A DNA stretch of 64,000 nucleotides from Nannocystales bacterium (GCA_050633305.1 JBOEGF010000014.1:128001-192000); one strand, 5' to 3'; positions 1-64,000 are shown, counted from the stretch's first letter. Notes: a model not told the origin generated them from the sequence alone. Numbers and translations: made by a program.

Positions 1-1
1 T

Positions 2-511
2 GCTCACGATGCGCTCCGCGGAGCTGGCCTCCGCGAGGACATCAAGCTGTTTAGCGCTGGAAAAATCGCGACCGGGTTCCATGTCCTGATGCAGCTCGCG
101 CTGGGTGCCGATGCCTGCAACTCCGCCCGCGGCATGATGTTCGCGTTGGGGTGCATCCAGGCGCTCAAGTGCAACTCCAACAAGTGCCCCGCGGGCGTCG
201 CCACGCAGGAACCACGGCTGGTCGAGGGGCTCCACGTCGAGGACAAGTCGCTTCGTGTCGCCAGCTTTCACGACAAGACCGTCGAGTCCGTACTCGAGTT
301 GTGCGGAGCGGCTGGACTCGAGTCGCCCGTCGACCTGCGCCGCCAACACCTCACGCACCGCATTTCTCCCACCGAGGTCCGGACGTTCCAGGAGACCTTC
401 CCGCTTCTGGCCGAGCGCGCGCTGCTGGATGGGACCGCCCCCGAGGGTCTGCAAAAGATGTGGAACGCCGCCTCGGCGGACAACTTCTGTCCGCCTGCGA
501 CCGGCTGCTGA
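2..511 (+). CDS. FMN-binding glutamate synthase family protein, C-terminal part (5' truncated by window edge)
   Basis: Open frame from nt 2 (AHDALRGAGLREDIKLFSAGKI...). Contains ALGADACNSARGMMFALGCIQALKCNSNKCPAGVATQ, the 3Fe-4S Cys motif of this family. Confidence 0.9.
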   Translation, partial: AHDALRGAGLREDIKLFSAGKIATGFHVLMQLALGADACNSARGMMFALGCIQALKCNSNKCPAGVATQEPRLVEGLHVEDKSLRVASFHDKTVESVLELCGAAGLESPVDLRRQHLTHRISPTEVRTFQETFPLLAERALLDGTAPEGLQKMWNAASADNFCPPATGC

Positions 512-529
512 CAGCCGTGTGGCGCAGCC

Positions 530-916
530 TCAGCTGCCGACGCGGGTGCAGAGCTCGACCAAGAAGCCGTTGAGGTCACGGACGTACGCGATCGTCTGGC
601 CCCACGGTTTGGCGACCGGGGCCACCTCGGGATGGGCTCCGTGGTCAACGGCTCGGTCGAACGCGGCCTGGACGTCCTCGGTCACGAACGCGACCTCCAC
701 GGCGGCCGCCTTTTCATCGGCGCGGTTCGGGCGGAAGGTGTGGCACGTCGTGACGTCGGCTTCGGACGCGAAGGCGAGCGCGGTGGAGCCCGTCTCCATC
801 TCCGCGTATTGGCCGCTGTCGTGGATCATTCGCTGGGTGAGGCCGAAGGCCCCTTCGTAGAAGGAGACCGCCTTGGTGACGTCCGGGACGTAGATGATGA
901 CGTAGCTCAGTTGCAT
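530..916 (-). CDS. VOC/glyoxalase family protein
   Basis: IYVPDVTKAVSFY...PWGQTIAYVRDLNGFLVELC; GGAGG RBS before ATG at 916. Confidence 0.9.
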   Translation of the reverse strand: MQLSYVIIYVPDVTKAVSFYEGAFGLTQRMIHDSGQYAEMETGSTALAFASEADVTTCHTFRPNRADEKAAAVEVAFVTEDVQAAFDRAVDHGAHPEVAPVAKPWGQTIAYVRDLNGFLVELCTRVGS

Positions 917-934
917 GGCTTGCACCTCCGCAAC

Positions 935-1702
935 CTAGTGCGGCGATGACGGGACCGTCTTGGAAGAATGGAACCTGGCGTAGGCGCTGGCGGTGCTTCC
1001 GGAGAGCGCGCGGAACTCGTTGGCCATGTGGGCTTGGTCGCAGTAGCCGTTTTCGAGGGCTAGAGCGGCCGACGGAGGGACACCGATGGCGAGTTCTCCG
1101 GCCACCCGGCGGAACCGCGCGATGCGGCTGAGCTGCTTGGGGCCGAGTCCTGTCGCAGCGACGACGCGCTTGCGGAACTGCTGCCTCGAGACGCCTAGAG
1201 ACTCAGCAACCTCGACCACCGAGCGCTGCGGATGCGTGACGCAAGCGGCCGCCGATTCGAGACACGCGCGGTCTCGCGGCCTCACGGACGCGATTCTCCG
1301 CGTGAGGTGATCTTCGAGGGCAGACGCCGCGGCCTGGACATCGGAATCTCGCTGACAGGCCTCCAAGACCCATCGTTGCGGAGCATCCGGTCTCCAGCTG
1401 GTGGTGTTGTCCACAACCTCTCGGACATCGAGGTTGAGAAGTGCGCTTGCCCCACCCGCGCGGAAGCGAACCGCGAGGAGCTCGTACGGCCCCTCACAGT
1501 GGACGACGCGAGGCCGCCGCATGGTGCCGACGACTCGGGCGGCGTGCTGGGGCGGGTGTCGTTCGAACAGAAGATCGACGCACCCGTCCGGGAGTACAGC
1601 GGTGCGCCCACCGCCTTCGCCGCGCGTCCACCACAGGCACTCGACGAACTCGGCGAGCGGACCCGTGGGTCGGTGCTCTCTGTAGGCAGATCCGGCTATC
1701 AC
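935..1702 (-). CDS. AraC-family transcriptional regulator with N-terminal cupin-like domain
   Basis: VLPDGCVDLLF N-domain; C-terminal GLGPKQLSRIARF...GYCDQAHMANEFRALSG; directly upstream of the VOC gene. Confidence 0.9.
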   Translation of the reverse strand: MIAGSAYREHRPTGPLAEFVECLWWTRGEGGGRTAVLPDGCVDLLFERHPPQHAARVVGTMRRPRVVHCEGPYELLAVRFRAGGASALLNLDVREVVDNTTSWRPDAPQRWVLEACQRDSDVQAAASALEDHLTRRIASVRPRDRACLESAAACVTHPQRSVVEVAESLGVSRQQFRKRVVAATGLGPKQLSRIARFRRVAGELAIGVPPSAALALENGYCDQAHMANEFRALSGSTASAYARFHSSKTVPSSPH

Positions 1703-1749
1703 CGTACGGACAATCGTACGGTGTTTCGGCGGGATCCGTTACGCCAGCC

Positions 1750-2595
1750 TCAGACCTTCGACTTTCCTTTGGCGATGACCTTCGCGTAGACGTCCTTTTT
1801 TGCCGTTCCTTTGGCGACGAGGGCCTCGGCTTCCTTCAGCTCGACGTCGATCAGCGCCTTGAACGCTTCAAACGGCTGCGCCCCCGAGAGGTGCCGGCCG
1901 TTGACGAAGAACGACGGGGTGCCACGAGCGCCAAGCGTTGCCCCTTGAGACTGCTGCTTGCGCACCTTGGTCTCGAGAGCCTTGTCTTTCATGTCTGTCT
2001 TGAACTTGGCGACATCGAGTCCGAGCTCGCTGGCCCACTTCTCGAAGTTCTCGTCGGTCAGTGCCTTGCCGTTGGCGAAGAGCTTGTCGTGCATCTCCCA
2101 GAACTTGTTCTGGCGTCCGGCGGCTTCAGCTGCGAGTGCGGCTGCCATGGCGCGGTTGTGCATGGGCAGTGGGTTGTGCTTGAACGCAACGCGGACCTTG
2201 TCGCCGTAGGCCTCGTGGATCTTGGCCATGGTCGGGTTCACGCGGTTGCAGAAGGGGCACTGGAAGTCAGACCACTCGACGATGGTGACGAGTGCTTCGT
2301 CGGACCCTTTCACCGCGGCGTCACCGACGTCGACTTTGTAGGTGAGCTTGGGATCGGGGCGGCCGGGGCGCGGTCCGGCCGGTTTGGCCTTACCCGGCGC
2401 GCCCGCCGGTAGAGCGTCGAGCTTCTGTTCGAGGCCGTCGATTTTCGCAAGAATGTTGTCTTGTTTTTGGTCGATGCCGGCGAGTGTATCTTGGAGCTGA
2501 GCGAACCCCGACTGTCCCTGACAGCCAGGAAGGCCCATTCCGAGAACCGAGATCAAGGAAATCGTGAGCAATGAGCTTCGAGCGTTCATGGACAT
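1750..2595 (-). CDS. DsbA/thioredoxin-domain lipoprotein
   Basis: EWSDFQCPFC active site and GTPSFFVNG cis-Pro loop; lipobox LPGC followed by a short coiled coil. Start uncertain (2589-2637). Confidence 0.9.
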   Translation of the reverse strand: MSMNARSSLLTISLISVLGMGLPGCQGQSGFAQLQDTLAGIDQKQDNILAKIDGLEQKLDALPAGAPGKAKPAGPRPGRPDPKLTYKVDVGDAAVKGSDEALVTIVEWSDFQCPFCNRVNPTMAKIHEAYGDKVRVAFKHNPLPMHNRAMAAALAAEAAGRQNKFWEMHDKLFANGKALTDENFEKWASELGLDVAKFKTDMKDKALETKVRKQQSQGATLGARGTPSFFVNGRHLSGAQPFEAFKALIDVELKEAEALVAKGTAKKDVYAKVIAKGKSKV

Positions 2596-2644
2596 GACGG
2601 CGAACGCGGTCCGCTCGCGCGACATATCGCTCGACACTGTTCAT

Positions 2645-3847
2645 TCATTCCGCCGATTTATTCGGGGGGGATGTATCGACGTCGTCGCTGTGCCCCGCGA
2701 TGACTCGGGCGCCGACGAGTCCGAGGGCTGAAATGCCCGCCATGACGAAGAAGGCTGACCCGCCGAGGTGGTCGTACAGAGGTCCGGCACCCAGCATCAT
2801 GAGACCGCTGCCAACGCCGGTCGAGGCGGCATACAGAGAGGTGACGGTCGCGGTTGCACGCTCGTCGACCCGCTCTTGCACGTACGCGATCGCGCCCAGG
2901 TGCAGCGCGCCGAACGTCAACCCGTGCAGGATTTGGATCGCGAACAACGAGGACGGGTCGGTCGTCATGGCCAGGAGCGGCCAGCGGGCAAGTCCACCGA
3001 TTGCTGCGAGGGTCAGCAGCCCGGTTGAGCCGAGGGTCCGCTGGACGCGGCCGCTCATCGCGAACAGGACGATCTCCGCCACGACGCCCACCGACCACAG
3101 CTGCCCGATGGTGGTGTCGGGCACGTCATGAGCGCGCCAGTGGGCCGTGCCGAACGCGTACAGCATCGCGTGGGCGGCGTGCAGGAGTCCCGTGGTGAGG
3201 AGGAAGCGGACGTGGCTTCGCTTGGGCGCACCGAGTTGCGCCGGCTTGGACGGTTTGGGCCCCCGCCGCGGCATCAAAACGACTGCGGCCACGACCACGA
3301 CCCCGGCGATGCGCAGGGAGTCCAAGACATCCTGCTCGTCCCCGCGCGCGAGGAGCCAACCCCCCGCATTGGATGCCACGATGAACGCCGCCGAACCGAA
3401 CAACCGTAGGTGGCCGTAGTTGACCGTCCCGGTGCTTCCCAGACGGAGCGCGACCGAATCCACCAGCGGAATCAGCGGGCTGTACGAGACGCCGAGCAGT
3501 GCACCGACAGCGACCACCTCCCAAACGCTGGAGGTCACGCCGAACAGCCCGTAGCTCGATGCGGCCAGAACCGCGAGGACGATCGCGGGTGCCTTGACCG
3601 ACCCGAGTCGATCACTGAGGCGACCGATCAGCGGGTTGGCCGGAACCCGCATCCAGGTGATCGTGCCGAGCACGATACCGATGGCACCCGCCGAGTAGCC
3701 GCGACTCTGCAGCCAGACCGGGAAGTAGGGCATGTGCATGCCCAACGCGAAGAAAATCGCGGCGAACGCCAGTGCGATGCGGACCTTCGCGAACACGACC
3801 GGCCCCGTATACACGACCTGGCTTGACCGGCCACGGAGCTGACGCAT
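2645..3847 (-). CDS. MFS transporter (HcaT/3-phenylpropionate-like)
   Basis: About 12 hydrophobic segments; PYFPVWL, YGHLRLFGSAAFI, QILHGLTFGALHLG motifs. Start may be about 50 nt downstream. Confidence 0.88.
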   Translation of the reverse strand: MRQLRGRSSQVVYTGPVVFAKVRIALAFAAIFFALGMHMPYFPVWLQSRGYSAGAIGIVLGTITWMRVPANPLIGRLSDRLGSVKAPAIVLAVLAASSYGLFGVTSSVWEVVAVGALLGVSYSPLIPLVDSVALRLGSTGTVNYGHLRLFGSAAFIVASNAGGWLLARGDEQDVLDSLRIAGVVVVAAVVLMPRRGPKPSKPAQLGAPKRSHVRFLLTTGLLHAAHAMLYAFGTAHWRAHDVPDTTIGQLWSVGVVAEIVLFAMSGRVQRTLGSTGLLTLAAIGGLARWPLLAMTTDPSSLFAIQILHGLTFGALHLGAIAYVQERVDERATATVTSLYAASTGVGSGLMMLGAGPLYDHLGGSAFFVMAGISALGLVGARVIAGHSDDVDTSPPNKSAE

Positions 3848-3879
3848 GACCTTAGATAGCTAGAATCATGCTGCTTTCC

Positions 3880-3912
3880 CGAAATTTATATTATTTCGAA
3901 CATTCGTTATAC
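3880..3912. promoter_or_regulatory. AT-rich inverted repeats, candidate TetR operator in the divergent promoter
   Basis: CGAAAT-ttatatt-ATTTCG (3880-3898) and overlapping CGAA-ca-TTCG immediately upstream of the TetR start. Confidence 0.5.
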
Positions 3913-3920
3913 AAAACGCC

Positions 3921-4478
3921 GTGCCGAAGATCGTGGACCATGAGGCGATGCGCGATCAGCTCGCCGAGCGGTGTGTCGAGGCGTTCGCCGACCAAGGCTA
4001 CGGGCGAAGCTCGATGCGGAGCCTCGCGGAGGCCTCGGGCGTGTCGACGGGCACCCTGTATCACTACTTCGTCAACAAGTCGGCGCTGTTTCAGCACGTG
4101 GTCGAACGCGTTGCGCGGCTCGACATCGGTGAGGCCTCGCAGCTTCTCGTTGCGGCCTATGACGACCCGGCGGAGCGGGTGCGCCCGCTGATGCAGTTCG
4201 TATCGGCGGCGATTCCTCGCCTGGCCTCCCACTTCCGGGTGCTCAACGAGTACTCGATCCACCCCGACAACCCTGGAGAGGTGTGGACGGCGTTGATGCA
4301 GGAGAGCCGCGATCGGTATCTCGAGGCGCTCCGTGTCGCGCTCGAGGTCGAGGACGAGGCGCGACTGGACATGGTCCTGCTGACGATCTGCGGAATGGTG
4401 CTGCGCGCGATGTGTGCGGACCCGACCAGCACCGATGTGGATGCGGTTGTTCTTCAACTCGAGAGGCTTCTTTCATGA
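3921..4478 (+). CDS. TetR/AcrR family transcriptional regulator
   Basis: PKIVDHE...GYGRSSMRSLAEASGVSTGTLYHYFVNKSAL helix-turn-helix. Confidence 0.93.
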   Translation: MPKIVDHEAMRDQLAERCVEAFADQGYGRSSMRSLAEASGVSTGTLYHYFVNKSALFQHVVERVARLDIGEASQLLVAAYDDPAERVRPLMQFVSAAIPRLASHFRVLNEYSIHPDNPGEVWTALMQESRDRYLEALRVALEVEDEARLDMVLLTICGMVLRAMCADPTSTDVDAVVLQLERLLS

Positions 4479-5170
4479 ACCGAGCTTTCATTGTGTTGTG
4501 TGTTGTTCTCGCGGGGTGTGGTGAGGGGCACCCTCGTTCCGCTTCGGAGGCTTCGGAGACGACGGGAATGGGGAGCACCTCGTCGGTCTCGACAGACGAA
4601 CAAGGCTCCAGTGGCTCCGCCAGCGTTCGGGCCGACTTGGGCCTCGAGCCGCCGGAAGCCTGCGAGGCATCCTGCGCCGCGGTATCGGCGTGCCAGGGCC
4701 TCGCTGTGTCCGACTGCCTTCTACAGTGCTCGGCCGAGCTGATCGATGCGGAAGCCGTCTCCGCAGCCTGCGGTGTGGCGCACGAAGCTCTCGAGGCTTG
4801 TGTCGCCGCGCTTTCCTGTGACGAACTCGCGGCGCACGATGCAGGGGAGGACGGTCCGTGCCGTGGCAGCGCGCAGCAGGCTGCGCTCGATTGCGATGTC
4901 TCTGGCGAGGCGGAAGCAGCCGTGTGTGCCGACCTCTGCACCGCTTTGACGGGCTGCGGGTTGGCTGAAGAAACGCCGTGCTTGGCGAACTGCATCGAGT
5001 TGCGTGAAGCCGCCGGTACGTCCGGGCGGTCGTGCGCCGCGGCACAAGACGAACACCTGACCTGTGTCGGCGGGCTTGACTGCGCCGCCCTCGAACAATG
5101 GGTGTCGACGAACTCGACACCAGCTTGCACTGACGCGCTCGACGAAGCTTGCGCTGGAGACCAAGAATGA
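4475..5170 (+). CDS. Cys-rich lipoprotein with two internal repeats
   Basis: ATGA overlap with the TetR stop; MNRAFIVLCVVLAGC lipobox; S/T linker; two repeats of C..C....C....CL..C...C..A....CV..L.C..L. Confidence 0.8.
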   Translation: MNRAFIVLCVVLAGCGEGHPRSASEASETTGMGSTSSVSTDEQGSSGSASVRADLGLEPPEACEASCAAVSACQGLAVSDCLLQCSAELIDAEAVSAACGVAHEALEACVAALSCDELAAHDAGEDGPCRGSAQQAALDCDVSGEAEAAVCADLCTALTGCGLAEETPCLANCIELREAAGTSGRSCAAAQDEHLTCVGGLDCAALEQWVSTNSTPACTDALDEACAGDQE

Positions 5171-7107
5171 CCCGCCGATCTCTGCCCCTGTTCCTGTGTT
5201 TCATCTCCGTCCTCGGGTGTGAGGAGCCCACCGCACCCGCCGAAGGGGGCGCGACCAGTTGCGCAGGGGCGAAGTGCGACACGACCGAGCTCGAAGGGGA
5301 TTTCGAGTTCATCGTGGTGGGGTCGGGTGCCGGCGGTGGGCCGCTGGCGGCCAACCTCGCGCGGGCGGGCCATTCAGTCCTCCTGCTCGAGGCGGGAACT
5401 GACGCGGGGGCGAACATCAACTATCAGGTGCCCGCGTTCCACGGCCTGTCCACCGAGGACCCACAGATGCGGTGGGACTACTACGTCCAGCACTACGACG
5501 ACGCACAGCGCGGAGAGCGAGACACGAAATGGGTGGACGAGCCAATCACCCGAGCCGAGCCCGGCATCTTCTATCCCCGCGCGGGCACGCTGGGCGGGTG
5601 CACGGCACACAACGCACTCATCGCCATCAAGCCCCACGCGAGCGACTGGAACCGCATCGCCGAACTCACCGGTGACCCCCAGTGGCGTGCGGAGAACATG
5701 GACCCCTACTTCGAAGATGTGACCACGTGGCTTCCCATCGACACGGCTGACCCCTCGGTCGCGTTGTTCGACATCAAGCTGCAGAAGGTGATCGCGGGGG
5801 GGGTCAAGGCGTTCTCGCTCAGCCAGGGGGAGGGCCTTCTGTCCGGGATTACGGGCAGTGTCTCCGAGCTGTACGGGCTGTTGACCCGCGACCTCAACGC
5901 GATCGGCCCCGAAGAAGAGGGCGTCTATCCGTTTCCGCTGACAATGCAGGACGGTCGGCGTCACAGCGTCCGGGAGTATCTGGTGGAGACCGTGGACCAG
6001 GGCTACCCGCTCACCATCCAAACCGGGTCCCTGGTCACCAAAGTGGTCTTCGATGAACCCGCCGCGGGTGAAGAACCGAGGGCGCGAGGTGTGGAGTTCA
6101 TTCCGGCCGAGCACGCCTATCGGGCTGACCCGGCGGCCTCCCACGAGGACGCCCGGCCCGACACCATCGAGATCCTCGCGAAGCGCGAGGTCATCCTGTC
6201 CGCGGGCGCCTTCAACACACCACAGTTGCTCAAGCTGTCCGGCGTTGGCCCAGCTGAGGAGTTGCGGGCCAACGACATCGAGGTCGTCGCAGATCTTCCC
6301 GGTGTGGGAGAGAACCTGCAGGACCGCTACGAAGTCGGAATCGTCGGACAGGCCCGGGGGGACTTCCGGGTGCTCGCCGACTGCGAACCAGGACAGGCCG
6401 ACGACGAGTGTCTGGACGAGTGGGCGGATGGTGAGGGTCCGTATCGCAGCAACGGTGGTGTCGCGACGATGATCAAACGGTCGGGCCGTACCTTGGCCGA
6501 CCCAGACTTGTTCATCTTCGGTGTGCCCGGAAAATTCGAGGGATATGCACCGGGCTACTCCGACGAAGCACTCGCCGACAAGAGCCTGTTCACGTGGCTC
6601 ATCCTCAAGGGCCATACTCGCAACCGAGCGGGTTACGTCCGACTTCGGTCCTCGGATCCGCGCGACACTCCGGAGATCAACTTCCGCTACTTCGACGAGG
6701 GGAGCGTCGACGAGGGACAGGATGAGCACGACGCGAACGCGATGGTGCAGGGCGTTGCGCTGGTCCGAGAGTTCGAGAAGAGAGCTCGACGACTCATGGG
6801 CGCTCCGTTGTTCGGCAACTTCACCGAGGTTTGGCCCGGAGACAACGCGCAAACCCCCGAGGAAATCGACACGTTCGTGCGTGACGAAGCATGGGGACAT
6901 CACGCCTCGTGTTCGGCCAAAATCGGGGGCGACGATGACCCGATGGCGGTGCTCGACAGCCGCTTCAACGTACGGGGCGTGGACGGCCTGCGCGTCGTGG
7001 ATGCCTCCGTGTTCCCGGAGATCCCCGGTTTCTTCATCCTCATGCCGATCCTGATGGTCAGCGAACGCGCGTCGGATGTGATCGTGGAAGACTGGTCAGG
7101 ACAGTAG
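5167..7107 (+). CDS. GMC oxidoreductase (choline dehydrogenase-like), lipoprotein
   Basis: IVVGSGAGGG FAD motif, PRAGTLGGCTAHN, ILSAGAFNTPQLLKLSGVG, GHHASCSAKIG, LRVVDASVFP; lipobox VLGC; ATGA overlap with the upstream gene. Confidence 0.93.
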   Translation: MTRRSLPLFLCFISVLGCEEPTAPAEGGATSCAGAKCDTTELEGDFEFIVVGSGAGGGPLAANLARAGHSVLLLEAGTDAGANINYQVPAFHGLSTEDPQMRWDYYVQHYDDAQRGERDTKWVDEPITRAEPGIFYPRAGTLGGCTAHNALIAIKPHASDWNRIAELTGDPQWRAENMDPYFEDVTTWLPIDTADPSVALFDIKLQKVIAGGVKAFSLSQGEGLLSGITGSVSELYGLLTRDLNAIGPEEEGVYPFPLTMQDGRRHSVREYLVETVDQGYPLTIQTGSLVTKVVFDEPAAGEEPRARGVEFIPAEHAYRADPAASHEDARPDTIEILAKREVILSAGAFNTPQLLKLSGVGPAEELRANDIEVVADLPGVGENLQDRYEVGIVGQARGDFRVLADCEPGQADDECLDEWADGEGPYRSNGGVATMIKRSGRTLADPDLFIFGVPGKFEGYAPGYSDEALADKSLFTWLILKGHTRNRAGYVRLRSSDPRDTPEINFRYFDEGSVDEGQDEHDANAMVQGVALVREFEKRARRLMGAPLFGNFTEVWPGDNAQTPEEIDTFVRDEAWGHHASCSAKIGGDDDPMAVLDSRFNVRGVDGLRVVDASVFPEIPGFFILMPILMVSERASDVIVEDWSGQ

Positions 7108-7125
7108 TCGGGTATCTTCCCGCGG

Positions 7126-7776
7126 ATGGGGAAACCGACCCGCGCCAAGGCCTCGCTCGAGGTCCCCTGGGAAGACCGCCCCGCGGTCGTTCACCTGACG
7201 CACCAGATCCTGCGGTTGCAGGCTCTCACCGCGGCCCGAGTTGTGGAGGCAGTGATCGCGATCGGTGACGCGACCCAGGAGATTCACGACGAACTGCCAC
7301 ACGGACAGTGGGCGCGTTGGTGCGCGGAGGCGGTGCCGTTCGCTCGGCAGACGCTCTCCAACTACATGGCGCTCGCGCGTTGGGCAGAGGAACGCCCGAA
7401 GGAGGTCGAGAAGCTGGCCTACCTCGGGCCAAGTAAGCTCTACCTGCTTCTACCGCTCCCACCCGCCGTTCGGCGTCGGCTCGCGGGGCGCAAGCCAGTC
7501 CAGGTTCCGGATGGTCCGCTCAAGACGATCGATCGCATGACGGTGTCGGAGCTGGCGCGGGTGACCGCGCAGGAAGCCCGTGTGCTGCCCGAGCACCGCC
7601 CCATGCCGGTCGGTCGTGTCGTGGGACGGGTCCGACGGTCGATCGCGGGCCTCGACGTGAGTGCACAGGCTTTGTTGGAGCGGGCCGACGATGTCGAGCC
7701 CGACGAAGCCCGCGCTTTGCATGAGGCGCTGCTCAAGGTCGCGGAGTCGTTGCGCGAGACCTTCGAACTCGAGTGA
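7126..7776 (+). CDS. hypothetical protein with DUF3102-like segment
   Basis: IAIGDATQEIHDELPHGQWARWCAEAVPFARQTLSNYMALA resembles the DUF3102 pattern (G..L...K....HG.W..W.......S...A..YM). Confidence 0.6.
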   Translation: MGKPTRAKASLEVPWEDRPAVVHLTHQILRLQALTAARVVEAVIAIGDATQEIHDELPHGQWARWCAEAVPFARQTLSNYMALARWAEERPKEVEKLAYLGPSKLYLLLPLPPAVRRRLAGRKPVQVPDGPLKTIDRMTVSELARVTAQEARVLPEHRPMPVGRVVGRVRRSIAGLDVSAQALLERADDVEPDEARALHEALLKVAESLRETFELE

Positions 7777-7782
7777 CTCGTG

Positions 7783-8169
7783 CTAGGCGGGGGGCGTCAG
7801 TTGCTCGGTCGTCCATGCGCGGGCGTCGTCGAACGAAGCGACCACGACCTGCGGACACGGAAGACTCTGCAGGTGCAGGATCGCCCGGAGTGCCCCTCGG
7901 ATCATCGGCGAGTGAATCACGAACGCAATACCGGCGCAGTGGGCTCGGATGCCTTCGTTGCGAAGCTTCTGCGCCTTGGCTTGCAGCCGCATGAACCGCG
8001 GGGTGGGCGTCCCGGACTTGGCGAGGTCGACCACAACCGCGTACCGGACTCCGCGCTCAGGGAGTCGCGTCGAAAGCTCGCTGAACTCGACCTCCTCTTC
8101 CGGCGTGATCGAGCCCTCGATGCGGAGCACGGCCAGCGGCCACTGGGCGTCGTCGAAGAAGTACGGCAT
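7783..8169 (-). CDS. STAS/SEC14-like small protein
   Basis: WPLAVLRIEG...YAVVVDL...GIAFVIHSPMIRGALRAILHL...VASFDDARAW; GGAG RBS upstream. Confidence 0.65.
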   Translation of the reverse strand: MPYFFDDAQWPLAVLRIEGSITPEEEVEFSELSTRLPERGVRYAVVVDLAKSGTPTPRFMRLQAKAQKLRNEGIRAHCAGIAFVIHSPMIRGALRAILHLQSLPCPQVVVASFDDARAWTTEQLTPPA

Positions 8170-8263
8170 CGCGATGCTCCGCGGAGAGTATCGCGACTGC
8201 CGTCCGAGTCCGAGTGCGATGCGACGGTACGCCGCGCGGTCCGATGACCGTTTGGCTCCTGGT

Positions 8264-9553
8264 TTAGACGAGTCCGATCGCAGCCATGCCCACGTAGGTC
8301 GCCATGCCCGCTGCATAGCTGACGAACGCGACCAAAGAGATGCGACGCGCGTACCACATAAAATCGACCTTCTCCATACCCATAAAGGCCACGCCCGCGG
8401 CGCTGCCGATGATCAGGATGGAGCCACCGGTACCCGCACAGAACGCGATGAGGTCCCAAAACTGGTGGTCGGCCGGGTATTGCTCGAGCGAGTACATGCC
8501 CATCGTCGCGGCCACGAGCGGCACGTTGTCGACGATGGCGGAGAGCACCCCGAGCATCCCGGCAAGGATGGTTGGGTTGCCCGCGACGCTGTCGAGCGAA
8601 TGGGCGAGCGCATCGAGTAGCCCTGCGGACTGAAGGGCACCGATGCCCAGCAGGATTCCCAGGAAAAACAGCACGCCGGAGACGTCGATCTTGGTGAACG
8701 CGGCCGGGACCTTCACGTGTTGTCGGTCCTCGTGCTCGTGGTGCAGGACGTCGGTCACCAGCCACATGATTCCAAGCCCGAGCAAGATCCCGACGAACGG
8801 GGGGATGTGGGCCACGGACTTGAGGATCGGCACCATGATGAAGGCGCCGAGGCCGAGGCTCAGCACTCGCCTCGCACCCAGCTCGACCTGTTGCTCCCCC
8901 TCTTCGACTTCGCCGCCGTAGTGGCCGGCTTTCTCGGAGTACCCGAGCATCAAGACCGCGACCGCCATCGTCACCAGGCTGGGCAGGATGAGCGCGCCCA
9001 TCACTCCGAAGGTCGTAACCTGACCCCCGATCCACAACATGGTCGTGGTGACGTCGCCCATCGGCGTCCACGCACCACCTGCGTTGGCGGCGATGACCAC
9101 CATCGAACCGAGCAGAAGTCGGTTGTCTCGGTTGGGCAGGATCCGGCGAAGCAACGACACCATCACGATCGTCGTGGTGAGGTTGTCGAGCACCGCGGAC
9201 ATGAAGAACGCGAGGATGGCCAGCACCCACATGACCTTCCACTTGGAGCGGGTGCGGATCTGGTCGGTGACGAGTTTGAACGAGCCGTGGAGGTCGATGA
9301 CTTCGACCAGCGTCATGGCACCGATCAAGAAGAAGACGATCTGCGCGACTTCGCTGAGCAGCTCGCTGAGCTGATGCGTTGCGACCTCTTCCGATGGGGC
9401 GAGGCCGGTGAAGTAGAGAAGCCACAAACCGGCGGCAACGAGAAGCGCAACCGCGCCCTTGTTGATGCGCAGGTTGTGCTCGAAAATGATCGCCCCATAG
9501 CCGAGGACGAACACGAGGATCATCGCGGCGTGGGTCGAGTTGAAGGCGTCCAT
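8264..9553 (-). CDS. nhaD: Na+/H+ antiporter, NhaD family
   Basis: FFMSAVLDNLTTTIVM, AANAGGAWTPMGDVTTTMLW, SAIVDNVPLVAA, GTGGSILIIGSAAGV. Confidence 0.93.
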   Translation of the reverse strand: MDAFNSTHAAMILVFVLGYGAIIFEHNLRINKGAVALLVAAGLWLLYFTGLAPSEEVATHQLSELLSEVAQIVFFLIGAMTLVEVIDLHGSFKLVTDQIRTRSKWKVMWVLAILAFFMSAVLDNLTTTIVMVSLLRRILPNRDNRLLLGSMVVIAANAGGAWTPMGDVTTTMLWIGGQVTTFGVMGALILPSLVTMAVAVLMLGYSEKAGHYGGEVEEGEQQVELGARRVLSLGLGAFIMVPILKSVAHIPPFVGILLGLGIMWLVTDVLHHEHEDRQHVKVPAAFTKIDVSGVLFFLGILLGIGALQSAGLLDALAHSLDSVAGNPTILAGMLGVLSAIVDNVPLVAATMGMYSLEQYPADHQFWDLIAFCAGTGGSILIIGSAAGVAFMGMEKVDFMWYARRISLVAFVSYAAGMATYVGMAAIGLV

Positions 9554-9822
9554 GGAAGGCGTCGTCGAGGCTCTCCCGTCCTCGATTTCGGCAGCCCTCT
9601 AGCCCGGCCTTACAGCCCGAACAAGGGGAAATCTTCCCCACTGTAGGTGCGTGTGCTCCAATTCCGCGCCGATGGACACTCCGGGCCTGAATTCAGCGAC
9701 TTAGCAGCTTGCGCATTTTCTGCGCCGCTCTCCGCGCGGGGCGAATCCGAGCCGCGAAGGAGCGGGGTCCCGGTGAGCGCTGGGGCCCCCCATGTGTCCG
9801 ATCCCACGAACTTCGGCCAGAG

Positions 9823-10353
9823 TCAGAGCCGGACGGTTTCGATCGACAGCGAGTCCTCGTCCGGGCTGTCACACAGGCCGGCCCACTCGGCCAGAAGATC
9901 GATGTGGATGTCGGTCACGGTCACGGTCTGACCTTCGGGGAGTGACTCCACCGAGACCTGCACAACCTGCTCTTGGCAGCGCTCACCGGACGCCTCCCAA
10001 TCGCGTTGGGTGTTGAGCGACACGTCCGACTCGGTCGCCGTCGTCGTCGCGTTGGTGACCTCGACGTATGACGAGCTGGTTCCACTCTCCTCCCCCGGGT
10101 CGAGCGTCTCGAGCGTGACCGCAACTTCCCCCTCGTTGGTGGACGTGGTCGCGTGAAAGCTGCTGTACATGTTCAGACCGTTGGGTGAGCCCTCGCTGAT
10201 GCACAGGGTCACCTCGAACGCGGCGACGGGATCGTCGGACGTAAGGACGACGTCCTCATCGATGTCGGCCGAGGTCTCGACTGTCCCCGGTTGGCAGGCC
10301 ATTGCGAGCCCAAAGAGCGCACAGAGGGTGTGGAGAGGCTTTCGTTGTGTCAT
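9823..10353 (-). CDS. hypothetical lipoprotein
   Basis: Lipobox LAMAC; acidic beta-rich mature region. Confidence 0.7.
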   Translation of the reverse strand: MTQRKPLHTLCALFGLAMACQPGTVETSADIDEDVVLTSDDPVAAFEVTLCISEGSPNGLNMYSSFHATTSTNEGEVAVTLETLDPGEESGTSSSYVEVTNATTTATESDVSLNTQRDWEASGERCQEQVVQVSVESLPEGQTVTVTDIHIDLLAEWAGLCDSPDEDSLSIETVRL

Positions 10354-10402
10354 GACAGCGCGCTCTTGCCCGAGGGACTCCGATCACTTGGGCGGCTCCA
10401 TC

Positions 10403-11461
10403 CTACCCCGGAGGGATGAATTCCTGGCAGGCAGTATCGATCTCGGAGATGGCTTGGGTGAAGAATTCGGCGTAGTTGCCCGCGCAGATCTCCCCTTCGG
10501 CGTGGTTTGTGAATCGTGTGCCGAAGTCGAGGATCCGACTGCCATGGTCGGCACAGCTCGAGCCGGGGAGCCCGACGAGGCTCAGCATCACGATGTTCGT
10601 CTCGATGTTGAACTTGTTGGTGACCAGCCGAGTGAACCACTCGTTGGGGCCGGCCGGGGTCCCGCCGTCGCACCCGAAGATCGGGACGCAGTCTTCCTCG
10701 TCCTCCTCATCCGTGATCAGGACGACGACCAGAAGTGCGTCATCCCGGAGGAAACCGTCATTGCACGCGCCTGGAGCGTTGCGTTCGGCGTCGGTGGCCC
10801 GCAGGACGCCGTGGACTTGCTCTTCGTCTCCACTGCCATCCGTGCCGACCTGTGCGGCGCAAGCAAAGGTGGAGGCGAGGTCAGGCTCGGTGTCGTCGAA
10901 CCAGCGAAACCCGCTGGAGTAGGGTCCGCACGGGCCGTTGCTGGAGTCCGCTCCACCCGTTTGGGTGACGAGGTCTCCGACACCCTGACATCCCGCTTCG
11001 TTGGGGCCATAGCTGTCAGAAGTCACGACGCCGATGTGGTAGCTCTCGGCGAACTGCAACGCCTCCTGGATGCCGGTCACGAATCCGGGGAAGGCAGCGA
11101 TCAGGTTGGCCTGCTCGCCGCCCATCGAGCCGGAGTTGTCGATCGCAAACAGGATGTCGACCTTGGTGCACTCGTCAGGCTCGCCCTGACTGATGTCGGG
11201 TGCCATGCCGAGGTCGAACTTCGGCTCGTCTCCTGTGGCGTCAACATCCGTGTCGGGGCGGTCGCCCGTGTCAGTCGAGATGTTGGCCGTGCTGCCGGAG
11301 TCTGGTCCATCGGTCGCGGACGCCGATGCGGACGCGGAACTCCCGAGTGTGACTCCTGTCGGCGTGGCTGCGCTCGTGCCTCGGCCCCCGTCCTCGTCCG
11401 AACACGCGAGACTCGTTGCAGCGATCCACAGGCCTATCTCGGTGATTCTCAAACGACGCAT
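10403..11461 (-). CDS. vWA-domain lipoprotein with S/T linker (myxobacterial type)
   Basis: SLAC lipobox, S/T/D linker, VDILFAIDNSGSM MIDAS, FLRDDALLVVVLITDEED; RBS GGAGAGGG. Confidence 0.85.
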   Translation of the reverse strand: MRRLRITEIGLWIAATSLACSDEDGGRGTSAATPTGVTLGSSASASASATDGPDSGSTANISTDTGDRPDTDVDATGDEPKFDLGMAPDISQGEPDECTKVDILFAIDNSGSMGGEQANLIAAFPGFVTGIQEALQFAESYHIGVVTSDSYGPNEAGCQGVGDLVTQTGGADSSNGPCGPYSSGFRWFDDTEPDLASTFACAAQVGTDGSGDEEQVHGVLRATDAERNAPGACNDGFLRDDALLVVVLITDEEDEEDCVPIFGCDGGTPAGPNEWFTRLVTNKFNIETNIVMLSLVGLPGSSCADHGSRILDFGTRFTNHAEGEICAGNYAEFFTQAISEIDTACQEFIPPG

Positions 11462-11685
11462 CTCGACACCCTCTCCGACGCAGCCAGTGTCGACGATCGC
11501 TGCGAGAGTCCGCAACTCGCGGCCCAGGTTGCCAGGAACAACCGCCTGAGTAGCGTTTCGAGGGCGATCCTGGGTGGTCTGGAGTTGGCTTGCTCAGGCC
11601 TTGGGCCAGCCGCCAGCTTTGAATCTCCGCCGTGTGTCGATGCGGCGGGCCCGTCGAGATCCGGTGTGTGCCCACATCCGTTGCG

Positions 11686-12591
11686 TCATCGCGTCGCAGC
11701 TGTGGCGGCGGGTTTGCTGCCGACGTCGAGGACCTCTACAAGAGCATCCGCCACGGCACGAACCCGTGGGACGAGCAGCGCACTCTTCGCAGAGACGAGG
11801 TGCATCTGGGCGTGCTTGTGCGCTCCGAGGTCGAGGGAGATCGGTCGTAGCCAGGAGAGTTGGGAGTTGGGGTGTCGGACGGCGGCCAGAATCATCGCAC
11901 CGGCGCCTTCGAGGCAGGCTCGAAGCTGGACGTTGAAATCGTCGCTCGCAAAAGACGGTTCGAAGTTGGGGATCAACGCTCGAAGCTGAGGGTTGGGTGG
12001 AATTTCGTCGAGATGACGGGGCCAGCCTATCCAGTCGATGTCCGCGAGCGTGCACTTGTCGGGAAGCCGCTCGACGTAGGCAGGGGAGGCGAACGCCCCA
12101 TTTTCGAACTCGAAGGTGCGTAGCGTGACGAGGTCCCGGGCATTGTTGGCCCGTCTGCGCAGGGCAAGATCGGCCTCGCGTCGTGCCAAATCCACGTAGC
12201 GGACGGCAGACAGAACTTCGAGTCGAATGCCCGGAAGCTGCTTGCGCAAGTTCGCTGCGAAAGGCGCGAGCAAGTCGAAAGCCAGCCCCGGCGGAGCAGA
12301 GACCCGGACGACCCCTTCGATCCGCGGTTCGGCGCGCTCGACTTGGCGATGAAGCTCGCTGGCCCAAAGGGACATGTTCCGGGCCGGTTCGAGCAGGGCT
12401 TGGCCTCGCGCCGTCAGCGTGGCGCCAGCGACACTACGCTCGAAGACCGCGAATCCGAGGCGATGCTCCAGGTCCCCGATGCGCCGACTCATTGTGGGCT
12501 GGCCGATCCGCAGTGCCTTGGCCCCCTTGGACATGCTCCCGTGTTCGGCCACCGCGAGGAACAGCCGTACGTCCTCCCAAGGGATATCCAT
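11686..12591 (-). CDS. LysR family transcriptional regulator
   Basis: WEDVRLFLAVAEHGSMSKGAKALRIGQPTMSRRIGDLE HTH; DLARREADLALR. Confidence 0.95.
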   Translation of the reverse strand: MDIPWEDVRLFLAVAEHGSMSKGAKALRIGQPTMSRRIGDLEHRLGFAVFERSVAGATLTARGQALLEPARNMSLWASELHRQVERAEPRIEGVVRVSAPPGLAFDLLAPFAANLRKQLPGIRLEVLSAVRYVDLARREADLALRRRANNARDLVTLRTFEFENGAFASPAYVERLPDKCTLADIDWIGWPRHLDEIPPNPQLRALIPNFEPSFASDDFNVQLRACLEGAGAMILAAVRHPNSQLSWLRPISLDLGAHKHAQMHLVSAKSALLVPRVRAVADALVEVLDVGSKPAATAATR

Positions 12592-12656
12592 ATTCGGATG
12601 TTAGCATCGTCGATATCACACTTAGCATCCAGATCCAGAGGGGGCAGAGTTGGAGC

Positions 12657-13610
12657 ATGAAGACGCGTGCAGCGGTGCTCATTCTCGGTCTACTGGCCTC
12701 TGGCTGCCGATCCTCAAATCATCCGGTCGTGCCTGCGAGCCTGGCCTCGAACCCGAATACAACGGCGACGATCACGCAGACCATGGACGAGCCGGGTCGG
12801 TGGACCGTGGAGACGATCAACGCCGCGGACTGGGCTGTGCCCTTGGGGGGCCTCGTAAATCTCAAGCACTCCGAGGCGAAAGCGGCGGGACTCGAGCCCC
12901 ACGACGAACCGATTCAGGTCTACTTCCACGCGCTGAGGCATCCCGAACATGGCCTGTTCATCGTGGACACGGGTGTGGAGGAGGCACAGGTCGAGGCGCC
13001 GGACGAGGCGGCCTTTCGGGGGGTGGTGGCGAAGGCACTGCCGGCGGACACGCTCGAGGTTCATGTTACGACCGCCGACTGGCTCGCCGACCAGCCCGAG
13101 CCGCTGGCGGGTGTCTTTCTCACGCATCTGCACCTCGATCACGTGATGGGGCTCCCTGACGTCCCTGTTGGAACCCCGATCTATCTCGGCCCGGGGGAGA
13201 CATCCGAGCGGAACCTGAGCAACGTGTTCATGAGAAAGGTGTTCCGGAGTGCCCTTGAAGGACATGATGCCGTCCGAGAGTGGCAGTTCTCCGAGGACCT
13301 CGACGGCCGGTTCGCGGGGGTCGTCGATGTGTTCGGCGACGCCTCTGTGTGGGCGATTCACGCTCCGGGACACACTCCCGGGTCGACGGCGTTCCTGGTG
13401 AGGACCGCTGAGGGGCCGGTGCTTCTGACCGGTGACGTCTCCCACACCGCATGGGGGTGGGAACACGGTGTCGAACCAGGGACGTACTCCAGCGACAAGG
13501 TCGCGAGTGCGCAGAGCTTTCATGCTCTGCGCGGGTTCGCGATGGAACACCCGACGCTTGATGTCCGCCTGGGACACCAGCCCGCGAACTCGGCTTCTGC
13601 GGGCCATTGA
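12657..13610 (+). CDS. metallo-beta-lactamase-fold hydrolase (AHL lactonase-like), lipoprotein
   Basis: THLHLDHVMG, PGHTPG, LTGD and C-terminal GH; lipobox ASGC; divergent from LysR; GGAG RBS. Confidence 0.88.
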   Translation: MKTRAAVLILGLLASGCRSSNHPVVPASLASNPNTTATITQTMDEPGRWTVETINAADWAVPLGGLVNLKHSEAKAAGLEPHDEPIQVYFHALRHPEHGLFIVDTGVEEAQVEAPDEAAFRGVVAKALPADTLEVHVTTADWLADQPEPLAGVFLTHLHLDHVMGLPDVPVGTPIYLGPGETSERNLSNVFMRKVFRSALEGHDAVREWQFSEDLDGRFAGVVDVFGDASVWAIHAPGHTPGSTAFLVRTAEGPVLLTGDVSHTAWGWEHGVEPGTYSSDKVASAQSFHALRGFAMEHPTLDVRLGHQPANSASAGH

Positions 13611-13629
13611 AGACGTCCTCGCTCAGGCC

Positions 13630-13788
13630 TCACGTCCGGCACCGACGACCCGCGGATAGAGCCGACCTTCCAGACATCGTCCCGCGGACCTGCGACGCAT
13701 TGGGCTCGCAGCGCATGAACTGAGGCCCGCCGACACGCTCGAGGACCCACGGAAAGACCCTGTCGGCGTAGCAGCGACGCTGGCCCAT
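13630..13788 (-). pseudogene. decayed 5' fragment of a class I SAM methyltransferase
   Basis: ATG overlaps the lactonase stop (TGATG). It reads MGQRRCYADRVFPWVLERVGGPQF...QVRG, then frameshifted DNA (gatgtc tggaa ggtcggc) matching DV-LE-VG of SAM motif I, then collapses. Confidence 0.55.
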
Positions 13789-15062
13789 CATCGTGCTGGG
13801 GGCAGCTCGACGCCGAGTACCCATTGCGCGTTGGCGCCCACGTCGTACGTGTCCCCGGGGGTGAGGTTGCCATCGGCTTCGATCGTGTAACCCGCGAGTA
13901 AGCCGCTGTCCTGGCCAGCCGCGTAGACGAAGTTGCCGAAGGGGTCGAGTCCGAACTCCCGGGGCCGAGGTTCGGTCGACACGTTCGTCTGGTACGTGAG
14001 GCTGCCGTCGCCGCCGACCGAAAACACCGCGAGGGAGTCGTCGCCCCTCATCGAAGCGTAGACGTAAGAACCGTCGAGTGAGACGTGGACGTCGGCGCCC
14101 GTGTTGTCGCCCTTGAAGTCGGCGGGTAGTGCCGAGACGGTGTCTGCCAGGGTGAGCGTTCCAGACGCAGCGTCATAGGCGTAGTGGGAGACGGAACTCG
14201 CAAACTCGTTGACGACGTATGCGTTGCTGGCATCCGGTGCGAACGCGATATGCCGAGGCCCTGCGCCCTCGGGTGCCGCCACGCTTGGAGAGTCGTTCGC
14301 AGTGAGCGTCCCGGTGGTGTCGTCGAAGGTGTACTGCTCGATCAGGTTGCTGTCTCGGTGCGGTACGAATACGTGGGTGCCGGCGGGGTCGAACTCGATC
14401 GCATGAGGACGAGCCTGAACCGTCATCGACTGAGACGGCATGTCTCCGACCGTGCCGTCCGCCCCGAGCGGCCGAATCTGGACGAGGTCAGCACCGAAGT
14501 CGGCGCTCAAGAGCCAGCTTCCGGTCGGGTCGACGCTCAGGTAGACGGGCGTGTGGCCCACGGGAGTCGCGCCCACCTCGGTGAGGGTACCGGTGACGGG
14601 GTCGACCGAGAAGGTGGCGACGGATTGCTCTGCGGTTCTTGCGGCGTAGAGAAACGCAGCGTCGTAGTGGGCCAGCGGACCGACGTTTGTGCCTTGGTCC
14701 GCGCTCTGAACCTGCGAGAGCGCACCGGCTGCGTCGACGCTCCACACACTGACAGCGTTGCCGCCTGCCACGTAGATCCGAGGGGCACCCTGTGGAAGGT
14801 CGCCCCCTGTCGAGCTGCTGCCCGCGGGATCGGAGCTGGTCGACGACTCCCCGAGCGTGGGATCGGTTGCGGAGGATGTCGTCGGTGGCCCGCTCGGGTC
14901 GGTCGGGCTGTCACCACCGGTGCTCGCCCCGGGGGATGAATCCGAGGTTGGCGTCGAGCTTGCTCCACTTGCCGAGACTGAACTGTCGGTATCGGCGGGT
15001 ACGCCATCGTCACTGCAACCCAAGAGTAGGGCCATCGCCCAAAGACAATTGCGCTTCAACAT
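13788..15062 (-). CDS. lactonase-family (6-phosphogluconolactonase-like) beta-propeller lipoprotein
   Basis: PHAIEFDP, GAGPRHIAF, GADVHVSLDGSYVYASMRG, PREFGLDP; lipobox LLGC plus S/T linker. Confidence 0.88.
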   Translation of the reverse strand: MLKRNCLWAMALLLGCSDDGVPADTDSSVSASGASSTPTSDSSPGASTGGDSPTDPSGPPTTSSATDPTLGESSTSSDPAGSSSTGGDLPQGAPRIYVAGGNAVSVWSVDAAGALSQVQSADQGTNVGPLAHYDAAFLYAARTAEQSVATFSVDPVTGTLTEVGATPVGHTPVYLSVDPTGSWLLSADFGADLVQIRPLGADGTVGDMPSQSMTVQARPHAIEFDPAGTHVFVPHRDSNLIEQYTFDDTTGTLTANDSPSVAAPEGAGPRHIAFAPDASNAYVVNEFASSVSHYAYDAASGTLTLADTVSALPADFKGDNTGADVHVSLDGSYVYASMRGDDSLAVFSVGGDGSLTYQTNVSTEPRPREFGLDPFGNFVYAAGQDSGLLAGYTIEADGNLTPGDTYDVGANAQWVLGVELPPAR

Positions 15063-15187
15063 ATGCCGCTCACGGTAGTCAGACCCCGCAGGGGTGTCCA
15101 ACTCTGAGGTTGCCGGCCGCTGGTCCCATAGGGCGCGGACTCTGCACGGTTGCGCTCGTAGCACGGTGCTGCGCAGGATCCGTAGCG

Positions 15188-16360
15188 ATGGCAGTCTTGC
15201 AGGAGCATCGCATCGACTTCAACAGCTGGTGCAGGGATGAGCTGTTCACTCCCGAGGTCCGGCAGGCCACACGGTTGATCAACCGCTACTGCGACCTTCA
15301 GCTCGCAGCGATGTATCGCGACTTGGAGTTAGGTCCCATGTTGCGAGAGCCTCAGAAAGCGTCGGACCTGACGGCGCAGTTGGGGTTTGTGGACAACGCC
15401 TCGATCGCTCTTCGGGACGCTCTGCGCCGGATGGGAGAGCGGAGTGGAACGGTCCGCGTCGAGGGGGATCCGCTGGAGGAGACCTTCACGCATGTCGAAG
15501 GGCCGAGCGATCCCACGCAGGAACTCGCCGAGGTGCGCGGCGAGGTCGCGGCCCTAGGGCCCGACTACACGGCGGCCACTGACTTTCTAGACTTCGGCCG
15601 AGCGAGCCTCATCAAGTCGCTCAAGGACGACCCCGACTACATGGACAAGCTCCTGTCCGGGAGGATGAAGGACTTCGCGGAGCTCTGGCACCGGGCAACC
15701 AACGCCGACCCGCTGCAGGACCTGCACGGCGCCATGGGTGCTCGGGTGTTGGAGAGGATGCTCGACGGAGGGGCCGTGCTCGAGATCGGGGGTGGGACGG
15801 GGAACGGAGCCCGCCACCTGTTCGGGTTGCTGGAGGCGCACGGCAGCCTCGGCAAAGTCGGCAAGTACATCTTCACCGACATCTCGATGCGGTTCGTCCT
15901 GTCCTCCAAACACGAGTTTGAGAAGCAGTACCCGTCGGTCGACTGGGGGTGGAAGTTCTTTGATCTCAACAAACCGTTTGGCCCGCAGAAGGTCGAGCCG
16001 GCGTCGGTCGACATCATCTATGCCGTCAATGCGGCTCACGTCGCCAAGGACATCGTGGGGTTCCTCCAGGGCTGCCGCGAAGCGCTGCGGCCAGGGGGCC
16101 ACGTGGTGTTTGCCGAGCGAATCCGCATGAACCAGTACGAGATGGCCCCGCGCGAGTTCACTCTGAACTTGTCCGTGTACCACCGCAGCGCCCCGCAGAA
16201 AGCCGACTACCGACCGATGCACTGCTACCTTCACCCCGACAACTGGCGGGCCGTGATGGACAAGGCTGGGTTCTCCACGTGTGACGTGTTGCCGGACCTG
16301 GACGCACTCAAGACCGACTTCCCCGATCAGTACGCCGCCGTCATCGTCGCCCAAAAGTAG
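15188..16360 (+). CDS. class I SAM-dependent methyltransferase, PKS C-methyltransferase-like, stand-alone
   Basis: VLEIGGGTGNGA, YIFTDIS, FFDLNKP, VDIIYAVNAAHVAKD, LRPGGHVVFAE, plus a helical N-terminal subdomain. Confidence 0.85.
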   Translation: MAVLQEHRIDFNSWCRDELFTPEVRQATRLINRYCDLQLAAMYRDLELGPMLREPQKASDLTAQLGFVDNASIALRDALRRMGERSGTVRVEGDPLEETFTHVEGPSDPTQELAEVRGEVAALGPDYTAATDFLDFGRASLIKSLKDDPDYMDKLLSGRMKDFAELWHRATNADPLQDLHGAMGARVLERMLDGGAVLEIGGGTGNGARHLFGLLEAHGSLGKVGKYIFTDISMRFVLSSKHEFEKQYPSVDWGWKFFDLNKPFGPQKVEPASVDIIYAVNAAHVAKDIVGFLQGCREALRPGGHVVFAERIRMNQYEMAPREFTLNLSVYHRSAPQKADYRPMHCYLHPDNWRAVMDKAGFSTCDVLPDLDALKTDFPDQYAAVIVAQK

Positions 16361-16367
16361 CGGGCGC

Positions 16368-16802
16368 TCAGGCGCGCTTGATCGGCAGCACCCGCGGGAG
16401 TTCGTCGCGAAGCAGCAACTCGCGGAGCGCCGCGACGTCGATGTTCCACGGGCCGAAGTCGAGCGTCTCGCAGAGACCGTCGAGGTGGCGTTGTGCGCCG
16501 CGGCGGTGACTTGCGACGCCGCGTTCGGAGCCATCGCGCCGTTTCACGTGGGCCGCCGTCGTTCGGATGAGCGCCCGAACGAGGGATTCGAAAGGGGAGC
16601 CATCTTCAGCGACGTGCCAAACATGCTCCCAAGCTTCGTGCGCTTCCCAGAAGTAATCCGCGTGAAAGAGGTCGACGCCGCCTGCGAACAGGTCTTGGGT
16701 GCTCCACAGCTGAGGTCCGGCCTCCTCGGGCCGCGTGCCGTACCCCGGCCGATACGGCGCGTGCTCGGGGAGTGGGCGCTGGGGGAGCAGCCGGCGGGGC
16801 AT
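16368..16802 (-). CDS. DUF309 domain protein
   Basis: GVDLFHADYFWEAHEAWEHVW. Confidence 0.85.
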   Translation of the reverse strand: MPRRLLPQRPLPEHAPYRPGYGTRPEEAGPQLWSTQDLFAGGVDLFHADYFWEAHEAWEHVWHVAEDGSPFESLVRALIRTTAAHVKRRDGSERGVASHRRGAQRHLDGLCETLDFGPWNIDVAALRELLLRDELPRVLPIKRA

Positions 16803-16804
16803 GG

Positions 16805-17089
16805 CTAGTCCTCGACCTCGACACCTTTCCAAAACGCGACGTGGTCCTTGATCTCGCTCGCGGCCGCTTTTGGATTCGGGTAGGTCCACGCGGCGTTCTC
16901 ATTGACCTGACCGGCGACCTCGAGGCTGTAGTAGCTCGCATCGCCTTTCCAGGGACAATGGCTCCGGTGCTCCGTCGCCTTGAAGTGTTCTTGCTTCAGA
17001 GAGTCGGCGGGGAAGTAGTGGTTGCCCTCGACGACCACGGTCGCATCGCTTTCGGCGAGGAGGGTTCCGTTCCAGGTTGCGCGTGCCAT
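16805..17089 (-). CDS. DUF427 domain protein
   Basis: LAESDATVVVEGNHYFP...SHCPWKGDASYY...AAWTYPNP...IKDHVAFWKGV. Confidence 0.92.
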   Translation of the reverse strand: MARATWNGTLLAESDATVVVEGNHYFPADSLKQEHFKATEHRSHCPWKGDASYYSLEVAGQVNENAAWTYPNPKAAASEIKDHVAFWKGVEVED

Positions 17090-17272
17090 GCCTTCGGGAG
17101 CGTACGCGGCTGGGGCGAAGTTACGGCAGGGTCCGGCGGGGAAGGCGGGTCGGGTCGCGAGGCCGGCAGCCGCGCGGTCGCCCGGGGAGCGTGGGCATCG
17201 CGCCAGAGCCCGCATTCGGCCGTGAAATGGCGTTGTCGTCGCCGCAGCCCAGGTATGGGGTACCCTCGGGCT

Positions 17273-18172
17273 ATGGATTCGATGCAGCGCTACACAGCGC
17301 CTTGTCTTGCCGTGATGCTGAGCCTGGGGTGTGGGGACCCCGATTCAGCGGGGGAGGATACCGACACTTCCGACGCCGGGACCGGCTCCGAGTCGACGTC
17401 GGCCGATGGACCGACGGGCGGAACCGACACGCAAACCGACACGGCAAACGAAGACGGCTCCACAGACGGCTCATCGGCCGATGAAACCGGTGACTCGACG
17501 GATGACCCGACCGAAGGCGCTTCTGACTGCGACTTCTCCGAGGACTTTGAAGGTGTGGCCAACGGAGATCCGTGGCCGGCGACTTGGGTGCCAGTTGGAG
17601 GGGTCGCGTTGGCCGACGTCCAGGATGGCTGGGGTCGGCTCCGGCCAGAGCTCAGCGACTACTCGCTTGCACGGATGGTGACGTTCATCGACTGTCCAGA
17701 GATCGACACGTCGCTGACGTTCATGTTCACCGATCAAGATACGCAAGGCGTCGGGTTGTATGCCCGACAAAACGGCGGACACTTGCGCGAGACCGATCCG
17801 TTTGGCGAAGGGTATGCCGCGTTCTCCGAGTCGTTTCGCGACCCCGCGGGCATCGGCGCCTGGAGAGAGGTCGAGGGCCAAGAGCAGCGGATCGACAACA
17901 CCGAGCGCTTCGACATCCAAGCGAACGTGGCGTACCGGATGCGTCTTCGTGTGACGCAAGTGGATGACGCGACGAGCTTGCTGCAAGGAAAAATCTGGGC
18001 GCTCTCGGATTCGGAGCCCGATGCGTGGACGGTCGAGCGGATGGACAACACGGCGTCACTCCAGGGAGTGGGCGGCGCGCTCGCGGTGGACGCTTGGGCG
18101 CGTGCTGCGGCTCAAGGCAGCGCTGCTGCCGACTTGTTGGTCGACGATATCGTCTCGGCAGCTGCGGACTGA
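17273..18172 (+). CDS. lipoprotein with S/T/D linker and beta-sandwich (concanavalin-like) C-terminal domain, paralogue A
   Basis: Lipobox SLGC; C-domain starts CDFSEDFEG; closely similar to the next gene. Confidence 0.8.
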   Translation: MDSMQRYTAPCLAVMLSLGCGDPDSAGEDTDTSDAGTGSESTSADGPTGGTDTQTDTANEDGSTDGSSADETGDSTDDPTEGASDCDFSEDFEGVANGDPWPATWVPVGGVALADVQDGWGRLRPELSDYSLARMVTFIDCPEIDTSLTFMFTDQDTQGVGLYARQNGGHLRETDPFGEGYAAFSESFRDPAGIGAWREVEGQEQRIDNTERFDIQANVAYRMRLRVTQVDDATSLLQGKIWALSDSEPDAWTVERMDNTASLQGVGGALAVDAWARAAAQGSAAADLLVDDIVSAAAD

Positions 18173-18260
18173 AGACTGACCCAAAATGCGACGATGTCGG
18201 GGTGACCCCGACGTCAGGTCGCCCCGACGTTCCTGGGCGTTGTTCGGGTACCATCGAGAC

Positions 18261-19418
18261 GTGGATTGGGACGCCTGGTTCGCGGCGCGGAGCACCCCAT
18301 GTCTCCTCGCCGTACTCCTCGTAGCCTGCGATGCCGGGGCCGTCCCGTCCCGAGCGGACACCAGCTCCGGAACGACGGGCGCGGACCCTCTTTTTTCGTC
18401 CTCGACGACAGTCCCCAGCACCAGCACGGACGGCACATCCGAGGTCGAGAGCACGACCGGCGGGGGGCAATCGCCGACCGAGCCCGGCACCGCGACCGGG
18501 AGCATGACGACACACGGGACGACGTCCGAGGGCAGCACAGGCACGGGGGATGAAACGACGACGGGCAGGGAAACCCGCGGTGGGGGGACCAGCGGTTCCT
18601 CGACCGAGTCGTCATCCTCAACTTCGGCCGTGACGTCGACGACGAGCGAGACGACGACGAGCGAGACGACCGCGGGCGGGACGAGTACGGGCGGGACGAG
18701 TACGGGCGGGACGACAGCGGGCGAGACGAGTACGGGCGAGGTCCCGACCGGCACGACCGGTGAGGACGACGACCCGTGCACCTTCAGTGAGGACTTCGAG
18801 GGCTACGCCGACGGTTCGCCGTGGCCTCCGGGTTGGACCAGCAGCGGCGGAGTCGAGCTCGCGGACATCGAAGGCGGGTGGGCCCGGCTTCGACCCTTAC
18901 TCACGGACTACTCCCTTGGGCGGATGGTTCGCGCGCTCCCGTGTGTCGAGCCTGATGTATCGCTCACCTTCATGTTCACGGCGGCCGAGGCCCAGGGCAT
19001 CGGGCTGTACACTCGTCACAACGGTAGCTACCTCCTCGAGGGGGTCCCACCGGGACGGGGCTACTCGGCCTTCGCGGAGTCGTTCCGAGATCCGCACGGC
19101 ATCGGCGTGTGGCGTGAAGTCGGGGGGACCGAGCAACAGCTCGCGCATCAGCCTGCAACGGTCGAGGCGGATGTGGAGTATCGCATGCGCTACCGTGTCA
19201 CCCAGCAGGATCCGTACACAGCGCTGCTCCAGGCCAAGTTGTGGCCGGTCGGTGAGCCCGAACCGGCGGATTGGATGGTGGAGAGCACGGACGACGCGCT
19301 GTCGCTCCAAGCCGTGTCGGGCCGGATGACGGTGGATGCGTGGGTCAGTGAGGAGTTCAACGGCCCTGTGGCACCCGACTTGCTGATCGATGACATTGTG
19401 GTGGCCCCGGCGTTGTAA
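18261..19418 (+). CDS. lipoprotein with long T/S/G linker and the same beta-sandwich domain, paralogue B
   Basis: Lipobox LVAC; CTFSEDFEG...SLTFMFT...ESFRDP.GIG.WREV.G.EQ shared with paralogue A. GTG start supported by TACCAT 6 nt upstream. Confidence 0.8.
   Translation: MDWDAWFAARSTPCLLAVLLVACDAGAVPSRADTSSGTTGADPLFSSSTTVPSTSTDGTSEVESTTGGGQSPTEPGTATGSMTTHGTTSEGSTGTGDETTTGRETRGGGTSGSSTESSSSTSAVTSTTSETTTSETTAGGTSTGGTSTGGTTAGETSTGEVPTGTTGEDDDPCTFSEDFEGYADGSPWPPGWTSSGGVELADIEGGWARLRPLLTDYSLGRMVRALPCVEPDVSLTFMFTAAEAQGIGLYTRHNGSYLLEGVPPGRGYSAFAESFRDPHGIGVWREVGGTEQQLAHQPATVEADVEYRMRYRVTQQDPYTALLQAKLWPVGEPEPADWMVESTDDALSLQAVSGRMTVDAWVSEEFNGPVAPDLLIDDIVVAPAL
18645..18740 (+). repeat. in-frame 15-bp tandem repeats encoding TSETT/TSTGG linker
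   Basis: Repeated acgagtacgggcggg and acgagcgagacgacg units. Confidence 0.8.
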
Positions 19419-19435
19419 AACGTCGACGGCTCTAC

Positions 19436-21160
19436 ATGCAGACCTACGAAACCGATGTCCTCGTCGTCGGCGGTGGCGGTGCCGCCACGGCTTCCACGAT
19501 CAGCGCTCACCAAGGTGGCGCGCGCACGATGATGGCGGTGAAAGGTCGCTTCGGCGTGCCCGGCAAGCGCGGCGCGGGGGCGACGTCGAACCCCATGGCC
19601 GACTTCTGGACGATCCGAACCGTCGGACCCAAGGGCGGCTTCTTCAACCCGCCCGAGTTGGTTCACGCGGACATGGTTCAGATGGGCCTGGGGACCAGCG
19701 ACCCCGCGCTGTGTCAGATTTTCGTCGACGAGGTCTCCGAGGCCACGAAGCGCTTGCGCAAGATGGGCATGGAGTTCGAGAGCAAGATGCTCGCGACGAT
19801 GCCCGCCAACGAGAAGACCAAGGGCACCAACAACATCGTCCAGATCCAAAAGGCGGTCATCGAAGGCACCGGAACCGAGGTGCTCGAAGGCGCCAACGTC
19901 GTTGACCTGATCGTTCAGGACGGTCACGTGCAAGGTGTCGTTGGGGTGCGTGATGATGGCGAGCCGTTCGTGATCCATGCCGGCGCGGTGATTCTGGCCA
20001 CCGGCGGGGTCGGGCAACTGTTCCAGTACTCCTTCAACCCTCCGGGAAACACAGGCGACGGTTACGCGATGGCAATGCGTGGCGGGGCCGAGCTGTTCAA
20101 CATGGAGTTCATGCAGCAGGGCATGGCGTCGGTCTACCCCGTGCAGGCCATGGTCATGCTGTACGAGATGGAAGAGCCGTTTCGCATGTACAACGGCCAC
20201 GGCGAGTCCTTCATCGAGAAGTATCTTCCCGAGGGCATCTCGCTGGAGCAGGTCTCCAAGGACAAGGCGTACCACTGGCCCGCGTCGTGTCGGGACACGG
20301 GCATCCACCTCGACCGAGCGATGCACAACGAAGTGCTCGCGGGCAATGGGACTCCAAACGACGGCGTGTTCTTGGACCTCTCTCAAGGCGAGCGAGGGTT
20401 CCAGCCGGAGGTCTTCGACAAGTTCATGCGCGACCTCGGCATCGACATCAAGAAAGACTTGGTGCAGGTGCAGATGTTCCACCACACCTCCAACGGCGGC
20501 GTGCGGGTCAACGAGCAGTGCCACTCCTCCACGGTTCAGGGGCTGTTCGCCATCGGTGAGACGATGGGTTGGCAGGGCGCAGACCGCCTTGGCGGCACCA
20601 TGCTGGGTGGGTCTCAGGTCTTCGGTTGGCGCGCGGGTGCGGCTGCTGCCGAGGCCTCGAAGCAGCGTCCCGATGCTGGCTCGGTCACCGCCTCGTTGCT
20701 GGAGCACCTCATTGAGGCTCCGGTCCGCAAGATGCGCGAGACCAAAGGCTCCAAGCGCCCGCAGGACCTCAAACCGGCGCTCCAGCGCACGATGTGGAGA
20801 GAGCTCCTGGTCGAGAAGGATGCCGAGGGGCTCGCGCGCGCGCAGCAATTCGTCAACGACGAACGTGACCGTCTCGCGAACGACCTCGCGTTGGCCGAAG
20901 GGCTCGACCTCGCGCTGGCGTTCGAGCATCGCAACCTGCTCGACGTCGCTGAAGCGATCATCGGTGCGGCCGACATGCGCAAGGAAAGCCGGGGCTCGCA
21001 CTACCGCGGGGACTACCCCGAGCGCGACGACGCCAACTGGCTGACCAACGTCTTCTCAACCCACAAGGAGGGCAAGCTCGTGCAGGCCAAGAAGTGGATC
21101 AACGAGGAGATCGGCTGGACCGACGCCCCCGGCGACGTTCGCATCATGCCGTGGGGCTGA
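19436..21160 (+). CDS. FAD-binding protein of the succinate dehydrogenase/fumarate reductase/L-aspartate oxidase flavoprotein family
   Basis: DVLVVGGGGA, VILATGG, NTGDGYAMA, GLFAIGE...GADRLGG, RKESRGSHYRGDYPERDD. Confidence 0.9.
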   Translation: MQTYETDVLVVGGGGAATASTISAHQGGARTMMAVKGRFGVPGKRGAGATSNPMADFWTIRTVGPKGGFFNPPELVHADMVQMGLGTSDPALCQIFVDEVSEATKRLRKMGMEFESKMLATMPANEKTKGTNNIVQIQKAVIEGTGTEVLEGANVVDLIVQDGHVQGVVGVRDDGEPFVIHAGAVILATGGVGQLFQYSFNPPGNTGDGYAMAMRGGAELFNMEFMQQGMASVYPVQAMVMLYEMEEPFRMYNGHGESFIEKYLPEGISLEQVSKDKAYHWPASCRDTGIHLDRAMHNEVLAGNGTPNDGVFLDLSQGERGFQPEVFDKFMRDLGIDIKKDLVQVQMFHHTSNGGVRVNEQCHSSTVQGLFAIGETMGWQGADRLGGTMLGGSQVFGWRAGAAAAEASKQRPDAGSVTASLLEHLIEAPVRKMRETKGSKRPQDLKPALQRTMWRELLVEKDAEGLARAQQFVNDERDRLANDLALAEGLDLALAFEHRNLLDVAEAIIGAADMRKESRGSHYRGDYPERDDANWLTNVFSTHKEGKLVQAKKWINEEIGWTDAPGDVRIMPWG

Positions 21161-21184
21161 GCAGAACGCGCCGCCCTGCAAGAC

Positions 21185-21220
21185 AGCCGGATGGACTCAC
21201 GGGTCGAGGACCATCCGGCT
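21185..21220. terminator. stem-loop between convergent genes
   Basis: Perfect 10-bp inverted repeat AGCCGGATGG / CCATCCGGCT; no clear U-tract. Confidence 0.5.
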
Positions 21221-21341
21221 CCCGCGCAGCTGCGAAAACAAAGGGAAAGAAAAGTTGACGAGCCGTCGAGTACCCGGAGGACGACTGGGTATATGCGGAT
21301 CTCAACAGCTTATTCATCGCCGTCGCGGTGCCGTAGGCTGC

Positions 21342-22187
21342 TCAGCGCTCGAGAAGTTCGTTTGAGAAGGCCAGGATCGCGTCCGTCACTGCGCCCGGCG
21401 CATCGAACTGCATCCCATGGGCGCCGGGTGCCGTCGTTCGGGTGACGGGTTGGTCGAGCTTCGCAAACGCAGCGTCCACCTTGGCGTTGTCGGTGGCCTC
21501 GTCGTCGTCGGCCAGCAGCAGCAGCGTGGGTAGCGATAGCTTCCGCAACGCCATCGTGGCACCCATGCCGAGCTTCTTCGTCTGGGCGAAGAAGCGGGGG
21601 GTGAGCTTGAGAAGCTTGAGTGGATCGGGCCGGACAAACGCGTCGAGGTACGGACCCTTGGTGAACATCGTCTCGGCGATCGGTGTTTCGACCGCTGGCT
21701 CGTCATCGGCCGCGCCGACCGCAGCCGCCTGGGCCCCCGTGGCCGCTTGGACAACTTGTGCGGTTGGGAACAGCCCGGGGGTCAACAGCACGAGGCCTTG
21801 GACTCGATCCCCGAGAGGACGGACCAGGTTCAGCGCAAGAATCGACCCCCAGCACCACCCGGCGAGAACCATGGTGTGTCCATCGGGGACACTGTGGCCG
21901 ATGATCGTGAGCGCGTCGTCGATGATGGCTTTGCCCGAGGGGGCGTCACCGCGGGCCTCCTCGTTGAGCCCCGAGCCCCGGCGGTCCGCGCCAACGACCG
22001 CGTACCCGGCGTCCACGAGGGCGTCGACGAGGGGGAAGAACCACCCCGAGTGGCTCATGATCCCGTTGAAGAGGACGATCGTCGCACGCGCTTCAGATGC
22101 GGGGCGCCACGTACGGTAGGTGAGCGTGTAGCCGTCGTCGGCGGTCACGCGAACGAGCTCTTCCGGGGTGCGAGCGGCGAGCTGCAT
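21342..22187 (-). CDS. alpha/beta hydrolase (lysophospholipase/Hydrolase_4-like) with GWCWG nucleophile elbow
   Basis: DGYTLTYRTW, DRRGSGLN, LAGWCWGS, AHGMQFD; start overlaps the SDR stop (TGATG). Confidence 0.85.
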   Translation of the reverse strand: MQLAARTPEELVRVTADDGYTLTYRTWRPASEARATIVLFNGIMSHSGWFFPLVDALVDAGYAVVGADRRGSGLNEEARGDAPSGKAIIDDALTIIGHSVPDGHTMVLAGWCWGSILALNLVRPLGDRVQGLVLLTPGLFPTAQVVQAATGAQAAAVGAADDEPAVETPIAETMFTKGPYLDAFVRPDPLKLLKLTPRFFAQTKKLGMGATMALRKLSLPTLLLLADDDEATDNAKVDAAFAKLDQPVTRTTAPGAHGMQFDAPGAVTDAILAFSNELLER

Positions 22188-22972
22188 CACAGGCCCATCG
22201 CGACGCCGCCGCAGACGTTCCAAGACTGCCCCGTGACCGATCCCGAGGCCGGGGACAGGAGGTGCAGGATCGTTTCCGCGACCTCCTCGGGCTCGAGGAT
22301 ACGACCCATGGGGTTGCCTTCGGCGATTTCCTCGATCACGGAGTCCGCGTCGCGCCCGGCCATCTTGCCGCGCACGGCCATCCCATCGCGCATCAACTTG
22401 GTGTTGACCTGGGAGGGTGCAACCGCGTTGACCGTGATGCCCAACTTCGCGACCTCGACGGCGAGCGACCGGGTAAAGCCATCCACCGCGGCTTTCGATG
22501 CGGAGTACAGGGTGTTGTAGGGCGCGCCCAGCTTGGCCGCGACGGAGGAAACGTTGACGATGCGCCCGTATTTGGCGCGCACCATGGGCTTGAGACACAG
22601 CTGCGTGAGGCGGATGACCGCGAACACATTCACGTCGAACATCGGCTGCCAGGTCGACTCCTTGCACATCAGGAGGTTGGCGACCATGTTGGTGCCCGCA
22701 TTGTTGACCAACCCGTCGACGCGCCCATGCGTGTTTCGGACGTGCCGAACCATCGCCTTGCAGGCGTCCGCGTCGGTGATGTCCAACGGGTAAGCTTCGG
22801 CTTTGAGTCCGCTGGCCTGCAGGGCCTCCGCCTCAGCACCAATCTGTTCGGGCGAACGCGCGACCAGGATGGGTAGCCCGCCAGCCTGAGCCACAAGCTT
22901 GGCGGTCGCGAGACCGATCCCGCGGCTGGCACCAGTGATGATGTGCACCTGGTTTGACAGCTGAAGCGGCAT
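22187..22972 (-). CDS. SDR family oxidoreductase (FabG-like)
   Basis: ITGASRGIG, LVNNAG, IVNVSS, YSASK, VTGQSWNVCGG. Confidence 0.95.
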   Translation of the reverse strand: MPLQLSNQVHIITGASRGIGLATAKLVAQAGGLPILVARSPEQIGAEAEALQASGLKAEAYPLDITDADACKAMVRHVRNTHGRVDGLVNNAGTNMVANLLMCKESTWQPMFDVNVFAVIRLTQLCLKPMVRAKYGRIVNVSSVAAKLGAPYNTLYSASKAAVDGFTRSLAVEVAKLGITVNAVAPSQVNTKLMRDGMAVRGKMAGRDADSVIEEIAEGNPMGRILEPEEVAETILHLLSPASGSVTGQSWNVCGGVAMGL

Positions 22973-23009
22973 GGCCTCGTTTACCAGGAATCGGGGTAGA
23001 CCGCATGAT

Positions 23010-23810
23010 ATGCGTGGGTCGGTGCTGGCGCATCGTGAGCTAGGAGGCGGGCCGGGAGCGCTCGTGTTCCTGCATGGCTTCTTCGCATCGAGCGCAGACC
23101 TGGAGCCGCTGGCGGAACAGGTTCTCGGGGGAACCGCGCGCGCGTTTCTGCCCGACTTGCTGGGCCACGGGAACTCGCCGGGGCTCCCGAGGTCCGCCGA
23201 CCTTGCGACGATGGCGGATGCGCTGGTGGGCTTGCTCGACGCTCAGGGAGTTCGTGCTCGGGTGCCGGTGATCGCCCACTCGATGGGAGGCAGGGTGGCG
23301 CTACGCGCGTTCGATCGATTTCCTGACCGGGTCGGGCCGCTGATGTTGCTCGATGCTCCGCCGGGCCCAGTGCTCGAAAGGCGTTCCCCCCTCTCCCCGT
23401 TCATGAGGGCAATGTGTGCGGCGCCGCAAAGAGCGGCCACCGAGGCGGAACTCGTGGCGGTGTTCGAGCGGGTGATGATGGGCGACGCGCTCCGGCGGTG
23501 GATTCACGACCGTGTCAAACGTGACGACGAAGGGTTCACGTGGGACTTCGACCGTCAGCGACTCGCGGACTATCGCTCTGCGAGCATCTCAGAGGACCTG
23601 TGGCCGGTGGTGGAGGCGCTGGACCCCGCCGAAGTCGCGGTGTTTGCCCCGCACACGTCGGCCTACTTCCGCGCCGCAGATCGGCAGCGCTACGCCGACC
23701 TCGGCATCGAGGTTCACACGCATCCGGACGCGACCCACGACATGCACCGTGCGATGCCCGCGGACTTCGTGCGAACCATGAGAGCGCTGCTTGGTACCGG
23801 TTCTCGCTGA
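23010..23810 (+). CDS. alpha/beta hydrolase (YbfF/ABHD11-like esterase)
   Basis: VFLHGF, DLLGHGNS, AHSMGG, ATHDMH. Confidence 0.88.
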   Translation: MRGSVLAHRELGGGPGALVFLHGFFASSADLEPLAEQVLGGTARAFLPDLLGHGNSPGLPRSADLATMADALVGLLDAQGVRARVPVIAHSMGGRVALRAFDRFPDRVGPLMLLDAPPGPVLERRSPLSPFMRAMCAAPQRAATEAELVAVFERVMMGDALRRWIHDRVKRDDEGFTWDFDRQRLADYRSASISEDLWPVVEALDPAEVAVFAPHTSAYFRAADRQRYADLGIEVHTHPDATHDMHRAMPADFVRTMRALLGTGSR

Positions 23811-23852
23811 GCGGGGAACCTTCCGCGGTGTGGCGAGCACATCCACTTCGGG

Positions 23853-25034
23853 GTGGGGATGGTGCGGAAGACGAAGTACACGGCTGTAGGGATACTGGTG
23901 GCCTTGATGGGGTGCGGTGACGACGACGCCCGGGAGATGGGTTCGTTCACCCAGACCGGGCTCACAGGAGTCGGCGGCGCGACCGGAGGGGATGGAGGCG
24001 AAGACTCCACCTCGGGTGGCGAGGACGAGTCTGGGGGAACCGGTCTCAAGTTGGATGTCGAGGCGATGACGGCCGGCGACGAGGGCGGGCCCAGCGGCTG
24101 CGAGTCGCTCGTCGACGAAGCCGACGTTGGCCCGAAGCCGCAGGACATCATCGTGGTGGTCGACAATTCGGGCTCGATGTCCGCCGAAGCCGACTTCGTT
24201 CAGCAGCAGATGAACTCGTTCTCGGTGCAGATTGGCGCCGCGAACATCGACTCACACATCGTGCTGATCTCCGCGTACCCGACCTCGGACGCGGGCGTTT
24301 GCATCGATCCACCGTTGGGTTCTGGAGGGTGCCCCGCCGACGACAACAACGCACCCGAGTTCGTCCACATTGGGGCCTCGGTCGGGAGCAACGACGCGCT
24401 CCAGCAGATCCTCTCGCGCTACCCCGAGTACAGCCAGTATCTGCGCCAGACCGCTGTCACCCACATTGTTGTGGTCACGGATGACGATTCTGACCTGGGC
24501 GCACCGGAGTTCATCTCCGCGATGGCGGGGCTCTCTCCTCACCTCTCCGAGTTCAAGTTTCACGGGATCATCGCCCCCGAAGACCTGATTCAGGCCTGCC
24601 TCAACGGAACGACATGCTGTGGGCTCGCGGCTGACCAAGGGACCGTCTATCAGCAGCTCATCGCGACCACGGGCGGGGTCGAGGGCAACCTGTGCGAGCA
24701 GCAGTTTCAGCCGATCTTCCAGGCGGTCGCGCAGCAGGTCATTGGGGGTGCCACGCTCTCGTGTAGCTGGGAAGTCCCCGAACCGCCCCCGGGAGAGGAA
24801 TTCGACAAGGACGAGGTGAACATCGAGTTCGATGACGGCCAGGGGGGCACGTTGCAGATCGGGCGCGTCGACGATCCGTCGTTGTGCGGGGGTGTTGCCG
24901 ACGGCTGGTACTACGACGACCCGAACGCTCCGTCCGTCATCACCGTCTGCCCGCAGACGTGCACCAAAATCCAAGGCTTTGCGCAGGCCGAGATCTCGAT
25001 CATCTTCGGCTGCGCGACGATCCCTGCGGGCTAG
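23853..25034 (+). CDS. vWA-domain lipoprotein with C-terminal Cys-containing domain
   Basis: Lipobox LMGC; DIIVVVDNSGSM MIDAS; VVVTDDDS; C-terminal GWYYD...ITVCPQTC...FGCAT. Confidence 0.85.
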   Translation: MGMVRKTKYTAVGILVALMGCGDDDAREMGSFTQTGLTGVGGATGGDGGEDSTSGGEDESGGTGLKLDVEAMTAGDEGGPSGCESLVDEADVGPKPQDIIVVVDNSGSMSAEADFVQQQMNSFSVQIGAANIDSHIVLISAYPTSDAGVCIDPPLGSGGCPADDNNAPEFVHIGASVGSNDALQQILSRYPEYSQYLRQTAVTHIVVVTDDDSDLGAPEFISAMAGLSPHLSEFKFHGIIAPEDLIQACLNGTTCCGLAADQGTVYQQLIATTGGVEGNLCEQQFQPIFQAVAQQVIGGATLSCSWEVPEPPPGEEFDKDEVNIEFDDGQGGTLQIGRVDDPSLCGGVADGWYYDDPNAPSVITVCPQTCTKIQGFAQAEISIIFGCATIPAG

Positions 25035-25108
25035 CTAGACGTCGTTCTCAACCGGCCGAGGCGCCCTGGCGGTGCCGCCGGCATCTGCGCGCTCGTTCTT
25101 CATCGGTC

Positions 25109-25489
25109 CTAGCTCATCAAGCCGCTGAGGACGGTGCGTGCCCGGTCATCGTCCATGCCGATGGCTTTGGCGACCGCGCGCAGGAGGTCGTCCTCCTCCT
25201 CGAGCACGAAGCCGTCCGCACTCGCGACTCGGAACGCGGCGGTGAGCACCTTGGCCTGGGCGTCCGCCCCGAGATCGCTGGGAAGGCATCCCAGGACCTC
25301 CTGTGGACTCCGCCCTTGGGACTGTGCCTCGGCGGCATCCCGCGCCAGCTCCCCGTCCGGGAGCGCTCGGCCGGTGAATTCGTCGTACGCTCGTTCGGCT
25401 GCCGCCACCTCGTCGGGATCGACGTCTTCGTCGGCGACGATCATGGCCAGCAGGACTCCTCGCAAACAGGGCCCAAGAGAATCGCTCAC
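25109..25489 (-). CDS. TerB-like (tellurite resistance fold) protein
   Basis: AMIVADEDVDPDE...AFRVASADGFVLEEEDDLLRAVAKAIG. Confidence 0.8.
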   Translation of the reverse strand: MSDSLGPCLRGVLLAMIVADEDVDPDEVAAAERAYDEFTGRALPDGELARDAAEAQSQGRSPQEVLGCLPSDLGADAQAKVLTAAFRVASADGFVLEEEDDLLRAVAKAIGMDDDRARTVLSGLMS

Positions 25490-25521
25490 GGGCGGCTCAT
25501 ACCATGGCGTAGGCTGGTTGC

Positions 25522-25887
25522 ATGGCTGCAAGTCTGGTCGTCTGTTCGTCGTGCGCGGTACACGTAATACAGGGCGAGGAGCGGTGTCCACATTGTGGTG
25601 GAGCGGTTCGTTCGGATGTGACCCGTTCTCTGGGACGGGCAACGGGGGTGGTGCTGGCAGGATTGGTCCTTGCGGGCTGCCAGATCGAGCCCGAGTACGG
25701 TGTGCCACTCACCGCCACCACGGGCGGAGACACGGACACGGACACGGACACGGACACCGAGCCGTCGAGTACGACCATGGGAGGCGAGGGCACGGCGAGC
25801 ACGGGCTCCTCGTCGACCGGCGCGGGGTCCGGTGGAAGCACGAGCATCAGTCCCGACTACGGTGTTCCGACGACGGGCGAGTCGTAG
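25522..25887 (+). CDS. Zn-ribbon/lipobox/YGxP lipoprotein, copy 1 (putative radical SAM substrate)
   Basis: CSSC-x10-CPHC, LAGC lipobox, EYGVP, S/T/G/D linker, C-terminal ISPDYGVPTTGES. Confidence 0.85.
   Translation: MAASLVVCSSCAVHVIQGEERCPHCGGAVRSDVTRSLGRATGVVLAGLVLAGCQIEPEYGVPLTATTGGDTDTDTDTDTEPSSTTMGGEGTASTGSSSTGAGSGGSTSISPDYGVPTTGES
25730..25758 (+). repeat. in-frame (GACACG)n microsatellite encoding DTDTDTDT
   Basis: gacacggacacggacacggacacggacac read directly. Confidence 0.85.
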
Positions 25888-25912
25888 CGAGCGATTTGCT
25901 ACGCTACGCGGC

Positions 25913-26347
25913 GTGGCTTTGACTGCGTGTTCCTCATGCTCCTTGTACATCCGTCGCGATGAGATCGTGTGCCCGCATTGCGGGTCCGAACACGGTCCGA
26001 ATCGGGCTCCTGTGGCACGGACCGCCGCGGCGGTTCTGATGGGCCTGGCGCTCGCCGGGTGCCCCGCCAATGAGGACGATGAGGACACGGGGGACTCGAT
26101 CGCGACGTCGGCTCTGTACGGTGGTCCGACGACCGACACCGCGACGGAGGGTGGCTCAGGCACGACGAGCGGCACGGACTCCGCGACGTCGAGCAGCGGG
26201 TCTTCCGGGAGCTCGAGCACGACAGCGGCCGACACCAGTGGGACATCGAGCTCGACCGGCGGCGAAACCGACACCGACGGGAGCACGGGGTCGGGAAGCA
26301 GCACGGGCATCAGTCCCGACTACGGCGTGCCGACGACGGGTGAATAG
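25913..26347 (+). CDS. Zn-ribbon/lipobox/YGxP lipoprotein, copy 2
   Basis: GTG start (VALTACSSC...CPHC), LAGC, LYGGP, ISPDYGVPTTGE. Confidence 0.85.
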   Translation: MALTACSSCSLYIRRDEIVCPHCGSEHGPNRAPVARTAAAVLMGLALAGCPANEDDEDTGDSIATSALYGGPTTDTATEGGSGTTSGTDSATSSSGSSGSSSTTAADTSGTSSSTGGETDTDGSTGSGSSTGISPDYGVPTTGE

Positions 26348-26383
26348 CCTCGCACTGCACCATCCGGCTGCTACGCTGTCACT

Positions 26384-26893
26384 ATGGCTTTGGTAGCGTG
26401 CTCATCTTGTTCTGTCTACGTCCGGCGTGACGAGTCTGGTTGCCCCAACTGCGGTGCCGATCTGAGCGGTGCCGGCGGTCCTGTCGTTCGTACCGCGGCG
26501 GCGGTGCTCATGGGACTGACGTTGGCGGGTTGCCCCGCGCCCGAGCCTGAGGATGAGGGCGCTTCGTCTTCAGCAACGGACACCAGCTCACAGACGGATT
26601 CGTCTTCGAGCACGACGGGTGTTTCGGGGACCACCAGCCCCGCCACGATGTCGTCGGGCTCTGCGTACGGGGTCCCGCCCACGCAGAGCGGCACCGGAGA
26701 AGAATCGGGTCCGCCCGATACCACCGGGCCAGGCACCGATGGCTCCACGGGCACCGACACCGACACCGACGCAAGCACGAGCACCGGCTCGGCGACCGAT
26801 ACTGACACGGGTACCACCGGTGGCACCGATTCAGCGACGGAGACCGGGAGCACGGGCATCAGCCCCGACTACGGCACCCCCCCGACGGGCTGA
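26384..26893 (+). CDS. Zn-ribbon/lipobox/YGxP lipoprotein, copy 3
   Basis: CSSC...CPNC, LAGC, AYGVP, ISPDYGTPPTG. Confidence 0.87.
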   Translation: MALVACSSCSVYVRRDESGCPNCGADLSGAGGPVVRTAAAVLMGLTLAGCPAPEPEDEGASSSATDTSSQTDSSSSTTGVSGTTSPATMSSGSAYGVPPTQSGTGEESGPPDTTGPGTDGSTGTDTDTDASTSTGSATDTDTGTTGGTDSATETGSTGISPDYGTPPTG

Positions 26894-26916
26894 GCGGGGA
26901 TGCGATAGTCTCGGGC

Positions 26917-27372
26917 ATGGCTGGCCCACTTATCGTTTGCCCCTCTTGTTCCACGCACGTTTTGGTTCGTGACGCCGGATGTCCGCACTGCGGCGCGACC
27001 GTGCGCAGTGGTGGTCAGGTGCTCGGTCGTACCGCGGGGGCGATGCTCATGGGGCTGACGCTCGCCGGGTGTCCCGCATCCGACGACACGAGCGAGACGA
27101 TGGGCAACGGGGAAACCAGCACCACCAGCACGCAGCCGACCTCGTCCACAACGGACGACAGCGGCAGTACGAGCACGTTTGATGTCAGTAGTGGGCCCGT
27201 GGGCGAAGCCTACGGAAACCCCGACACCTCCGATACGCTGGGGACCAGCTCAGGCGGCGACACCGACGGGACCAGCTCGGGTTCGAGCGGTTCCAGCAGC
27301 GGCAGTGGCTCGGACAGTGGGTCCAGTACCGGGATCAGCCCGGACTACGGCGTGCCGACCACTGGTAAGTAG
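26917..27372 (+). CDS. Zn-ribbon/lipobox/YGxP lipoprotein, copy 4
   Basis: CPSC...CPHC, LAGC, AYGNP, ISPDYGVPTTGK. Confidence 0.87.
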   Translation: MAGPLIVCPSCSTHVLVRDAGCPHCGATVRSGGQVLGRTAGAMLMGLTLAGCPASDDTSETMGNGETSTTSTQPTSSTTDDSGSTSTFDVSSGPVGEAYGNPDTSDTLGTSSGGDTDGTSSGSSGSSSGSGSDSGSSTGISPDYGVPTTGK

Positions 27373-27443
27373 GCCTTCCTCCCTACCGTCTAGGTCCGTC
27401 GTGGGCTGGTGCTTGGCATCGGCTCCATGCGACCCTCCTACCC

Positions 27444-27950
27444 ATGGCTGGCCCTCTCATTGTTTGCGCTGCTTGCTCGTCCCATGTCCTGACTTCCGAC
27501 AAGGCCTGCCCGCATTGCGGAGCGGCGGTCCACGATGGCAAGGGGCAGGTCTTGGGGCGCACCGCAGCGGCAGTACTCATGGGGCTTGCGCTCGCGGGTT
27601 GCCCAGCGGATGACGACTCGGGCGATTCGATGGGCGGTGGGGACTCGTCATCCTCCGCGAGCACCGACCCTGGGAGTTCGGGGCCCAGCGAGGGAAGCAG
27701 CAGCACCGCTTCGTCGACCACCGCCGGATCGACGGCCGACACCTTCGCTGAGTCGGGTGCGCAGTCAGCCTACGGTACGCCAGACACCGAGACGTTCGGC
27801 ACGACCGACATGACCGAGTCGGACACGACCAGCTCGGGCGGCGACACCGACACCGACACCGACGCCGGAACTGACACCGAAGCGGGCGGCACGGACCCAG
27901 GCACGACCACGACCGCTCCGCTGTACGGCGCCGCGCCCAGCGACGAGTAG
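27444..27950 (+). CDS. Zn-ribbon/lipobox/YG lipoprotein, copy 5
   Basis: CAAC...CPHC, LAGC, AYGTP, C-terminal APLYGAAPSDE. Confidence 0.87.
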   Translation: MAGPLIVCAACSSHVLTSDKACPHCGAAVHDGKGQVLGRTAAAVLMGLALAGCPADDDSGDSMGGGDSSSSASTDPGSSGPSEGSSSTASSTTAGSTADTFAESGAQSAYGTPDTETFGTTDMTESDTTSSGGDTDTDTDAGTDTEAGGTDPGTTTTAPLYGAAPSDE

Positions 27951-27952
27951 CC

Positions 27953-28477
27953 TTGTCTAATCCGAGTTCTCAGGACGAGATCAATCCGTACGCTCCGCCG
28001 GGCATGCCGGAGCGTACGGCACAGACGTTGACCGACAAGGAGAGCAACGCGCTTCGAACGGCGGGGAGAGGCCGCGCGGCGACGCTCAAGGCCGTCGCCG
28101 TACTCCACTATGCCAAAGCCGTCGCATTGCTGTTGACCTCTATCGGTGGCTTTTCCACGGTCATTCGAGGGCAGTATGCGATTGGCGCCATCATGATCGC
28201 AACGGGGTTTGGGCTCGCACTCATTCCGTTTCTTGCGGCGCGCTGGCTGTTTCGCCTGCGCCCGAAGGGCCGGATCATCGCGACCGCGTTGGCTGCAGTC
28301 GAATTCGCGGCACTGGTCTGGCGGGCCGTGGCGGCGCCAGCAAGCGAGTCGATGGCAGAGACTGGGGCCAGCACGGTCGTTGGTGCCTTGTTCGTGCTCG
28401 CGGTCCTTTGGGTGCTGTGGAGCCCGCCTTCGGCGACGGTGTTTAGCCAGCGCTTCCGCGATGCAGCGATGCCGTGA
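27953..28477 (+). CDS. membrane protein (about 4 TM) with N-terminal NPYAPP motif
   Basis: Four hydrophobic segments; INPYAPP; starts 2 nt after copy 5. Confidence 0.7.
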   Translation: MSNPSSQDEINPYAPPGMPERTAQTLTDKESNALRTAGRGRAATLKAVAVLHYAKAVALLLTSIGGFSTVIRGQYAIGAIMIATGFGLALIPFLAARWLFRLRPKGRIIATALAAVEFAALVWRAVAAPASESMAETGASTVVGALFVLAVLWVLWSPPSATVFSQRFRDAAMP

Positions 28478-28546
28478 CGAACACGCGCGGACGGTCGCGT
28501 TACGTCGGGAACGTACCGCTGCAGCGGTGGCTTGCCGTAGTCTGCT

Positions 28547-29062
28547 CTAGTCGTTGATGGTGACTTTGACCATCTTCACGGGCGTTCGGGGTCGGTCGTT
28601 GCCGTCGGTCGATGTCGTGCCGATGCTGTTGACGACGTCCATCCCGCTGACGATCTTGCCGAACACCGGGTGCTTGGAGTTGCCCGGGGTGAAGAAGTCC
28701 AAGAAGTCGTTGTGCTTAGTGTTGATGAAGAACTGGGAGCTGCCGCTCCCGGGTCGGCCGGTGTTGGCCATCGACAGGGTGCCGACTTCGTTGGAGAGCT
28801 TGTGTTCGGCGGGATGCTCATCGGGGATGCATCCATCGGGGCCGTCGCCAGTCCCGGCACGAGACGAGTTGGGGTCGCGGCTGTGGGGGCAGCCGAACTG
28901 AATCATGAATCCGTCGATGACCCGGTGGAAGTGCAGTCCGTCGTAGAAGCCGCTCTTCGCGAGTTTCACGAAGTTGGAGGCCGTGATCGGCATCTCGTCG
29001 GTGAACAGCTCCACTTCGAAGGAGCCCATGGACGTTTCCAAGGTGGCGGTGGGATTGGCCAT
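28547..29062 (-). CDS. peptidyl-prolyl cis-trans isomerase, cyclophilin type
   Basis: [48 protein letters not shown]. Confidence 0.95.
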
Positions 29063-29111
29063 GCCGCACGAGTATCAAGCTCGCGGCGCGCCGTCACGGC
29101 CGGGCGCGCGT

Positions 29112-29711
29112 TCACGGAGACCAGCGGGCCACAAACTCACACCGATCGTGACCTTCGTAGCGACAGCGGACGTGTTCGACTGTCCCGCCGGTTCCTGACA
29201 GCTCGAGGCCGCGCTGTAGCCAGGGGCCGGGACCGTTCGCGCAGGTCAGCGCGCCAGCGGTCTGGGTCTCGTCGGCGCGGTCGGTGAGCCAGAGTCGCCA
29301 GTGCCCCGCGGCCTCCTGTTTTGCGCCGAAGACCCCGCTGTCGAAGTAGCGCTTCCACAAGAAGCCGGTGCGCTTGAGCATGAACTCGGGAGACCCGAGC
29401 TTGAGTACGATCCGCACCAGTGTGTTCAGCTCGCGTTCGCCGAGGTCGGCGCAGAACAGAGCCATACCTTCGTTGGGATCTGTGTACTGTTGGCTGAAGA
29501 AGTCGCGGACGATCGTGTTCCATGCTGCGATGGGCTGCCAGCTCGAGGCGAGGATGATGCCGTTGAAGAGCTCCTGTTCGCGCTCGCCAGTGCTGACGAG
29601 TGCTGCATCCCACGCGCCTTGGCCGTGCTTCTCCACCGCCCACCGCTCCAGGTGGTTGAAGAGCAACCCCTTGGCTCGGCCACCGGGGGCGTGGAGTTCG
29701 TCGCGGCTCAT
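29112..29711 (-). CDS. hypothetical protein, HNOB/V4R-like ligand-binding fold (myxobacterial DUF2378-like)
   Basis: AKGLLF...HGQGAWD, SPEFMLKR...LWKRYFDSG, HVRCRYEGHDRCEFVARW. Confidence 0.65.
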   Translation of the reverse strand: MSRDELHAPGGRAKGLLFNHLERWAVEKHGQGAWDAALVSTGEREQELFNGIILASSWQPIAAWNTIVRDFFSQQYTDPNEGMALFCADLGERELNTLVRIVLKLGSPEFMLKRTGFLWKRYFDSGVFGAKQEAAGHWRLWLTDRADETQTAGALTCANGPGPWLQRGLELSGTGGTVEHVRCRYEGHDRCEFVARWSP

Positions 29712-29723
29712 GGGGGCACAGTC

Positions 29724-31166
29724 TCAGAACTGAACGCTGGATGCGATGCTATCCACCGGAACATAGGCAGGGACGCCCTGGGCCTCGAGTGTGGACTCCA
29801 GCGTGATGAGGTCGTTTCGAAGTTGGGTATTGGCTTGACGCAATCGGGGGCTGCTGAAGCCGTAGTCGATGTCCAAGAGCCTCTCGGTCACGTAGGGGCG
29901 AAAGAACATCAGCTTGCACATTCGGTAGTTGAAGTTGTCCCCCGAGGTCATGAGTGTACGCAGATCGGGGGCGTCTTGCTGGTCGAGGGAAGGGAGCGTT
30001 GTGTGCAACCGGAAGGGAACCTCGCGTTCGTTGACCGCTCCGTAGATGAAGTGGTCGGCCGAATGCGACACGGCGACGTCGAGCACGATGCTGGTGAGGG
30101 CGCGCGCCAGTGGGTCCGCGTCGTAGATTTGGGTGGCGTCGGGGAAACCCGGGAGCCAGCGTGCGCAATAGCCGGCCCAGCGAGACACCGCGTCGCTGGG
30201 TTGCGCGACGACCTCGTCGGCGACCTCGCGGATGAACTTCAGGAGGACTCGGTGGTAGTGCCCGAGGAAGTCGCCGTAGGGCGAGTGGATGACGGGGGCG
30301 TCGAGGTTGAGCTTGTAGGTTGGGTAGGCCTGGTTCGGTGTGCCGTCCGGGTGCTTGAAGCCGCGCCACAACGTGGCGACGACCTCGTCATGCTCCGCTT
30401 GGGTGCCCGGATAGGGGGAGTACAGCCGCCCCGGTTTGAGCACGGTCTGAGTGCCGTAGAGAACGGCGTAGTTGACCGCCAGTGCGAGTCGGAAATGTGG
30501 CCGTAGAAACTTGGAGAGCGTGCTGCTGGCGGGGAGCCTCGAGCGGGTGATCGCGTCCACGCAGTTGCTCGGAAAGTGCAGCTTCGGGTGCATGAGCAGG
30601 GTCGTGAGCACGCCCGCGCCCTGAAGTGCGAAGTACTTCGCGCGAGTCCACGCCCCTTCGTGGCTGGCATCGAAAACCTGGTCGTGGACCGCGATCGCGA
30701 CCAACTCGTAGGTGAGGTCCTCGCCGCGCCTGAAGAGCACGACACTGGGCGCCGTCGCACTGTCCGCGTCGCTTCGGATGAGGCGCATCGGCGTGAAATC
30801 ACTCTTGAACCATCCCGCACCATCCCCGAGGCCCGGACCCTTGTCGCCGCTGAGGTAGTCCGCAAACAGGGCGTTGTCGGGCGGGTCGAAGAGCGACTGC
30901 GGCGTGAGGAACTTCGAGAAAATGCCGTCGCAGAGGATCTCGCAGAACCGGATGTCGTCGACGGGCACGGCGCCGGGATTGCGGCGCGACCACAGCCACG
31001 TCGGGACCGTATCCAGGAGAACTTGTTTGATGTAGCGGCGTCCGACGTGCTTGTTCCAGTCCTTCTGCACGTCGTCGGGGACATGCAGCACCGCGGGTGC
31101 CGCGTCCTCGAAAAAGCGGGGCGCCGGCTGTGGCCACGGACCGAATCCCTCTGGTTGTTTCGCCAT
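29724..31166 (-). CDS. lipoxygenase-like protein
   Basis: WTRAKYF...HPKLHF...AITRSRLP...KFLRPHFRLALAVN, HSADH and C-terminal IASSVQF mirror LOX motifs (W..AK, H..H, LL.PHF...IN, HxxxN/H, I.NS.SI); AGGAGG RBS. Confidence 0.7.
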   Translation of the reverse strand: MAKQPEGFGPWPQPAPRFFEDAAPAVLHVPDDVQKDWNKHVGRRYIKQVLLDTVPTWLWSRRNPGAVPVDDIRFCEILCDGIFSKFLTPQSLFDPPDNALFADYLSGDKGPGLGDGAGWFKSDFTPMRLIRSDADSATAPSVVLFRRGEDLTYELVAIAVHDQVFDASHEGAWTRAKYFALQGAGVLTTLLMHPKLHFPSNCVDAITRSRLPASSTLSKFLRPHFRLALAVNYAVLYGTQTVLKPGRLYSPYPGTQAEHDEVVATLWRGFKHPDGTPNQAYPTYKLNLDAPVIHSPYGDFLGHYHRVLLKFIREVADEVVAQPSDAVSRWAGYCARWLPGFPDATQIYDADPLARALTSIVLDVAVSHSADHFIYGAVNEREVPFRLHTTLPSLDQQDAPDLRTLMTSGDNFNYRMCKLMFFRPYVTERLLDIDYGFSSPRLRQANTQLRNDLITLESTLEAQGVPAYVPVDSIASSVQF

Positions 31167-31657
31167 CGCCGTCCCTCCTGGGTCGGTCACAACGATACCC
31201 CAACGAGGTGGGCGCGGCACAGGCGATCGTCGACGGTCGCTGGCCTCGGTTTCGGAGTCGGTGCAACGCTGCGTTCGATGGGCTTCCGCGGATCAACCGC
31301 GGGCGAGGGGGGGCCGTCGACGTCGGGGTCGACTCGCAGCCCCTTGCCCAGTTGGCGCCGGTGCCAACTGCCGAGCTGTCAACGGGGAACGGGCGGCGAC
31401 CTTGGCTCGCGGAAGCCCTCCCCGTACGCGCGGGGTGGCACAGGGGCGATGCCGCGACACTGCGGCACGCGGAACGACGCCGGGGAGGGCCGCTGCGTCG
31501 GCGTGAGTGCCGTGCCGCACAACCGACTCCGGGGACCGCCGCTGAGCCACCCAGGCAGGGATGCGTGAATCGGGCTCTCGCGGTCTCGCAGGGCATGTTG
31601 CGCACACGCGCGCTTCAAGGGGGTGAGGCCGCGGCGAGAGGGCTCTAGACTGACTCG

Positions 31658-33850
31658 ATGAGTCTCCCCGCGCCAGACATCAGGGCAACCGCGGCCGCAG
31701 AATTGTTGGGCCAGACCCTCTCGGGTCGTTTTCGGCTGGACTCGTTGCTCGGTCACGGCGCGATGGGAGCCGTGTTCAAAGCGCATCACCTCGGACTGCA
31801 CAAGGACGTTGCGCTCAAGCTCCTTCACCCCGAGCTCACGGCGAACGACGAGATGGTTGCGCGTTTCGATCGGGAGGCGGCCGCGGCGTCTCGCCTCGAC
31901 CATCCCAACTGCGTTCGCACGATGGACTTCGGGTCGACCGAGGACGGGCGCCGCTACCTCGTGATGGAGTTCCTCGAGGGGAAGGATCTGGCGGACATCG
32001 TCTTGGAACCGATGCCGCCGTTTCGCGTGGTGGACCTGATTCTTCAGGTGTTGGAGGGCCTCGCGCACGCCCACGCGCAGGGCCTCGTTCACCGTGACAT
32101 CAAGAATGAGAACATCTTCGTCCTCGGCGGTGAGAGTGGCGAGCAAGTCAAGTTGCTGGACTTCGGCATCGCAAAGGTCAGCCATGGGGCGGGGGCCGGG
32201 CAGCTCACGCAGGCGGGCATCATCTTTGGGACTCCCCACTACATGAGCCCGGAGCAGGCGCGTGGCGAGAAGGCCGATGCGCGGAGCGACTTGTACTCGC
32301 TTGGCATCGTGATGCACTCGATGCTTGCGGGGGACCTTCCGTTCCATGGGGACGACGCGCTGGCGATCCTGCGCGGGCAGATCTCGGAGGAGCCCCCGAA
32401 GCTCCCCGATTCTGTCCCGGGCTCGCTGCGTCATTTCGTCAGGCAGTTGCTGGCGAAACAGCCCGAGGAGCGCTTCACGGATGCGGCGGCCGCGATCGCC
32501 GCGCTGAAGCGGGCCGCTTCACCGACCGAGCGCTCGGCCAAGTCGAAGCTGCCACCACCTCCGGAGTTCGACCTACGGGGACAGAGCATGGAGCGGACGG
32601 AAACACACTCGTTGGCGGACACCGAGGCCGACGAGGCTGCGGACGAGCCCATCGAGCTGCCTCAGCAGGCGGAGGTTGCGTTGCTCAAGGCTGAAGGGCC
32701 CGATTCCGACTCCGGCTCGGCCCTGGAACTCGTCGAACTGGAGCCGGAAGAAGAGCCGGGAGAGGAGTCTGAGAGCTCTGCCTCCGCACCTCCGCCTGCC
32801 TCCGCTGGGACGCGCGATACGGATGCCGAGGACACATCCACGACAATACACTCCGTTCCTGGGTCGGAGCGGCCGCCGTGGCTTCTGCCGGCCGTCGGCG
32901 TCGGTGTGCTTGGCCTGTTTGTGCTGATTGTCGCAGCGTGGCCTGATGGCGACGAGGTCGAGAGCGAGTCCGAGGTCGCTGCCGCCGGAGCCTTCGAAAA
33001 TGGGGACGAGAAAGTCGCGGCCGTTTCGGAGGAGCCCGACCCGGTGCTGGTCGACGACGACACCCCTGACCCGGAGCCTGACACGGGCGATGGGGACACC
33101 CAGGTCCAATCCAAGCGCGCGCTTCGGGCCACCCTCGCGTCCGTCGATGCGCTCATCGAGTCCAAGAAGTACGACGCGGCCCGGATCACGATCGGCCCGC
33201 TGCTCGAGGTCTACGGTGACGAGCCGGAGCTGCACTGGCGGATGGGTGCAGTGCTCGTGGCGCTTGGACGCAAGGTCAACGCGGCTGCGGCCCTGGAAAG
33301 CTACCGGGCGGCGCTGTCCCTGAAGTCCGAGTTGCTCGACGATGAGGAGTTCTCGACGACGTTCTGGGACCTTCTCGACGACCCGCGGAACCGGGAGCTG
33401 GCTTCTCAGATCGCGGTGGAGCTGCTCGGCGAGCAGGGCCACGAGCGACTCGCGCGGTGGGTCAACGTACAGAAGAGCCCGCTGCCGTACGCGTTGCGTC
33501 AAACGGTGACCGAGCACCTGCGCGCCGCCGACCAGGGGGCTCGCATCAACGAGCCGTTGCAGACGGCGCTCGACCTGTGGCAGTCCAGCGCCGCCCAAGC
33601 ACCCTGCGAGGCTTTCACCGCCGCGCTCGAGGCTGCGACCGAGAACCCTGACAGCTACCTGCTGGGGACTCTGGCCGCGGTGAGTGTGCCCAAGACGGGT
33701 GAAAGCGACGAGCTGGTCGAGTGCCCGGGCCTTGCCGAGGCGCTCACGAGCGCGCGGGGCGACTACGCGCGGCGCTATGCCGGACTCGACCCGGCGGTCC
33801 CGGCCGCGTACGGCCGAAGGAAGTCCGCCGGGCGGAAGCGTCGGCGGTAG
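31658..33850 (+). CDS. membrane Ser/Thr protein kinase with helical (TPR-like) extracytoplasmic domain
   Basis: LGHGAMGAVF, VALKLL, HRDIKNEN, DFGIAK, GTPHYMSPEQ, DLYSLG; one TM segment. Confidence 0.95.
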   Translation: MSLPAPDIRATAAAELLGQTLSGRFRLDSLLGHGAMGAVFKAHHLGLHKDVALKLLHPELTANDEMVARFDREAAAASRLDHPNCVRTMDFGSTEDGRRYLVMEFLEGKDLADIVLEPMPPFRVVDLILQVLEGLAHAHAQGLVHRDIKNENIFVLGGESGEQVKLLDFGIAKVSHGAGAGQLTQAGIIFGTPHYMSPEQARGEKADARSDLYSLGIVMHSMLAGDLPFHGDDALAILRGQISEEPPKLPDSVPGSLRHFVRQLLAKQPEERFTDAAAAIAALKRAASPTERSAKSKLPPPPEFDLRGQSMERTETHSLADTEADEAADEPIELPQQAEVALLKAEGPDSDSGSALELVELEPEEEPGEESESSASAPPPASAGTRDTDAEDTSTTIHSVPGSERPPWLLPAVGVGVLGLFVLIVAAWPDGDEVESESEVAAAGAFENGDEKVAAVSEEPDPVLVDDDTPDPEPDTGDGDTQVQSKRALRATLASVDALIESKKYDAARITIGPLLEVYGDEPELHWRMGAVLVALGRKVNAAAALESYRAALSLKSELLDDEEFSTTFWDLLDDPRNRELASQIAVELLGEQGHERLARWVNVQKSPLPYALRQTVTEHLRAADQGARINEPLQTALDLWQSSAAQAPCEAFTAALEAATENPDSYLLGTLAAVSVPKTGESDELVECPGLAEALTSARGDYARRYAGLDPAVPAAYGRRKSAGRKRRR

Positions 33851-33916
33851 CGGGACGTCGTTGCGCCGCTGCCCCATGGACGGCGGAGCACGTCGTTCCT
33901 TGTTACAGTCCTCGCC

Positions 33917-34396
33917 GTGCCGGAACTGTTCTCGTCACCGGAGGGGAGCATCCTCATGGATGAGCGGTACTTTCCGATGGTCGTCCAGCGGTGGGAAGGT
34001 GCGCAGACGGTCGAGGTCGTGCGTGACCACTTCGACTACTCGATTCCCCTGTTGGAGCGCGCCCGCCGGGAGAAGGTTGCCATTTCTGTCGTACTGGACG
34101 CAGTCGACTCCATTCGCCCGACATCGACCGTGCGCAAGTACATCGCAGAGCGTGCGGACGACATCGCGGAGCAGTGGCCCGAACTTCTCAGGCCGTCCCG
34201 GGTTGTCATCCTGAGCGCGCCCTTGCGAGGCGTCATCACTGCGCTGGGCTGGCTTTCACGCGGAGCCCTTCAGCTCGCGTCCTACCCGAGTCGCCCCTCC
34301 GCGATTCGAGCAGGCATCGCCCATCTTGAGGCGGTGGGCTCGCCCGTCCCCGAAGGTTTGGATCCCAGTGGGTATGAGTTCCCCTGTGTGGACTGA
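33917..34396 (+). CDS. STAS/SEC14-like small protein
   Basis: FPMVVQRWEG...VVLDA...VVILSAPLRGVITALGWL; same pattern as 7783-8169. Confidence 0.65.
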   Translation: MPELFSSPEGSILMDERYFPMVVQRWEGAQTVEVVRDHFDYSIPLLERARREKVAISVVLDAVDSIRPTSTVRKYIAERADDIAEQWPELLRPSRVVILSAPLRGVITALGWLSRGALQLASYPSRPSAIRAGIAHLEAVGSPVPEGLDPSGYEFPCVD

Positions 34397-34416
34397 GCAG
34401 ACGCGGGCGATCGTCA

Positions 34417-34441
34417 GGCGCCGGGTTCGACTCCCGGCGCC
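34417..34441. terminator. GC-rich hairpin between convergent genes
   Basis: GGCGCCGGG-ttcgact-CCCGGCGCC, a perfect 9-bp stem. Confidence 0.55.
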
Positions 34442-34442
34442 G

Positions 34443-34931
34443 TTAGTCACGGGAGATGAGCTCGGTTGCCCGATCGTACAGCGACGATCGCTGTAGCGCG
34501 GCGTCGAAGCGATCGAGCGCCGCGATCACCCCATCGGCCTCTTTGTCGAGCTGCCGAGCGACGACTTCGAGTGCGTCCCACACCGCGGTGAGGCGGCTCC
34601 ACAACGCTCGGCCTTTCCGCGACATTCGTAGGTGACGCTTCCGCCTGTCCTGTGTGTCGGGCTTGGACACGACCAATCCGGCAAGCTCCAGAGAGCGCCG
34701 GGTTTGGCTCACCGAGGCATGGGTAATCCGAAGCGCCTTCGCGAGTTCGCTGACCGTCGCGGGGCCGCGCAGCGCCAACTGGTTCAGCACGCCGAACCAA
34801 CGTTGCTCGAACACCACACCGGCGTCGTCGTAGAGGCGGCCTGCATCGCGCTCGAGGAGTTCCGAGAGCCTGCGCAGCCGGGCGCCAACGGCCGCTTCGG
34901 TTCCATAGCCCGCACCGGTCTTCATCGCCAT
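34443..34931 (-). CDS. MarR family transcriptional regulator
   Basis: GARLRRLSE...FEQRWFGVL...TVSELAKALRITHASVSQT...DRRKRHLRMS; GGAGG RBS. Confidence 0.9.
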   Translation of the reverse strand: MAMKTGAGYGTEAAVGARLRRLSELLERDAGRLYDDAGVVFEQRWFGVLNQLALRGPATVSELAKALRITHASVSQTRRSLELAGLVVSKPDTQDRRKRHLRMSRKGRALWSRLTAVWDALEVVARQLDKEADGVIAALDRFDAALQRSSLYDRATELISRD

Positions 34932-35001
34932 CAGTCCTCCGAGGTTGACAGAAACGTAGGCGCCTACGCAATATGGGAACGCAGTCCGCGAGGAGTCGTC
35001 C

Positions 35002-36102
35002 GTGAGCGCATTAAAGTCATCTTCCGCCGCCCTCGCCTTCGTGATCTCGTGCGCGAGCCCCCCGCGAGGCGTTGAACACCATCGCGGGCACGAAGAGACG
35101 ACCGCCACGTACAACGACGTGGTTGAAGTGCTCGCGACGGAGCTCGAAGCCGCCTACGTCTTCCCGGACGTGGGTCGGCGGTACGCGGACGCCCTGCGCG
35201 GCCCGGAGTTTCGAGACGTCGTGCGAGATACGCCGCCGGGGAACCTGTCCAAGGTGCTGACAGCATACCTCCAAGGGATTCATGCGGACGCCCATCTGCG
35301 GGTCTGGGGCCCCGACACCGAAGCTGGGCCTACCCAAGCCGTGGCCCCTTCAGCGCCGACGCCGGGAGGTCTCGAAGCCGCGGTCTCCCTAACTCCACGG
35401 ATCGCCTACCTTCGTTTCAACCTGTTTCCGGGGGACGAAGACACGCTGAACCGGCTCTCGGAGTTTGTCCTGAACAACGCGGGAGTGGAGGTTCTGATCA
35501 TCGATGCACGCGGGCATCGGGGTGGGGGCCTGAGCGAGATGGACGCGCTCTTCGCAGAACTCTTCGCGGAGGAGACCACGCTTGTTGCCATGGACACTCG
35601 TCTCTCCGTTGACCGTGCGGGAGGATCTCCGATCACCGATGGCCCGACGGTTCGCCGCGTGGTTGCCCCGGACGAGGTCGTCCGGCGAGAGCATGTCGCG
35701 GTGCCATCGGCACAACCCCGGCTTGTGGACACCAAGCTCTACGTGCTGGTGTCGGGGTACACCGCCTCGGCCGCCGAGCACTTGGCACTGGCGGTGAAGC
35801 GGACGGAGCGCGGAATCGTCGTCGGGGAGGCGACCCGAGGCGGTGCCCACTTCGGAGGCACGACCGATCTCGGCGCGGGCTTCAGCGCCTTTGTTCCGGT
35901 TGGCCGCAGCTTTAACCCTGACACAGGCGAGGACTGGGAGGGGGTTGGTGTGGCCCCGGACACCGTTGCTCCCGCCCCACAGGCGTTGGTCGCCGCGCTG
36001 GTCGACCACGGTCTCTCTCCAGACGAAGCGAAGCGAATCGATGCCTCGGTGGCGTACGTTCCTCCCGAGTCTCCATCCCATCGTCCGGTCGGTGCGCTTT
36101 GA
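35002..36102 (+). CDS. S41 family peptidase
   Basis: IAYLRFNLF, LIIDARGHRGG, TASAAEHLA, VVGEATRGGAH, WEGVGVAPD. Confidence 0.9.
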   Translation: MSALKSSSAALAFVISCASPPRGVEHHRGHEETTATYNDVVEVLATELEAAYVFPDVGRRYADALRGPEFRDVVRDTPPGNLSKVLTAYLQGIHADAHLRVWGPDTEAGPTQAVAPSAPTPGGLEAAVSLTPRIAYLRFNLFPGDEDTLNRLSEFVLNNAGVEVLIIDARGHRGGGLSEMDALFAELFAEETTLVAMDTRLSVDRAGGSPITDGPTVRRVVAPDEVVRREHVAVPSAQPRLVDTKLYVLVSGYTASAAEHLALAVKRTERGIVVGEATRGGAHFGGTTDLGAGFSAFVPVGRSFNPDTGEDWEGVGVAPDTVAPAPQALVAALVDHGLSPDEAKRIDASVAYVPPESPSHRPVGAL

Positions 36103-36174
36103 TCCTGCGGCCGTCGTCACCGGGTCCCTCCTTTTTCTTTCACGAGAAGAGGCCGGGCCGGGAAACGGGGGGTG

Positions 36175-37308
36175 ATGACACGTCCGTCGATTCTCTTCGT
36201 AGCGTCTGTGGGGCTGCTGTGCAGCGCATGTGACGAGCTGGCCCCCGATCCGCAGCCCAAACCGTTGCCCGAACAGCAAGTCGAGACGCTTGAGGCGACG
36301 ATTGAGGAACTCGACAACGAGTTCGAAGGAATGGGAATCGCGCTCGCCGTTCGCACGGGGTCCGGGGCCCAATGGGCCGGGGCTCTCGGACTTCGAAACC
36401 TGCGGACCCCGTTGGAGGCCGGCGACGTCGCGCAGTTCGGCAGTGTCACCAAGACGGTCACCGCCACAGTCACGCTTCAGCTCGTTGAAGAGGGGCTTCT
36501 CTCTCTCGATGACACCATCGACACGTTCGGGATCGACCTCCCGCATGCCGACACGATCACGGTGCAGCAGCTACTCAGCCACCGCTCGGGCCTCTTCAAC
36601 TACACCGACGATGAGGCGTTCATGGCGTCCCTCGGCGAGACACCGCAAACGGCCGACGCGGTCTTCGACGTGGTCGACGACTATGAGCCTCTGTTTCCGC
36701 CCGGTGCGGCGTGGACGTACTCGAACACCAACTACATGGCGTTGGGCGTGATTCTCGAGAGCGTCACGGGGCAACCGCTCGAGGACATCTTCTACGCTCG
36801 CGTGTTCGGGCCGCTGGGAATGGAGGACACCGGGCTTACGGATCGAGATCCGATCCCCGGGCCCCTTGCGCACGGGTTCATGGAGGAGGATGGGGTGCTG
36901 GAGGATGTGACCTTCGCGTTCAACAAGAGGGCGCAAGGGCCCGATGGCGCGCTCTTCAGCACGTTGGACGACATGCTCACGTGGTCACACGCGCTGTACG
37001 GCGGTGAGCTGCTCGACCCGGAGACTCTGGAGGCCGTTGTCGCTCCGCGGTCGGCGGAGATCGTCAGTCCTGTCGCGGCCGCATACGGCTTCGAAGGCGG
37101 TGACTACGGCCTGGGCACGATCGTGCTCGAGGACGAGCTGCTCGGAGCTGTCTGGGGACACGCAGGCAACATTCGCGGGTACACGGCGTACGTCGGGTAC
37201 GTGCCAACACTCGACGTTGCGGTGGCGTTTTACACAACCCAAGACAGCGCCGATGGACTGGTCGCCGCACGCCAAATTGCGACCGCGCTCCACGACTTCG
37301 ATCGTTGA
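36175..37308 (+). CDS. serine hydrolase (beta-lactamase class C/peptidase S12), lipoprotein
   Basis: GSVTKT (SxxK), LLSHRSGL, YSNTNY, WGHAG; lipobox CSAC. Confidence 0.92.
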   Translation: MTRPSILFVASVGLLCSACDELAPDPQPKPLPEQQVETLEATIEELDNEFEGMGIALAVRTGSGAQWAGALGLRNLRTPLEAGDVAQFGSVTKTVTATVTLQLVEEGLLSLDDTIDTFGIDLPHADTITVQQLLSHRSGLFNYTDDEAFMASLGETPQTADAVFDVVDDYEPLFPPGAAWTYSNTNYMALGVILESVTGQPLEDIFYARVFGPLGMEDTGLTDRDPIPGPLAHGFMEEDGVLEDVTFAFNKRAQGPDGALFSTLDDMLTWSHALYGGELLDPETLEAVVAPRSAEIVSPVAAAYGFEGGDYGLGTIVLEDELLGAVWGHAGNIRGYTAYVGYVPTLDVAVAFYTTQDSADGLVAARQIATALHDFDR

Positions 37309-37344
37309 GCGCGGTTTGGCCGGCGGAGGGGGGCCGTCGGTGGA

Positions 37345-38604
37345 CTACTGCAACACGGGCAGCTTCTTGGTCGAAAGCGTCGGCGTGAAGTCTTCTTCTT
37401 TCCAGTCTTCGATATCGAGCTCGAAGCAGCCGAAGTCGTACGGGTCGCCTGGTGCCTTGTGCTTGTGGCGCAGGATCTCCCGCTTGCCCTGCTTCTTGAG
37501 CTCGTTGGCCCGGTGCCAGCAGTGGGGGTTGTTGCCGCGGCGACCCAAGGTGGAGTGGGTAGTGAACGAACAGCCCGCGCGGCAGACATCGGCGTAGTAG
37601 CAGCTCTTGCAGAACCCCCACAGCTCGCTGGTGCCGCGGTCACGCGTGAATGCGACCTCCGGCGTGTTGTGCCAGATGTCCTCGAGTGACAGGTCGCGGA
37701 CGTTGCCCCCGATGTACGGGGCGGTGGGGAGTGAGGGACAGCCCTTGATCTTGCCGTCGGACTCGATGCCCATGACGTACTTGCCGGCTTGGCATCCCTG
37801 CCAGTATCGCTCTTGCTCGGGTCGCGAGCGGAGCAGCTGCTCGTGTGGGCCGTAGTAGCCGAGGTTGTTGCCGATACCGATGCGGAACGCCTGCCGCAGC
37901 GGGATGTTTTTCTCGTGGGCGTCCTTGAGGACTTCCTCTTGGACCTCGGCCAGCGTGTCGAGGACCTCGAGCATCTGGTACGGCTGCAGGATCCACTCGG
38001 GACGGTCTGCGGCGGCACCCATCGGTGCTGTCATCTGGGCCCGCCAGATCAGCACGCCCGCATCGCGCATCATCATCGCGGTCTCCCGCAGCACGTGCAT
38101 GTTGAGCCGGTTCACCTGGCTGTTGGTGGTGACGATCATGCCTTCGGCGCGCGCGTTGGCGATCGCGCGCATGGCCGACTCGTGGCTGCCCGGCGCATTG
38201 CGCAGGACGTCGTGGATCTCTGCGGGGCCGTCGACCGAGACGCCGATCGCGGATAGCCCAGCTTCCTTGAGCTTGCGGCACTTGGTCGGGGTGAGTCCGC
38301 GACCACCGGTTTGCATGGTGACGCGAACGCCTCCCTTGGCGAGGTGGGCGATCAGCTCGTAGCAGTCGCTGCGCAGGTACGCCTCGCCGCCGATCAGTGT
38401 CACTTCCCGCGTCCCCAATCGGACGAGCGCATCTGCCACCTCGAGCATCTCCGCGGTGCTCAGCTCGTCGTCTCGGACGGATGGACCAGCCCTGGAGCCA
38501 CAGTGGGAACACGCGTGGTCGCAACGCAGGGTGATCTCCCAAACGCAATAGACCGGGATGTTCTTGCCAGCGTCAGATTGTCTTAAGCTACGGGCGGTCG
38601 CCAC
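37345..38604 (-). CDS. radical SAM/SPASM peptide/protein maturase, PlpX (splicease)-like
   Basis: VWEITLRCDHACSHCGSRAG (CxxxCxxC), TLIGGEAYLR, GNNLGYYGP, SPASM WQGCQAG...GIESDGKIKGCPSL...LWGFCKSCYYADVCRAGC...NNPHC. Confidence 0.9.
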   Translation of the reverse strand: MATARSLRQSDAGKNIPVYCVWEITLRCDHACSHCGSRAGPSVRDDELSTAEMLEVADALVRLGTREVTLIGGEAYLRSDCYELIAHLAKGGVRVTMQTGGRGLTPTKCRKLKEAGLSAIGVSVDGPAEIHDVLRNAPGSHESAMRAIANARAEGMIVTTNSQVNRLNMHVLRETAMMMRDAGVLIWRAQMTAPMGAAADRPEWILQPYQMLEVLDTLAEVQEEVLKDAHEKNIPLRQAFRIGIGNNLGYYGPHEQLLRSRPEQERYWQGCQAGKYVMGIESDGKIKGCPSLPTAPYIGGNVRDLSLEDIWHNTPEVAFTRDRGTSELWGFCKSCYYADVCRAGCSFTTHSTLGRRGNNPHCWHRANELKKQGKREILRHKHKAPGDPYDFGCFELDIEDWKEEDFTPTLSTKKLPVLQ

Positions 38605-38611
38605 GGCTCCG

Positions 38612-38620
38612 AGCGTAGCA
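38612..38620 (-). promoter_or_regulatory. extended -10 (TGCTACGCT) 7 nt before the GTG of the radical SAM gene; probable leaderless promoter
   Basis: Minus strand reads aacga-TGC-TACGCT-cggagcc-GTG. Confidence 0.55.
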
Positions 38621-39102
38621 TCGTTGCGTGGCGCATCCCGGCGCCACGGGGCCCGCGTGCGGTCTGGCGATGAGCGGTGGGACGTTGGTCCGTTGTGACA
38701 GTGGTATTGGCCGAGGGTTGTCGGTGGGGTCGTACGCGTTGCGGGTGCACGTTTGCAACGGGCTCGAGTTCGGGAGCCGGTGGAAGCCGTCGTTCAGACG
38801 CGACTCGGAGACGAGACGCTTCGCCGAGTCACGTCGAGGGCGGACTCGGGACGCCCGGCTTGGCCCGGCCCACGGGCTGAGGACCGCGCTGGTTGGGGAA
38901 GTCCAAGAGTGTCTCCACCGACGTGACACGGACGGGCGGGACCCAGGACCGCTCGACCGCCGTGGTCCTGCAGGAGAAGCTTCGGCGGACCACGGTTCGG
39001 GCGCGGCGCAACTCTCGCACTCGCGATGGTTGCTCGAAGGAAAAACGCCCGGATTCCCGCGCTCTCGGATCCTTCGGTTGCGACTGGCCGTGCATTGGCC
39101 TA

Positions 39103-39130
39103 AAACCGAATGCGGGTTCGGATTCGGTTT
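39103..39130. promoter_or_regulatory. candidate TetR operator
   Basis: AAACCGAAT-N10-ATTCGGTTT, a perfect 9-bp inverted repeat abutting the TetR ATG at 39131. Confidence 0.65.
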
Positions 39131-39790
39131 ATGGTTAGTGTCGCCCCCAAACTTCGGATACCTCGGCAGGCGCGAAGCCGCGAAACCCTCCGCCGCATTC
39201 TCGACGCGTTCGAGGAGGCGCTCCGAGACAAGACGTTTGAAGAGGTGACGGTGGGCGAGCTTTGCGAGCGGGCGGACTGTTCCGTCGGCACGTTTTACGG
39301 CCGTGTGGAGTCGAAGGATGCCTTGCTGGAACACCTTCGACGTCGGGTGTACGGCGAGGTCGAGGCACGGCTTGGCGAGCTCTTCGACCCGCAGCGCGGC
39401 GCGTCGAACGACCTCGAGTCGGTGATCTCCGAGCAGTTGGAAGTGCTGCTCGACTTCCATCTGCTGCGCCGTGGCGTCATCCGAGCGGTCGTCGTTCAGG
39501 CGCGACGACACCCCGCGTTCGCCGAGCAAACACAGCTGTTCAACGGGGCCGTGCTGCGGCTCGTTCGCGAGTCCTGGCTGCAACATCGCGAAGAGATTAC
39601 AGCCGCAGACCCGGTGTTCGCGGCCGAGCAGGCATCGATCATGATCGCCGGTTACTTTCGCGAAGCCATCGTGTTTCGCGAGTTGTGGCCCACCGAGCGC
39701 CCTTTCGACCGCGGCGCTCTGTACCAACACTGCAAGACCGCAACCATCCGCAGCTTGATGGGCCGCGACCCAAAAGGAGGCAACTCGTGA
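39131..39790 (+). CDS. TetR/AcrR family transcriptional regulator
   Basis: PRQARSRETLRRILDA...VTVGELCERADCSVGTFYGRVESKDALL. Confidence 0.92.
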   Translation: MVSVAPKLRIPRQARSRETLRRILDAFEEALRDKTFEEVTVGELCERADCSVGTFYGRVESKDALLEHLRRRVYGEVEARLGELFDPQRGASNDLESVISEQLEVLLDFHLLRRGVIRAVVVQARRHPAFAEQTQLFNGAVLRLVRESWLQHREEITAADPVFAAEQASIMIAGYFREAIVFRELWPTERPFDRGALYQHCKTATIRSLMGRDPKGGNS

Positions 39791-40242
39791 AGACCACGCA
39801 AGAATGGCTCGACCAGTACGGGGAGAGCCACACCAACCCCACCAACAAGCTGATCCACTGGATCTGCATCCCGGCGATCGTCGTCAGCTTGCTCGGCATT
39901 CTGTCGTCGGTCCCGATGCCGTGGGCGGCGACTCACATCAACCTCGCGACGTTGTTCGTCGTGTTCTCGCTGGGCTTCTACAGCCTGCTCTCGATCCGCC
40001 TCATGCTCGGCATGGCGGTCGTGAGCTCGGCGAGTTACGCCGTCGCGGTCGCGCTGGGAGGCTTGCCGGTTCCGCTGTGGATCACCTCGCTCGCAATCTT
40101 TGCGGTTGCGTGGGTGTTCCAGTTCGTCGGTCACAAAATCGAAGGCAAGAAGCCCTCGTTCTTCGTGGATCTGCAGTTTCTCCTGATCGGTCCACTGTGG
40201 CTGCTGAGCTTTGTGTACCGGAAGCTCGGTATCGCGTACTGA
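39787..40242 (+). CDS. DUF962/Mpo1-like membrane protein (2-hydroxy fatty acid dioxygenase family)
   Basis: YGESHTNPTNKLIHWICIP, QFVGHKIEGKKPSFF.DLQFLLIGP; GTGA overlap with TetR; AAGGAGG RBS. Confidence 0.9.
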   Translation: MKTTQEWLDQYGESHTNPTNKLIHWICIPAIVVSLLGILSSVPMPWAATHINLATLFVVFSLGFYSLLSIRLMLGMAVVSSASYAVAVALGGLPVPLWITSLAIFAVAWVFQFVGHKIEGKKPSFFVDLQFLLIGPLWLLSFVYRKLGIAY

Positions 40243-40256
40243 CGAAGTCGAAGCGC

Positions 40257-42131
40257 TCAGTCACGCAGGGCCACTTCGATCGTCTTCGCCTCGCCTGCTC
40301 GTCGGAAGTCCAGCTTGAGCGTCTTGGCTTGCCGAACCTCGTCGGAGAGCGCAAGGATCAGGTTGTCCACGCTGGCGGTCAGGCTGAGTCCGTTGACCGA
40401 AAGCAGAAGGTCTCCATTCTTCAGGCCGACCAACCGCGGTGCGGTGTCCTGGCGGACTCCGAACAGCTTGAAGCCAATTTGCAGGCCATCCTCCATCGCC
40501 GGGACGATGCGGATCTGCTTCAGCACAGGGGGGGTCTGGCCGTTGATGCCGAAGAAAATGGAGCGGCTCACCGTGCAAGAGCCTGCGTCGCACTCGACGG
40601 CGTTAGGGTCCCACTCTACGGGGACGCACGCGCCGTTTCGCAGCTCGGTCCCGAGGCCACAGCGAAGTGACTGCGCTGTGGTCTCGCGCTCAGCAGCGTA
40701 GCGTGTCTCGGGAACACTGGAGCCGACCGAAATTTCCGCGCATGTCGGCCCGATCACGAAGGGACTTCGGGGGTCTGACGAACCTACGCCGGCCCCAAAG
40801 CTCCCGTCGCCGTTGCGGAGCCAAACCAGGTCGCCGACGGGGAGGAGGATGGAGCGAGCCGCGTTGTCCTCGAGGCGGAACGTCTCGGCATCAAGGCGCG
40901 GTTTCTCGCTGGGTCCCGTCGAGAACTCGACCCAGCCGCCGCACTTGTTGATGACGTTCATCTCGACACTCGCCGTGGGGGGGGCTGTGGGCTTTGGGCT
41001 GTCGCCGTCGCGTTGGACAAACATCGCGAGTCCTCCAACAGTTCCGAGCAGCGCGAGCGAGAACGCGACCAACGTTGCGCGAACCAGCCGAGGCCACGCC
41101 GTGGGTGGGCTCTCCGCTTTGGTCGCAGGGGTGCCGCGAAGGTGCTCCGACAGCACTCGCATCGAGGGAAACCGGTCGTCGGGGGTCGTGGAGAGGCCGC
41201 GTTGAATCACCGCCTGTGCGGCTTCAAGCTCGTGCGTGGCGAGCGTGGGACGCGACTGTGGCCCGAAGAGTGTCGCGTCACCACCGAGGACGGAGGCCGC
41301 AAGCTCGGCCATGGTTTCCCCTGCGAACGGGCGGACGCCCCAGATCGCTTCGTGCAACGCGATGCAGAACGCGAACTGGTCGGCACGGGCATCGACGTGT
41401 GAACCCTCGAACTGCTCGGGAGCCATGTAGCTGGGCGTGCCCGCGAGGATGCCGGTGCGGGTGATCGCCGGCTCGAGGACCTGCACGGACTCCGCAGCGC
41501 CTTCGACCTCCTGAAGGAGCGGGGCTCCGGGACTTCGTGCCATTCCGAAGTCGAGCACGCGAACCCGACCGTCATCCCCAACGATGACATTCTCCGGCTT
41601 GAAGTCACGGTGCACGATCCCCGCGTCGTGGGCGGCCTGAAGTCCCTGCGCGGCCTGTGCAAACGCGTCGAGCAGACTCGGCCCTCGAGGGGCGTCGAGC
41701 CAGGCCTGCAAGGTCCGACCCTGGACGAACTCCATAGCGACGAAGAGCTGTCCATCTTCGGTGCCCACCTCGTGCACGGTGACGACGTTGGGGTGGGAGA
41801 GCTTCGCCAGTGCCTTGGCCTCGATCGTCATACGGGCGCTGTGCATCTCGTCGCTGCGGTGGAGCACTTTCACCGCGACCTCTCGGTCTAGCGAGGGGTC
41901 CTGGGCCCGGTAGACGGTACCCATCGCCCCACTCCCGATCCGCGCGAGCACCTTGTAGCGCCCGATGGTCAGCGTCTCGCCCGGGTCGCCGAACATCTGC
42001 GCACGTAGCTGTGCCCGGCGGAACTTCTCGCTCAGCGGGGGCTTTCCGCCGAAGTGCGTCGCCAGAAGGCCGACTTCGGGTTCGCCCTCGGAGCCGTTGC
42101 CGTTCAAGGTGGGCATGTCTGCGTTCATCAT
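40257..42131 (-). CDS. membrane Ser/Thr kinase with C-terminal GspC-like PDZ domain
   Basis: IGSGAMGTVY, HRDFKPEN, DFGMAR, GTPSYMAPEQ; TM; IRIVP...GFKLFGVR...GLKNGDLLLSVNG. Confidence 0.9.
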   Translation of the reverse strand: MMNADMPTLNGNGSEGEPEVGLLATHFGGKPPLSEKFRRAQLRAQMFGDPGETLTIGRYKVLARIGSGAMGTVYRAQDPSLDREVAVKVLHRSDEMHSARMTIEAKALAKLSHPNVVTVHEVGTEDGQLFVAMEFVQGRTLQAWLDAPRGPSLLDAFAQAAQGLQAAHDAGIVHRDFKPENVIVGDDGRVRVLDFGMARSPGAPLLQEVEGAAESVQVLEPAITRTGILAGTPSYMAPEQFEGSHVDARADQFAFCIALHEAIWGVRPFAGETMAELAASVLGGDATLFGPQSRPTLATHELEAAQAVIQRGLSTTPDDRFPSMRVLSEHLRGTPATKAESPPTAWPRLVRATLVAFSLALLGTVGGLAMFVQRDGDSPKPTAPPTASVEMNVINKCGGWVEFSTGPSEKPRLDAETFRLEDNAARSILLPVGDLVWLRNGDGSFGAGVGSSDPRSPFVIGPTCAEISVGSSVPETRYAAERETTAQSLRCGLGTELRNGACVPVEWDPNAVECDAGSCTVSRSIFFGINGQTPPVLKQIRIVPAMEDGLQIGFKLFGVRQDTAPRLVGLKNGDLLLSVNGLSLTASVDNLILALSDEVRQAKTLKLDFRRAGEAKTIEVALRD

Positions 42132-42207
42132 CGCTTGGGGCCGTCGCGCGGCGCCGCCAAGCAATTGGAAAAAGTTGTACGGCCCCGGAAACGGTACATT
42201 GAGGGCT

Positions 42208-42822
42208 GTGGGCGAGCAGCAGAGCGACCGGGAGCTTCTTGACGCCTGGGCGGGCGGTGAGAAGAACGCGGGCGCGGCGCTGTTCGACCGTCACTTCGGC
42301 GCGCTGTCCCGCTTTTTCCGGAACAAGGCCGGCGACGCGGCCGACGACCTGATTCAGCACAGCTTTCTGGCGTGCCTCGAGGCTCGAGACCGATTCGAGG
42401 GCAAGTCATCCTTCCGAACCTTCCTGTTCGCGATCGCCCGCAATGTCTTGTACGACCACTACCGGGCTCGTCATCGCACGCCGCAACCCCCCGACTTCTC
42501 CGTCAGCAGTCTGGCCGAGCTCGCGCCATCCGCATCGAGCATCATCGCCGCGGCGGGTCGCCAACGGTCGTTGTTGGAGGCGCTTCGGAACGTTCCGTTG
42601 CAGTTCCAGGTGGTGCTGGAGTTGTCGTTTTGGGAACGGATGACGGCGGGCGAGATCGGGGAGATCGTGGGCGCACCGGAGGGCACGGTTCGCACTCGGC
42701 TACGCCGGGCGAAAGAACTGGTCGCGAAGGAGGTCAAGCGGATCGAGAACCTCGGGCTCCCGCTCGAGACCACGATCCACCAGCTCGACGACTGGGCCGC
42801 CGCAGTTCGGGAGGGCCTGTAG
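42208..42822 (+). CDS. ECF RNA polymerase sigma factor
   Basis: DRELLDAW, DDLIQHSF, SSFRTFLFAIARN, EIGEIVGAPEGTVRTRLRRAK. Confidence 0.93.
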   Translation: MGEQQSDRELLDAWAGGEKNAGAALFDRHFGALSRFFRNKAGDAADDLIQHSFLACLEARDRFEGKSSFRTFLFAIARNVLYDHYRARHRTPQPPDFSVSSLAELAPSASSIIAAAGRQRSLLEALRNVPLQFQVVLELSFWERMTAGEIGEIVGAPEGTVRTRLRRAKELVAKEVKRIENLGLPLETTIHQLDDWAAAVREGL

Positions 42823-42825
42823 AAG

Positions 42826-43668
42826 CTACGCTCCGCAGGCGCTGCCGCACTTGCTCGCCGCAAGGTCGGCACAGATGTAGTCGTACTCGGTGTCGCAGCA
42901 GTACGGGTCGAGGTCGCAGACGCAACCCTGGACCTTCGTGTCGTTGCAGCCAGGATCGTTCTGCGGAGCACAGCAGTCGTCGCTGGTGCATGCGTTGCAG
43001 TCACTCTCGGCCAAGTCGACGCAGGTCTCGTTCCAGTCGAGGTCGCAGCAGCCGGAGTCGAGCTCGCAGACACACGCCTCGGTCGCAGCGTGGGCGCAGC
43101 CATCGCCGACGGAGCAGCAGAGGTTGTCGCCGAAGTCGCCAGAGGTGCCGAACCCGGCGGAGTCGAAGCCGGACGAGCCGAACCCGGTGGAGCCGAAGCC
43201 GGAGGAGCCGAACCCGGTGGTGGGCGATGTGCTCACGCCTGTCGTGGGCCCAGAGGTCGAGTCCGAATCGTCGTCCGTTGCATCGGGTTGGCAGGTCGCG
43301 TCGCACCGAGCTTGAGCGATGTCGACGCATGACTCGCTCCAGTCGAATCCGCAGCAGGACGTGTCCATGTCGCAGACACACGCTTGCACCGCGGCCTCGT
43401 CACAACCAGGTCCGTCGTGCGCCGCACAGCAGCCAGAGCCCGTAGGCAGAGCGTCCGTCGTGCCTGGGTTCGAACTCGCGGAGGGGTCGGTCGGATCGGT
43501 CGCGGTTGGAGGGCTGTGACTTGTTGCCCCTCCTGCCAAGGTCGTTGCGGTGCTGCCGCCTTCGGTCGATCCTGGGTCGGTTCCTCCGCTCTCCGATGGC
43601 GAGCCGAAACATGCCAAGGCCAAGGCGAAGGGGGACAGGCCGAGGAGGCGGAGGGAGGACGGACGCAT
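42826..43668 (-). CDS. Cys-rich repeat lipoprotein (three repeats)
   Basis: Lipobox ALAC; three copies of CC....PGC....V.ACVC..D..CC...W...C...A; TGFGS repeats in the linker. Confidence 0.85.
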   Translation of the reverse strand: MRPSSLRLLGLSPFALALACFGSPSESGGTDPGSTEGGSTATTLAGGATSHSPPTATDPTDPSASSNPGTTDALPTGSGCCAAHDGPGCDEAAVQACVCDMDTSCCGFDWSESCVDIAQARCDATCQPDATDDDSDSTSGPTTGVSTSPTTGFGSSGFGSTGFGSSGFDSAGFGTSGDFGDNLCCSVGDGCAHAATEACVCELDSGCCDLDWNETCVDLAESDCNACTSDDCCAPQNDPGCNDTKVQGCVCDLDPYCCDTEYDYICADLAASKCGSACGA

Positions 43669-43773
43669 GCGGTGGCTCTGTGTCGAAGGACGCAGGGACG
43701 ACGAGGGGCGGACCCATCCCTACCATGAGTGCTGGTGGGGGACACCAGGGCTCGGGTCCACCTCCATCACCGC

Positions 43774-44865
43774 TCAGCCTTCGGGGAGAATCTGCTCGCA
43801 GGTCGAGACCACCGCCTCCGCCAGCGCGCTGCCCAGGACACCGGTGAAATCCAGGTCCTTGTCTGCGAGTGAGATCCACGATGCAGCGGGTTTGCTGAAC
43901 CCGGCCATGAAGTCCACCAAGCGAGTGTTGGTGTTTCCCGGTTGGTCGTAACACTCGCCTTGAATCGCGCCCGAGGTGATGATGCAGTCGTCACCACCAC
44001 ACTCGGCTTTCGCATCGCGCACGATGTCGATGAAGTCGGATGTCGGCACGCGTGAGGGCGTCAGGTCCGAGGAGTCGGACACCAAGAACAGGACCAGCAC
44101 TGCGTTCTGGCGCATGAACCCGGCGTTGTACTCGGCGTTGGAAGGGTGGAACGGGTAGGCCGCGCCGGCGACGATGGTCTCGGTGCAGGAGTGCGGTGCG
44201 AACGAGATCGTCTCTTCGAGCGCACCCTCGAACCACGTCTGCAGGTCCGCCGGATCTTCGCTGGTGGAGACCTCGAAGTAGCGTCTGCCCTCCCACTCGA
44301 ACAGACGACCCTGCTGACCGTTTTGGCCGCTGCTGCCCATGTCAGGTGGGAACCATCCGCCGTCGGTGATGGAGGCCTCGCAGCTTGGGCCGCTCCACCC
44401 ACCGGCGTTGCCCGGGTTGTAGAACCCGGTTCCGCGCGTGAGGCCGACGTGGAGGTCCGTACCCGGAGGTAGAGACGAGTTCATCTCTGCGATGAACGTT
44501 GGAAAGGCGTCCGCGATCGCTTGCCGATGCACGCCCATCGAGGCCGAGTTGTCGATGACGAACAACAGGTCGACCGCGTTGCACTGGCAGTCTTCACCGG
44601 ATGCTGCGTCGCATCCCGGGCTCGAAGTTCCGCCTGGGTTGACGTCGAAGTGGAAGGAGCCGGTGGACTCGTCGCTCGTGCTGCCGCTCGTATCGGCACG
44701 CCCCGTCGTACCCGGTGTCTGGCCGGTGGTGACCGGTGCCGATGTCGAGGACGATCCAGCAGAGGCGGCGGTTCCCATGGCGTCATCGCCGTCGTTCGCA
44801 CATGATGTCGAAAGCGCCGCTACGACCCCCAGGAGCCCCACAGTCGCGCTCTTACTCATTCTCAT
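43774..44865 (-). CDS. vWA-domain lipoprotein with S/T linker
   Basis: Lipobox STSC; VDLLFVIDNSASM; FMRQNAVLVLFLVSD; paralogous to 10403-11461 including the C-terminal C...I.P.G. Confidence 0.85.
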   Translation of the reverse strand: MRMSKSATVGLLGVVAALSTSCANDGDDAMGTAASAGSSSTSAPVTTGQTPGTTGRADTSGSTSDESTGSFHFDVNPGGTSSPGCDAASGEDCQCNAVDLLFVIDNSASMGVHRQAIADAFPTFIAEMNSSLPPGTDLHVGLTRGTGFYNPGNAGGWSGPSCEASITDGGWFPPDMGSSGQNGQQGRLFEWEGRRYFEVSTSEDPADLQTWFEGALEETISFAPHSCTETIVAGAAYPFHPSNAEYNAGFMRQNAVLVLFLVSDSSDLTPSRVPTSDFIDIVRDAKAECGGDDCIITSGAIQGECYDQPGNTNTRLVDFMAGFSKPAASWISLADKDLDFTGVLGSALAEAVVSTCEQILPEG

Positions 44866-45101
44866 CGATCGAGATGTACCATCGGGTGTTCGGGCTCGAT
44901 AGGCCGTGCCCGCCCCCAGATGCGCTGTCACACGGGGACAGTTGGGGGATGTCGGCACCATGGAGGGCGACTGTTTTCGCTCCCTATTCCCACGGACATC
45001 GGTCGTGGTCGATGTTGTCCATGAAGATGGGTTCGTCTCCGCGCTTCGGAGGTCGTTGCTCCACGCCGCACCCTGTCGACATCCGTGCTAAACGGCTCGC
45101 C

Positions 45102-46193
45102 GTGGTCGTTCACGTCGAGCCGGTCGAACAGCTGCCCACGGTCAAACTCACGCTGCTCGCGGGGTTCCTTGGCGCCGGAAAAACCACGCTCCTCAACGCC
45201 TTGGTGCGGGCAGAGCACGGGGTTCGTGTTGGGGTCATCGTCAACGACTTCGGCCAGATCAACATCGACGCCGAGCTCGTTGCGAGCACAGACGGCGACA
45301 CCGTCACGCTCGCCAACGGGTGCATCTGCTGCACCATTCGCGACGACCTCCTGCTCACCCTGTTTCGTTTGTTGCATCGCGACGACGCGCCCGAGCACGT
45401 CATCATCGAGTGCAGCGGCGTCTCGGATCCCGCGGCGGTCCTTCGCGGGTTCGAGGAAGCGCGGCTGTACGACATCGTGGACATCGACGCGGTGGTTGTG
45501 GTCGTCGATGCCGAGCAGATGATGACGCTCGAGTTTCGCGATGAGCCACTGGCACTTCATCAGCTGGCGGTGGCAGACCTGGTCGTGTTGAACAAGGTCG
45601 ATCTCGTGGACGACGTGCAGCTCGAAGTCGTCGAGGCCAAGGTCCTCAAGACGGTGCCTGGGGTGCGCGTGCTTCACTCGGTTCGAGGGCAGGTCGAGTT
45701 CGATCTTCTGTTGGGCATCGGGAGGTTCGACCCCTCTCGGCATCTCCCTGATGCCGTGGACGTACATGTCCACGAAACTGGACACTCGGAGACGGACCAC
45801 GAGGACGACCACGGTGACCACGACACGGTCTACGCGACGTGGAGTTTCACCAGCGATCGCCCGCTGCAACCGGACCGAGTCCGAGCGGCGCTCGATGCTC
45901 TTCCTGTCGGTGTCTATCGGGCAAAGGGCATCTTGCATGTGCAAGGGGAGCCCAATCGAAGGGTCGTCGTGCAGGTGGTGGGCCGCCGCATCGAGGTCGA
46001 GTTGGGCGATCACTGGGAGGACGCGCAGAAGCGCTCCCAACTGGTCACGATCGGGCTACGAGACGGTGTCGATCCTGTCGCACTCGAGGCCGCATTTCGC
46101 GCCTGCGAGGTCGAAGAGAAGCCGTCCGGTGTGTCCCTGCTCGCGCAATGGGTGCGCAGCCGATGGCCGAAAAAAAATCGAGAAAAGGTCTGA
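45102..46193 (+). CDS. CobW/COG0523 family GTPase metallochaperone
   Basis: GFLGAGKTT, VNDFG, GCICCT, IECSG, LNKVD, His-rich stretch, YRAKG. Confidence 0.93.
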   Translation: MVVHVEPVEQLPTVKLTLLAGFLGAGKTTLLNALVRAEHGVRVGVIVNDFGQINIDAELVASTDGDTVTLANGCICCTIRDDLLLTLFRLLHRDDAPEHVIIECSGVSDPAAVLRGFEEARLYDIVDIDAVVVVVDAEQMMTLEFRDEPLALHQLAVADLVVLNKVDLVDDVQLEVVEAKVLKTVPGVRVLHSVRGQVEFDLLLGIGRFDPSRHLPDAVDVHVHETGHSETDHEDDHGDHDTVYATWSFTSDRPLQPDRVRAALDALPVGVYRAKGILHVQGEPNRRVVVQVVGRRIEVELGDHWEDAQKRSQLVTIGLRDGVDPVALEAAFRACEVEEKPSGVSLLAQWVRSRWPKKNREKV

Positions 46194-46317
46194 TCGATCT
46201 GGGCTCGAACGTCACTAGTAAATGAGGGAGTTGGGAGCGTCGCTCTCATCTCTCGGGGACGTCGCAGGAGCGCAACCAGAGCCGGAAGGTGAGGGAGGAG
46301 GATTCTCCCTCACATGC

Positions 46318-48207
46318 TCACCCCGTTTCCACCCGAGTGTCAGTATCAGCGTCGGGTGTTTCCCCTGTATCGGAGGCATCGGGGGTATCGGATGTATCGG
46401 ACTCGGGGGTGTCGAGCTTGGTCTCGATGAACACACGGAGCGAGGGCACCGTAAATTCATCGTTCACCACGGCATCCAGGGCCGCCTGTGCGGTCGCTTG
46501 GGCCTCGTGCGTGGTGTGTTCGGCCAGGTCGGGCTGAGCGTGCTCGAGCAGGAGTTCGGCGAGGTAGTAGACGGCCTTCGACGCGTCCACGATCTCCGGG
46601 TCTGCGTGGTACTGCGTCAGAAACCGCGCGGCACCTTCCACCGTCTGTGGGGCGCTGATGTCCCGCAGTGCCCGTGCCACGTGGTCGAGCTCTTCGGGCT
46701 CGAGCTCGGGGAGGTCGAGCAGCGCGACCAGCGGCTTGAAGACGGCCTCGCCCCCAGCCTCGACCGCCTCCAACGCGGCATCTCGAAGCGCGTCTCCACG
46801 TAGCTTCGTCGACGCGAGTTTCCCGGCGAGGGCCTGGACGGTCTGTGGATCCCCACGACCCCAAGCTTCCGAGAGGAGGCTGTCGGCATGGTCCAGGAGC
46901 GCGAGCGTGGCGTCGGAGTCATCGGGACGCGAGACGCCCGCGGCGACGTTCTCCACGGCACGGCGGACCGTCGGGCGGGGGTCTCGCCAAAGCAGGGTCA
47001 GGGCGAGCTTCTGAGCGGGTAGAAGCCGCTCGTCGGGGTCTTCGATGAGACCCTGCAACAACGCAACGGTGGTGTCGCGGTCGACCGCGTTGTCCGCTCC
47101 GTCGACGGGTCGGCTGTGGCCGATGAATGCAGCGCCCCGAGGTTCGAGCACGCCCTCGATCTCCTGGCGGACTCGTCCGGTCGCGCGGTCGAGGTGCACC
47201 AGCGCTCCATCATCGCGGACCAAGAGCACCGCATCGGGCATCGCCGCAAAGTCGACATACTCCCGTTGGTCCATCCTCGTGTGAACCCAGCGTGCTCGCG
47301 AGAGGCGACCGCGTTCATCCAGGCGGACGAAGATCAGGGCGCGCCGTCCCAGGAACAACGCCTCCCGCGGGGCACCGGCGCCAGCGGGAGGCAAGAGCCG
47401 AAACACGACGCCCGCGTGGTGTCCGAGGCCAGGCTCGATGCCATCCACGCGTGCGAAGAGTTGGGCGTCGTCCTGCTCGTAGTCGTATCGGGTACCGACG
47501 GCCAGGTCGATCAGGGCGTCGCCATCGGAGGCGAGCACGGTCTGTCCATGTCGTTCGACGCGATCGAGTTCAACTCCGCCGGTGCTGCGGGTCCCGAGGG
47601 TCCGACCCGTCCGCATGCTGACGGCGATGACCCTGTCCCCTGAAGGCACGAACGCCGTCCTCCCACTCGCCGCCGGGACTCCAAGCAAGGTGTTGCTGGG
47701 ACGGGTCCACCGAATGCGGCCGTCGTTCATCGACATGCCTCCAACGATGGAGCGTGCGGTCTCGCGGTCTCGTGGTCGCCGGCGATCTTTGGGGTCGGCT
47801 TGCAGCGCAGTGACGATGACACCGCGGGCGGAGGCGTCGAGTCCGGTGAGGACTTGGCCGGGGAGGGCGTGCTGCCACAGCGTCGCCCCGGTGTTCGCGT
47901 CGAGGGCGATCGCACGGTGCCCGTAGACTGGGACCACGACCGCATCACCGACCGACACGGGCGGACCAAACGCGCGGATGGGCCGACGCCAGAGCTCCGC
48001 ACCACTGAGAGGGTCGACACCGACCGCCTCCGCGTCGGAGAACAGGACCAGGCGAAGGGAGCTGTTCTTCTCCGGCTGAACCGCGTCTCGCATCGCCCGG
48101 GTGAAGGGGGCTCCGGAGCGACGCGGCTCGAGAGGTCCGCGTGCGCAGGCGGCGAGCGAGCTCAGCAGCAGAGCGCTAGCGACGAGATTTGCGAACGATC
48201 TTGGCAA
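46318..48207 (-). CDS. PQQ-like beta-propeller plus HEAT-like repeat lipoprotein
   Basis: Lipobox LAAC; LDANTGATLW-type repeats; helical C-terminal half. Confidence 0.75.
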   Translation of the reverse strand: MPRSFANLVASALLLSSLAACARGPLEPRRSGAPFTRAMRDAVQPEKNSSLRLVLFSDAEAVGVDPLSGAELWRRPIRAFGPPVSVGDAVVVPVYGHRAIALDANTGATLWQHALPGQVLTGLDASARGVIVTALQADPKDRRRPRDRETARSIVGGMSMNDGRIRWTRPSNTLLGVPAASGRTAFVPSGDRVIAVSMRTGRTLGTRSTGGVELDRVERHGQTVLASDGDALIDLAVGTRYDYEQDDAQLFARVDGIEPGLGHHAGVVFRLLPPAGAGAPREALFLGRRALIFVRLDERGRLSRARWVHTRMDQREYVDFAAMPDAVLLVRDDGALVHLDRATGRVRQEIEGVLEPRGAAFIGHSRPVDGADNAVDRDTTVALLQGLIEDPDERLLPAQKLALTLLWRDPRPTVRRAVENVAAGVSRPDDSDATLALLDHADSLLSEAWGRGDPQTVQALAGKLASTKLRGDALRDAALEAVEAGGEAVFKPLVALLDLPELEPEELDHVARALRDISAPQTVEGAARFLTQYHADPEIVDASKAVYYLAELLLEHAQPDLAEHTTHEAQATAQAALDAVVNDEFTVPSLRVFIETKLDTPESDTSDTPDASDTGETPDADTDTRVETG

Positions 48208-48676
48208 CGGCCTCGTCCCGGGCGAGGAGTCGCATCAGCGCCTCTTCGACGTGAGGGGCGGTGTAGGCGAGCGCCATCTCGACGCCGAGGACTCGGATCT
48301 CGGTTGTGGGGTCGTCCATCGCGAGCAGCGCGGCCTCGCCACCAAAGTCTCGGTCGATCGAGGCGAGCGCGACCAACGCTCGGGCGCGGATCGTTGCCTT
48401 GCGATAGCGCGCATATCGACGCAGTGCGGGCGCATATTCCTCTCGGGGATAGCTGCGCGCATTGTCGACGAACGCTGCCAACGACTTGGGCGGCAGCCCA
48501 CCTGCGACCTTGGAGAGCACGACACCCAGCGCGATCGGATCGGCGCGCGACATCATGCTGTCGAAGAGACGAGCCTGACGCGCGTCGTGATCGAAGTGCC
48601 GCGCGGCCTTGGGGGGCGTCGCGCGGTTTGCGTCAGCCGTTGTGCCAGTCAGCAGCGCCAGGACCAAAACCCACAT
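48176..48676 (-). CDS. HEAT-repeat protein, secreted
   Basis: IRARALVALASI...DDPTTEIRVLG; hydrophobic N-terminus; overlaps the next gene. Confidence 0.7.
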   Translation of the reverse strand: MWVLVLALLTGTTADANRATPPKAARHFDHDARQARLFDSMMSRADPIALGVVLSKVAGGLPPKSLAAFVDNARSYPREEYAPALRRYARYRKATIRARALVALASIDRDFGGEAALLAMDDPTTEIRVLGVEMALAYTAPHVEEALMRLLARDEAVAKIVRKSRR

Positions 48677-48803
48677 TGCTGCTCGGGCCTAGCACGGGTG
48701 TTCGCGAGGCGGAAGAAACACCGCAAAGCTGGGTGTAGGTGTGCGTCGGGCGAATCCGCCCGAGACGGAGCCAGAGTCGCGCAGGTGACGCTCCGACAAG
48801 AAC

Positions 48804-50285
48804 TCACCCGAGCATCATCGAGAACGCTGCCCCACCGGCGAACAGCAACGCACCGAGGATCGCGAGCAGCATGTACTGCCAAGATCCGCCGGACTGAGCG
48901 GCAGGGGTGGTCTGCGTGGGTGCGCCCGCTTTTGGATCCGCGCTGTCGATGGCGGCCAGCTCGGCTTCGAGGGTCGCCAGGAGGGCTCGCCCACCTCCCA
49001 CGTTCGCGTCACGGACCGAGGGAGGCTTTGCGGTGACGACACCCGCGTGGGGTTCGACGCGAGTCCGGGTCGGGATCCGGTCGGACCGCTCCGCCACGGC
49101 TGCAGCTGCGGCTGAAGCTGGGGTGTCCTGCGGAGTGGGGGCCTTTGGGGGCAGTGAGGGGGTCCTCGCTTTGGAGGTCTGAAGAGGTCGTCGCTGCGAC
49201 CGAGCGGGCCGATGGGGTACGGCACGGGGCACCTTGGCGGGAGGCCGGGCATCGATCGACGTCGAGATCCGTTCCTTGGCTTGGCGCGTGATGCTGTAGC
49301 CGGTCGCAGCGTCTGGCATCGCGGGGGTTGGCGCTGCACCTGGCCGCGGGATTTCGAGAATCTTGGGCGCGTCCGGAGGCGTTTGGGTTCCGCCGCCGAT
49401 GCTGGGAGCGTCGACCACGATCACACACTGACTCTTGGCGAGGAGGATGATTGCCTCGAGCGTTCGGAACTCGCCCAACAGGCCAAACTCGGAGAGCTCG
49501 CGAAGAGAGCGCTGGCCGTCGCAGAGTCGGAAGACGGTTCGCGCCAGATCCCACGCCCTCTTGTTGGCGGAGTCGGGCTCGGCGTCGCCCCATCCCTCGG
49601 AATCACCCGTGGAGCTCGGCTTGCCTCCTGGCGGGAGCGGGCCCGGCTCGTACATGGGAAGCGCGAGTTGCCCCTGGTCCCCGAGTTTGTCCAGCATTCG
49701 AGGCAGTTCGTCTTCTCGACGCGCCTGCTCCATCAGGAGGTGCTGAAGACTTGGGCTGGCCTCGAGGGGCAGGGTGCGGGCCTGCCACGTCAGATCTCCG
49801 CGAAGCAGGGTGATTCGGGTTCCGGGGACGGAGCTTTGTCGAAGGGCCTCGAGTGCGCTCTCGTAGACGAACTCGCGCGCGAGGTCTTTCCACTGAGGGT
49901 CAGGCGTATCGGACTGGCTCGGGGGTGGGGTCTTCGTCCGCTCGGGAAAACGGGCGTGCAGCTCCTCGCTCCACGACACGAGCTCTCCGAGGACTCCGGG
50001 TCCGCAAGCGCCGGTGAGTCGGCCCTTCTCCAGGTGAAACCCGCATCCGCGTTTCCCATTCATCGACTCCACCAGGAGCACGCCACTGGGCTCGTGGCCT
50101 GCCAGGGCTGCCAGCATCTCGACCGCGGGCATGCCCTCCGACGAGGTTGCGGTGGTGGGGTTGAGGTGGGCGATGTTGGTGGTGACTTCGGCAACCGGGA
50201 CGCCGCACAGGGTCAGGATGCGCGTACCGACTTCCACAGGCGCTGCGCCCTGAAGCTGGCTTGCGAGAAGCTCCGCCGTCGTCAC
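48804..50285 (-). CDS. DUF4388-like protein with Pro-rich linker and C-terminal TM
   Basis: SGVLLVE...[45 protein letters not shown]-terminal hydrophobic helix. Start uncertain. Confidence 0.7.
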
Positions 50286-50697
50286 CGTGTCGGTGCGTTG
50301 GTGGAGTGTTGGGGCTGCGCTGCGTTCCACGGGTCCTGGAGATCGAAATGGTGTTGTGCGGTCGAAAATGCAACGCGTGAAGGCGCGCCGGTGGGCGGCC
50401 CGTTTCAGGCAATCGGCTGAGAACACCCGTTTTGGGCCATCGACCGGGGGATCGGAGCAGTCGATCGGGTCGTCGATTAATTCGCTCGCCGCCACAAAAA
50501 GTTTGATCCAGCCTTTTCGTCGCAAGCGGCGGCGGAGTTTCTGGTGCCATCCGCCCCGACCCGGCCGACCGTTGCTGGCCCGCTGCTCGCGGAGCGCTGC
50601 CCCGCTGGACCCTGGGTTGGATTGCCGTCGGACCCCCTGCACGGAGAGCCCCGACAAACCCTTGCTTCGGCGCGCTGGGCGTTTTCTACTTCGGCCT

Positions 50698-52341
50698 GTG
50701 GTTCATCCTCTGGCCGGAAAGAAGCCGCCGCATTCCCTGCTCATCGACGTCCCCAAGCTGGTGGGTGACTACTACACGCTGCGCCCCGACCCTGGGGAGG
50801 CGTCGCAGCGGATCTCGTTCGGGACCAGCGGTCACCGAGGATCGGCATCCTCGGTTTCGTTCAACGAAGATCACATCTTCGCGGTCACGCAGGCGCTTTG
50901 TGACTACCGCGCTCAGGCCGGCATTACGGGGCCGGTGTTCGTCGGCATCGACACCCACGCACTCTCGCGTCCGGCTCGAAACACCGCGCTTGCGGTCTTC
51001 GCCGCCAACGGGGTCACCGCGCTCATCGACGCTGGCGATAGCGTCACCCCCACCCCCGCTGTATCCGTGGCGATCCTTGCCCACAACAAGGGGCGGACCG
51101 ATGGGTTGGCCGATGGCGTGATTCTGACGCCCAGCCACAACCCTCCGGCGGACGGCGGCTTCAAGTACAACCCGCCGCATGGGGGCCCAGCCGGCGGTGA
51201 CATCACCCAGGCCATTCAGGACCGCGCCAACGCCCTGTTGGAGGCTCGGCTCGATGGCGTTCGGCGGGTCAGCGTGGCATCGGCCCTTCGGGCAGCCACG
51301 ACACAACCGTTCGACTACATCACTCCCTATGTCGCGGCGCTGGAGCAAGTGATTGACCTCGAAGCCATCGCGGGGAGCGGTCTCGAACTCGGGGTCGATC
51401 CGATGGGTGGCTCGGGCATCAACTACTGGGGCCCGATCTCCGAAAAGTACGGGCTAAAGATCGACGTCATCAATGACGCCATCGATCCAAGGTTCTCCTT
51501 CGTCTGCGTCGACAAGGACGGCAAGATCCGCATGGACTGCTCTTCCCCGTACGCGATGGCGGGACTGGTCGAACTCAAAGAGCGCTACGTCGTCGCCGTG
51601 GGCAACGATACGGACTACGATCGCCACGGCATCGTCACGCGCAGTCAGGGGCTGATGAACCCCAATCACTATCTCGCGGTCGCGATCGACTACCTGTTTC
51701 GAACCCGCGAGGGATGGTCCGCGGATGCTGTCGTCGGCAAGACGCTGGTCAGCAGCAGCATGATCGATCGGGTTGCGGCTGACCTCGGACGCAAGGTCAG
51801 TGAGGTCCCTGTGGGCTTCAAGTGGTTCGTCGACGGGTTGGTGAGCGGTGCGTACGGATTCGGAGGCGAGGAGAGTGCAGGAGCGAGTTTCCTGCGTAAG
51901 GATGGGACCGTGTGGTCGACCGATAAGGACGGGATCATTATGGATTTGCTCGCTGCGGAGATCACCGCCAAGACCGGGAAAGACCCGGGGGAGCACTACA
52001 CCGCCCTGACCCAAAAGCACGGCCAGCCGGTGTACGAGCGTCTGGATGCGCCCGCAACGCCCGTTCAGAAGGCAGCGCTCAAGAAGCTGTCTCCAGATCA
52101 GGTCACCACCGATACGCTCGCCGGCGATCCGATCGTTGCGAAGCTTACCGAGGCCTCGGGCAATGGGGCGGCAATCGGCGGACTCAAGGTCGTGACCGAG
52201 CAGGGTTGGTTCGCCGCACGACCGTCGGGAACCGAGGACGTCTACAAGATTTACACCGAGAGCTTCGGCGGGCCAGACCATCTCGCGAAGATCCAGGAAG
52301 AGGCGAAAGCGATCGTTGCGTCGGCACTCGGTGGTGCGTGA
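50698..52341 (+). CDS. pgm: phosphoglucomutase, alpha-D-glucose phosphate-specific
   Basis: [41 protein letters not shown]. Confidence 0.96.
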
Positions 52342-52358
52342 TGGCCACCGTCCCGTGA

Positions 52359-54125
52359 TTGGCGTTCGGATCTGGGACGCGGCCTTTTCGACGGCGTGGT
52401 TTTCCCGATAGGCTCTTCGGAGTGTTGCTGGCAAGTGTGCTGCCGACCGGTCGCGGGAGAGCCCCCGGCGCGGGACGGCCGTCGGTCTCGGGTCGGACTG
52501 ATTCGCGAGAGACGCTTCGCGCCCTCATCGTCGAAGACGACCCAGGCGATGCACGGTTGGTCCAAGCGATGCTGCGTCGCGCGGGTCGCTGGGCGCTGAC
52601 CGTCCGCGTTGCGGAGTGTCTTCGCGATGCCGAAGACGTGCTCTCTTCGGGCCGAGAGCCTATCGACCTCGTTCTCCTCGACATGAGACTCCCCGATGGT
52701 GAGGGGTTGCATGCTCTTGGGCGCGTGCTCGCTGCGCGGCCTGACGTTGGCGTGATCGTTCTGACCGGTCTCGACGATGACTCTCTGGCCCGTGCCTGCC
52801 TGGCTGCGGGCGCCGTCGACTACGTGCGGAAGTCCGGCATGTTGGGGCATGGGTTCGTGCGAACCGTGGACTACGCGCTCGCTCGGGCGAAGAACCTCCA
52901 GTTGAAGACCCAGCTCGACGGCGTGGGCCGGCTGGCTGCGCTTGGGGAGATCACTGCTGGGGTTGCCCATGAGATCAACAACCCTGCGACCTACGTCGGC
53001 TACAGCATCGTCGATGTGAAGCGGTCGCTGAGGACGATCGCCAACAGGGTGTCGCCCACCGACGCCGCGCTTTCATCCGAGCTTCGGGGACTCACGGACA
53101 CGCTCGAGATGGCCTCCGAGGGGGTGGACCGAATCGTCGCCGTCGTCCGCGAGCTTCAGGACCACGCGTGTGAGAGTCCTTCGGATGGTGGTGCCGTCAC
53201 AGACCCGGTGGCGTCTGCCAAGTCGAGCCTGCGGCTCATCGACTACCAGGTTCGGCATTGGACCTCGGTCGAGACCGACTTCGCAGCGTGTCCGCCGATC
53301 TCGATTCACCCTCAACGGTTCGGCCAGATCGTCGCGAATCTGGTGCTCAACGCGGCGCAGGCCGTGCGCGACAGCGCCACGCCTACGCCCGTCCAAGTCA
53401 CGCTTGCTGTCGAGGAACACTCGGTCTTGTTGCAGGTTCGCGACCGCGGTGGCGGTATCCCGGCACCAGATCTCCCGAAGATCTTCGACTCGTTCTACAC
53501 ATCGAAGGGGAAGCGTGGAGGCACGGGTCTTGGCTTGTCGATCGTGCGCGAGGTCGTCACCGCGGCGAACGGGTCGATCAACGTCGAGAGTGAGGTCGGG
53601 GTGGGGTCCGTGTTCTCGGTTCGGATCCCGATAGCTCGGGATGCGGCGGTTGTTGGGCCACCGGGACAGTCGCGTGCGTTCCCAAAACGACGTGTGCTCT
53701 TGGTCGATGATGACGAACTCGTGCTCACCGCGTTGGGTCGCGCGCTCGGACGTCACCACGATGTGTGGACGACGAGCGGAGGGCAAGAGGCTCTCGATCT
53801 GCTTGCGGAGTTCGACGGCAAGACCGACGTGGTTCTCTGTGACCTGATGATGCCGGGGATGGATGGCGGGACGACGCTTTCCCGAATCTTCGCGCAGTTT
53901 CCTGCGTTGAAGGAACGCGCGGTCATCCTTAGCGGGGGCGGGACAACTGCGTCGCTGAGCACCCTGCTCGCCAAGAACCATCTGCAGATTATCAACAAGC
54001 CCGCTCGCGTGGCCGAGCTGCTGGAGACGATCGATACGGTGACCCGTAGCGAGCCTGGCCTCAGGCCGGAGCTCCAGGCGGTGGAAGCCGTACCACCGCG
54101 AACCAGTAATCCTGAAGAGTGTTGA
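52359..54125 (+). CDS. hybrid signalling protein REC-HisKA-HATPase-REC
   Basis: LIVEDD...LLDMRLPD; AHEINNP; NLVLNA, GTGLGL; VLLVDDD...CDLMMPGMDG. True start probably up to about 120 nt downstream. Confidence 0.92.
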   Translation: MAFGSGTRPFRRRGFPDRLFGVLLASVLPTGRGRAPGAGRPSVSGRTDSRETLRALIVEDDPGDARLVQAMLRRAGRWALTVRVAECLRDAEDVLSSGREPIDLVLLDMRLPDGEGLHALGRVLAARPDVGVIVLTGLDDDSLARACLAAGAVDYVRKSGMLGHGFVRTVDYALARAKNLQLKTQLDGVGRLAALGEITAGVAHEINNPATYVGYSIVDVKRSLRTIANRVSPTDAALSSELRGLTDTLEMASEGVDRIVAVVRELQDHACESPSDGGAVTDPVASAKSSLRLIDYQVRHWTSVETDFAACPPISIHPQRFGQIVANLVLNAAQAVRDSATPTPVQVTLAVEEHSVLLQVRDRGGGIPAPDLPKIFDSFYTSKGKRGGTGLGLSIVREVVTAANGSINVESEVGVGSVFSVRIPIARDAAVVGPPGQSRAFPKRRVLLVDDDELVLTALGRALGRHHDVWTTSGGQEALDLLAEFDGKTDVVLCDLMMPGMDGGTTLSRIFAQFPALKERAVILSGGGTTASLSTLLAKNHLQIINKPARVAELLETIDTVTRSEPGLRPELQAVEAVPPRTSNPEEC

Positions 54126-54507
54126 GCACACTGCTAAGCCCCGCGAGGCTTGGCGGTTTGCAGATGTACGAGTTCGCGTGGTGCCGGTAGGAGGCCGAGA
54201 TGTCGCGCTCCTGCTCGGAGCTTGTAAGCATCACGACCGGGACCTGGCACAGCTCGTCGTCGTCCTTGATGGCGGCGAGGACCTCGTGCCCGTCGAGGCC
54301 GGGGAGGTTGATGTCCAGCAGGATGAGATCGGGTCGCGGAGCGTCGGGAAACTTGCCCTGCCGCCGTAAGAACTCGAGGGCCGAGCGTCCATCGGTCACG
54401 ACATGAAGAGTATTGAGAACCTTCGAGGACTTGAACGCTTTACGCGTGAGCAGAATGTCGCCGGGGTTGTCTTCGACAAGAAGGATCTCTGCGGCTCGTA
54501 CATTCAT
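54061..54507 (-). CDS. single-domain response regulator (Rcp1-like)
   Basis: ILLVEDNPGD...RPDLILLDINLP...VVMLTSS...ANSYICKP...YWF; ATGA overlap with the kinase. Confidence 0.93.
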   Translation of the reverse strand: MNVRAAEILLVEDNPGDILLTRKAFKSSKVLNTLHVVTDGRSALEFLRRQGKFPDAPRPDLILLDINLPGLDGHEVLAAIKDDDELCQVPVVMLTSSEQERDISASYRHHANSYICKPPSLAGLSSVLNTLQDYWFAVVRLPPPGAPA

Positions 54508-56372
54508 TGGGGGGTCTCCCTAGGAAGGGTAAACCAGAATAGGGACCCTTGGTCAGGTTCGGATCGGACTCCGATCGATCCGTGGTGTCGTTCGATGGCT
54601 CGTTTGCTGATCGCGAGACCGATCCCGGTACCAGGAAATCTTGAACGCGAGTTGAGCCGCTGAAACATGCGAAAGACCTTGTTCGCGAATCGGGCCTCGA
54701 AGCCGATTCCGTTGTCTTCGATTTCAACCAGCGTGTCGCGGTCTCGCTCCGTCGCGGAGACCCGAATGATCGGGGGACGGTCCGGGTGGCGGAACTTGAG
54801 CGCATTGCTCATCAAGTTGCGGACAACGTGGAGAAGCTGACTCTTATCGGCCGTCACCATCGGAAGAGCGGGGAGCGCAACACTCGCCCCCGAGGCTTCG
54901 ATCTCCGTCTTCTGCTCTGCGATGACGTCGGCAAACAGGTCGGAAAGGGATAACGGCCTCAGAGCCATTGCCTCTGCGCCCGCGCGGGAGAACCGGAGCA
55001 GGTCCGAGACGAGGACACTCATGCGCTCAGCGCCGTCGTGTGCGAATTTCACGTACTCCTGACCGCTGGCGTCGAGGTTTTCGCTGTGCTCGTCCTTGAG
55101 CAGGCCCATGAAGCTCCGGACCATGCGGAGCGGCTCCTGCAGGTCGTGGGAGGCGACGTAGGCGAACTCCTCCAGCTCCCGCAGCGTCTGCTGGCGTTCG
55201 GTCACGTCGCTGACGGTCATGACCGCAGCGGCGTTTGTCGCCTCTTTGATGGGCGAGGCTGAGATCGACACCCATCGTTCGCTGGCTTCGCCGGGAGTCT
55301 TTCGCAGCACCCATTCGTTGCGAACCTCTTCACCTGCAAGCGCTCGGACGATGGGCAGGCGGTCGTGCGGTAGAGGATCGCCAGAGGCCGTGCGGAGTCC
55401 ACTGGCTTCGGTCCAGTCGGCTGGCGCTCCGTCGAATTTCTCTGATGCCAGAACCCGTTTTGCCTCCGAGTTTGCGAGCAGGACGTGTCCGTCTCGATCG
55501 GTGACGAGCGCGCCCGTGGAGAGCGAGCTGATGATGTTCGCAAGTTCACTCCGGGCCGCGGATGTCTCCCGGTTGGCCTCCTGAAGTTCGAGGTTGCGCT
55601 CCTTGAGGGCGTCCTCGACTCGAACCCTCTTCGTGACGTCGTTGAGCTTGACCATGACGCCCACAGCCTCGCCGTCGGGCATCTGCCACGGCCGCAGTGA
55701 GACCTCGAACGATCGCCCGATCGATGGAACGGTGTGGGGCTGGTCGTCGACTGGCGCTCCATCATCCAGAACTGCGTCGATGGTCTCCTCCAAGGGAACG
55801 AGATGCTCGAGAGCTTGGCCGTACTCTTCTCCGGCCTCGAGCTCGAGCGCGAACGTGCTCCTGAGTCGGGGCGTGGACGCGACGACTCGTTTCTTGGCGT
55901 CGAGAAGGAGCGCGGACACGGGCAAGACATCGACGACTTGCCGGAGCATCGACGCGGTGTCCTTTCGAAGTCCCCGCATGGTCGCGGATGCCTCCCGCAG
56001 CATGGGGTCGTCTTCCCCGCGCGATGTTCCGACCGTCCCCAGCACTGTGTTCGTGCGAGCGTCCGCCATGCGCGTCTTGATGGTGGCGTAGTACTCGACG
56101 TTCCCATCGTGCCGCGTCACGGGTTCGACGGTCGTCAGCGCGGCCCCGGTCCGAAGAACCTGTCTGTCGTCACGCACATACTGAAGCGTGTCGTCTGGGT
56201 CGCTGTGGCTCCCATCGACCTGATCCTTCAGCTCGGCTCGGGTGACCCCGTAGTAGTCGCAGAATGCCTGGTTCGCCCACAACAGTCGTGAGCGCTCATC
56301 CTTGACCAAGACGAACTCGGTCATTGAGTCGAGAACGAGCTGGAACCACTCCGACGATTCCTGTTCGGGCAT
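54504..56372 (-). CDS. multi-PAS cytoplasmic sensor histidine kinase
   Basis: Three PAS-like regions; FAYVASHDLQEPLR; NLMSNALKF; DNGIG; GTGIGLAI. Confidence 0.93.
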   Translation of the reverse strand: MPEQESSEWFQLVLDSMTEFVLVKDERSRLLWANQAFCDYYGVTRAELKDQVDGSHSDPDDTLQYVRDDRQVLRTGAALTTVEPVTRHDGNVEYYATIKTRMADARTNTVLGTVGTSRGEDDPMLREASATMRGLRKDTASMLRQVVDVLPVSALLLDAKKRVVASTPRLRSTFALELEAGEEYGQALEHLVPLEETIDAVLDDGAPVDDQPHTVPSIGRSFEVSLRPWQMPDGEAVGVMVKLNDVTKRVRVEDALKERNLELQEANRETSAARSELANIISSLSTGALVTDRDGHVLLANSEAKRVLASEKFDGAPADWTEASGLRTASGDPLPHDRLPIVRALAGEEVRNEWVLRKTPGEASERWVSISASPIKEATNAAAVMTVSDVTERQQTLRELEEFAYVASHDLQEPLRMVRSFMGLLKDEHSENLDASGQEYVKFAHDGAERMSVLVSDLLRFSRAGAEAMALRPLSLSDLFADVIAEQKTEIEASGASVALPALPMVTADKSQLLHVVRNLMSNALKFRHPDRPPIIRVSATERDRDTLVEIEDNGIGFEARFANKVFRMFQRLNSRSRFPGTGIGLAISKRAIERHHGSIGVRSEPDQGSLFWFTLPRETPQ

Positions 56373-56579
56373 TCCAAGTCAGTCTCGCATCTTTCGCCGC
56401 ACTCCCGATGCGACTGGCCCGAAGTAGTCCCCGACTTCGGGCGGTCCCGGAAAGGTCCGCAATGGCGAGGCGAGTGATGGAACGACTCGGCGCGATCGAT
56501 GACATTGGAGCGTCCGTATCCCGGACGTGTGGTCGTTCCGAGCGGCGCTCGAGCTGAACGTCGTGCGGCTGAGGAACGG

Positions 56580-57119
56580 TCAGGGATTGCTGGGCGCGGG
56601 CTCGAGCGCGGCGAGTAGCAGACCCAAGGAGTCATGCGCGTCTTCGGCCTCGGCCGTCGCCTCGATGGCGGCGACGACATCACGAAGCATTGCGGCCTCT
56701 CGATCGTGCAAGCGCAGCCGAAGCTGAAGCCCGCGGGAGAAGCTCGCGTGTCGCTGGGACTGTGGCTGTCCCTCGCGGCAGCCGACCCACAGGGCGACTG
56801 CGTATGCCAACGGGCGCTCGTCGGCCTCGAGCGCGTCGAAGTCGAGCTCGCCGAACGGGAGAGGGCCGGCGGCGATGGCACCGAAGGGGCTCCCGCTGCG
56901 GCGTGGTGCGGAGGAGAGCTGCCGGGCGAGGGCGTGGCCTCGGTCCACGGCACGGGCGGCGAGCGCTCCGTCACTCCACATGGAGGCGACGGCGATTTCG
57001 AAGAGGGGCGTAGGGAGGCGGCCGTAGCCGGAGGATGCTTGCGTGGTCGGCGCGCCGCGCTCGGGAGCAGTCTGAAACAGCGTCTCGGCGGTGCTCGGTG
57101 CGGTGTGATCGTCAGGCAT
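56580..57119 (-). CDS. hypothetical protein, weakly TerB-like
   Basis: EIAVASMWSDGALA...LAYAVALWV. Start uncertain. Confidence 0.5.
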   Translation of the reverse strand: MPDDHTAPSTAETLFQTAPERGAPTTQASSGYGRLPTPLFEIAVASMWSDGALAARAVDRGHALARQLSSAPRRSGSPFGAIAAGPLPFGELDFDALEADERPLAYAVALWVGCREGQPQSQRHASFSRGLQLRLRLHDREAAMLRDVVAAIEATAEAEDAHDSLGLLLAALEPAPSNP

Positions 57120-57387
57120 CAACAAACTCGGCGCCGGTTTCGCGGCGGGGGGTGCGGAAGCGACCGGTTTTCGACCCAGGCCGCTGTTGCGTCGGGGGAT
57201 GTCGTCGGTCAAGCGTGGGCTCACCCCGCTTCCCGACACGCACTGCCACATCTTGCAGCCTGCGCCTCACCACCCCTTCTTCGGGAAATGCATCTATTCG
57301 TGTTTTGCCATGGGGTCAAGCCACATCGGCGTCCCAATTTCCGGTATTGACCGCTTATGTGGGTGAATTGAGCACCTCTGCTACCGT

Positions 57388-60300
57388 GTGGACTCGGACG
57401 CGATTCCGGTCGTCCGTCGACCCATGGTTCTTCGTTGGTCAGGGTGCAACGCTGTTCTCGGCGCCGCGATCGTTTTCGCGCTGAGCCCTCCTGCGCATGC
57501 CCAGGAGCCCGATCCTGCGTCTGTCCGGGATGCGGGGGTTGAAGCTCACGTGGACCCAAGCGCGGACGCGCGCCCGGCTGTCGGGCCGGCCAAGGGGCGC
57601 GCGGCGGACGTCCAGGCCCAGGCCGACGCCCTACGCGCGCTTCTCGACGGGACCTTGGACTCCGCCATCGACGCGGAAGACCTGCTGGTCCTGCCGGACG
57701 ATGTCTTTCCTATCGTCCTTGAGGCGCTCATGACGCCGGATCCGGGCCCCGGCCTCGCTCCCCCACCCGCGGCCGAACAAAGCCCACTGGAGCTCGCCCA
57801 GGCCGACCTTCTGGAGACGCTTCGCAAGCTGTTCTCGCTCACCCCGCGAGCCCGCGCCGACCTGCTCGCAGCGCATGCGTCCAAAGCCGAGGCTTCAGTG
57901 GCGGGCCAAAGGCGCGTGGATGCTTGGAAGGCGGAGGCCGCTCGACTCGATGCCCGCTCGGCCACGTTGGAGAGCTTCGTCGAGGACACCGCCGAGCCGG
58001 GTACGGACACCAAGGGGCTGACTCGCATCGAGTTGCTCTCGTTGCTTCCAGCGGACGCGACCCTCGACCCGTCCCCAAGCGAAGCGTCGCTCGCCGTCCT
58101 GGCGAGCCGGGACGCCGCTTCAGAGCGGCTACGCACCGCACTCGAGGCCTGGATGGCGCTGCCCGAAGATGCCCGAGCATCCCGGCGAGCGGCCGCCGAG
58201 GTTGAGGTGGTGCCGCAGGAGGTCGCCCCCGAGACCGAGCCGCCCGAACCCGAGCTTCCCGAAGCCTTTGTCGACGAAGAAGAGGCGCAGGACCGCGAGG
58301 ACATCTCCGACAAGGAAGAGGAGGCTGCCGACGCGGCTCGCGAGAAAGAGGAAGCCCTCGACGTTGCCCGGATGGCACGTAGTGAGGCGCTGCGAGTCGT
58401 TGCCGAGGAGCGTGCCCGCCTGCTGGGGATCAAAGAACAGCAAGCCCTGTTCGCGGCGGGTCTTCCACGGTGGCGGCAACTCGCGCGCGAGCTTCACGAG
58501 TCTTCACTGGAGTGGCATCGACGGGTCGATGAAATGGTCGATGGCGCTTCGGGTGACGAGGCCGACGCGGACGCCGTCTACACGGAGCTTCGAAGCACGC
58601 TCGACGATGCTCGCTCCGCATTGTCGGAGGCCTTGGCGCGGGCGGCCGATCCTGGCCAACAAGTTCCGGCGCCGCCGGACGACTTCAACGACGCGGACCT
58701 GCCGGCCGATGTCGACCGCGCGGACCTGGTTGAGCTTCGAGACTCTCTGTCGGCCGAGGTCGAGGCGCTCTCAGCCGAGGAACTCTTGGTCGCGTGGGAG
58801 GTTGCGTCGCTGCTTCGAGACGACGTCGTCATGCTCAACCGCGACCGGCTCCGGCTTCTGCCGAGCATGTCGCCGCACGTTCGGGATGAACTGACGGGGT
58901 TGGGTCTTGCGGGTCGAGCCCAGGCGCGACGCGAGCTCGGACAGATCGGGCTCGAACTTCGGTATCATGCGATGTCGTTGCCACGCGACGCGGCATCGGT
59001 CGCGTCGAGCGTGCAGGCGCGTCCCTTGGACCTGGTGGTCCGCGCCCTCGAGCTGGTCTGTATCATCGCGTTGTTTCGGTGGTGGCGCGGGCAGGCCGAC
59101 GCCTTGCTTCGGAAGTGGCGAGGGCCGATGTGGGCTCCCTCTCCCGCGCAGCGAGTCCGCGCGAACGCCATCTGGTACCTCCTGAGGATTCGTCACCCGG
59201 TGGAGTGGTTGCTGCTCCTGATGGTCCTGCCGTTTGTGGTGGGGACCGCATCCAATGCGCTGGAACTTCGCCTCATCTGGCTTGTGCTGGTTTGGGTGCA
59301 AGGCGCCCGTGCCGTGGTTGTCACGGTGGACGCCATCGCGGAGCGGCAGAGCATCTACGGCGTGAGCGCCAAGGGAAACGGCAAGCTCCGCTTTCGCTCG
59401 CTGCGCCTGATCGGGCTCACCGTTACGCTTGTCGGCCTGATTCTCACCCTCACGTCGGACATCGTGGGGCGCGGCACGATCTATCGCTGGGTTCTACAAG
59501 GGTGTTGGGTCCTCGTGGCGCCGATCGGGATCTGGTTGGTCTCGCAGTGGCGCCCGAGCATCGTCGGGCGACTCGAAGGCTCCGTGAAGACAAGTGCGGT
59601 TGCCCGGTTGGTGGTCGAGAACCAGTCCGGGGTGCGCGGGTTCCTCGTCGCCGCGGTCGGCGGGGCGTGGCTGTTGGGTCGGGGGACAAGTGCATGGCTC
59701 GTTCGGCAACTCTCCGGGCTCGACACGACGCGCAAGGTGCTGGCGTACCTCTTTCGGCGAGAGGTCGCGCGCAAGGCGGAGACGTCGACTCTGGGTCCAC
59801 GGGGAACGCCGCTGGCCGGTCGACCGTTCGACCAACTGGGCCCTCAGAGCCAGGCAACTAAGACTGCGCCCGTCGAGGAGCCCGCCCGCGAGCTGGTGAC
59901 GCAGGCGCTGGAGCTGACCCGAGCCACCGCCTGTACGCTCAGCGTGGTCGTGGGAGAGCGCGGGATGGGCAAGACGACCTTCCTGCGTCGGCTGGTCGGG
60001 CGTAGCGAGGAAACGACCTGCATCGTGGGCTGTCCTCCCGAGGGGTTCGATGCCCTGCTCGAGGCCCTTGCAGTGCAGTTCAACGCAGCGAACTACGAAA
60101 TCGAGACCGTGGCGCAGGCGATCCGCGATGCGGGACCCTCTCTGATCTGCATCGACGACGCGCACCGAATGATCGCGCCGGCGGTCGGTGGCTTGGAGCA
60201 GTTGGACCACTTCACTCGCTTCGCGCTTAAAGTCGGTGGCGATGTGTCCTGGATCGTCGCGGTTCAGGAGGCGGCGTGGCACTTCGTCGAGCGGGCTCGC

Positions 60301-60849
60301 GGCGAGCGCGTCTTCTTCGACCGGGTGTTTACGCTTCCGCGTTGGACCGAGGATCAAATCGCGACCCTGATCCAACGTAGAACGGTTGAGGTCGAGCTCA
60401 AGCCCAGCTTTGACGCGCTGGTGGTTGCCGCCGAGTCCGACGACCCCGCGGAGGGGCGCAGGACCGAGCTTGGGTACTACCGAATCCTGTGGGACCACTC
60501 GGATGGCAACCCCGCTGTCGCGCTGCAGGCATGGCGCAACTCGTTGTTCGTCTCTCAGACCGAGGACGAGCCGGTTGTACGGCTGTTCGAGGAGCCTTCC
60601 GCGACCGAGGTCGAGCGTCTCCCCGCGACGTTGTTGTTCGTGTTGCGGGCGATCGTCCAGCTCGAGCTCGCCACCCCGCAGGAGGTCGCCGACTGCACCC
60701 AGCTCCCCGGCCCCGACGTCGCTGATGCGATTCGTTTCTCGGTCGCCCACGGGTATGTCGAGCCGTCGTCGGGTCGCTTCCGCCTCTCGTGGACCTGGTA
60801 CCGAACCATCACCCGCGTCTTGGTGCGCCAACACTTGCTCGTGAGCTGA
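57388..60849 (+). CDS. large membrane protein: signal peptide, coiled-coil ectodomain, multi-TM region, P-loop (STAND-like) ATPase, winged helix
   Basis: AHAQE signal cleavage site; long E/A/R-rich helices; about 6 hydrophobic segments; Walker A GERGMGKTT; Walker B LICIDDAH; SDGNP. Start uncertain. Confidence 0.85.
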   Translation: MDSDAIPVVRRPMVLRWSGCNAVLGAAIVFALSPPAHAQEPDPASVRDAGVEAHVDPSADARPAVGPAKGRAADVQAQADALRALLDGTLDSAIDAEDLLVLPDDVFPIVLEALMTPDPGPGLAPPPAAEQSPLELAQADLLETLRKLFSLTPRARADLLAAHASKAEASVAGQRRVDAWKAEAARLDARSATLESFVEDTAEPGTDTKGLTRIELLSLLPADATLDPSPSEASLAVLASRDAASERLRTALEAWMALPEDARASRRAAAEVEVVPQEVAPETEPPEPELPEAFVDEEEAQDREDISDKEEEAADAAREKEEALDVARMARSEALRVVAEERARLLGIKEQQALFAAGLPRWRQLARELHESSLEWHRRVDEMVDGASGDEADADAVYTELRSTLDDARSALSEALARAADPGQQVPAPPDDFNDADLPADVDRADLVELRDSLSAEVEALSAEELLVAWEVASLLRDDVVMLNRDRLRLLPSMSPHVRDELTGLGLAGRAQARRELGQIGLELRYHAMSLPRDAASVASSVQARPLDLVVRALELVCIIALFRWWRGQADALLRKWRGPMWAPSPAQRVRANAIWYLLRIRHPVEWLLLLMVLPFVVGTASNALELRLIWLVLVWVQGARAVVVTVDAIAERQSIYGVSAKGNGKLRFRSLRLIGLTVTLVGLILTLTSDIVGRGTIYRWVLQGCWVLVAPIGIWLVSQWRPSIVGRLEGSVKTSAVARLVVENQSGVRGFLVAAVGGAWLLGRGTSAWLVRQLSGLDTTRKVLAYLFRREVARKAETSTLGPRGTPLAGRPFDQLGPQSQATKTAPVEEPARELVTQALELTRATACTLSVVVGERGMGKTTFLRRLVGRSEETTCIVGCPPEGFDALLEALAVQFNAANYEIETVAQAIRDAGPSLICIDDAHRMIAPAVGGLEQLDHFTRFALKVGGDVSWIVAVQEAAWHFVERARGERVFFDRVFTLPRWTEDQIATLIQRRTVEVELKPSFDALVVAAESDDPAEGRRTELGYYRILWDHSDGNPAVALQAWRNSLFVSQTEDEPVVRLFEEPSATEVERLPATLLFVLRAIVQLELATPQEVADCTQLPGPDVADAIRFSVAHGYVEPSSGRFRLSWTWYRTITRVLVRQHLLVS

Positions 60850-60852
60850 TCG

Positions 60853-61680
60853 ATGGAAGGCGTCCCCGATAACGCAACGTTGGAGCAGATCACCGGGCTG
60901 ATCCGCTGGAGTGGGGTGCTCACCTCGATTCTGGTGATCGTCGGTGCGCTGGTCGTGCTCCGGTTCGTCCGCAACACCGTCGAGAACCTCAGCGGGCAGT
61001 TCGCGAACCGGCGGTTCCTGTTTCAGAAGGTCGCCACCGTCCTCCAGTTCGTCGTCTACGTGGCGACGGGCGTGTCGGTTTTGTCGCTGAGCCTCGACCT
61101 CGACGACGGCGCGCTCGCGGTGATCGGTGGCACGGTGGCTGTGTCCGTCGGTTTCGCCGTCAAAGACCTGGTGGCCTCCTTCATCGCGGGGATCATGATC
61201 ATGCTCGACCGGCCGTTTCAGGTGGGTGACCGGGTGAGCTTTGGCGGTCAGTACGGCGATGTGACGGCGATCGGTCTGCGTTCGGTTCGTATGCAGACAC
61301 TCGACGACAACACGGTCACGATCCCCAACAACAAGTTTCTCAACGAGATCACGTCCAACGGGAACTACGGCGCGCTGGACATGCAGGTCGTCATCGACTT
61401 TCACGTGGGCGCGGACCAGAACATCCTGCTGGCGAGAGAGGTTGTGTCCGAGGCGGCGGTCTCGAGTCGCTACGCCTACCTGCCCAAGCCCGTCGTCGTG
61501 CTCGTGGAGCAGGTGGTCAGCAGCGACCTCGTCGCGATACGGCTACGGCTCAAGGCCTATGTGCTCGACATCAAGTATGAGAAAGCGCTGGTGACGGATG
61601 TGAACCTTCGGGTTCTTCAGGCCTTCAGCAAGCACAACATCAAGCCTCCGGCGGTGCTGCATCGGTCTTCGCTCGGGTAG
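60853..61680 (+). CDS. mechanosensitive ion channel, MscS family
   Basis: VGFAVKDLVASFIAGIMIMLDRPFQVGDRV, IGLRSV, TVTIPNNKF; starts 3 nt after the ATPase gene. Confidence 0.92.
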   Translation: MEGVPDNATLEQITGLIRWSGVLTSILVIVGALVVLRFVRNTVENLSGQFANRRFLFQKVATVLQFVVYVATGVSVLSLSLDLDDGALAVIGGTVAVSVGFAVKDLVASFIAGIMIMLDRPFQVGDRVSFGGQYGDVTAIGLRSVRMQTLDDNTVTIPNNKFLNEITSNGNYGALDMQVVIDFHVGADQNILLAREVVSEAAVSSRYAYLPKPVVVLVEQVVSSDLVAIRLRLKAYVLDIKYEKALVTDVNLRVLQAFSKHNIKPPAVLHRSSLG

Positions 61681-62494
61681 CGTCTCGGTAGTCGAGATAC
61701 GCCCGGAGGATCGACTGCTCGACCTGACCACGGCCTCGCATCGGCGCGGGGTAGCGAAGAATGAGGCGCAGCGCCGGATTGCGCGTGGACACCCAAACCT
61801 TCGGGGTGACATCGGGGGGCTGGAGCCCGTGCTTGTGGCCGACCCGCTCCATGTTCTTCTGGGCTTTCTCGACGTAGCCGCGGCAGACCTTGTTGGCGGC
61901 CTCGAGAAGCTTTGCCTCCGCTTCGCGCCAGGGCGTGTCCGCGTCAAGCTCGATGCGGGTCGTGTGCAGGACGAACTCCTCCGTGAACGTCTCGTTGACG
62001 ACCGGAGTGTTCAGGAACAGGCTGTTGGGCAACACGACCATGCGCCCGGTGAGCTTGTGAATCGATGGCTCCGGTCCGACTTCCAAGAGGGTGGTCGTGA
62101 GCGGACCGATGTCGATGACATCTCCACGCGTGCCGTTGACCTCGATTCGATCGCCCAGACGAAAGGAGCGTGCCGAGATACGGAGGAAGGTGCCGCTGAG
62201 GCACAGGATGAGTTCCTTGGTCGCGATGACGAAGGCCGCACCCAGGGCGGCGAGCGAGAGCGCAACCGTCTGCAGCTGCTCCGCCCACAGCACGACGGTG
62301 GCGGCGAGGAACAGCACGATCGCCGCATTTCGAGATTGGACGAGAAAGCGGTTGCGACGTTCCGGCGGGAGACCGGACGTGTCGAAGGTCCGGACCGCGA
62401 GTCGTCGGCCCAGGACGATCAGCAGGAGGATGCCAACGGTGACGACGACTTTGATCGCCGCGGGGTGCTGCCCGAGAGACTCGATGAGCTCCAC
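61640..62494 (-). CDS. mechanosensitive ion channel, MscS family (second, convergent)
   Basis: VIATKELILCLSG, FRLGDRIEVNGTRGDVIDIG, VVLPNSLFL. Confidence 0.9.
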   Translation of the reverse strand: MELIESLGQHPAAIKVVVTVGILLLIVLGRRLAVRTFDTSGLPPERRNRFLVQSRNAAIVLFLAATVVLWAEQLQTVALSLAALGAAFVIATKELILCLSGTFLRISARSFRLGDRIEVNGTRGDVIDIGPLTTTLLEVGPEPSIHKLTGRMVVLPNSLFLNTPVVNETFTEEFVLHTTRIELDADTPWREAEAKLLEAANKVCRGYVEKAQKNMERVGHKHGLQPPDVTPKVWVSTRNPALRLILRYPAPMRGRGQVEQSILRAYLDYRDATRAKTDAAPPEA

Positions 62495-62549
62495 GGCCGG
62501 AGCTTAGGGCACATCGCCGGTCCCGGCCATGAGGGGGGCCGTGCGCCGC

Positions 62550-63998
62550 TCAGGGGCAGGGGACGACGGCGCCGGACGTGAATGTGTCGGCCAGGGATTG
62601 GGGGTGCACGTTGAGCATCGTCCACTCCGCGCCTGGCTGGGTGAGATCGTAGGTCTCGAAGCCCGTGGGAGACGCCACGATGAGCATGCTGTCGTTGAAT
62701 GCGGTGCGTGCGAACGTTCCCGTGAGGGTCGGGGCAAGCGGCACGCCGCGAACCTCCAACACGTCGTCTGCCCCGTAGCCAACGATGACGACGCCCTGGC
62801 TCCCACCCATCGCGAAGCCCACCTCTGCGTCGGGCAGCCGAACTGGCCAGAGGTTGCGTCGGTCTTCCCAGGGAGGGTCCGTCTGCACGACCAGCGGCCC
62901 GGGGCCGTCCGCGTCGACGGGGATGCGATAGACTGCTCGCCCGTCTGTGGTACCCGCGCCAACCCCGACAAGCTGGCTGGTGGGCGCGACATGCAGGACA
63001 GCGCTGAGGTCATCGCGAACGACCGAGAGCACCTCGGGGGGATCGAGCAACACTTCGCCGGGCCCGTAGGTGCCCTGGACGTAGAACGGTGCGACCGGTG
63101 CGGTGCCGCTCGCGACGAAGTTCACGAACAGACGCTGCGAGGGTCGGTCCAGGGTGAGGCGGGCTGCGCGAATCTCGGGGATGATCTTGTTGGTGTATTG
63201 GCCCGAAGCATTGAGGGTGAGGGCCGCTGGCTCGATGTCGAAGGTATCGATCGCGAACCCGTTTTCGATGACTCGGGTCGCAAACAGGAGCTCTCGTTCC
63301 GCGTCACAGGCGAGCTCTCGAACGCCCGGGACGGGGGTCTGGTTGCTGATGGACACGCCCCCCTGGCTCGGCCGCAGGCCCGTGATCGTGCCGGCCGTCG
63401 ACGCGACGTAGACTTGGTCAAGGCATGCCACCGTTGCGTTGCTGAGTTCACTGCCGATCCCGGTGAGAGGGGGGTTGTGGCCCGGGACGTCGATCTCGCC
63501 CAAGTTCTCCACCGCCCCGTCGGGGAGCACGGAGTAGCTGCGGACGACCGACGTTTTGCCGGGGCCGCCGAGGTGGGCGAAGAAACACTCGCGCTCGAAT
63601 CTACAGATCGGGGAGCAGCCGTCGCCCGGCTCGTTGTTGCCGTCGTCACACTCCTCTGCGCCAGCCTTGGTGTCGTCGCCGCACCCGTCGGGAATCACCA
63701 GTTCACAGACCCCCTCGATGCACATTGCATCGTTCTCGCACTGCCCCTCGTCGCATGGACAGCCGACGCGTCCGTCCACGCAGTCGCCGCCCGTGCTGCC
63801 GCTGCTGCTTGGGTCGTCGCTGTCCGCATCGGTACCCGTGGAACTCGAGCCCGGTGTGGTCTCGGTGGGCTCGGTCTCGATCGCGGTCGTGGTGCCCTGC
63901 GAGGAGCTTCCACCGCTTGCGGTTGAGGACTCGGTACTGGGCTCTGCGAAACAGCCGGCAGCGGAGAGCAGCGCGACCAACGAGGACCTGCGGAGCAT
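62550..63998 (-). CDS. lipoprotein with myxobacterial Cys-rich repeat and probable beta-propeller
   Basis: Lipobox AAGC; S/T linker; CGD....GAEECDDGNNEPGDGCSPIC repeat. Confidence 0.85.
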   Translation of the reverse strand: MLRRSSLVALLSAAGCFAEPSTESSTASGGSSSQGTTTAIETEPTETTPGSSSTGTDADSDDPSSSGSTGGDCVDGRVGCPCDEGQCENDAMCIEGVCELVIPDGCGDDTKAGAEECDDGNNEPGDGCSPICRFERECFFAHLGGPGKTSVVRSYSVLPDGAVENLGEIDVPGHNPPLTGIGSELSNATVACLDQVYVASTAGTITGLRPSQGGVSISNQTPVPGVRELACDAERELLFATRVIENGFAIDTFDIEPAALTLNASGQYTNKIIPEIRAARLTLDRPSQRLFVNFVASGTAPVAPFYVQGTYGPGEVLLDPPEVLSVVRDDLSAVLHVAPTSQLVGVGAGTTDGRAVYRIPVDADGPGPLVVQTDPPWEDRRNLWPVRLPDAEVGFAMGGSQGVVIVGYGADDVLEVRGVPLAPTLTGTFARTAFNDSMLIVASPTGFETYDLTQPGAEWTMLNVHPQSLADTFTSGAVVPCP

Positions 63999-64000
63999 GG

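Follow-up and report, generated by a model that had tools for sequence, protein, structure and literature searches.

The window analyzed here is a stretch of 64,000 nucleotides from a Nannocystales bacterium. Its segment from 25522 to 27950 contains five tandem paralogous open reading frames (ORFs) on the plus strand, referred to as precursors 1 to 5. Precursor 1 (25522..25887, 121 amino acids) has its lipobox Cys at residue 53 and the sites E-Y59-G (Tyr codon at 25696) and D-Y113-G (25858). Precursor 2 (25913..26347, 144 amino acids, lipobox Cys50) starts with GTG and contains L-Y69-G (26117) and D-Y137-G (26321); a TAnnnT sequence lies 7 bases 5' of this start codon. They are followed by precursor 3 (26384..26893, 169 amino acids, Cys50) with A-Y95-G (26666) and D-Y163-G (26870), precursor 4 (26917..27372, 151 amino acids, Cys52) with A-Y99-G (27211) and D-Y144-G (27346), and precursor 5 (27444..27950, 168 amino acids, Cys53) with A-Y110-G (27771) and L-Y161-G (27924). 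The N terminus has the same layout in all five and consists of a Cys4 ribbon (CxxC-x10-CPxC), a basic residue (Arg), an uncharged h-region of 13 residues and an L-A-G-C lipobox. According to the PROSITE rule, the lipobox Cys is usually found within about residues 15 to 35; its location at residues 50 to 53, outside this range, is due to the ribbon that precedes the signal. This Cys was invariant in 29 aligned heads, which had been selected for it. The genome contains three LspA copies that score above the cut-off and four Lgt-like genes, all of which score below the TIGR00544 cut-off.

The mature parts of the precursors comprise 69 to 120 residues, 67 to 75% of which are Ser, Thr, Gly or Asp, and their net charge ranges from -11 to -23. 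Each contains exactly two Tyr (n = 5), and Gly follows in 10 of 10 cases; nine of these sites read YGxP, and five have an acidic residue (Asp or Glu) at X, the position before Tyr. The final site is located 7 to 9 residues from the C terminus in all five precursors, and this tail is conserved in four. An earlier note on this DNA had described tandem YG-bearing lipoprotein-like paralogues at this place, and our data bear this out. Its claim of two Tyr per copy applies to the mature parts but not to the entire proteins, as the ribbons of copies 2 and 3 each contain one more Tyr, without a following Gly. Because the five copies are paralogues, the ten YG sites do not represent ten independent events.

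To the YG motif the earlier note had opposed five other lipoproteins of the window, and indeed their first 120 mature residues contain 3 Tyr and no YG. As a control, 120 low-complexity lipoprotein-like ORFs were taken from across the genome; their Gly fraction was 17%, and they contained 59 Tyr, of which 11 were in YG (one of them in a member of the precursor family) and none in YGxP. A better test was provided by 57 single-match, near-full-length library hits, picked solely by a head profile that does not include YG. The lipobox could be parsed in 52 of these proteins, and the remaining 5 were dropped. YG was present in 51 of the 52 and accounted for 108 of the 117 mature Tyr residues; Asp or Glu occupied X at 75 of the 108 sites, and the consensus was P-[E/D/A]-Y-G-V-P. 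This consensus resembles the PlpA2-derived splice tag P-L-Y-G-L-P, as given in a passage of PMC10533398. Furthermore, relatives were found in which the same head and YG are joined to Cys-rich or folded domains, or occur with a probable signal-peptidase-I signal and a MYXO-CTERM-like tail, and in several relatives YG immediately follows the lipobox Cys.

The second component is a radical SAM/SPASM enzyme of the splicease (TIGR04103/TIGR03913) clade, encoded on the minus strand (37345..38604, 419 amino acids) and without a fused ribbon. The motifs from which the earlier note had recognized it are present. The protein contains a CxxxCxxC sequence at residues 28 to 35 and SPASM cysteines at positions 271, 289, 332, 335, 341, 345 and 362, and it exceeded the cut-offs of both Pfam Radical_SAM and SPASM. 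Likewise, no substrate gene adjoins it: a candidate directly beside the enzyme was sought in the six frames of 38560-39150, and the 590 bases upstream contain no YG-bearing small ORF. In a quick tree, in which a Nostoc protein represented the PlpX family, the enzyme was placed with TIGR04103 and TIGR03913 enzymes in a 30-row clade (SH-aLRT 100), the internal relations of which were only partly settled. The Nostoc reference passes the TIGR04103 cut-off (853 versus 725). The window enzyme shares 43.6% identity with it, and in the alignment the two are colinear over the barrel, the GNNxGYYGPxE loop and all SPASM cysteines. The best-scoring family was TIGR03913, with 417.6 bits against a cut-off of 591.75 and a match that stops at profile position 389 of 477, and the TIGR04103 score was 401.5 against 725. 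The proposed kinship with PlpX and TIGR03913 thus stands as clade placement but not as family membership. A search by sequence for a solved splicease structure retrieved none, the best matches being SkfB and PqqE (E ~5e-15).

The array and the enzyme are separated by 9.4 kb (27951..37344) of genes outside the system, which encode a membrane protein, a cyclophilin, two unknown proteins, a Ser/Thr kinase, another unknown protein, MarR, an S41 peptidase and a beta-lactamase-family hydrolase. These genes are absent from the corresponding place in genomes G003 to G006. Four genomes of the same genus have the orthologous enzyme (84 to 90% identical) tail-to-tail with precursors, and the distance between the convergent enzyme and precursor genes is only 7, 21, 61 and 60 bases in G004, G006, G003 and G005, respectively. 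The tight pairs are flanked by the same neighbors as the two halves in the window, namely, a TerB-like gene upstream of the precursors (25109..25570, minus strand, start approximate) and, except in G006, a TetR-family gene divergent from the enzyme (39110..39790, plus strand), which is conserved in G001 to G005. The array and the enzyme hence belong together, because sister species keep both side by side. In the enzyme tree, the lineage with the split layout (G000, G001 and G002) nests within the genomes with the tight layout, and the 9.4-kb gap is a late rearrangement. Six of the 14 orthologous loci had no precursor within 1.5 kb. We discarded the idea that the gap is one foreign element: its GC content (63 to 69%) is like that of the flanks, and several gap genes are found on separate contigs in G004 and G006, so that a piecemeal rearrangement fits better. 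The S41 peptidase and the beta-lactamase-family hydrolase were also rejected as pathway members, neither being present at this locus in G001 to G006.

Both parts of the system were detected in 24 of 40 relatives and neither in the other 16, at the thresholds set. A ribbon head was located within 1.5 kb of 63 of the 78 enzymes in these relatives, for which the rough chance expectation is 0.003 per enzyme. In a sample of the phylum, 28 new loci were inspected, and 25 of them had an adjacent ribbon/YG gene. The enzyme-substrate link across about 9.4 kb, proposed in the earlier note, is thereby borne out by synteny, co-occurrence and adjacency, and the five precursor genes and the window enzyme form a conserved unit. 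What the window itself adds is modest: synteny ties a distant enzyme to an expanded array, and one genome harbors a network of five enzymes and roughly 22 substrates. This genome contains five enzymes of the clade, and each of the other four adjoins a ribbon-lipobox gene. These four further enzymes and about 17 further substrates had escaped the earlier note. A search of the genome contigs for related loci retrieved only three close orthologues.

The heads next to orthologous enzymes of other genomes were combined into a profile, which is rich in same-genus rows. Against it, the five window heads scored 62 to 91 bits, with the head of precursor 4 reaching the top score, and the heads beside the four paralogous enzymes scored 20 to 38 bits. 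The window enzyme is intact and 95 to 97% identical to its nearest orthologues. Its substrates probably include the products of about seven further genes that stand alone on other contigs.

The ribbon, to which the earlier note had given no role, was modeled in complex with the enzyme. The model of the precursor 4 head had a score of 0.68, and the best of three controls scored 0.15. In the calibration, 116 of 157 solved complexes attained this mark, as did 2 of 215 mismatched pairs; the model had its own alignments and ligands, unlike the calibration, and such scores do not separate close cousins from the true partner. Contacts agreed by at least 67% between runs, and the partner pLDDT was at least 68. 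Contacts of fragment residues 43 to 49 with the active-site region were set aside, given errors of ~5 Å and a possible chain-end artifact. Furthermore, the ribbon profile matched three enzymes of the clade, two of them GDL-type with the match in the C-terminal tail (27.4 and 19.8 bits) and the third with the match at the N terminus (21.1 bits). The complex model and these gene fusions suggest that the ribbon is probably an enzyme-docking element. Since the model docks it beside the SPASM cysteines, the ribbon might even be an iron (rubredoxin-like) center that takes electrons from the reaction.

Among the known systems, the type I systems PlpX/PlpY/PlpA and PcpXYA of Pleurocapsa (TIGR04103, IPR026482) contain an enzyme of the same clade and share with the window substrates the x-Tyr-Gly site in a P-x-Y-G-[V/L]-P context. 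They differ in that the window enzyme is below the TIGR04103 cut-off, that X is often Asp or Glu, whereas native type I sites have Met or Leu in the passage seen of PMC9811515, and that the substrates carry a Cys4 ribbon and a lipoprotein signal instead of a Nif11/NHLP leader. Nif11 and NHLP models did not match the precursors, and a search with one Nostoc query retrieved no PlpY-like gene (best E value, 0.32). Two-component spliceases lacking Y comprise types II to V, reportedly defined by Scott et al. in 2022, and the RhaX/RhaA, RcsX/RcsA and RasX/RasA systems of Rheinheimera. They also have two parts, and the precursor N terminus supplies the enzyme-binding element; there it is a PlpY-like helix, according to a part of PMC11414181, and here a Cys4 ribbon followed by an export signal. 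The TIGR03913 GDL maturases carry a C-terminal Cys4 ribbon that matches the precursor head profile (some matches being weak); in those systems it is the enzyme that bears the ribbon, whereas in the window the substrate does. The maturases are paired with helical DUF1843 peptides of 54 to 70 amino acids without export signal; such peptides were found beside four of five GDL enzymes, with YG in only two of the five seen, and DUF1843 had no match among the scanned neighbors of the window enzyme. One paralogous enzyme of the same genome has a neighbor with YYAG and no YG. This neighbor and the scarcity of YG beside GDL enzymes indicate that the motif or the chemistry varies within the clade. The TIGR04133/TIGR04134 pair of Bacteroidetes, which the earlier note had cited, likewise combines a SPASM enzyme with lipoprotein genes. 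The window enzyme scored 145.4 against the TIGR04133 cut-off of 425, a value no better than those of the Nostoc and GDL enzymes, and no protein of the genome exceeded the TIGR04134 cut-off, the precursors being absent from the weak matches too. The pair is therefore an analogy, and kinship of the precursors with TIGR04134 was rejected. A literature search found nothing on a ribbon-lipoprotein splicease class; the 2022 splicease survey may cover it.

On balance, we consider it fairly likely that the locus encodes a two-component, splicease-type protein modification system, the halves of which were pushed apart in this lineage. In the cytoplasm, the Cys4 ribbon of a precursor would dock on the enzyme beside the SPASM domain, as in the model, and may stand in for the PlpY activator or the leader helix of known spliceases. 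Homology and motif suggest that, at one or both x-Tyr-Gly sites of each protein, the enzyme would remove the equivalent of tyramine (C8H9NO, -135.07 Da) and reconnect the chain through an alpha-keto-beta-amino amide. After export of the unfolded precursor by Sec, Lgt would attach a lipid to the lipobox Cys, and cleavage by LspA would discard the ribbon with the signal, leaving a lipid-anchored acidic tether with ketoamides. In the least certain step, these electrophiles, which the earlier note had proposed as possible protease traps or covalent handles displayed at the cell surface, may block proteases or bind other molecules covalently and reversibly within the envelope. Judged from sequence, tyramine is thus probably excised from precursor backbones before envelope anchoring, in a myxobacterial variant of a known system.

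It seems unlikely that the pairing is real and the Tyr chemistry is other than tyramine excision (a cross-link or rearrangement), or that only Ala/Leu-Tyr-Gly is spliced and the Asp/Glu sites are left alone. The scores below the TIGR04103 and TIGR03913 cut-offs, the partly settled clade and the YYAG variant are in line with such an outcome, as are the dominance of acidic X and the DYG site of RcsA, described as unmodified in a section of PMC11626197. These points are countered by the colinearity with the TIGR04103 member, by the Gly that follows nearly all Tyr in a consensus resembling the PlpA2 tag, and by splicing of 27 diverse enzyme-substrate pairs, as reported in an excerpt of PMC10849128. 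Splicing could also be real and the end product consist of released short ketoamide peptides, as for an ordinary RiPP, with the lipid anchor as a staging post and proteases cutting the tether. The last site close to the C terminus, the conserved tail and the activity of known spliceotides as short peptides (part of PMC11626197) would suit this rather improbable scenario, but no protease or transporter gene is among the conserved neighbors, the S41 peptidase and the serine hydrolase being absent from this locus in G001 to G006. In addition, relatives graft the head and YG on proteins with other domains, signals and tails, and several have YG straight after the lipobox Cys. We consider it very improbable that the window enzyme has ceased to act on the window array and that one of the four paralogues modifies it instead, or none does. 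Array and enzyme are 9,394 bases apart, convergent and never cotranscribed, and the genome has five clade enzymes to choose from; yet the enzyme is intact and conserved, the window heads outscore the paralogue-adjacent heads on the same-genus-rich profile, and the ancestral layout was already convergent, so that no operon was broken. That YG is a compositional accident and enzyme proximity mere chance can be dismissed: the five copies stem from one ancestor and 2/2 Tyr before Gly has p ~0.03, but the control lipoproteins, the head-selected hits and the enzyme-head adjacency refute it.

Beyond the splicease-type system at this locus, we tentatively envisage, as one joint and rather speculative proposal, that Myxococcota have a general backbone-editing route, in which a portable Cys4 ribbon before the export signal would assign a protein to its cognate splicease and, as part of a fusion with GDL-type enzymes, would act in cis. 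Many of the exported alpha-keto-beta-amino residues would originate from Asp or Glu, some relatives would generate them from the very Cys that bears the lipid, and one cell would contain five enzymes and about 22 edited proteins. The route would be common in the phylum, because the enzyme occurs in 42 of the 151 genomes sampled. Native spliceotide products and their roles are described as still unknown in passages of two reviews (PMC9811515, PMC8868522). If the products were membrane-retained proteins, they would be easier to study in their native state than small peptides, which are elusive, and the membrane proteome of a cultured relative would reveal the modification directly. A ribbon of 25 residues able to recruit spliceases, together with enzymes accepting Asp/Glu-Tyr-Gly, would widen the PlpXY/RhaX protein-labeling toolkit. 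The clusters retrieved from the ESM Atlas are either unnamed or annotated only as 'zinc-ribbon', and they are commonest in Myxococcota.

The five tandem precursor paralogues (copies 1 to 5; window 25522-27950, + strand) were recovered as previously described when the sequence was re-read, with a GTG at 25913 as the start of copy 2. Each carries an N-terminal head composed of a CxxC-x10-CPxC ribbon, one Arg, a 13-residue uncharged stretch, and the lipobox LAGC; no zinc-ribbon Pfam family matched the heads above its cut-off, with weak matches only. We assume that the ribbon metal is zinc; it may instead be iron. The mature parts are acidic, consist of 67-75% S/T/G/D, and contain two Tyr each, all directly before Gly and in the form YGxP at nine of the ten sites; a third Tyr lies inside the ribbon of copies 2 and 3. 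Candidate TAnnnT boxes, recorded by eye, are located 5-7 bases upstream of the start codons of copies 1-4 and of the window's radical SAM/SPASM enzyme (window 25500-27444 and 38604-38620; three are TACGCT). They may mark separate leaderless promoters, and their spacing, as expected for leaderless transcripts, would fit translation of the ribbon.

The Tyr-Gly (YG) pattern goes beyond mere composition, as the earlier note had argued. Over 120 mature residues per protein, the window's other five lipoproteins contain 3 Tyr in all, none of them in YG, and 120 low-complexity lipoprotein-like ORFs of the source genome (G000) contain 59 Tyr, 11 YG, and no YGxP. The least biased test was a head-only profile (29 rows) against 1.84 billion cluster representatives. 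From the 150 matches listed, 57 with a single, near-full-length match were taken, the remainder being mostly multi-ribbon proteins that match in the ribbon only; a parsable lipobox was present in 52 of the 57. Among these listed matches, 51 of the 52 proteins contained YG, which accounted for 108 of 117 mature Tyr. These 108 sites had Pro at -2 (78 sites), Val at +2 (82 sites), and Pro at +3 (80 sites), and X, the residue before Tyr, was Glu in 44, Asp in 31, Ala in 18, and Leu in 10.

The enzyme (window 37345-38604, - strand) lies 9.4 kb beyond the array, and the link drawn between them across this distance, the weak point of the finding, was settled by related genomes. In four genomes of the same genus (G003 to G006), whose enzymes are 84-90% identical to that of the window, one, two, or three precursors are convergent with the enzyme, 7-61 bases separating their end from its stop codon. 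All four genomes have TerB, precursor, and enzyme in this order, and in three of them TetR follows on the far side of the enzyme. Relative G002 contains two precursors, then ~7.3 kb sharing two genes with the window's gap, and then the enzyme; in G001, precursors and enzyme are on different contigs. Because the split genomes (G000, G001, and G002) form a clade nested among unsplit ones in the tree, adjacency is ancestral. At 14 orthologous loci (63-97% identity), a precursor was found within the 1.5-kb flank in 8, all convergent, and none in the flank of 6. We thus consider it very probable that the array and the window enzyme belong together. Within the gap lies a 498-aa protein with no Pfam or NCBIfam match (29724-31220, - strand), which in G001, G002, and G006 is paired with a 199-aa protein with a weak V4R match (29112-29711 in the window, - strand).

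The source genome encodes five members of the splicease (TIGR04103/TIGR03913) clade, and ribbon-lipobox genes adjoin each of the other four. It has 20 clear precursor-family members, one weak member, and one copy with two frameshifts (C16:57028-57450; pseudogene or assembly error); five members are in the window, five beside other enzymes, and the remainder stand alone. The co-occurrence that the earlier note had proposed to test was observed: among 40 related genomes, all 24 with a clade enzyme (E ≤ 3e-90) also had a head (E ≤ 3.3e-9), and the other 16 lacked such an enzyme, none of their heads being better than 5.4e-6, using thresholds that lie in natural gaps but were set after the data were seen, a head profile built partly from the same genomes, and kin genomes counted as if independent. 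At the family level, both parts were present in 20 of 23 genomes and neither in the remaining 3 (90-95% complete). Among the heads listed, one was located within 1.5 kb of at least 63 of 78 clade enzymes versus 0 of 9 outgroup enzymes, with one partial enzyme row and 43 weaker head matches left out. Of the best 150 heads, 71 had an enzyme within 2.5 kb; about half of the substrates would therefore depend on an enzyme encoded farther away, like those of the window. The enzyme was present in 42 of the 151 genomes of an evenly drawn phylum sample; at 28 new loci, an adjacent ribbon-YG gene was found at 25 (22 by a strict pattern and 3, with degenerate ribbons, by eye) and none at 3. The window system is real and well linked by genomics.

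The window enzyme comprises 419 aa with radical SAM and SPASM domains. Its top-scoring families were TIGR03913 (417.6 bits; cut-off 591.75) and TIGR04103, which we take to be IPR026482 (401.5 bits; cut-off 725), and the third-ranked family reached 155 bits. A review assigns PlpX to IPR026482. Four named reference enzymes were drawn from plasmid records, namely, Nostoc (above the TIGR04103 cut-off), Azospirillum (above the TIGR03913 cut-off), Aureibacter (adjoining DUF1843 genes), and Tropicibacter. A quick IQ-TREE analysis of 41 rows, with clade enzymes L002 and L030 left out, placed these and the window enzyme in one 30-row clade (SH-aLRT 100, branch 1.03), whose basal order the tree did not fix; every SPASM cysteine of the window enzyme aligns with the Nostoc protein. 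The PlpX-like/TIGR03913 assignment of the earlier note held for the clade, common to TIGR04103 and TIGR03913 members, but both curated cut-offs were missed, and the system is not a member of the Bacteroidetes rSAM-lipoprotein pair TIGR04133/4. The kind of enzyme is known, the design of the substrates is distinct, and the system stands outside all these families. At two loci (L033:2581-3750 and L034:2694-3002), YG-rich lipoprotein-like genes without ribbon are found beside enzymes from outside the core clade.

As described in PMC10849128 and PMC10533398, the survey of Scott et al. (2022, Chem) covered 189 genera; its 939 predicted and 27 characterised systems were located through YG counts in the neighborhood of SPASM genes. 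Such counting should catch the ribbon-lipoprotein class, whose loci are likely to appear in that survey. The supplement of PMC11414181 names types II, III, and V, and its searchable text contains 0 occurrences each of "Myxo," "lipoprotein," and "zinc." The literature searched, which included parts of PMC11002830, PMC9811515, and PMC8868522 and did not reach most subscription papers, gave no description of ribbon-lipoprotein splicease substrates.

A profile of 10 heads adjoining orthologues in other genomes gave 62-91 bits for the window heads, 54-81 for seven stand-alone heads, and 20-38 for heads beside the four paralogous enzymes, same-genus rows inflating the scores. On these scores, the array and the seven stand-alone substrates are likely to be served by the window enzyme. 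The head profile also matched the C-terminal tail of two GDL-type enzymes and the N terminus of the Tropicibacter enzyme, with no match in the Nostoc or window enzyme, so that the module belongs to the enzyme in certain systems but to the substrate in the window system. The Tropicibacter protein (L048:2680-4302) is an N-terminal fusion of a ribbon and a degenerate signal-like stretch to a clade enzyme. According to PMC11414181, spliceases are activated by PlpY or, in two-part systems, by a leader helix, and this element can be fused to the enzyme C terminus, whereas a substrate-borne ribbon is the candidate docking element in the window system. A complex model of the window enzyme with the copy 4 head scored 0.68, compared to 0.15 for the best of 3 controls; 116 of 157 solved complexes attain this mark, as do 2 of 215 mismatched pairs, a rough guide here since our own alignments and ligands were used. 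Contact agreement between runs was at least 67%, and partner pLDDT at least 68. The best-placed contacts are those of ribbon residues 2, 4, 8-11, 13, and 20-21 with enzyme residues 251-257, 267, and 336-340. Among these enzyme residues are the invariant G252, P253, and E255, and SPASM cysteines 271, 335, and 341 are next to them. Together with the gene fusions, the model supports docking of the ribbon on the enzyme; because near relatives of the real partner can pass as well, it is mute on which paralogue binds. A sequence search retrieved no splicease complex among solved structures.

In the proposed mechanism, the precursor ribbon would dock on the window enzyme, which would excise tyramine; export and lipidation would follow, the ribbon leaving with the signal. 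Excision at some sites is probable, based on clade membership and the resemblance of P-x-Y-G-V-P to a PlpA2-derived splice tag (PMC10533398). Modification would precede export because the iron-sulfur enzyme lacks a signal sequence and the precursor would lose its ribbon together with the signal; a lipid-anchored product is favored, with slightly less confidence. Against a simple transfer of the chemistry stand the dominance of acidic X at YG sites, the unmodified DYG of RcsA (PMC11626197), and a YYAG variant beside a paralogous enzyme. This variant, a ribbon-lipobox gene (G000 C24:121008-121457; L004:6011-6454, - strand) directly upstream of that enzyme, has two G-G-S-Y-Y-A-G-P repeats and no YG and offers a natural test for a differing motif or chemistry. 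In Rheinheimera, serine and cysteine proteases are inhibited by the spliced peptides but not by their unspliced forms (PMC11626197), which makes a tethered protease trap plausible, a speculative role that we put forward tentatively by analogy; the role may instead be covalent tethering or a labile linkage.

In many relatives, YG directly follows the lipobox Cys (C-Y-G); the cases are G000 C6:198502-199053, L024, L025, L026, L027, L031, L066, L067, L076, and L082; there, the lipid-bearing Cys itself would become the keto-beta-amino residue. A ribbon-headed protein (L056:1430-1927, G000 C47) whose single YG immediately precedes a MYXO-CTERM-like tail (16.9 bits, below the cut-off of 20) may represent a different envelope anchor. 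Ribbon, lipobox, and YG are fused to Cys-rich or D-x-D-G-D-G repeat domains at G000 C23:242930-243937 and C24:109838-110668 and at L058, L059, L066, L067, and L069, which suggests a tag grafted onto larger proteins. Of the proteins at L064:499-1485 and L071:2693-3085, one ribbon-YG protein combines a folded domain with a probable signal-peptidase-I signal, and the other has ribbon and YG with no export signal. The source genome contains four lgt-like and three lspA genes (C6, C8, C12, C32, and C47), with an lspA-lgt-lspA cluster on C32, and one such paralogue might handle the unusual ribbon-extended signals.
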